Origin: an uncultured archaeon
GTDB lineage: Archaea; Asgardarchaeota; Thorarchaeia; Thorarchaeales; Thorarchaeaceae
Length of the DNA: 32,000 bases
NCBI GenBank assembly: GCA_964648855.1
Contig: CAZYLT010000001.1
Span: 270,001 to 302,000 of the forward strand
Reading direction: 5' to 3'
Position numbers and translations under genes: made by a program. Shown here in pieces: positions 1-32,000 of this stretch. Within the stretch, counting starts at the first letter, position 1, and each line of letters begins with the position of its first letter. Below the pieces are notes generated by a model. It was not told the DNA's origin. It worked only from the letters and a program-made list of their open reading frames with translations, and searched no databases.

Positions 1-339
1 ATATCATAGTTGGGGCCCTGTAAAATAAATCCGAGATTGTATGAGTCAAATGATGAAATATCTGCACATCGCAACCCGAAGCTGCCAAAAGCGGACCATT
101 TTATGTCTCTTAGTATTGATTTCGTGAACAGTACTGAGAATTATTTTACAGAGCCCATAGTTGGTATCCTATGCTGACAGTCTTGACCATTCTTGCGAGA
201 ATAAATATGATAGTTGTCTAATCTTATTGGGTTGCTTATAGTTCCTGGGTGGGGGGAGTCTCCACCGTTTAAATCCGGGAATCTATGCTAGTTGAAGCCA
301 TTTACCCCTAAATTCCATGAGAAACCATAATCAAAGCAC

Positions 340-543
340 TCAAAGTGACAAAGAGGGGATATAGCTTCCAGTCTTGCTGTAGTCTATCGAATTATTTCTC
401 CCTATCCCAGAATAAGAAACAAGTTCCTCTTTGTAGTATACTTCACTTAGATTTTTTGTAACAAATGAAGTATTCCTCAACACAATCCAAGCCATATCTA
501 CCATCTGATATAATAATCCAAGCTGGTTTTGGAATGAACTCAT
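340..543 (-). CDS. Short hypothetical ORF or gene fragment in AT-rich region
   Basis: 67-aa ORF from the track with no recognisable motif. It may be a decayed gene. Confidence 0.2.
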   Translation of the reverse strand: MSSFQNQLGLLYQMVDMAWIVLRNTSFVTKNLSEVYYKEELVSYSGIGRNNSIDYSKTGSYIPSLSL

Positions 544-859
544 TTACCATGCACTGCTTTGTTTCGCACATTGACTACAGAATTCTCGCAGATTGTTTGG
601 CCGGGTGACAAATACCAATCTTATCGAAAAATTGTCTTAGACGGGCAGACGAACCGCCATAGTAATAGCACAGAGAATGTTGTTGGTTCAGAATAGTCCA
701 TCCAAGAGGTCGTAAGCATCAGCACACTCAAGACTGATTTCAATCACTCTATACAGAGCATCCTATGCATCTCTGATGTTTTCCTCCCTCTTGAATAGCA
801 GACAAAGATGAAACCAACGGGATGAATGCGGCTGACTTTTGAAGCCGGCCGTTGTTTCT

Positions 860-1663
860 TCAGTATCCTCCTTTAAACCATATACCGATGCCATCAACAT
901 TGTAAGGTTCATCGCTGAAATCAATGTCATAGTTAGATTCGATGGAGCAGTCAATGGAGTGTTGAGTGTCCTTGATATAATAATCCAATTCCAGCCTGCT
1001 TGAATCTTCCGTTTTTATTTTTACTCCAGCTCTAAAACCAACTCCTTTTGCACTATATGCGAATCCCAATTCTACAAAATAGAGGTCTGTCCAAGAGTAT
1101 GACATCGAATATGTTGCACTGCAGTCTTCGCATACATGCACATTTTCATGATAATCACCCGAAGTACCTGAAAGGTCATTATAGAGTAAGTCATAATCAC
1201 CTGCTTCATTAAATCCGAAGATGCCCGATCCTTGGGATGATTCCTCTACAGATACTAATTCGCATGTGTAGTAAGAATTGTACATTGTTATGATGTAATA
1301 TACATCCCAAGTACAAGAATACTGCTTTGCTATTATGCAATGCTCTACCCTATTATCAGGGGTATCAAATGATTTCGAGAAGCCAATTTCTCCTTCGAAG
1401 CCCCCGTCTACACTCCAGCCTCCAAAACCTCCACCTAATTTCACTCGTGCTTCATGGGTTGTAGCCTCGGTAAATGTCCCATAACTGCTATCCCCGGGAG
1501 GGTCATATAACGTGAAAACCGGAATCCATGACAGAGAGGTATCGCGCCCAACGTAGATTTTCTGGTAAGCGGCCACTGGGCTTACATTCATAAGAAAAAC
1601 TACCGAAAGAACAAAGACGAAGAGCATCGCTCTTGAACGTCCACATTTTAGAATTTCAGTCAA
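860..1663 (-). CDS. Secreted beta-rich hypothetical protein
   Basis: 267 aa with a signal peptide (MLFVFVLSVVFLMNVSPVAA), a YDPPGDSSY motif and Ser/Thr/Gly/Tyr-rich beta strands. A TATA-like element lies ~23 nt upstream. Alternative ATG start at 1627. Confidence 0.75.
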   Translation of the reverse strand: MTEILKCGRSRAMLFVFVLSVVFLMNVSPVAAYQKIYVGRDTSLSWIPVFTLYDPPGDSSYGTFTEATTHEARVKLGGGFGGWSVDGGFEGEIGFSKSFDTPDNRVEHCIIAKQYSCTWDVYYIITMYNSYYTCELVSVEESSQGSGIFGFNEAGDYDLLYNDLSGTSGDYHENVHVCEDCSATYSMSYSWTDLYFVELGFAYSAKGVGFRAGVKIKTEDSSRLELDYYIKDTQHSIDCSIESNYDIDFSDEPYNVDGIGIWFKGGY

Positions 1664-1685
1664 TTACTATCCACCCAATTAATCT

Positions 1686-1725
1686 ATTATATATGTGAAT
1701 ACATATCTTGTTATTGCTTTATATA
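1686..1725. promoter_or_regulatory. Back-to-back archaeal TATA boxes of a divergent gene pair
   Basis: TATATAAT on the minus strand (1693-1686) and TTTATATA on the plus strand (1718-1725), each ~23-25 nt before a start codon, consistent with leaderless transcripts. Confidence 0.55.
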
Positions 1726-1750
1726 GGCTTAATATGCATCGGAAGTTAGA

Positions 1751-2515
1751 ATGAATGGGATTAAAATGCAAATTAAAAAAGATGAAATCGTCCTGGTTTT
1801 TTTGACTGCCGCCCTTCTCATTCTCTTCTTTGTTATCCCCCCCCTGTTGATGACTAAAACAGCTAACAAAACAATGGGAATTAACCTTGTCCATGATTCC
1901 GAGGGAACCATGGGTATTTCAAATGGAGTAATAACAGGCAACCTGAATGTATCGATGGACAAAACTGAGAACCATGTAGCAGGTCTATGGACGATTCAAA
2001 TGCATTTTGACTCCAACTATTACTACAATAACATGTCATACGCTCTTAATTTGGACTATGACCTATGGGATGGAAGATATATCTTAAACCAATCAATCTC
2101 CATTAAAATGAAAATCGCGGATTATCAGCAGACATACCAATCTTCTATAGGACCCGGTGTTTTGGCGATAACTCCATTTCTAAATGACTTCAATATAACC
2201 TACGTTTCTCCAGTTGGTCAGCAGCAACTTGTTCTCATTTACTGGGCTTATAGTCTTTCAACTGAGGACAATTCCGTTGGAAGTTTTTCTTGTGCGTTGA
2301 GTATTAATATGAGCATTGCACAAAGTTCAGGAGGATTGAGTAGTGCTCAAACGAGAATCACATCTGCATCTATATTGCTTCCGTGCAGTTTGGTTGCTAT
2401 AGAGGCAATTAGGAGACACAGAAAAAGCAGACCGGAGAATCAAAAACTCGCTATACGTCATAATGGTGCTAGGGGTAGTGATGCTTCAGTCGCAAACGAA
2501 AGTTGTGCGGCTTAG
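1751..2515 (+). CDS. Membrane-anchored hypothetical protein
   Basis: 254 aa: N-terminal hydrophobic helix (IVLVFLTAALLILFFVIPPLLM), Asn/Ser/Tyr-rich extracellular part, then a C-terminal hydrophobic segment followed by RRHRK. Confidence 0.7.
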   Translation: MNGIKMQIKKDEIVLVFLTAALLILFFVIPPLLMTKTANKTMGINLVHDSEGTMGISNGVITGNLNVSMDKTENHVAGLWTIQMHFDSNYYYNNMSYALNLDYDLWDGRYILNQSISIKMKIADYQQTYQSSIGPGVLAITPFLNDFNITYVSPVGQQQLVLIYWAYSLSTEDNSVGSFSCALSINMSIAQSSGGLSSAQTRITSASILLPCSLVAIEAIRRHRKSRPENQKLAIRHNGARGSDASVANESCAA

Positions 2516-2723
2516 TGAATTAAGTATTCGTTGCTCGGTCTTTTTCAATTCCCAAGGTGTTTTCCAGATGAATTTCTAACATCAAGCTTGGCTGTAGCAT
2601 TCTTAGCCAAGAATAGGTTCAATTGTCACCAAATTCAAAGCTGAAACATTAATCCTTCTTCAGCTCCATTCTTATTGCAGACGAGAGATCTGCTTTGCGA
2701 AAACTCATCACTGCATGACGTGA

Positions 2724-3145
2724 GAGGGCTAGGGAAATGGACTAGAGCTGTTTCTGCAGCTCGAAGTGGGCAACCGAAAGCCCGGAGGAAATCTTCTTCC
2801 AAAGGGAGGTCCTTACTCTTCACACAAAGGGCTGCATTAGGTCCTGGAGAGTCCGCGGCTGTTCACCATGCTCAGACGAGTTTTGCTGATTTCGGTAACG
2901 GAGCCAACGAGGGTCATCATAATCCAGCTGTAGTAAGAACTGTGGAAGCCCTCTCTGTGGCTGAGAGTCATGCCTCAGGACATGCATAGTAGAAGAAAGC
3001 TAGGGCCGTGGGAGGAATGCCATTCCGATGAATACGGATAAGGCCCCTGCTGATTAAGCAGCCTTCGGGTATGCTAGGGGCGATGACGCTGGCAGGGGAC
3101 GGGTGGAACACGGGAGGTTCGAAAGTGTGAGTTCACTCAGCCCTT
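2724..3145 (+). ncRNA. Candidate large structured non-coding RNA, class not identified
   Basis: Terminal stem GAGGGCT/AGCCCTT, nested long-range helices, many local hairpins, C(UUCG)G and GUAA tetraloops. G-U pairs favour the plus strand. No credible ORF. Confidence 0.65.
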
Positions 3146-3227
3146 AGAAATGGTTATGCCAGTAAATACATAAGTATCATGAGAAGACCATCTGTGAAGC
3201 TTCACCATAAAAAAAGGTGTTAACACA

Positions 3228-3803
3228 ATGTCACTCGATTTTGCTAAAGGCATAACGGAGTTCCGTGCTCATGGCAGGGGTGGACAAGGAATTGTCACCT
3301 CGAACCAGATGCTGGGAAAAGCAGCTCTTGCAGAGGGCAAATATATTCAAGCATTCCCCGAGTTTGGACCGGAACGGACCGGTGCCCCCGTAAAAGCATT
3401 TTTGAGGATCAGTGATAAGCCGATTCAGATTTACGCACAAGTATATCATCCTGATGTAGTAATCTGCATCGACCCAACACTGCTTCAAGTGCTAGACCCG
3501 ACAGAGGGTCTCAAAGAAGATGGCACTCTTGTACTTAATTCAACAGATACACCAGGCGATATTCGAGAGAGGTTTGGTTTTGAAGGTGGTAAGGTAGTAA
3601 CTGTTGATGCGAGCAAGATTGCGATGGATATCCTGGGACGGCCCTTCTACAATATGCCAACCTTAGCTGCAGCTATAGAAGCAGTAGGGACAGTGAAACT
3701 GGAGACCGCGATTAATGAGGTCATGGAGCGCTATCACGGTAAAGTTGGAGAACTCAATAAGGCGGCAATGGAACGAGCCGTTAAGGAGGCGAAGATTGGA
3801 TGA
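3228..3803 (+). CDS. porG: Pyruvate/2-oxoacid:ferredoxin oxidoreductase gamma subunit
   Basis: HGRGGQG and FPEFGPERTGAPV motifs. AGGTG RBS upstream. Confidence 0.95.
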   Translation: MSLDFAKGITEFRAHGRGGQGIVTSNQMLGKAALAEGKYIQAFPEFGPERTGAPVKAFLRISDKPIQIYAQVYHPDVVICIDPTLLQVLDPTEGLKEDGTLVLNSTDTPGDIRERFGFEGGKVVTVDASKIAMDILGRPFYNMPTLAAAIEAVGTVKLETAINEVMERYHGKVGELNKAAMERAVKEAKIG

Positions 3804-4096
3804 GCGAAAAATACAACGAGATCCCCATAGCAGGAAACATCGTCGAGCCCGGTAATGCAGAGAAGTATAAGACCGGTGGCTGGCGTTCTGAACGACCAAT
3901 TCACATACCAGAGGAATGTCTCTGGGTTAAGAACGGTACGTGTGGTCTCTGCTGGATATATTGTCCGGATATGGCGATTCGACTTATCGAGAAAGATGGC
4001 AAGTATATCCACGAGTTCAACTACGACGCATGCAAGGGCTGTGGAATCTGTTACAATGAATGTCCAACTGACGCCATAAAGATGGAGGATGAGTAG
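3800..4096 (+). CDS. porD: Pyruvate/2-oxoacid:ferredoxin oxidoreductase delta subunit (2x[4Fe-4S])
   Basis: KTGGWRSERP, C..CGLCWIYCPD and CKGCGICYNECP motifs. ATGA overlap with the gamma gene. Confidence 0.95.
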   Translation: MSEKYNEIPIAGNIVEPGNAEKYKTGGWRSERPIHIPEECLWVKNGTCGLCWIYCPDMAIRLIEKDGKYIHEFNYDACKGCGICYNECPTDAIKMEDE

Positions 4097-5303
4097 GTTG
4101 ACCAGTGTTGAACGCATTTCAGATGATGAAATCACAGTAGAAGGACTGACAGGAGATGCTGCCATTGCTCATGCACTCAAACAGTGCGATGTTGACGTTG
4201 TTGCAGCCTATCCTATCACTCCTCAAACAATCATAGTTGAGGACTTCCAGAAGTTCGTTGCCAATGGAGAGGTGGACACACGACTCATCACAGTGGAGTC
4301 AGAACACAGCGCCATGTCGGCGTGTGTTGGTGCTTCTGCTGCTGGAGCACGAGTAGCCACAGCGACAGCTAGCGCAGGGCTTGCATTGATGTGGGAAATT
4401 CTCTATTGTGCGGCGTCAATGAGACAACCGATTGTTCTCACAGTTGCAAATAGAGCATTATCAGCACCAATCAACATTCATAACGATTGGAGCGACACTT
4501 ATGGCGCCCGAGACAGCGGCTTCATTCAAATCTACTGTCAGAGCTGTCAGGAGGCATATGATACAACCATTATGTCATTCAAGATAGCTGAGGATCATGA
4601 TGTGCTCTTGCCAATCATGGTTTGTATAGACGGGTTCATTCTCAGCCATAATGTAGAACGTGTTGAGATGCTACCTACTGACGCCATTCATGATTTTTTG
4701 GGTGTTAGAGAACCATACCTTCCGCTTGATCCTGATGACCCGATTACTATGGGCCCACTTGCTCTCACTGACTACTACTACGAGTTCAAAGAACAACAGG
4801 ATAAAGCTATGGAAAAAGTTCCAGAGGCCTTCAAGAACGTAGAGAAGGAGTTTGAGAAAATGACGGGGCGCAAGTACGGCATGTTCGAGGAGTACAAAAC
4901 TGAAGACGCAGAGATAATCATTTTTACTCACAGCACTCCAGGCGGTACTGCCAAGGCTGTTGTTGATACACTCAGAGAGCAAGGTGAGAAAGTTGGTGTG
5001 GTCCGACTGAGAATGTTCAGACCATTCCCCGCAGAAGAGATTGCAGAGGTCGTGAAGCATGCCAAGGCAGTGGCAGTGTTTGAGAAGTGCCGGTCATTCG
5101 GTGCTCCATCTAACCCACTCGCCATGGAACTTCGAACTGCACTATACGACTTGGATGACAAGCCGATGGTCACTGACTTTGTTATTGGACTTGGTGGAAG
5201 AGATGTCCCACCGACAACAATTGTCGAGGGACTGGAGAAGACCAAAGAATACCTCAAGAAAGGGTCTGCTCCAAAATACGAAACCTTGGGGGTGCGCAAG
5301 TAA
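4089..5303 (+). CDS. porA: Pyruvate/2-oxoacid:ferredoxin oxidoreductase alpha subunit
   Basis: AAYPITPQT, VESEHSAMS, NRALSAPINIH and GLGGRDV motifs. Confidence 0.95.
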   Translation: MSRLTSVERISDDEITVEGLTGDAAIAHALKQCDVDVVAAYPITPQTIIVEDFQKFVANGEVDTRLITVESEHSAMSACVGASAAGARVATATASAGLALMWEILYCAASMRQPIVLTVANRALSAPINIHNDWSDTYGARDSGFIQIYCQSCQEAYDTTIMSFKIAEDHDVLLPIMVCIDGFILSHNVERVEMLPTDAIHDFLGVREPYLPLDPDDPITMGPLALTDYYYEFKEQQDKAMEKVPEAFKNVEKEFEKMTGRKYGMFEEYKTEDAEIIIFTHSTPGGTAKAVVDTLREQGEKVGVVRLRMFRPFPAEEIAEVVKHAKAVAVFEKCRSFGAPSNPLAMELRTALYDLDDKPMVTDFVIGLGGRDVPPTTIVEGLEKTKEYLKKGSAPKYETLGVRK

Positions 5304-6245
5304 ATGGCAGTTAGACTCAAAGACATGTTAGAGAAGGACGAAATCCTCACATCTGGGCATAGAATGTGTGCAGGATGTGCAGCACCGACCATTGTCAAGC
5401 TCATGGGCATGGCCCTTAGAGGCCCTACCATCATAGCAGAGGCAACCGGTTGTTTGGAGGTCGCTACAACTATCTATCCGTTCACTGCGTGGAACATTCC
5501 ATGGATTCACGTGGCCTTCGAGAATGCTGCAGCTGTAGCCTCAGGAATCGTTGAGGCAACTGAGATCATGAGGGAGAAGGGTCGGTCCGAGCACGATCAC
5601 GTTGACGTTATAGCAATTGGCGGCGACGGAGGTACTTTTGATATTGGATTCGGCAGCCTGAGTGGCGCGCTTGAACGCGGGCATGACTTCGTCTATATGG
5701 TCTACGACAACGGTGCGTATCAGAATACTGGTATCCAGCGTTCTGGAGGCACATTCCAAGGTCAAGAAACCACCACATCATGGGCAGGAGAAAAGATTCC
5801 TGGCAAGCTGGAAACCAAGAAACCGATAGCTGAGATTGTGGCGGCTCACAGAATTCCATATGTTGCTACGGTCAGTCCAGCCTATCATCGTGACTTCATT
5901 CAGAAGTTTAGAAAGGCACTCGAGGTTGATGGCCCAGCATTCATTCACGCGATTTCTCCATGTCCACGTGGCTGGAGGTCTCAGACATCAAAAAGCATCG
6001 AACTATCAAAGCTGGCTGTGGAGGTTGGTTTGCATCCGCTCTATGAGATTATTGATGGTGTAGAGTGGAAGATGTCAGGTCCCAGCAAACGCATCAAGGA
6101 ACTCAAGCCCCTTGAAGAATACTGGAAGACACAGGGACAGTTCAAGCATCTCCTAAAACCAAAATGGAAAGACTTTGCAAACCAGATTCAGGAGCATATC
6201 AACGGTGAATGGGAGCTCCTGAGGAAGAGGTGCAACGTAGAATAA
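5304..6245 (+). CDS. porB: Pyruvate/2-oxoacid:ferredoxin oxidoreductase beta subunit
   Basis: GHRMCAGC, ATGCLEV, TPP-binding GGDGG...YDNGAYQNTG and SPCPRGW motifs. Confidence 0.95.
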   Translation: MAVRLKDMLEKDEILTSGHRMCAGCAAPTIVKLMGMALRGPTIIAEATGCLEVATTIYPFTAWNIPWIHVAFENAAAVASGIVEATEIMREKGRSEHDHVDVIAIGGDGGTFDIGFGSLSGALERGHDFVYMVYDNGAYQNTGIQRSGGTFQGQETTTSWAGEKIPGKLETKKPIAEIVAAHRIPYVATVSPAYHRDFIQKFRKALEVDGPAFIHAISPCPRGWRSQTSKSIELSKLAVEVGLHPLYEIIDGVEWKMSGPSKRIKELKPLEEYWKTQGQFKHLLKPKWKDFANQIQEHINGEWELLRKRCNVE

Positions 6246-6256
6246 CAAGAGATAGT

Positions 6257-6298
6257 GCTGAGGGACATTAGTTCCTCAGCTCTGGTTCTTTTTCTTTT
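6257..6298 (+). terminator. Hairpin plus T-tract terminator of the por operon
   Basis: 10-bp stem GCTGAGGGAC-atta-GTTCCTCAGC followed by TTCTTTTTCTTTT. Confidence 0.7.
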
Positions 6299-6416
6299 GA
6301 TTTCGTTCGGAAACTTGGCTTATGATAGGCAAGTACAAAATAGGGCCTACTTATGTGCTGGTTTTACATTCAGAAAATAGTTGAAAATAGGTCGATGATA
6401 TGGGAGATTCCGTAAA

Positions 6417-7226
6417 ATGGCAAAATCAATTGCATTTGGCAAGGAGCGACCCTTGATTATGGCACATCGTGGAGACTCTGTAGCGGCTCCTGAGAATTCT
6501 CTACTCTCAATGCAGAAGGCTGTTGAGATTGGTGTGGACTTTCTGGAAACAGACGTTAGAATGACAAGAGATAATCATCTCGTGCTATTCCACGACGAAA
6601 CTCTTGAGAGAACGACTGGAAGAAAAAGCAGAGTCGAGGAGATGACTCTTAACGAATTGAAGGAGATTGACCTCGGCGAAACATTCAGTCCTGATGGTGA
6701 AAATTTTCCGTTCGAAGGCAAAGACATTAGGATTGTGACACTACGCGAGGCCTTTGATGTGTTTCCTGATATACCAATCAATCTCGACATAAAAGACAAG
6801 GATCCTGTCGCCCCAGAGCTCCTCGCATCCGTCATTCGAGAATATGATCGCCAAGAGAATGTCATTGTTGCCTCCTTTCATGATAAGCAAGCAGTTCGTT
6901 TCAGAGATTTGATGCCGGAGGTAATAACATCTGCATACCCTGGAGAAATTACCAGATTTGTCTTTGCTCTCAAGATGCGTGTGTTGCGACTATTCAACCG
7001 GGGCTGCAAATATGAGGCATTCCAGGTTCCGCTCAATTACGGCATGATTTCTGTTGTTAATGACAGATTTGTTAGAGCAGCACATGAACGTGATGTGGCG
7101 GTCCATGTTTGGACAATCAATGACTCAGAGAAGATGCAGGAACTGATAGATCTTGGAGTGGACGGAATTTTCACTGATGAGCCAGGTCTATTGAGGAATG
7201 TACTCTCGGATAATGGGCTACTATAG
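6417..7226 (+). CDS. Glycerophosphodiester phosphodiesterase (GDPD/UgpQ family)
   Basis: MAHRG, PENSL, ETDV..TRD..LVLFHD, VWTIND and GVDGIFTD motifs. Confidence 0.93.
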   Translation: MAKSIAFGKERPLIMAHRGDSVAAPENSLLSMQKAVEIGVDFLETDVRMTRDNHLVLFHDETLERTTGRKSRVEEMTLNELKEIDLGETFSPDGENFPFEGKDIRIVTLREAFDVFPDIPINLDIKDKDPVAPELLASVIREYDRQENVIVASFHDKQAVRFRDLMPEVITSAYPGEITRFVFALKMRVLRLFNRGCKYEAFQVPLNYGMISVVNDRFVRAAHERDVAVHVWTINDSEKMQELIDLGVDGIFTDEPGLLRNVLSDNGLL

Positions 7227-7355
7227 TCCGCATGGGAACAAGGATAGTAGACAATGCAAAATAGCTTAATATGGAGAGAACTGAATCATCGAGTTGGAAA
7301 CCCCCTCCATGGATATCCATGGTGCAGGGTTCAACCTAAACAGGTGAATCGCAAA

Positions 7356-7487
7356 ATGACATGCCCAGAATTCAACGAAAAAGACAACACATGTGGGGTA
7401 GATGGCTTCAAATTCTATGAAGGAATGCGTAAGCCCTGTGAAACTCCCGGGATGACCAAAGACAAATGTCCACGCTTCATGCAATAG
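7356..7487 (+). CDS. 43-aa Cys-rich microprotein, possibly metal-binding
   Basis: MTCPEF...TCGV...KPC...KCPRF (4 Cys). An AGGTGA RBS precedes ATG 7356, so the track start at 7254 is probably too long. Confidence 0.6.
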   Translation: MTCPEFNEKDNTCGVDGFKFYEGMRKPCETPGMTKDKCPRFMQ

Positions 7488-7749
7488 ATTTGCAAATGTG
7501 GACCCTTCCTTAGCAGGCATTCACTTGACGCGAGCTTCTGTCTTTGGGGAGGACGAGCAGTACTCCATAAGAACCATAGTGCTTATAGTCTAGGACTGAG
7601 CCCGCACCTAACACCGGGCCTCCCAGTCCCCCTTCTCACCATACCAATCATATTTTTCCGAGAAATGCATTTTTTCGAAAACCAGAAGTGAACGGTAACA
7701 GTTATCAGTATGCTAATAGGGGATTTTCTTTGCAGATGGTGGTAACGAA

Positions 7750-8016
7750 ATGGTCAAAGCGTATATACTGATCAAGACAGAGAGTGGGCACGAAGATAGT
7801 GTTCTAAGGGAGATTCTAGAGCTCTCTGTGACCGAAGAAGCGCACAAGGTATTTGGTGCTTTTGATATCATAGCAGAGGTAAGAGGCAGGGATATGGAAA
7901 CGTTGGTTGAGGTTATCACTGGCAAAATCAGGACGATACCAGGAACTGTTGACACCCAATCATTGATGGCTATAGATGTCGAACTCGATATGGTCTCAAC
8001 TAGCCTCGCAAACTAG
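7750..8016 (+). CDS. Stand-alone Lrp/AsnC ligand-binding (RAM) domain protein
   Basis: KAYILIK...EAHKVFGAFDIIAEV...KIRTIPGTVDTQS pattern with no HTH. Confidence 0.88.
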   Translation: MVKAYILIKTESGHEDSVLREILELSVTEEAHKVFGAFDIIAEVRGRDMETLVEVITGKIRTIPGTVDTQSLMAIDVELDMVSTSLAN

Positions 8017-8112
8017 TCGCTCCTATTTAGGTAGACTGTGAGTCTGTCCAAACATCAGTTAAAAAGGACCTCTGGAATAATGAACTGGTAGAAAAAATAG
8101 GAGGTAATCCAT

Positions 8113-17053: not shown

Positions 17054-18643
17054 CTATTGCATTTCAATAGGCTCATATCCTTTCCGCAATATTGTATCAA
17101 CAGCTTGATTCCATTCCCGCTTGTAGTCTTTGTTGTAGTGTGCTCCTCGACATTCTTTTCGCATTCTGGCCATCTTGATAATCAATTCAGCCACGATTGC
17201 TATGTTTCGCAATTCAATCAAATCAGGCGTTATTATGAAATCCCAGTAGAATCTGTTGATTTCCTTCGTTAGCAATCCGATTCTATTTCTCGCCCGGATG
17301 AGTCTCTTTTGAGATCTGACTATGCCAACGTAGTTGACCATAATTCTTCGAATCTCATCCCAGAGATGCGAAATCACAACCAATTCATCCGGATCTGTTG
17401 CATGTCCAGGATCCCATTGAGGCATCCCTAGCCTTGGAATGGATTTTGACTCTTGCTTTATCGCTGCCAAGGATGCATTGTGAGCAAGAACTGCTGCCTC
17501 GAGTAGCGAGTTGGAAGCCAATCTATTTGCACCATGAAATCCGGTACACGCAACCTCGCCTATGGCGTATAGTCCTGCAATGTCTGTTTGTCCGTGGACG
17601 TTGGCCTTAATGCCTCCCATGATATAATGGGTAGCTGGCACGACAGGAATTGGTTCTTTTGTGATATCTATACCCGCTTCAAGGCAGGTCTCATAGATAT
17701 TTGGAAATCGATTCCTGACGAATTCTGCATTCTTAAAAGAAATATCAAGCCAAACATGGTCAGCACCAGTCTTCTTCAGCTCATTGTCAATTGCTCGTGC
17801 CACAATATCACGTGGCGCGAGCTCTGCATCAGGATGGTAATTTGGCATAAACCTGTGACCATCCAATCCAAGGAGTAATGCCCCCTCTCCGCGTAAGGCT
17901 TCAGATATCAAGAATGATCGAACCTTAGAATGATGGAGCAGAGTTGGATGAAACTGCACGAGCTCCATGTTCATTATTGAGGCACCACCACGATATGCCA
18001 TGGCAATACCGTCACCAGTTGCTACGTCAGAGTTGCTCGTATATAGAAAGACGCGTCCCGCACCCCCGGTCGCCAATACTGTCACTGGAGCTTGATAGCG
18101 CTCAACTTCTCCTGTATTATTGTCTAGGACATAGGCACCGTAAACACGATTGTTCTTGACATAGAGGTTTACTGCCATATGATTCTCGGAGATATTGATC
18201 GTGTCGCAGTTTTCAGCCGCATTCGCTAAGGCGTTTTCGATATCCTCGCCGGTATGATCTTTCACATGGAGAACTCTTCTATTGGAATGGCCGCCTTCAA
18301 GACCTAATTCATAATCTCCACTGCTATTCTTTGAAAACTCAACACCATATTCCTCAAGGTCCTGTATCCGGTCTGGGCCAGCACGTATCATGGCTTCGAC
18401 AACCTCTGGATGACAGAGTCCACCGCCCACTCTAATTGTGTCAGCGACATGTGATTCGAATGTATCTTCTGGAGAAACGACTGCGGCAATTCCACCTTGT
18501 GCACGCCGTGTGGATGAATCTCTCAATCGCCGCTTTGTAATTAAGTCGACCGTGCCGTGTTTTGCCACCTTCAAGGAAAATAGCAACCCGGCAAGCCCAC
18601 TGCCAATAACAAGAAAGTCAGATTTGTATACTTTTTCTGACAT
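17054..18643 (-). CDS. nadB: L-aspartate oxidase
   Basis: IGSGLAG, AQGGIA, LEGGHSNRRVLH, QFHPT, LISEALRGEG, ELAPRDIVAR, HYIMGGI and HGANRLASNSLLE motifs. Confidence 0.95.
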   Translation of the reverse strand: MSEKVYKSDFLVIGSGLAGLLFSLKVAKHGTVDLITKRRLRDSSTRRAQGGIAAVVSPEDTFESHVADTIRVGGGLCHPEVVEAMIRAGPDRIQDLEEYGVEFSKNSSGDYELGLEGGHSNRRVLHVKDHTGEDIENALANAAENCDTINISENHMAVNLYVKNNRVYGAYVLDNNTGEVERYQAPVTVLATGGAGRVFLYTSNSDVATGDGIAMAYRGGASIMNMELVQFHPTLLHHSKVRSFLISEALRGEGALLLGLDGHRFMPNYHPDAELAPRDIVARAIDNELKKTGADHVWLDISFKNAEFVRNRFPNIYETCLEAGIDITKEPIPVVPATHYIMGGIKANVHGQTDIAGLYAIGEVACTGFHGANRLASNSLLEAAVLAHNASLAAIKQESKSIPRLGMPQWDPGHATDPDELVVISHLWDEIRRIMVNYVGIVRSQKRLIRARNRIGLLTKEINRFYWDFIITPDLIELRNIAIVAELIIKMARMRKECRGAHYNKDYKREWNQAVDTILRKGYEPIEMQ

Positions 18644-18859
18644 GTATGATGACCCATAATTTTTGTAGTCGTCAGAAGAGAACAGTTTCTGAACGCCAAG
18701 GCCCCTCAGAGTTGATGTTACATATACAAGTTATGGAAGAAACGATTACTCCATTGGATATTTGTTCTATTATCTTAGACATTCAGGAAAGATTAGTAAC
18801 CGCGCCAAATGCAGCGCATGCAAGAGGCCTGTTTTCGCATAACCTAATAGGCGATAATC

Positions 18860-19753
18860 ATGAATATTGAAGGAATTGTAATCTTCGACGCGAGCAGCGG
18901 GATTCCTTTATACTCCAAATTGAATGAGGATATTGATTCATCTCTGTTTTCCAGCTTCGTTGCAGCTATTGGTCATTTCTCAAGAGAGCTGAAATTTGGA
19001 GGCTTATCTTCCTTCACCACCGAAGAGAAAATGATTTTCTTAGCAGCTAGGGATCAGACGATTACCGCACTAATCACTCCAAAAAGAAAGGAGTTTGACC
19101 GTGCCTATTCATTAGCCAATGAGCTAGGAAGGAAATTCGAAGACATGCGATTAGGTGGAGGTTCCCTTCAACCCGATGATTACAGTGAGTTCTCCCAAGT
19201 AGCAGAGTCATTTCTAAAGAGAATTCGTAATCCGTTTGTTTCCAGAGTTGCAGAATTCGTACATAACAAGTACGGAGGAGAAGTCTCAATCAATCCGCGA
19301 CTTCTGAAGAAATCGGGAACAGAAGGTATGATGGATATGACCGTCAATCTGGGCATTAGATACGACCCAGAAGAGAATGATGGCAACGGGCGAAGCGTCA
19401 CAGATGCTATGTCTGACAACTACATCTTCTGCAAACTGTCGGATGGCCGAATTAGCCGAGGTGAAATGATGGAATTTGTGGATTCTGTTGATGGTTTTGG
19501 AATCAGAGTGATGAAAAGGGGAAAACTCGAATTCAAACCGTATTATCCACGACGCGCTGTAGTCCTTGCAAGAGAATATACTCCTCAGGTCTTTGAGTAT
19601 TTAGAAAAGCTGCCAAGCAAAGATGGTCAGAAGTATATTGACGGAACACATGTTTTTGCAGGACTGAAACTCCGCGGCACTAGTCATAACACTGAGTGTT
19701 TTGTTGATGTGTGGAAATGGCATGATGAGGGCGAGCCAGAGAAGCTTGTGTGA
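18860..19753 (+). CDS. Longin-like domain protein with C-terminal restriction-endonuclease-like domain
   Basis: N-terminal IVIFDASSGIPLYS...SLFSSFVAAIGHFSREL is typical of Asgard longins. The C-terminal half has an Mrr-like pattern (VAEF..GGEVSIN..L..SG...D...IFCK). Confidence 0.7.
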   Translation: MNIEGIVIFDASSGIPLYSKLNEDIDSSLFSSFVAAIGHFSRELKFGGLSSFTTEEKMIFLAARDQTITALITPKRKEFDRAYSLANELGRKFEDMRLGGGSLQPDDYSEFSQVAESFLKRIRNPFVSRVAEFVHNKYGGEVSINPRLLKKSGTEGMMDMTVNLGIRYDPEENDGNGRSVTDAMSDNYIFCKLSDGRISRGEMMEFVDSVDGFGIRVMKRGKLEFKPYYPRRAVVLAREYTPQVFEYLEKLPSKDGQKYIDGTHVFAGLKLRGTSHNTECFVDVWKWHDEGEPEKLV

Positions 19754-19769
19754 GCATGATTTACAGGTT

Positions 19770-21404
19770 TTAGGATTCTGACATATAGTCATACACGAAG
19801 TCTTTTGGTGGAACGAAATTCTCCTTTATGGATCGAGGTGATAGCCAACGTAGCAGGTTCAGTATGCTACCTGCCTTGTCATTTGTTCCAGAACGTCTTG
19901 CACCACCAAATGGCTGTCTGCCTACAACGGCCCCCGTTGGTTTATCATTTATGTAGAAGTTCCCTGCCGCATATCTCAAGATACTACTCGCCTTTACAAT
20001 AGCATCCCGGTCGGTAGCAAAGATTGAACCCGTCAATCCATAGGGAGAAGTCTCATCACATAGATGCAAGGTCTTTTCATATTCATCATCCTCATATACA
20101 TAGAGTGTCAGAATGGGCCCGAAAATTTCCTCCTTCATTAGCTTGGATTTTGGGTTGCTTGTTAATACTACAGTTGGCTCAATAAAGTAGCCAGTTGACG
20201 GGTTGGCACTTCCACCAGAGAGAATCTCCAACTCATCAGACTCTTTTGCGAAGTCGATATACTTGGTTATGGAGTTGAAGGCCGCCTTGTCAATTACAGC
20301 ATTCATGAAATTGGTGAAGTCCTCAACATCGCCCATTTTAATTCGTTGAATATCATCGAGCAGCTGTTTTCGTACATCAGGCCACAGTGATTGGGGAATG
20401 TATGCACGGGATGCAGCAGAGCATTTCTGACCCTGATACTCGAAGGCACCTCTAACTAAGGCTGCAACCAGCTCATCAATCTTCGCGCTCTTGTGAACAA
20501 AAATAAAGTCCTTGCCGCCTGTTTCTCCAACAAGTCGTGGATAATTCCTGTATTTCTCAATATTCTCTGCAACTTGCTTCCATAGAGTAATGAACGTTGG
20601 TGTGCTTCCGGTGAAATGAATTCCAGCCAAGTTTGGATTGTTGATGACAGCATCTCCGATTCGGCTGCCAGGACCTGGAATGAAATTAATGACGCCCTTA
20701 GCTAGACCAGCCTCCATGAATATCTTCATGAGATGATAGGCAACGTAGACTGCTCGGGAAGGGGGTTTCCATACAACCACGTTCCCCATCATGGCGGGGG
20801 CTGTAGGTAGATTGCCAATTATGGAAATGAAATTGAACGGGCATACTGCAAAGACAAAGCCCTCTAATGGACGATATTCTAGACGGTCCCATTCCCCTCT
20901 TGTGGAGTTAACTTGCATCCGATATATTTCTTGCATATAATAGGCATTGAAGCGTAGGAAGTCAACGAGCTCATTTGCCCCATCGATTTCTGCCTGATAG
21001 ATATTCTTGCTCTGATCCAGCATTGAAGCAGCATTGACTGTTTGGCGGTACGGCCCTGCCAAGAGTTCTGCGGCCTTCAGAAATATTGCAGCACGGTCGT
21101 ACCATGGTGTTGTAGACCATTTATTCTCCGCATCTAGTGCAGCGTCTATTGCGGCTGACGCCTCCTCAGGACCAGCATTGTGATAGTTAGCAAGAATCAG
21201 CTCATGATTATGTGGCGCGAATGATTTCCGGGTGTTTCCGGTTCGTACTTCTTTGCCACCAATAATCAATGGAATGTCTAGTTTCGTCGCCTTCATTTCA
21301 GCGATTCTTTGCTTCAGTTCGTCTCTCTCAGGACTACCTGGCTCATAACCCAATGTTGGCTCATTCTCAGGTTTCGGTATATGGAATTTAGTTCCAGTCG
21401 CCAT
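19770..21404 (-). CDS. pruA: Delta-1-pyrroline-5-carboxylate dehydrogenase
   Basis: NEP...YEPGSPER, QAEID, PFNF, FTGST, ETGGKDF, FEYQGQKCSA, EEIFGP and YINDKPTGAVVG.QPFGG motifs. Confidence 0.95.
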   Translation of the reverse strand: MATGTKFHIPKPENEPTLGYEPGSPERDELKQRIAEMKATKLDIPLIIGGKEVRTGNTRKSFAPHNHELILANYHNAGPEEASAAIDAALDAENKWSTTPWYDRAAIFLKAAELLAGPYRQTVNAASMLDQSKNIYQAEIDGANELVDFLRFNAYYMQEIYRMQVNSTRGEWDRLEYRPLEGFVFAVCPFNFISIIGNLPTAPAMMGNVVVWKPPSRAVYVAYHLMKIFMEAGLAKGVINFIPGPGSRIGDAVINNPNLAGIHFTGSTPTFITLWKQVAENIEKYRNYPRLVGETGGKDFIFVHKSAKIDELVAALVRGAFEYQGQKCSAASRAYIPQSLWPDVRKQLLDDIQRIKMGDVEDFTNFMNAVIDKAAFNSITKYIDFAKESDELEILSGGSANPSTGYFIEPTVVLTSNPKSKLMKEEIFGPILTLYVYEDDEYEKTLHLCDETSPYGLTGSIFATDRDAIVKASSILRYAAGNFYINDKPTGAVVGRQPFGGARRSGTNDKAGSILNLLRWLSPRSIKENFVPPKDFVYDYMSES

Positions 21405-21704
21405 CGGTCCGCCTCAATCCTTTAACTATCGTTAAAATATGTTCCTTTCAATATAAGCGTTGAGATTCATATGCAGAGCAATCTTTGTATACATGCGATT
21501 GGCACGCAGCAATGCATGATGTCCAAATTGAAAACCAAGGAGTGTCCGCGGGAAATGTCTTCTCAGTAAGGAATCATCACACAATCCATCTGGCTCAGGC
21601 ATAAGAAAACACAATCTTCAAAAGGTGCCATTTGACCGCCGCTGAATTATAGTTTCTGGGTATTAGACAAGCGACTCTACAACTTGCATAGGCGGCTATT
21701 TAGG

Positions 21705-23030
21705 TTGCAAACTCAATCGGACAAAAAAGGGGAAACGTTTGATAGACGACTCGGTCTGGCGGGCGCAGTAAACATTGGACTTGGGGCAATTCTTGGTGGA
21801 GGAATATATGTGATATCAGGAGTTGCTGCAGGTATTGTAGGGCCTTCAATCATCCTAGCGTTTTTCATTACTGGAGTAATGACCCTCTTTTCAGCAGTGA
21901 ATTACTCAGAACTTGCAGCTTCTATCCCCAAAGAGGGGGGTGGCTACACCTACGTGAACGACACATGTGGAGGGTCCTTGGGTTTCTTAACAGGTTGGTT
22001 CTTATTCATAGGAAGTCTGGTCGGATGTGGAGTATACGCAATGGGAGTCGCGCATACTCTAGCTGTTTTCATTCCAGGAAGCACAGAGGCAACAATTGGA
22101 TTGATAGCTATATGTGTCATCTTTATCACCTTCGTCACAAATGTCATCAGCATAGGAGGGGTCAATGGCGCACTCAGCCTTCTAAATATTGTACAGGTTG
22201 TCGTTCTAATCTCATTCATATTCGCTGGACTTTTTTTTGTACAACCCGCCAATATTGAACCATTCTTCAAACCGGGTACAACACTTATCACTTTCATGGA
22301 GGCGGTAAGCTTCCTGTACATTAGTTTCGTAGGACTGGAATTGATTACCACTGTTGGTGAAGAAATCAAAGACCCAACCAAGAACATTCCTCGGGCAGTC
22401 CTTCTTACACTTGTCGTCGCAACAGCTATCTATATGGCTGCCTCTCTTGTCATAGTTGGTGTTGTATCGTATACCGAAGTCCAAGATACATACACACCAA
22501 TTGCATATGTCTACGATGTGATGCTGGGGCCAGGCGCCTTTGCCCTTGGATTGGTCGGCATGGCGGCTTCAAACTATGCTGCGCTGAATGCTACATTCCT
22601 CGCTGCAACAAGAGTGGCCTACTCCCTGGGCCGTGATTGTTACTTCCCGAGTGTTCTTGACAGAGTAAATCCGAAATCCAAAACCCCGCTTCCAGCATTG
22701 GTACTAACTCTAATTCTGGTCTGTGTATTTGCCGCATCAGGAAATGTCGTCTATGTGGTTGGACTCTCGAATTTTGGCTATCTGGTTGGCCTAGCAATCG
22801 TAAACGCGTCTGTCATTGTCTTGAGAACCAAAGGCCTCAGCGTTCCTGGAACCTTCAGAGCGAGATTCTATCCTGTCATTCCAATCTTGGGGGTGGTTAC
22901 ATGTCTCCTCTTGATTCCATTCCTGAGTGTCCAATCGCTTATTTCTGGAGGGGGGTTGGCGGTCATTGGTCTACTCATATACGTTGTATATGGAAAGAGA
23001 AAGAGACGGACCCGAAATGTCACTAAATGA
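21705..23030 (+). CDS. APC-family amino acid permease
   Basis: GAILGGGIY, YSELAASIPKEGGGY and SFVGLE...GEEIKDP.KNIPRA motifs with ~12 TM segments. Start is TTG 21705 or 21684. Confidence 0.92.
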   Translation: MQTQSDKKGETFDRRLGLAGAVNIGLGAILGGGIYVISGVAAGIVGPSIILAFFITGVMTLFSAVNYSELAASIPKEGGGYTYVNDTCGGSLGFLTGWFLFIGSLVGCGVYAMGVAHTLAVFIPGSTEATIGLIAICVIFITFVTNVISIGGVNGALSLLNIVQVVVLISFIFAGLFFVQPANIEPFFKPGTTLITFMEAVSFLYISFVGLELITTVGEEIKDPTKNIPRAVLLTLVVATAIYMAASLVIVGVVSYTEVQDTYTPIAYVYDVMLGPGAFALGLVGMAASNYAALNATFLAATRVAYSLGRDCYFPSVLDRVNPKSKTPLPALVLTLILVCVFAASGNVVYVVGLSNFGYLVGLAIVNASVIVLRTKGLSVPGTFRARFYPVIPILGVVTCLLLIPFLSVQSLISGGGLAVIGLLIYVVYGKRKRRTRNVTK

Positions 23031-23372
23031 GCAGGTGACAAGACTACTCAGAGCTTCTCTGGACACTTCTAATCCTAGCAAATGTGCTTAAAGAGCAGTC
23101 AAGATTCGTCTAGTGACAGTCACCACTTATGCACAACCACATAGTAGCTAAGATAGAAGTCCAGGCACTCCCATTCAAAACTCTCCGTACCACGATACAT
23201 CGCCCACGAATACGTTGCTTGTTAGAGGGTTGTGAAAGATGAGGGGGGAGGACGCATGACCCAATATGGAGTATAGCTATGATATCGTACAGCTCTCATG
23301 GAGGCCAGCATTAGACAATGTCTATTTGGTTTCAAGAGTGAGACCGCAGCACGATCTGCTAAGTCGTTTCAA

Positions 23373-25700
23373 TTAGATTCTATGGTAGGCCAGCACAACT
23401 GACTCACTGAAAGGCACCATTCGAATTAAATGACCCTCTTCATTCCGCTCAATGACACCGCCACCGTATGCTTTGATCATTTTTAGTGGAAAATGCGATG
23501 GGACGCTGAACTCTATTTCTTCAGGAAGCTGGTCCATGGTAATCTCAATCTGATGTTGATTGGCAGATGGGGCGAATTCAATTCCAATTGGCCCAAAGGC
23601 ACTCGGGATTCCCTTCACAATGAGAGGCATATCAGTTGTAAACCACTCTTCTGGAATGCCCTGAGCAACAACTAAGTTATTTCCACGTTCTACTAGTAGC
23701 ATTTCTCTGACTAGAATTATCATATCTCGAGCAGCCTGTATGCTGCATCCGCTACCTAACCCACCATTTCTTGTATCTAGGTTTATGGTTTCTGGAAGAA
23801 AGCCATAGGAGCTTCTGTGCTTGAGAATCCAATTGAAAATGTGTTCTGCAAGGTCTCTTTTCCCATGTAATGCAAAGAAATGCCCAAGATGCAATGATAG
23901 ATAAGATGTGACTTGTTTAGATTCAGAGGAGGGGCGAAACAACCCGCGGAAGATATGTTCTTTCTCCAAGTACATTCCCAGACTCATTATATTCTGAATG
24001 TCAAGAGTATAATCTCTCAGTAGTGTTGCTACTCCAAGCAAGTCCAAAGCATGACGAGCTTCCTTTGCTGAGGAGATGCTTTCAGACCAATTCCCAGCAA
24101 GTAGGTCCTTTTCTGCATCTTGTAGTAGTCGTCTAATTGACTCTTGAACCGACATTAGTTTGTCTTCATTCAAATTAGTCTTTTCAGAGCCCGCATTGAT
24201 TGCTATATCAGCGAATCGCAGTATGAGTAGGAGAATCGTCAAATCCGAGAAGGTGAGCTCTCGTCTAAACGAATCATAAGCACAGAACTCATCGGAAGAT
24301 GGTATGCGAGCAAGTTCTACAGAAACTGTATCGATATCAGTTCTCTGATATTCGGGTAGGTGTTTATCACGAGCACCATATTCCAAATCGAATGCACGGA
24401 TAATGTCAGAAGCATGAGCCCTCAGTAACTGCTCTAGGACATCCTCATACTCTGCACGGAAGTGCGAATCGATTTTGGCTGTCTCGGAGAATGCCCAGAT
24501 AATAGGAAGAACCGACTCTATATCTGCAATCTCGAATATTTTCTTCGCTAGGATTTCTTTTTCCAAGATTTGTGAGCAACCACATCTCGATAGGGCAACA
24601 ATAGTTCTAGCAAGGTCAAGCGTATTGGAAGGGGTAGGCTGTTCTAGGCCATTTAATATCGCCGATTTTGCCTGGATTACCAAACTCGCCTTTGCCTGGG
24701 CAAGAGTTTGGGTTATGGCTTCTGTTGGATATGTTCCTGCCAGCTTATTCCCTGAAAACTCAAACCATTTCATAACAGCCTGATCTCTAGATTTCACACT
24801 AAGATTAGGTGGAAGAAAATCTGATCCAACCTCAATAGGAGATAAGGGAGTGGCAAAGAACAGAGACCTTCGCTCTGCTGGCTTCAATTCTATTTCAAAT
24901 TTCATTATTGCCGTAGCAAGCCCTCTCGTGGTGTTGAAAGAAGTATCTCTTCTAACCGTGTCATTCATGGCATTATCTATGAGATTAGGGTTGTCTGCAG
25001 TGGACATGACTAATCCATTAGGGAAAGAATCAGATATCAAAGCCAATAGACCATCAACATAGAGATGATTCTTACTTGCGTCAAAATCAATCCGCTCTAT
25101 TGGGAGAATACCTAGCTGATCGAATGGCCGTGCTGCAACAAAAAATGTGAAGCTAGTCGGCTCCAAGGATATATTCTTGAGATGTATTTCATTGAACACA
25201 AATTCTTGATTCTTATTTTCCGTGTAGTAGACTAATCTCTGTAGGATAACAGATCTTCGAGAACGGTTCATCTCATAGATTTGATCCTCGGGAGATAGGA
25301 TTTTGATGTGCTCCTCTGTCACTTCAGTGCTGGGAATACAAAGTCCTTCATCGTCAAGAAACCAGAAATCTATGGATCCAATGTCATAGGAGGTGGAAAT
25401 GACACCGGCAGAGTCCATGGTTGCGTAATTGTCCGAACCAACACCACCCACCACAATCGTGTTGTTATTTTCATTGTTATATAAAAGAGGGGTTTCATCC
25501 TCCATCTTTGTATCTTCTGAGAGCAATATCCATCGCGGGAGCATCCACTCTTCAGCCCGAGCATGAAACTTTGCTGTAAGGGCAGCACGGAGTATCCGTA
25601 ACTCTTCCATCGGATTGGCGAAGTCACAATCTATTGCTACACGGTTGAATTTGGCATTGCGTCTGAACCGTTGAACAAGTGATTGAGTTCGATTCTTCAA
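23373..25700 (-). CDS. Large glycoside-hydrolase-like protein (probable six-hairpin fold, degenerate)
   Basis: Beta-rich N-domain, helical middle, and a C-terminal MLLVE....LVVAQGIPEEWF....VKGIPSAFGPI segment typical of six-hairpin glycosidase C-termini. GAGGT RBS favours TTG 25700 over the track start 25850. Confidence 0.55.
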   Translation of the reverse strand: MKNRTQSLVQRFRRNAKFNRVAIDCDFANPMEELRILRAALTAKFHARAEEWMLPRWILLSEDTKMEDETPLLYNNENNNTIVVGGVGSDNYATMDSAGVISTSYDIGSIDFWFLDDEGLCIPSTEVTEEHIKILSPEDQIYEMNRSRRSVILQRLVYYTENKNQEFVFNEIHLKNISLEPTSFTFFVAARPFDQLGILPIERIDFDASKNHLYVDGLLALISDSFPNGLVMSTADNPNLIDNAMNDTVRRDTSFNTTRGLATAIMKFEIELKPAERRSLFFATPLSPIEVGSDFLPPNLSVKSRDQAVMKWFEFSGNKLAGTYPTEAITQTLAQAKASLVIQAKSAILNGLEQPTPSNTLDLARTIVALSRCGCSQILEKEILAKKIFEIADIESVLPIIWAFSETAKIDSHFRAEYEDVLEQLLRAHASDIIRAFDLEYGARDKHLPEYQRTDIDTVSVELARIPSSDEFCAYDSFRRELTFSDLTILLLILRFADIAINAGSEKTNLNEDKLMSVQESIRRLLQDAEKDLLAGNWSESISSAKEARHALDLLGVATLLRDYTLDIQNIMSLGMYLEKEHIFRGLFRPSSESKQVTSYLSLHLGHFFALHGKRDLAEHIFNWILKHRSSYGFLPETINLDTRNGGLGSGCSIQAARDMIILVREMLLVERGNNLVVAQGIPEEWFTTDMPLIVKGIPSAFGPIGIEFAPSANQHQIEITMDQLPEEIEFSVPSHFPLKMIKAYGGGVIERNEEGHLIRMVPFSESVVLAYHRI

Positions 25701-25906
25701 CTTCAATACCTCGGTAACAATGATGGCGTGAATTATCAAGCTGCAGTATACGAAGTGGTATTTATGTTTCATTCGGGTGAACAAAGATATCCGGCGAGTT
25801 TTGACCTCCTGCCAAAGATTAATAGGATTTGAACAAGGCATTCTCAGCAAGCAAGCCCAAGTTATCAGTGAAAGTAAAAAGACAGGATAGATAAAAGACC
25901 TAGGAG

Positions 25907-27100
25907 ATGAGGAATTTGGCGGAAGTTGTCACGAAACCATCAAGACGGATTACGAATATGATTGCCAAGGAGCTGCGTTTGATTGTGAAGGACAAGGTCG
26001 CGCTGTTCTTAGTCTTTCTCCTACCCGCCGCACTCATCGGTATGTTATACTGGACAACCAATCAGGGTTCTTTCGGAGGATTTCAAGGTGGTGGTGGCGA
26101 GGATGGCACTGACGCCACAAATACTACAGATACTAGTGGGTTTCAAAGCGATTTAGTATTGGGTCTCATTGATAGGGATACAACAACATCATATCCTGGT
26201 CAAGACCTATCTGAAAATTTCACGGGTTACCTGCGAAAATTCACAAAAGAATTGATTATGTATAACGATAGTGACCAAGCCTGGCAGGATCTGTATGAGG
26301 AAAGAATAGCAGGCTATATTGTCATTCCGGATGGTTTTGAAAGGAACTTAACTGAAAATAGCCCCACCTACGTAGAGGTCCATGTTGATGCGACAGACTT
26401 CTTTGCTGAGTCTCAAATACAAGGTGTTGTGCAAGGGGCTACAGTAGTCTTTCGTGCCTCAAAAATGTGGATTAAATCAGAAGTCTTTCCGTCTGTAGTT
26501 ATTGAATTCACTCCGGAGGGAAACTATCTGGATACTTCATTTGGAGGATTCATTGTAATCTTCTCAAGCTATCTTGGCATCGCGATGACAGCCGCTCAGT
26601 CTATTGTTGGCGATGTACCCCTAAGGAGAATGCTACTCACTCCAACTAATCGGCTAGAAGTAATAGTAGCGAAGGTTATGGGCTATGTCATAATTGGTTT
26701 CTTCCAATCCCTTCTTCTCATTACTCTCTGGATTGTGGCCTTTGGCCTCAGCCTAAATACAGGATTTCTGTCACTAGTGGTGATTATGAGCCTGACTTCG
26801 CTGACTGGGTCGACCACCGGAATATTGATTTCTGCAATTGCAGACACGAGACTCCAAGCCAATCAGATGTTCTTGTTTGTGTTGTTTGGTTCTGTAATTC
26901 TATCTGGATTCTTTATTGACGTGGGCTTCCTTGACGAGATTTTGCCCTTAAATCAGGGTCTGCGGCTTCTTATTGATACGGCATTTAAAGGATTGAACTT
27001 GCTTGATGTCATTGACAAGGTACTGAAGCTGTTTGCATTTTCTGCTGCAGCAATCCTACTGGCGACCTTTGTATATGCCAAGAAGCCAACGCTAGGTTAG
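25907..27100 (+). CDS. ABC-2 type transporter permease
   Basis: KELRLIVKDK..LFLVFLLP, extracellular domain with IVIPDGF, LRRMLLTP....IVAK and 6 TM segments. Alternative start TTG 25916. Confidence 0.9.
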   Translation: MRNLAEVVTKPSRRITNMIAKELRLIVKDKVALFLVFLLPAALIGMLYWTTNQGSFGGFQGGGGEDGTDATNTTDTSGFQSDLVLGLIDRDTTTSYPGQDLSENFTGYLRKFTKELIMYNDSDQAWQDLYEERIAGYIVIPDGFERNLTENSPTYVEVHVDATDFFAESQIQGVVQGATVVFRASKMWIKSEVFPSVVIEFTPEGNYLDTSFGGFIVIFSSYLGIAMTAAQSIVGDVPLRRMLLTPTNRLEVIVAKVMGYVIIGFFQSLLLITLWIVAFGLSLNTGFLSLVVIMSLTSLTGSTTGILISAIADTRLQANQMFLFVLFGSVILSGFFIDVGFLDEILPLNQGLRLLIDTAFKGLNLLDVIDKVLKLFAFSAAAILLATFVYAKKPTLG

Positions 27101-28794
27101 TGATGAACATGGTACAGAGAACTGAAGCAAAGCCTACTTCTGAAGATGAGGATGTGCCTTTTGTTGAGGAGGCATATTTTACAGGAGCCAGGATTGGAGA
27201 GGCTATAGACTGGTGCATTGAACGAAAGGATAGAGAATTACATTGCAAGGTAGAGGGCAAACTGAATTCAAGAAACAAAGATGTGGAATTCAGTGGAAGA
27301 ATTCTCACGGTAAAAAAGGGACTCATCTCAAGGAAGATTGTAGCTATTATCGATGAAGGCATGCAAAAGACACGAAGAGATGAACTAGATGCAGTGGTGA
27401 CGGTGGGAGGAAACACCAGTTCCCAGGAAGACATAGCTGCCAGCCAAATTACCGTTCAGAACTATCTAAGAAGAGATATGTCTGGAGACCTCTATTACGA
27501 CGGTCGTGACTTACAGCAGGCTGTCAAAGACGCCACAAAGATGCAGAAAAATCGGCAGATATCTTGCACTGTTTGGGGCAAGAGGATGTCAGATAAGCTA
27601 CGCATGACAATCAAGGGGAATCTAGTAGGCTCAGCGGCGTCCCCAGCACCCATCCTGCCAGAAGGTTTTCTTGAGGTGCGCGTAGAGCCAGAGGATTCTG
27701 TTGGAAGTCCAAAGATTTTCACAGTTGTCCAACCACAATTGATTATCGGTCCGCGTACAGATACCAATCTTACCGTTATTGCGGATAAGGTGTATATTCA
27801 GCCGTTTTCTTGGATTGAAGCACCAGCCTACAGAAATGTGATTGAGGCAAGAAATCTGACTGTGAAGGTAAGAAGCGGCAAAAAGATCATCGAGAATGTG
27901 TCCTTTTCAATCAAAGAAGGGGAGATGCTTGCAGTCATAGGAGAGTCTGGTGCGGGAAAATCCACGACTATCAAAGCTTTGATAGGAGATATACCGAGCA
28001 CAGGAGTGGCTCGAATTGCGGGAATTGATTCAAGGAATGCTCAGAAAGTACGCTACTTCTTCGGTTATTGCCCACAGGACCTCTCATACATGTATGATAC
28101 CTTCACCCCTCTTGAAAATATCATTGCCTTTGGGAAACAATACGACATAGCAGAATGGCAGTTGATTCAAGAGGGAAAGACACTACTCCGTGACTTTGGC
28201 ATTTTGGAGAAAGGTAACAGCCCAGTGAAGGAGCTGAGTGGTGGACAACAACGAAGAGTTTCAATTGCCATAGCTCTGGTTCACCGTCCGAAAGTACTGT
28301 TGATGGATGAACCAACCTCAGGTCTTGACCCAGACAATAGGAACGAGCTTTGGCAGTTTCTTGATTATATCAACCAAGAATATGGCACATCAATGGTTGT
28401 AATCACACACTATCCAATAGAAGCAGAGTTCTGTGACAAGGTAGCAGTGTTCATGCGTGGCAAGAGCCTCGTGGCATTTGGCACGCCAGCCAAGCTGAAA
28501 ACCTCAATGCCAAATAGAGGATTCTCAGTAGGTATCGTTCTAGAAGAAGTAGACCCCCGAGCACGACCCACCCTTGAAGAGGTTGAGGGAGTTAGTTTCG
28601 TGCTCCAAAGAGGAGAATTAGTCAAGGTCTTCACTGAGGAACCTCTTCAAATCATTGCCGAAAGATGTGTAGAAGCCCTTTCTTCAAAAGATATTGAAGT
28701 GAAGATTGTAAAGACAAAGGCGGTGGCTGATATGGTTGACTATTACATAGCCGTAACAAGGGGTCTGATCACCGGCACCATAGAGAAATCATAG
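27100..28794 (+). CDS. ABC transporter ATP-binding protein with long N-terminal extension
   Basis: Walker A GESGAGKS, Q-loop YCPQ, signature LSGGQ, Walker B LLMDEP and H-loop ITH. Confidence 0.92.
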   Translation: MMNMVQRTEAKPTSEDEDVPFVEEAYFTGARIGEAIDWCIERKDRELHCKVEGKLNSRNKDVEFSGRILTVKKGLISRKIVAIIDEGMQKTRRDELDAVVTVGGNTSSQEDIAASQITVQNYLRRDMSGDLYYDGRDLQQAVKDATKMQKNRQISCTVWGKRMSDKLRMTIKGNLVGSAASPAPILPEGFLEVRVEPEDSVGSPKIFTVVQPQLIIGPRTDTNLTVIADKVYIQPFSWIEAPAYRNVIEARNLTVKVRSGKKIIENVSFSIKEGEMLAVIGESGAGKSTTIKALIGDIPSTGVARIAGIDSRNAQKVRYFFGYCPQDLSYMYDTFTPLENIIAFGKQYDIAEWQLIQEGKTLLRDFGILEKGNSPVKELSGGQQRRVSIAIALVHRPKVLLMDEPTSGLDPDNRNELWQFLDYINQEYGTSMVVITHYPIEAEFCDKVAVFMRGKSLVAFGTPAKLKTSMPNRGFSVGIVLEEVDPRARPTLEEVEGVSFVLQRGELVKVFTEEPLQIIAERCVEALSSKDIEVKIVKTKAVADMVDYYIAVTRGLITGTIEKS

Positions 28795-28815
28795 GTCTAG
28801 GGAGGAGGAAAAGGA

Positions 28816-31800
28816 TTGAGCACACAAAAACGGGTAGCAGTTCTCTTACTACTTGTATTTGCTATGAGTTTGATTGCGCCCATACACTCAGTCCCCATTG
28901 AAGAAAACCCACCTAATCAACCGAATAAAATCGACCAGAGATTATTGAACATTACATCAAAAAGTGAGCCAGTGGACACGCTAGTGCGATATGATCCAGA
29001 TATGGCTGAATACCAGGTAAGGAATGCCATATCGTTGATTGATGCATATGCTGAGATTCCGGAAACCTTTCAAGAATTGAGCATGATACGCGTTAAATTG
29101 GCAGGAAAGGCACTCTCAGATTTGGCTGAACTAGACTACATTCGTAAGATATGGACAAATGAAATGCTTAGGCTAAATCCTCTAAACTTCACCCGATCCC
29201 AATCAGCTGAAGACTATGTATCACCAGTCGATCTTATCGGAGCCAGAGACCTTTGGGAGAAGGGCTACAACGGTTCAGGCTCGGTCATTGCTGTACTCGA
29301 TACAGGTATTGACTTCACACATCCAGACCTTGATGATTTTGACAATTACTCGGGCAATGCACTAGGATCCAAGGTTACCGCATTTGCCTCCTTTGTTGAA
29401 GCTGACTCTCTTCCATTCGACCTCATTGGGCATGGGACGTATGCGGCTTCCATCGTAGCTGGTACAGGGAACAAATCTGACGGCATATATACTGGGATAG
29501 CACCGGGTGCAACTCTTCTTTCAGCAAAGGTCACATTGGGTGGTCTATTCGCTTTGCCAAGTTGGATTGTTTCTGGCATTGAATGGGCAGCTAGTAGAGG
29601 GGCCGATGTGATTCTCATGCCCTTCAACACATTTGGTGCTCCAGGAGATGCTGTTTCTGAGGCAGTCAAAATTGCAGTTGAACGGGGTATGTTCGTCGTA
29701 GCTGCCGCAGGAGATGATGGTCCTGATTATCTCACCATATTGTCGCCCGGAGGTACAGCAGAATGCTTCACAGTCGGAGCCTATGATTCTGAACTCGATA
29801 TCGTGCCTGATTTTTCAGGAAGAGGACCCTCTCTAGGACTCATGACAAAGCCTGACCTAGTTGCGCCGGGAGTTGGAGTGGTTGGGGCGAAGCCAGGAGC
29901 TGCTCTTGCCGAGGCAGGATTTACCGGGTTCGACCTGCAGGATTTGGGGGGATTATCTGCATTGCTAGGAGGTCAACTGGGAGAGAGCGTAAACGAATAC
30001 TACGTAAGGGGGGACACAACAGCAGCAAGTGCAGCAATTGTAGCAGGATCTGCAGCGCTGTTAATGGAGGCATTCGATAGAGCAACTCCAATAGTTATTG
30101 GAAATACTTTGCGTGATACAGCAACACCTTTGAAATATGGTGCCAATGACGCTGGCGCGGGGCTGCTCAATCTTCCAGCAGCCTTTGATGAGTTAAGCAG
30201 AAACCAGAAACCAATTTCGCTGCACAATAGAACAACGGGAGTGCCCCTTCTAGCCTTTGGCCTTCTGACAACTTCAGGGCTGGATGCAGAAACAACGCTA
30301 TTGATGAGTAGTTTTGGAACCAGTGTTGTAGCTCTAGACGAGAGAGATAACCAAGAGAGCTCTATTCACTTATTGATGGGAATGTTCTCAATAAAATGGA
30401 ATGACCTTGAGCCAATGAACCTGATGAATTTCAACGTAAAGAGAGAGTTACATCAAGTTGCTATAGAGTCGGAGCAGAGCAACTACAATAGATGGATAGG
30501 TGTTCTTTCTTACAATGAACAGGTCTATTTGACCTTACTAGTGGAATCGTATAATTTGACTCTCTTCGAGGACACCCCAATTACAGCCTTCAAGATTACC
30601 CCCCATATCTTGAATCTTGGTATGAACCCTATTTACAACGTGAGTCTTTATCTTGATTGCTCGCTTGATCTGTTTCTGGACGGCCGTGATGATTATGGAA
30701 GGTACGCTCTGGGAAATCAACAGCTATTTGCATATGGAATTTCAGAGGATAATCGCAATTTCTACTTTGGTATGAACTCCAGCAAGCCGCTCTCCGCTTT
30801 TGAAGTTGGCAACTCTTCAGAAGTGTCTGACCATGTGTCATCAGACAACCTCACGGGAAATACACAATTCTATGGGGAAGTCGGCCTTGGCATGAAGTGG
30901 GACTTTGGTACATTGGACCTAAATGAATTGGCTAATGTGACAGTTTCGCTTGGATTCGGTGCAAATCGAACCACACTTGATGCATCAATCAGGAGAATGT
31001 GGGAACTTGAGCCATCAGCCACATTCTCACAGCGTGGAGACCTCCTTGTCGTTGAAGCAGACATTCCCCGAACAGCTCAATCCGGCCAGAATTATCAATC
31101 ACGTGCTGTCATTATGAACATCGGGGTAGAGAGTAGTGAGGCAGTGGCAATTCTAGCTATTGCGAATGGCTCACAGCAAGAAGGGGCAGCCTTTACACGA
31201 TATTTTTCATTTGATGAAATCGAACCTTTTAATGCTAGAGTCATAACGACCGAATGGAGCCCTGAAGAAAAAGGAATACACACGGCTGCGTGGGCGGTGG
31301 CAACTGGATTCGAATTTGCATTGCAACTTGTTGCAAGTCCTGCCGAGACGCTTTCAACAAGTGGAGTGAGTCTCTTGGACGACTTTCTTCTAAGAGACCT
31401 CTTTGTGATAACGCCGATTCAGTCAACATCGATTTTTCCAAAAGAAGTGCCATCTGGACCATTTGATTTGCGTTTTCCAATAGACTTCGGACTCTATTAC
31501 TTCAGTCTGTCAACAACCGTGAGTTTGGGAAATCTAACAGTAGAGAAATTTGGCAATGCTGCTGATTGGGGAAACATCACGCTCCCAGCATCTGAGAATG
31601 TGGATGGATTTTACAACTTCTCCCTATTCACCTTAGTACCGCCAATCACAGTTGACGGATATCACAGATGTGACTACGTAGTAAATTCCGAATTTGGATG
31701 GACAATGAATCTCACTTTGGAGAGTGATTTGGAATATCCTCGCGCAATGATGCTGCTTGATACATCTCATGGAGGTGGCTTTAGTGCGTTTGGCGATTTC

Positions 31801-32000
31801 GGAGGCGGTATGTCTATAGATATTGGAGGCGACGGGGGAGGAGGGTTGCCAAGTTTCGCCCTAGCGCAGGAAACGGAGCAAGAGGAAGGGCTGGACTTCG
31901 AATTTGGGATAGGAGATATTGATTCGATAGGTTCCCTGACAGATATGCTGGAGGACTTTAGACTCACCACGTTCTCAGGCTTATCTAATATGAAGAGGCA
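28816..32000 (+). CDS. Large secreted subtilisin-family (S8) protein, partial; catalytic Ser absent
   Basis: GGAGGAGG RBS, TTG start and signal peptide. Motifs VIAVLDTGID (Asp 29299), GHGT (His 29431), FSGRGP and KPDLVAPG. The frame appears open to the window end (>1000 aa), which is why the ORF track omits it. Confidence 0.85.
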   Translation, partial: MSTQKRVAVLLLLVFAMSLIAPIHSVPIEENPPNQPNKIDQRLLNITSKSEPVDTLVRYDPDMAEYQVRNAISLIDAYAEIPETFQELSMIRVKLAGKALSDLAELDYIRKIWTNEMLRLNPLNFTRSQSAEDYVSPVDLIGARDLWEKGYNGSGSVIAVLDTGIDFTHPDLDDFDNYSGNALGSKVTAFASFVEADSLPFDLIGHGTYAASIVAGTGNKSDGIYTGIAPGATLLSAKVTLGGLFALPSWIVSGIEWAASRGADVILMPFNTFGAPGDAVSEAVKIAVERGMFVVAAAGDDGPDYLTILSPGGTAECFTVGAYDSELDIVPDFSGRGPSLGLMTKPDLVAPGVGVVGAKPGAALAEAGFTGFDLQDLGGLSALLGGQLGESVNEYYVRGDTTAASAAIVAGSAALLMEAFDRATPIVIGNTLRDTATPLKYGANDAGAGLLNLPAAFDELSRNQKPISLHNRTTGVPLLAFGLLTTSGLDAETTLLMSSFGTSVVALDERDNQESSIHLLMGMFSIKWNDLEPMNLMNFNVKRELHQVAIESEQSNYNRWIGVLSYNEQVYLTLLVESYNLTLFEDTPITAFKITPHILNLGMNPIYNVSLYLDCSLDLFLDGRDDYGRYALGNQQLFAYGISEDNRNFYFGMNSSKPLSAFEVGNSSEVSDHVSSDNLTGNTQFYGEVGLGMKWDFGTLDLNELANVTVSLGFGANRTTLDASIRRMWELEPSATFSQRGDLLVVEADIPRTAQSGQNYQSRAVIMNIGVESSEAVAILAIANGSQQEGAAFTRYFSFDEIEPFNARVITTEWSPEEKGIHTAAWAVATGFEFALQLVASPAETLSTSGVSLLDDFLLRDLFVITPIQSTSIFPKEVPSGPFDLRFPIDFGLYYFSLSTTVSLGNLTVEKFGNAADWGNITLPASENVDGFYNFSLFTLVPPITVDGYHRCDYVVNSEFGWTMNLTLESDLEYPRAMMLLDTSHGGGFSAFGDFGGGMSIDIGGDGGGGLPSFALAQETEQEEGLDFEFGIGDIDSIGSLTDMLEDFRLTTFSGLSNMKR

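Follow-up and report, generated by a model that had tools for sequence, protein, structure and literature searches.

What is the G+C-rich island that precedes the por operon in this archaeon? The window, the whole 32,000-nt stretch of an uncultured Thorarchaeaceae genome that was analysed, contains a 713-bp gap between a gene end at 2515 and the por start at 3228, and within it lies an island of 0.51-0.54 G+C between flanks of ~0.41. The preliminary description read positions 2724-3145 as an unidentified structured RNA. Comparison with other copies in this and related genomes leads to a different identity: positions 2684-3159 are probably what remains of the right-hand end of a Thorarchaeota TnpB element that no longer has its TnpB gene, namely the last ~100 tnpB codons and an overlapping ~440-nt omegaRNA scaffold. 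The features of the locus are as follows.

2684-3022, plus strand: remnant of the tnpB C-terminal tail, the part after RuvC-III (tblastn, BLASTP; frame open from 2675, in-frame stop at 2987-2989)
2720-3159, plus strand: omegaRNA-type scaffold homologue, a conserved structured RNA of ~440 nt (nhmmer, alignment A1, consensus structure)
3131-3139, plus strand: GTTCACTCA motif, near-invariant in the family alignments
3160-3180, plus strand: flank directly 3' of the scaffold, the would-be guide position, here the por promoter region (family alignment, por comparison)
3228-3803, plus strand: first gene of the por operon (ORF list), outside the element and given for context

Relation of the element to tnpB

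Four TnpB proteins align with the window by tblastn in frame 2, from 2684, 2702 or 2714 to 2980, 3016 or 3022 (E 1e-11 to 1e-24), and the same search finds no TnpB similarity upstream of 2684. The ORF at 2675-2989 (104 aa) matches TnpB residues 455-538 by BLASTP with 41% identity (E 9e-15). Because this homology is confined to 2684-3022, the window holds the last ~100 tnpB codons and ~140 nt of downstream sequence, and nothing more of the gene. At the nucleotide level, homology is unbroken from the zinc-ribbon and RuvC-III codons of tnpB (NADxNG..NIA) into the window element. TnpB omegaRNAs are encoded at the 3' end of tnpB and in the sequence that follows (PMC10097598); homology to precisely this region therefore points to a TnpB omegaRNA-type scaffold.

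Protein-coding relatives of the element are present in the same genome (3.1 Mb, 62 contigs, 94.6% complete). On each of contigs C19, C28, C21 and C4, a divergent copy overlaps the 3' end of an ORF (558-624 aa) that lies on the same strand. Matches of the encoded proteins are to Pfam Cas12f1-like_TNB (E 1e-10 to 2e-11), to NCBIfam guided_TnpB (E 1e-19, short of the curated cut-off) and to PDB chains of the TnpB/Cas12f/Cas12n type. These ORFs are the sole intact TnpB genes of the genome; two more matches are broken, one of them directly preceding a truncated scaffold copy. The element lies over the last ~100 codons in all four intact TnpB genes and at 25 loci of other Thorarchaeota.

The TnpBs keep the aspartates of RuvC-I (D243) and RuvC-III (D437). 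The canonical RuvC-II Glu position is occupied by Gly (G345), and an invariant Glu (E333) lies 12 residues upstream; clades that use an alternative Glu have been described by Altae-Tran et al. (PMC10691335). With Gly at the canonical position, nuclease activity of these TnpBs is presumptive.

Conserved structure and 3' boundary of the scaffold

Positions 3-439 of the nhmmer family profile map to window 2720-3156 with 376 bits. The preliminary description had taken a folding energy similar to that of dinucleotide shuffles as a sign against a functional RNA, and the MFE fold of 2715-3155 is indeed no better than such shuffles (z -0.91 on the plus strand, -0.45 on the minus strand). By that measure the case for an RNA is weak, and the decision is left to comparison with other copies. 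Homologues and covariation, which the same description had proposed to seek, are both found. Alignment A1 (MAFFT) comprises 67 full-length copies from 17 genomes with a mean identity of 68%, and RNAalifold assigns it 84 pairs, 61 of them with compensatory change. In an 81-pair consensus, 94.8% of the cells are paired, compared with 41-46% when the partners are slid, and 597 compensatory cells stand against 84-121. None of 500 column shuffles reaches the observed values of pairing or compensation. G-U cells (609) far exceed A-C cells (99) in the consensus pairs, which places the RNA on the plus strand. Codon-position entropy in TnpB-type copies is 0.74/0.72/0.82, a weak periodicity, and periodicity is absent from TnpB-less mobile copies (0.59/0.57/0.59), so that constraint on the RNA dominates. 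The consensus has two domains and a candidate pseudoknot, all on the plus strand.

2726-2933, plus strand: 5' domain, helices 91-99% paired, helices 6-8 compensated at every pair
2726-2730/2808-2812, 2781-2783/2804-2806, 2787-2791/2796-2800 and 2815-2820/2847-2852, plus strand: helices of the 5' domain (A1 consensus)
2853-2859/2927-2933, 2870-2873/2878-2881, 2884-2889/2904-2909 and 2893-2894/2899-2900 (GNRA-type loop), plus strand: further helices of the 5' domain (A1 consensus)
2920-2924, plus strand: candidate pseudoknot 5' arm (UAAUC) in an internal loop, pairing with 3153-3157
2940-3113, plus strand: 3' domain, closed by 2940-2944/3109-3113 and 2951-2953/3101-3103
2955-2959/2985-2989, 2961-2964/2975-2978, 3006-3009/3034-3037 and 3015-3018/3022-3025, plus strand: inner helices of the 3' domain (A1 consensus)
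3044-3052/3090-3098 (helix 15), 3054-3060/3072-3078 (UUCG loop) and 3081-3082/3087-3088, plus strand: further inner helices of the 3' domain
3153-3157, plus strand: candidate pseudoknot 3' arm (GUUAU), the last bases before the conservation boundary

Seen in this light, the preliminary description was right that 2724-3145 is structured: the RNA is conserved and lies on the plus strand, and its character as a large, multi-domain, lineage-specific structured RNA is borne out, but only part of the proposed helix list survives. The pairing of CCCCTGCTG (3044) with TGGCAGGGG (3090) is helix 15, in which 8 of 9 pairs are compensated, and covariation also supports the hairpin GGAGGA/TCTTCC, the GUAA-capped hairpin and the UUCG hairpin. 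Other proposals stand in part. GGACT (2739) with GGTCC (2808) is 93% paired, but the register 2726-2730/2808-2812 is better (99%) and position 2741 covaries with 2767. The hairpins GAGCTG/CAGCTC and AGGGCT/GGTCCT show 60 and 48 compensatory cells, yet they vary in length and are 63-64% paired in the MAFFT alignment. CTCTC/GAGAG is 76% paired and has 6 compensatory cells; its competitors are two helices that covary, 2955-2959/2985-2989 and 2961-2964/2975-2978. The long-range pairing of TGTTCACC (2860) with GGT(G)GAACA (3102) is 90% paired but nearly invariant, with 2 compensatory cells and no covariation, and it clashes with both of the covarying helices that close the 3' domain. The remaining proposals fall away: the terminal helix 2724-2730/3139-3145 (47% paired) is specific to the window copy, CT(T)CACAC (2818) with GTGTGAG (3125), that is CTTCACAC/GTGTGAG, is not conserved (49%), and the GGGC/GCCC hairpin is unsupported (40%).

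The candidate pseudoknot joins the internal loop of the 5' domain to the end of the scaffold. Its arms are 91.4% paired, compared with 16-50% when slid, and carry 17 compensatory cells against 1-6; for example, AUGAC/GUCAU in one copy becomes AUGAA/UUUAU in another. Immediately beyond it, ~80 copies cease to resemble one another once ...GGTTAT(N) is passed, and each continues with bases of its own. Such a copy-specific flank is what would be expected of a guide read from the flanking DNA. Following published TnpB biology, intact relatives would produce the RNA from the tnpB 3' region, or, in the mini-elements described below, from a promoter of its own; TnpB would bind the scaffold, and the part of the RNA that runs on 3' into the flanking DNA would act as the guide.

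Copies, mobility and known relatives

The element belongs to a repeat family. With window 2700-3160 as query, BLAST gives 19 matches in this genome that are 66-83% identical, and the nhmmer profile finds ~30 copies or fragments, many cut by contig ends. Of 24 genomes that belong to the same taxonomic family, 16 carry the repeat, mostly in several copies each; 16 genomes drawn from the other families of the phylum have no copy. A pattern scan of the genomes of 185,579 species returned at least 119 stretches, nearly all from Candidatus Thorarchaeota MAGs; among the matches listed, the exceptions are one with the label Promethearchaeota and another on a short contig binned as Woesearchaeota. The 99 full-length Thorarchaeota copies divide into 25 that are TnpB-linked, 53 that are TnpB-less and 21 that are undecidable. 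At least 12 contigs of the source genome begin or end inside the repeat (C45, C31, C6, C2, C11, C43, C48, C36, C18, C10, C25 and C34). The repeat itself explains these contig ends and is a main cause of breaks in the assembly; the true copy number is uncertain.

The 5' GUGAG, the 3'-anchored pattern of truncated copies and the positions at contig ends led to a group II intron or retroelement being considered. This candidate was rejected: there is no match to Rfam Intron_gpII or to D1-D4, the neighbouring ORF is TnpB and not a reverse transcriptase, and each copy lies either between genes or over tnpB. Six full copies were also searched for a host gene split by the insertion, with no usable result.

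Many TnpB-less copies are mini-elements of ~550 bp, which consist of a left end of ~120-190 bp that contains subterminal repeats, then a TATA box that precedes a conserved GGACUAGG by ~25-30 nt, and the scaffold. The subterminal repeats read TGTCAGA in the source genome and CTGTAAGA/TCTTACA in genome G012. Representative mini-elements are located as follows.

Source genome (G000): C8:17520-18085, C56:495-1075, C6:105880-106450, C20:370-940 and C34:4590-5155
G012: loci L023, L046, L050, L052, L053, L055 and L058

Matching 6-bp direct repeats (consensus TCNRGA) flank 7 of 10 copies in G012 as well as the C8 and C56 copies of the source genome. Overall, flanking hexamers match in 16 of 55 copies, against 4.2 expected from mismatched pairs, a count in which some loci may be orthologous, so that the number of independent matches is lower; 12 of the 16 lie at -118 to -143 from the RNA start. 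Locus L087:1478-3277 (G012:C28:70477-72276) combines a left end of the mini-element type, a frameshifted tnpB and an intact scaffold. Its tnpB is 5'-truncated, and residues 251-551 are spread over frames 1, 3, 2 and 1. L087 is therefore intermediate between a full element and a mini-element, and mini-elements are accordingly internal-deletion derivatives.

Elements of the IS200/IS605 type move by peel-and-paste and make no target-site duplication. An assignment to this type (IS605/IS1341) was rejected: no Y1 TnpA (PF01797) is matched in the 94.6%-complete genome, and 6-bp repeats flank the mobile copies. Mechanistic details from ISDra2 may accordingly not transfer to this family.

Further observations concern the neighbourhood of the TnpB loci. 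A giant ORF of 1,450-1,900 aa lies divergently 150-480 nt upstream of every intact TnpB gene in the genome, and also at 13 of the 25 TnpB-linked loci of other Thorarchaeota, for instance at the following coordinates.

Source genome (G000): C28:3178-7638 (minus strand), C4:181673-185776 (plus), C19:37265-41314 (minus) and C21:14625-16889 (plus)
Other loci: L135:546-5144 (minus), L184:2233-7938 (plus) and L100:1-4347 (minus)

Searches of Pfam, PADLOC, NCBIfam and Atlas give no match for the giant protein. Conservation is highest over its N-terminal ~560 aa, which contain a D...ExK motif (D314, K339/K341). A model of the N-terminal 600 aa has a pLDDT of 67; Foldseek finds nothing in the PDB at E<=0.001 and returns weak rows to PD-(D/E)xK nucleases (Dna2, Cas4, MGME1 and NucC). 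The protein is a candidate partner or mobilising enzyme of the TnpB element.

At the TnpB locus on C21 (L040), a convergent tRNA-Gly(TCC) at L040:311-385 ends 8 nt from the scaffold end at L040:394, so that the would-be guide is antisense to the 3' end of the tRNA, and the C28 locus has a tRNA-like 3' fragment in the same place. A general association between the scaffold 3' flank and tRNAs was rejected. An intact tRNA occupies this place in 4 of 166 copies across genomes, which makes it a feature of a sub-lineage and no rule.

Several properties are common to this family and the ISDra2 omegaRNA (PMC10097598). Both lie on the tnpB strand, and the Thorarchaeota scaffold overlaps the last ~100 codons; both have a sharp 3' conservation boundary followed by copy-specific sequence; both have a pseudoknot beside the guide or boundary, an equivalence by position only; and the protein partner of both is a TnpB with the RuvC-I and RuvC-III aspartates and a zinc ribbon. 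The omegaRNA of ISDra2 measures 247 nt, with 116 nt for the core scaffold and 16 nt for the guide (PMC10097598). The Thorarchaeota scaffold, in contrast, spans ~440 nt, several times the length of that core, and has at least 19 helices; it has no sequence or Rfam similarity to the omegaRNAs described. It also differs from TnpB omegaRNA systems in that the genome has no Y1 TnpA, the canonical RuvC-II Glu is replaced and tnpB has been lost at the window copy. Stand-alone omegaRNAs exist and function in trans (PMC10691335). Like these and the PATE-like mini-elements (PMC10691335; Meers et al., bioRxiv 10.1101/2023.03.14.532601), the TnpB-less Thorarchaeota modules are scattered and outnumber their effector, and many are clearly mobilised, with left end, omegaRNA and right end. 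Unlike PATE-like elements, the mobile copies carry their own TATA box and apparent 6-bp direct repeats (TCNRGA). The GTTCACTCA motif has been described downstream of Asgard tnpB genes (Altae-Tran et al., 2023; PMC10691335), and the Cas1H-Asgard-1/-2 TnpB groups of that study likewise have an Asgard host and this motif downstream of tnpB. The present family differs from these groups in that no Cas1 adjoins the four TnpB genes, the two Cas1 genes of the genome being on other contigs, and in that the stretch just 5' of GTTCACTCA is not hypervariable.

The window copy and competing readings

The setting of the window copy is particular to its lineage. The por regions of G021, G006, G003 and G002 align with the window por from just 5' of the start codon. 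No scaffold copy lies upstream of por in G021, G003 or G002, which represent three related genera; the G006 contig begins 78 nt before por, and the same-genus genome G001 gave no por match. On the 3' side of the element, AAATACATAAG (3164-3174) is common to the por upstream regions of G021 and G006. The absence of the element in three genera, with a por promoter block adjoining it here, indicates that a lineage-specific insertion or rearrangement placed this copy where it now stands, its end (3159) 69 nt 5' of the por start codon. The element does adjoin por, as first described, but a conserved association with the operon is rejected, given the three related genera whose por upstream regions are without it. 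Two genes upstream of the element, at 860-1663 (minus strand) and 1751-2515 (plus strand), occupy an AT-rich stretch of 0.35-0.41 G+C. In the related genomes compared, neither gene has a counterpart before por, so the entire por upstream region has been rearranged in this lineage.

The window copy itself is degraded. It carries 19 mismatches, mostly transitions, at the 151 columns that are at least 92% conserved, and ranks 65-66 of 67; its tnpB tail frame is interrupted by the stop at 2987-2989. No mini-element left end is found in the window even at E<=100, and the copy has no clear promoter and no TATA box at the distance seen in mobile copies. Its 5' edge is of the TnpB-linked type, cut at 2684, which makes it a 5'-truncated fragment distinct from the intact mini-elements. 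On these sequence features, it is most likely an inactive relic. It keeps 76 of the 81 consensus pairs and an intact pseudoknot, and at 7 of the 19 conserved sites where it deviates, a pair or a GNRA loop is retained; some structural selection, and thus function, may therefore persist. At most, the copy might serve as a trans guide for the four TnpBs encoded elsewhere in the genome.

That the window copy is a working stand-alone omegaRNA is the strongest of the competing readings, although we consider it unlikely. Its transcription would start at a weak promoter near 2671-2679 or come by read-through of the gene that ends at 2515, and it would be loaded in trans on one of the four TnpBs. If the RNA still acts as a guide, the guide sequence would be that of the por promoter (3160-3180), and TnpB would cleave or bind an element-free por allele, with homing or retention as the result, or modulate por transcription. 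The precedent of stand-alone omegaRNAs acting in trans (PMC10691335), the excess of TnpB-less over TnpB-linked copies (53 against 25), the intact pairs and pseudoknot and a flank that is a por promoter block common to other genera are consistent with such a role. Against it stand the 19 mismatches at near-invariant positions, where the RNA probably contacts protein, the missing left end and TATA box, and an insertion upstream of por that other genera do not conserve.

A second possibility, which we rate as quite improbable, concerns the family as a whole: a distinct TnpB system and not an IS605 derivative, made up of a TnpB with a rearranged RuvC-II, a ~440-nt omegaRNA, the conserved giant protein with its PD-(D/E)xK-like motif and self-promoted mini-elements with 6-bp target duplications. 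If this were true, the TnpB-less copies, possibly including that of the window with the por promoter as its target, would become distributed trans guides for DNA targeting or gene control.

There is very little to recommend an independent new class of large ncRNA, an SRP or RNase P RNA that has diverged, or a leader or riboswitch that acts on por in cis. The element is a large, G+C-rich, conserved structure directly upstream of por, and the Rfam search proposed at the outset gives no match at gathering scores and noise only at E<=10. It resembles archaeal SRP and RNase P RNAs in size, in its G+C-rich multi-helix build and in some short words. Yet neither covariance model matches the window even at E<=10, and the genuine genes lie on other contigs: Archaea_SRP (RF01857) at G000:C2:49700-50010 with 107.8 bits and RNaseP_arch (RF00373) at G000:C6:41563-41894 with 155.4 bits. 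Moreover, related copies continue into tnpB coding sequence and the window keeps an in-frame TnpB tail, ~30 copies lie beside unrelated genes, and related por operons do without the element. The preliminary label of an unidentified or novel ncRNA accordingly yields to a multi-copy TnpB omegaRNA-type scaffold, homologous to the tnpB 3' end and the region downstream. Scarcely credible is a small protein encoded by ORF 2675-2989, with the RNA structure incidental: its frame is open for 104 codons and frames of 100-150 aa stay open in most TnpB-less copies, but it is the TnpB tail frame without a Pfam match, TnpB-less copies show no third-position excess, the conserved columns are the paired ones, and compensatory change is strong.

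Stand-alone, mobilised trans omegaRNAs and Asgard TnpB groups with the same downstream motif are already known; the ~440-nt scaffold family and its structure are absent from Rfam, and in the literature collection searched no paper links Thorarchaeota with TnpB. For the window, the result removes a false lead: the region upstream of por contains no new housekeeping or por-regulatory RNA, and what it holds is debris of a TnpB mobile element or at best a spare guide. For the family, it defines an omegaRNA scaffold that has not been catalogued, is unusually large, covaries well and is confined to Thorarchaeota, a group of Asgard archaea. The alignment and consensus structure could seed an Rfam family and improve the annotation of Thorarchaeota genomes, and the family offers a new TnpB/guide pair for biochemical study.
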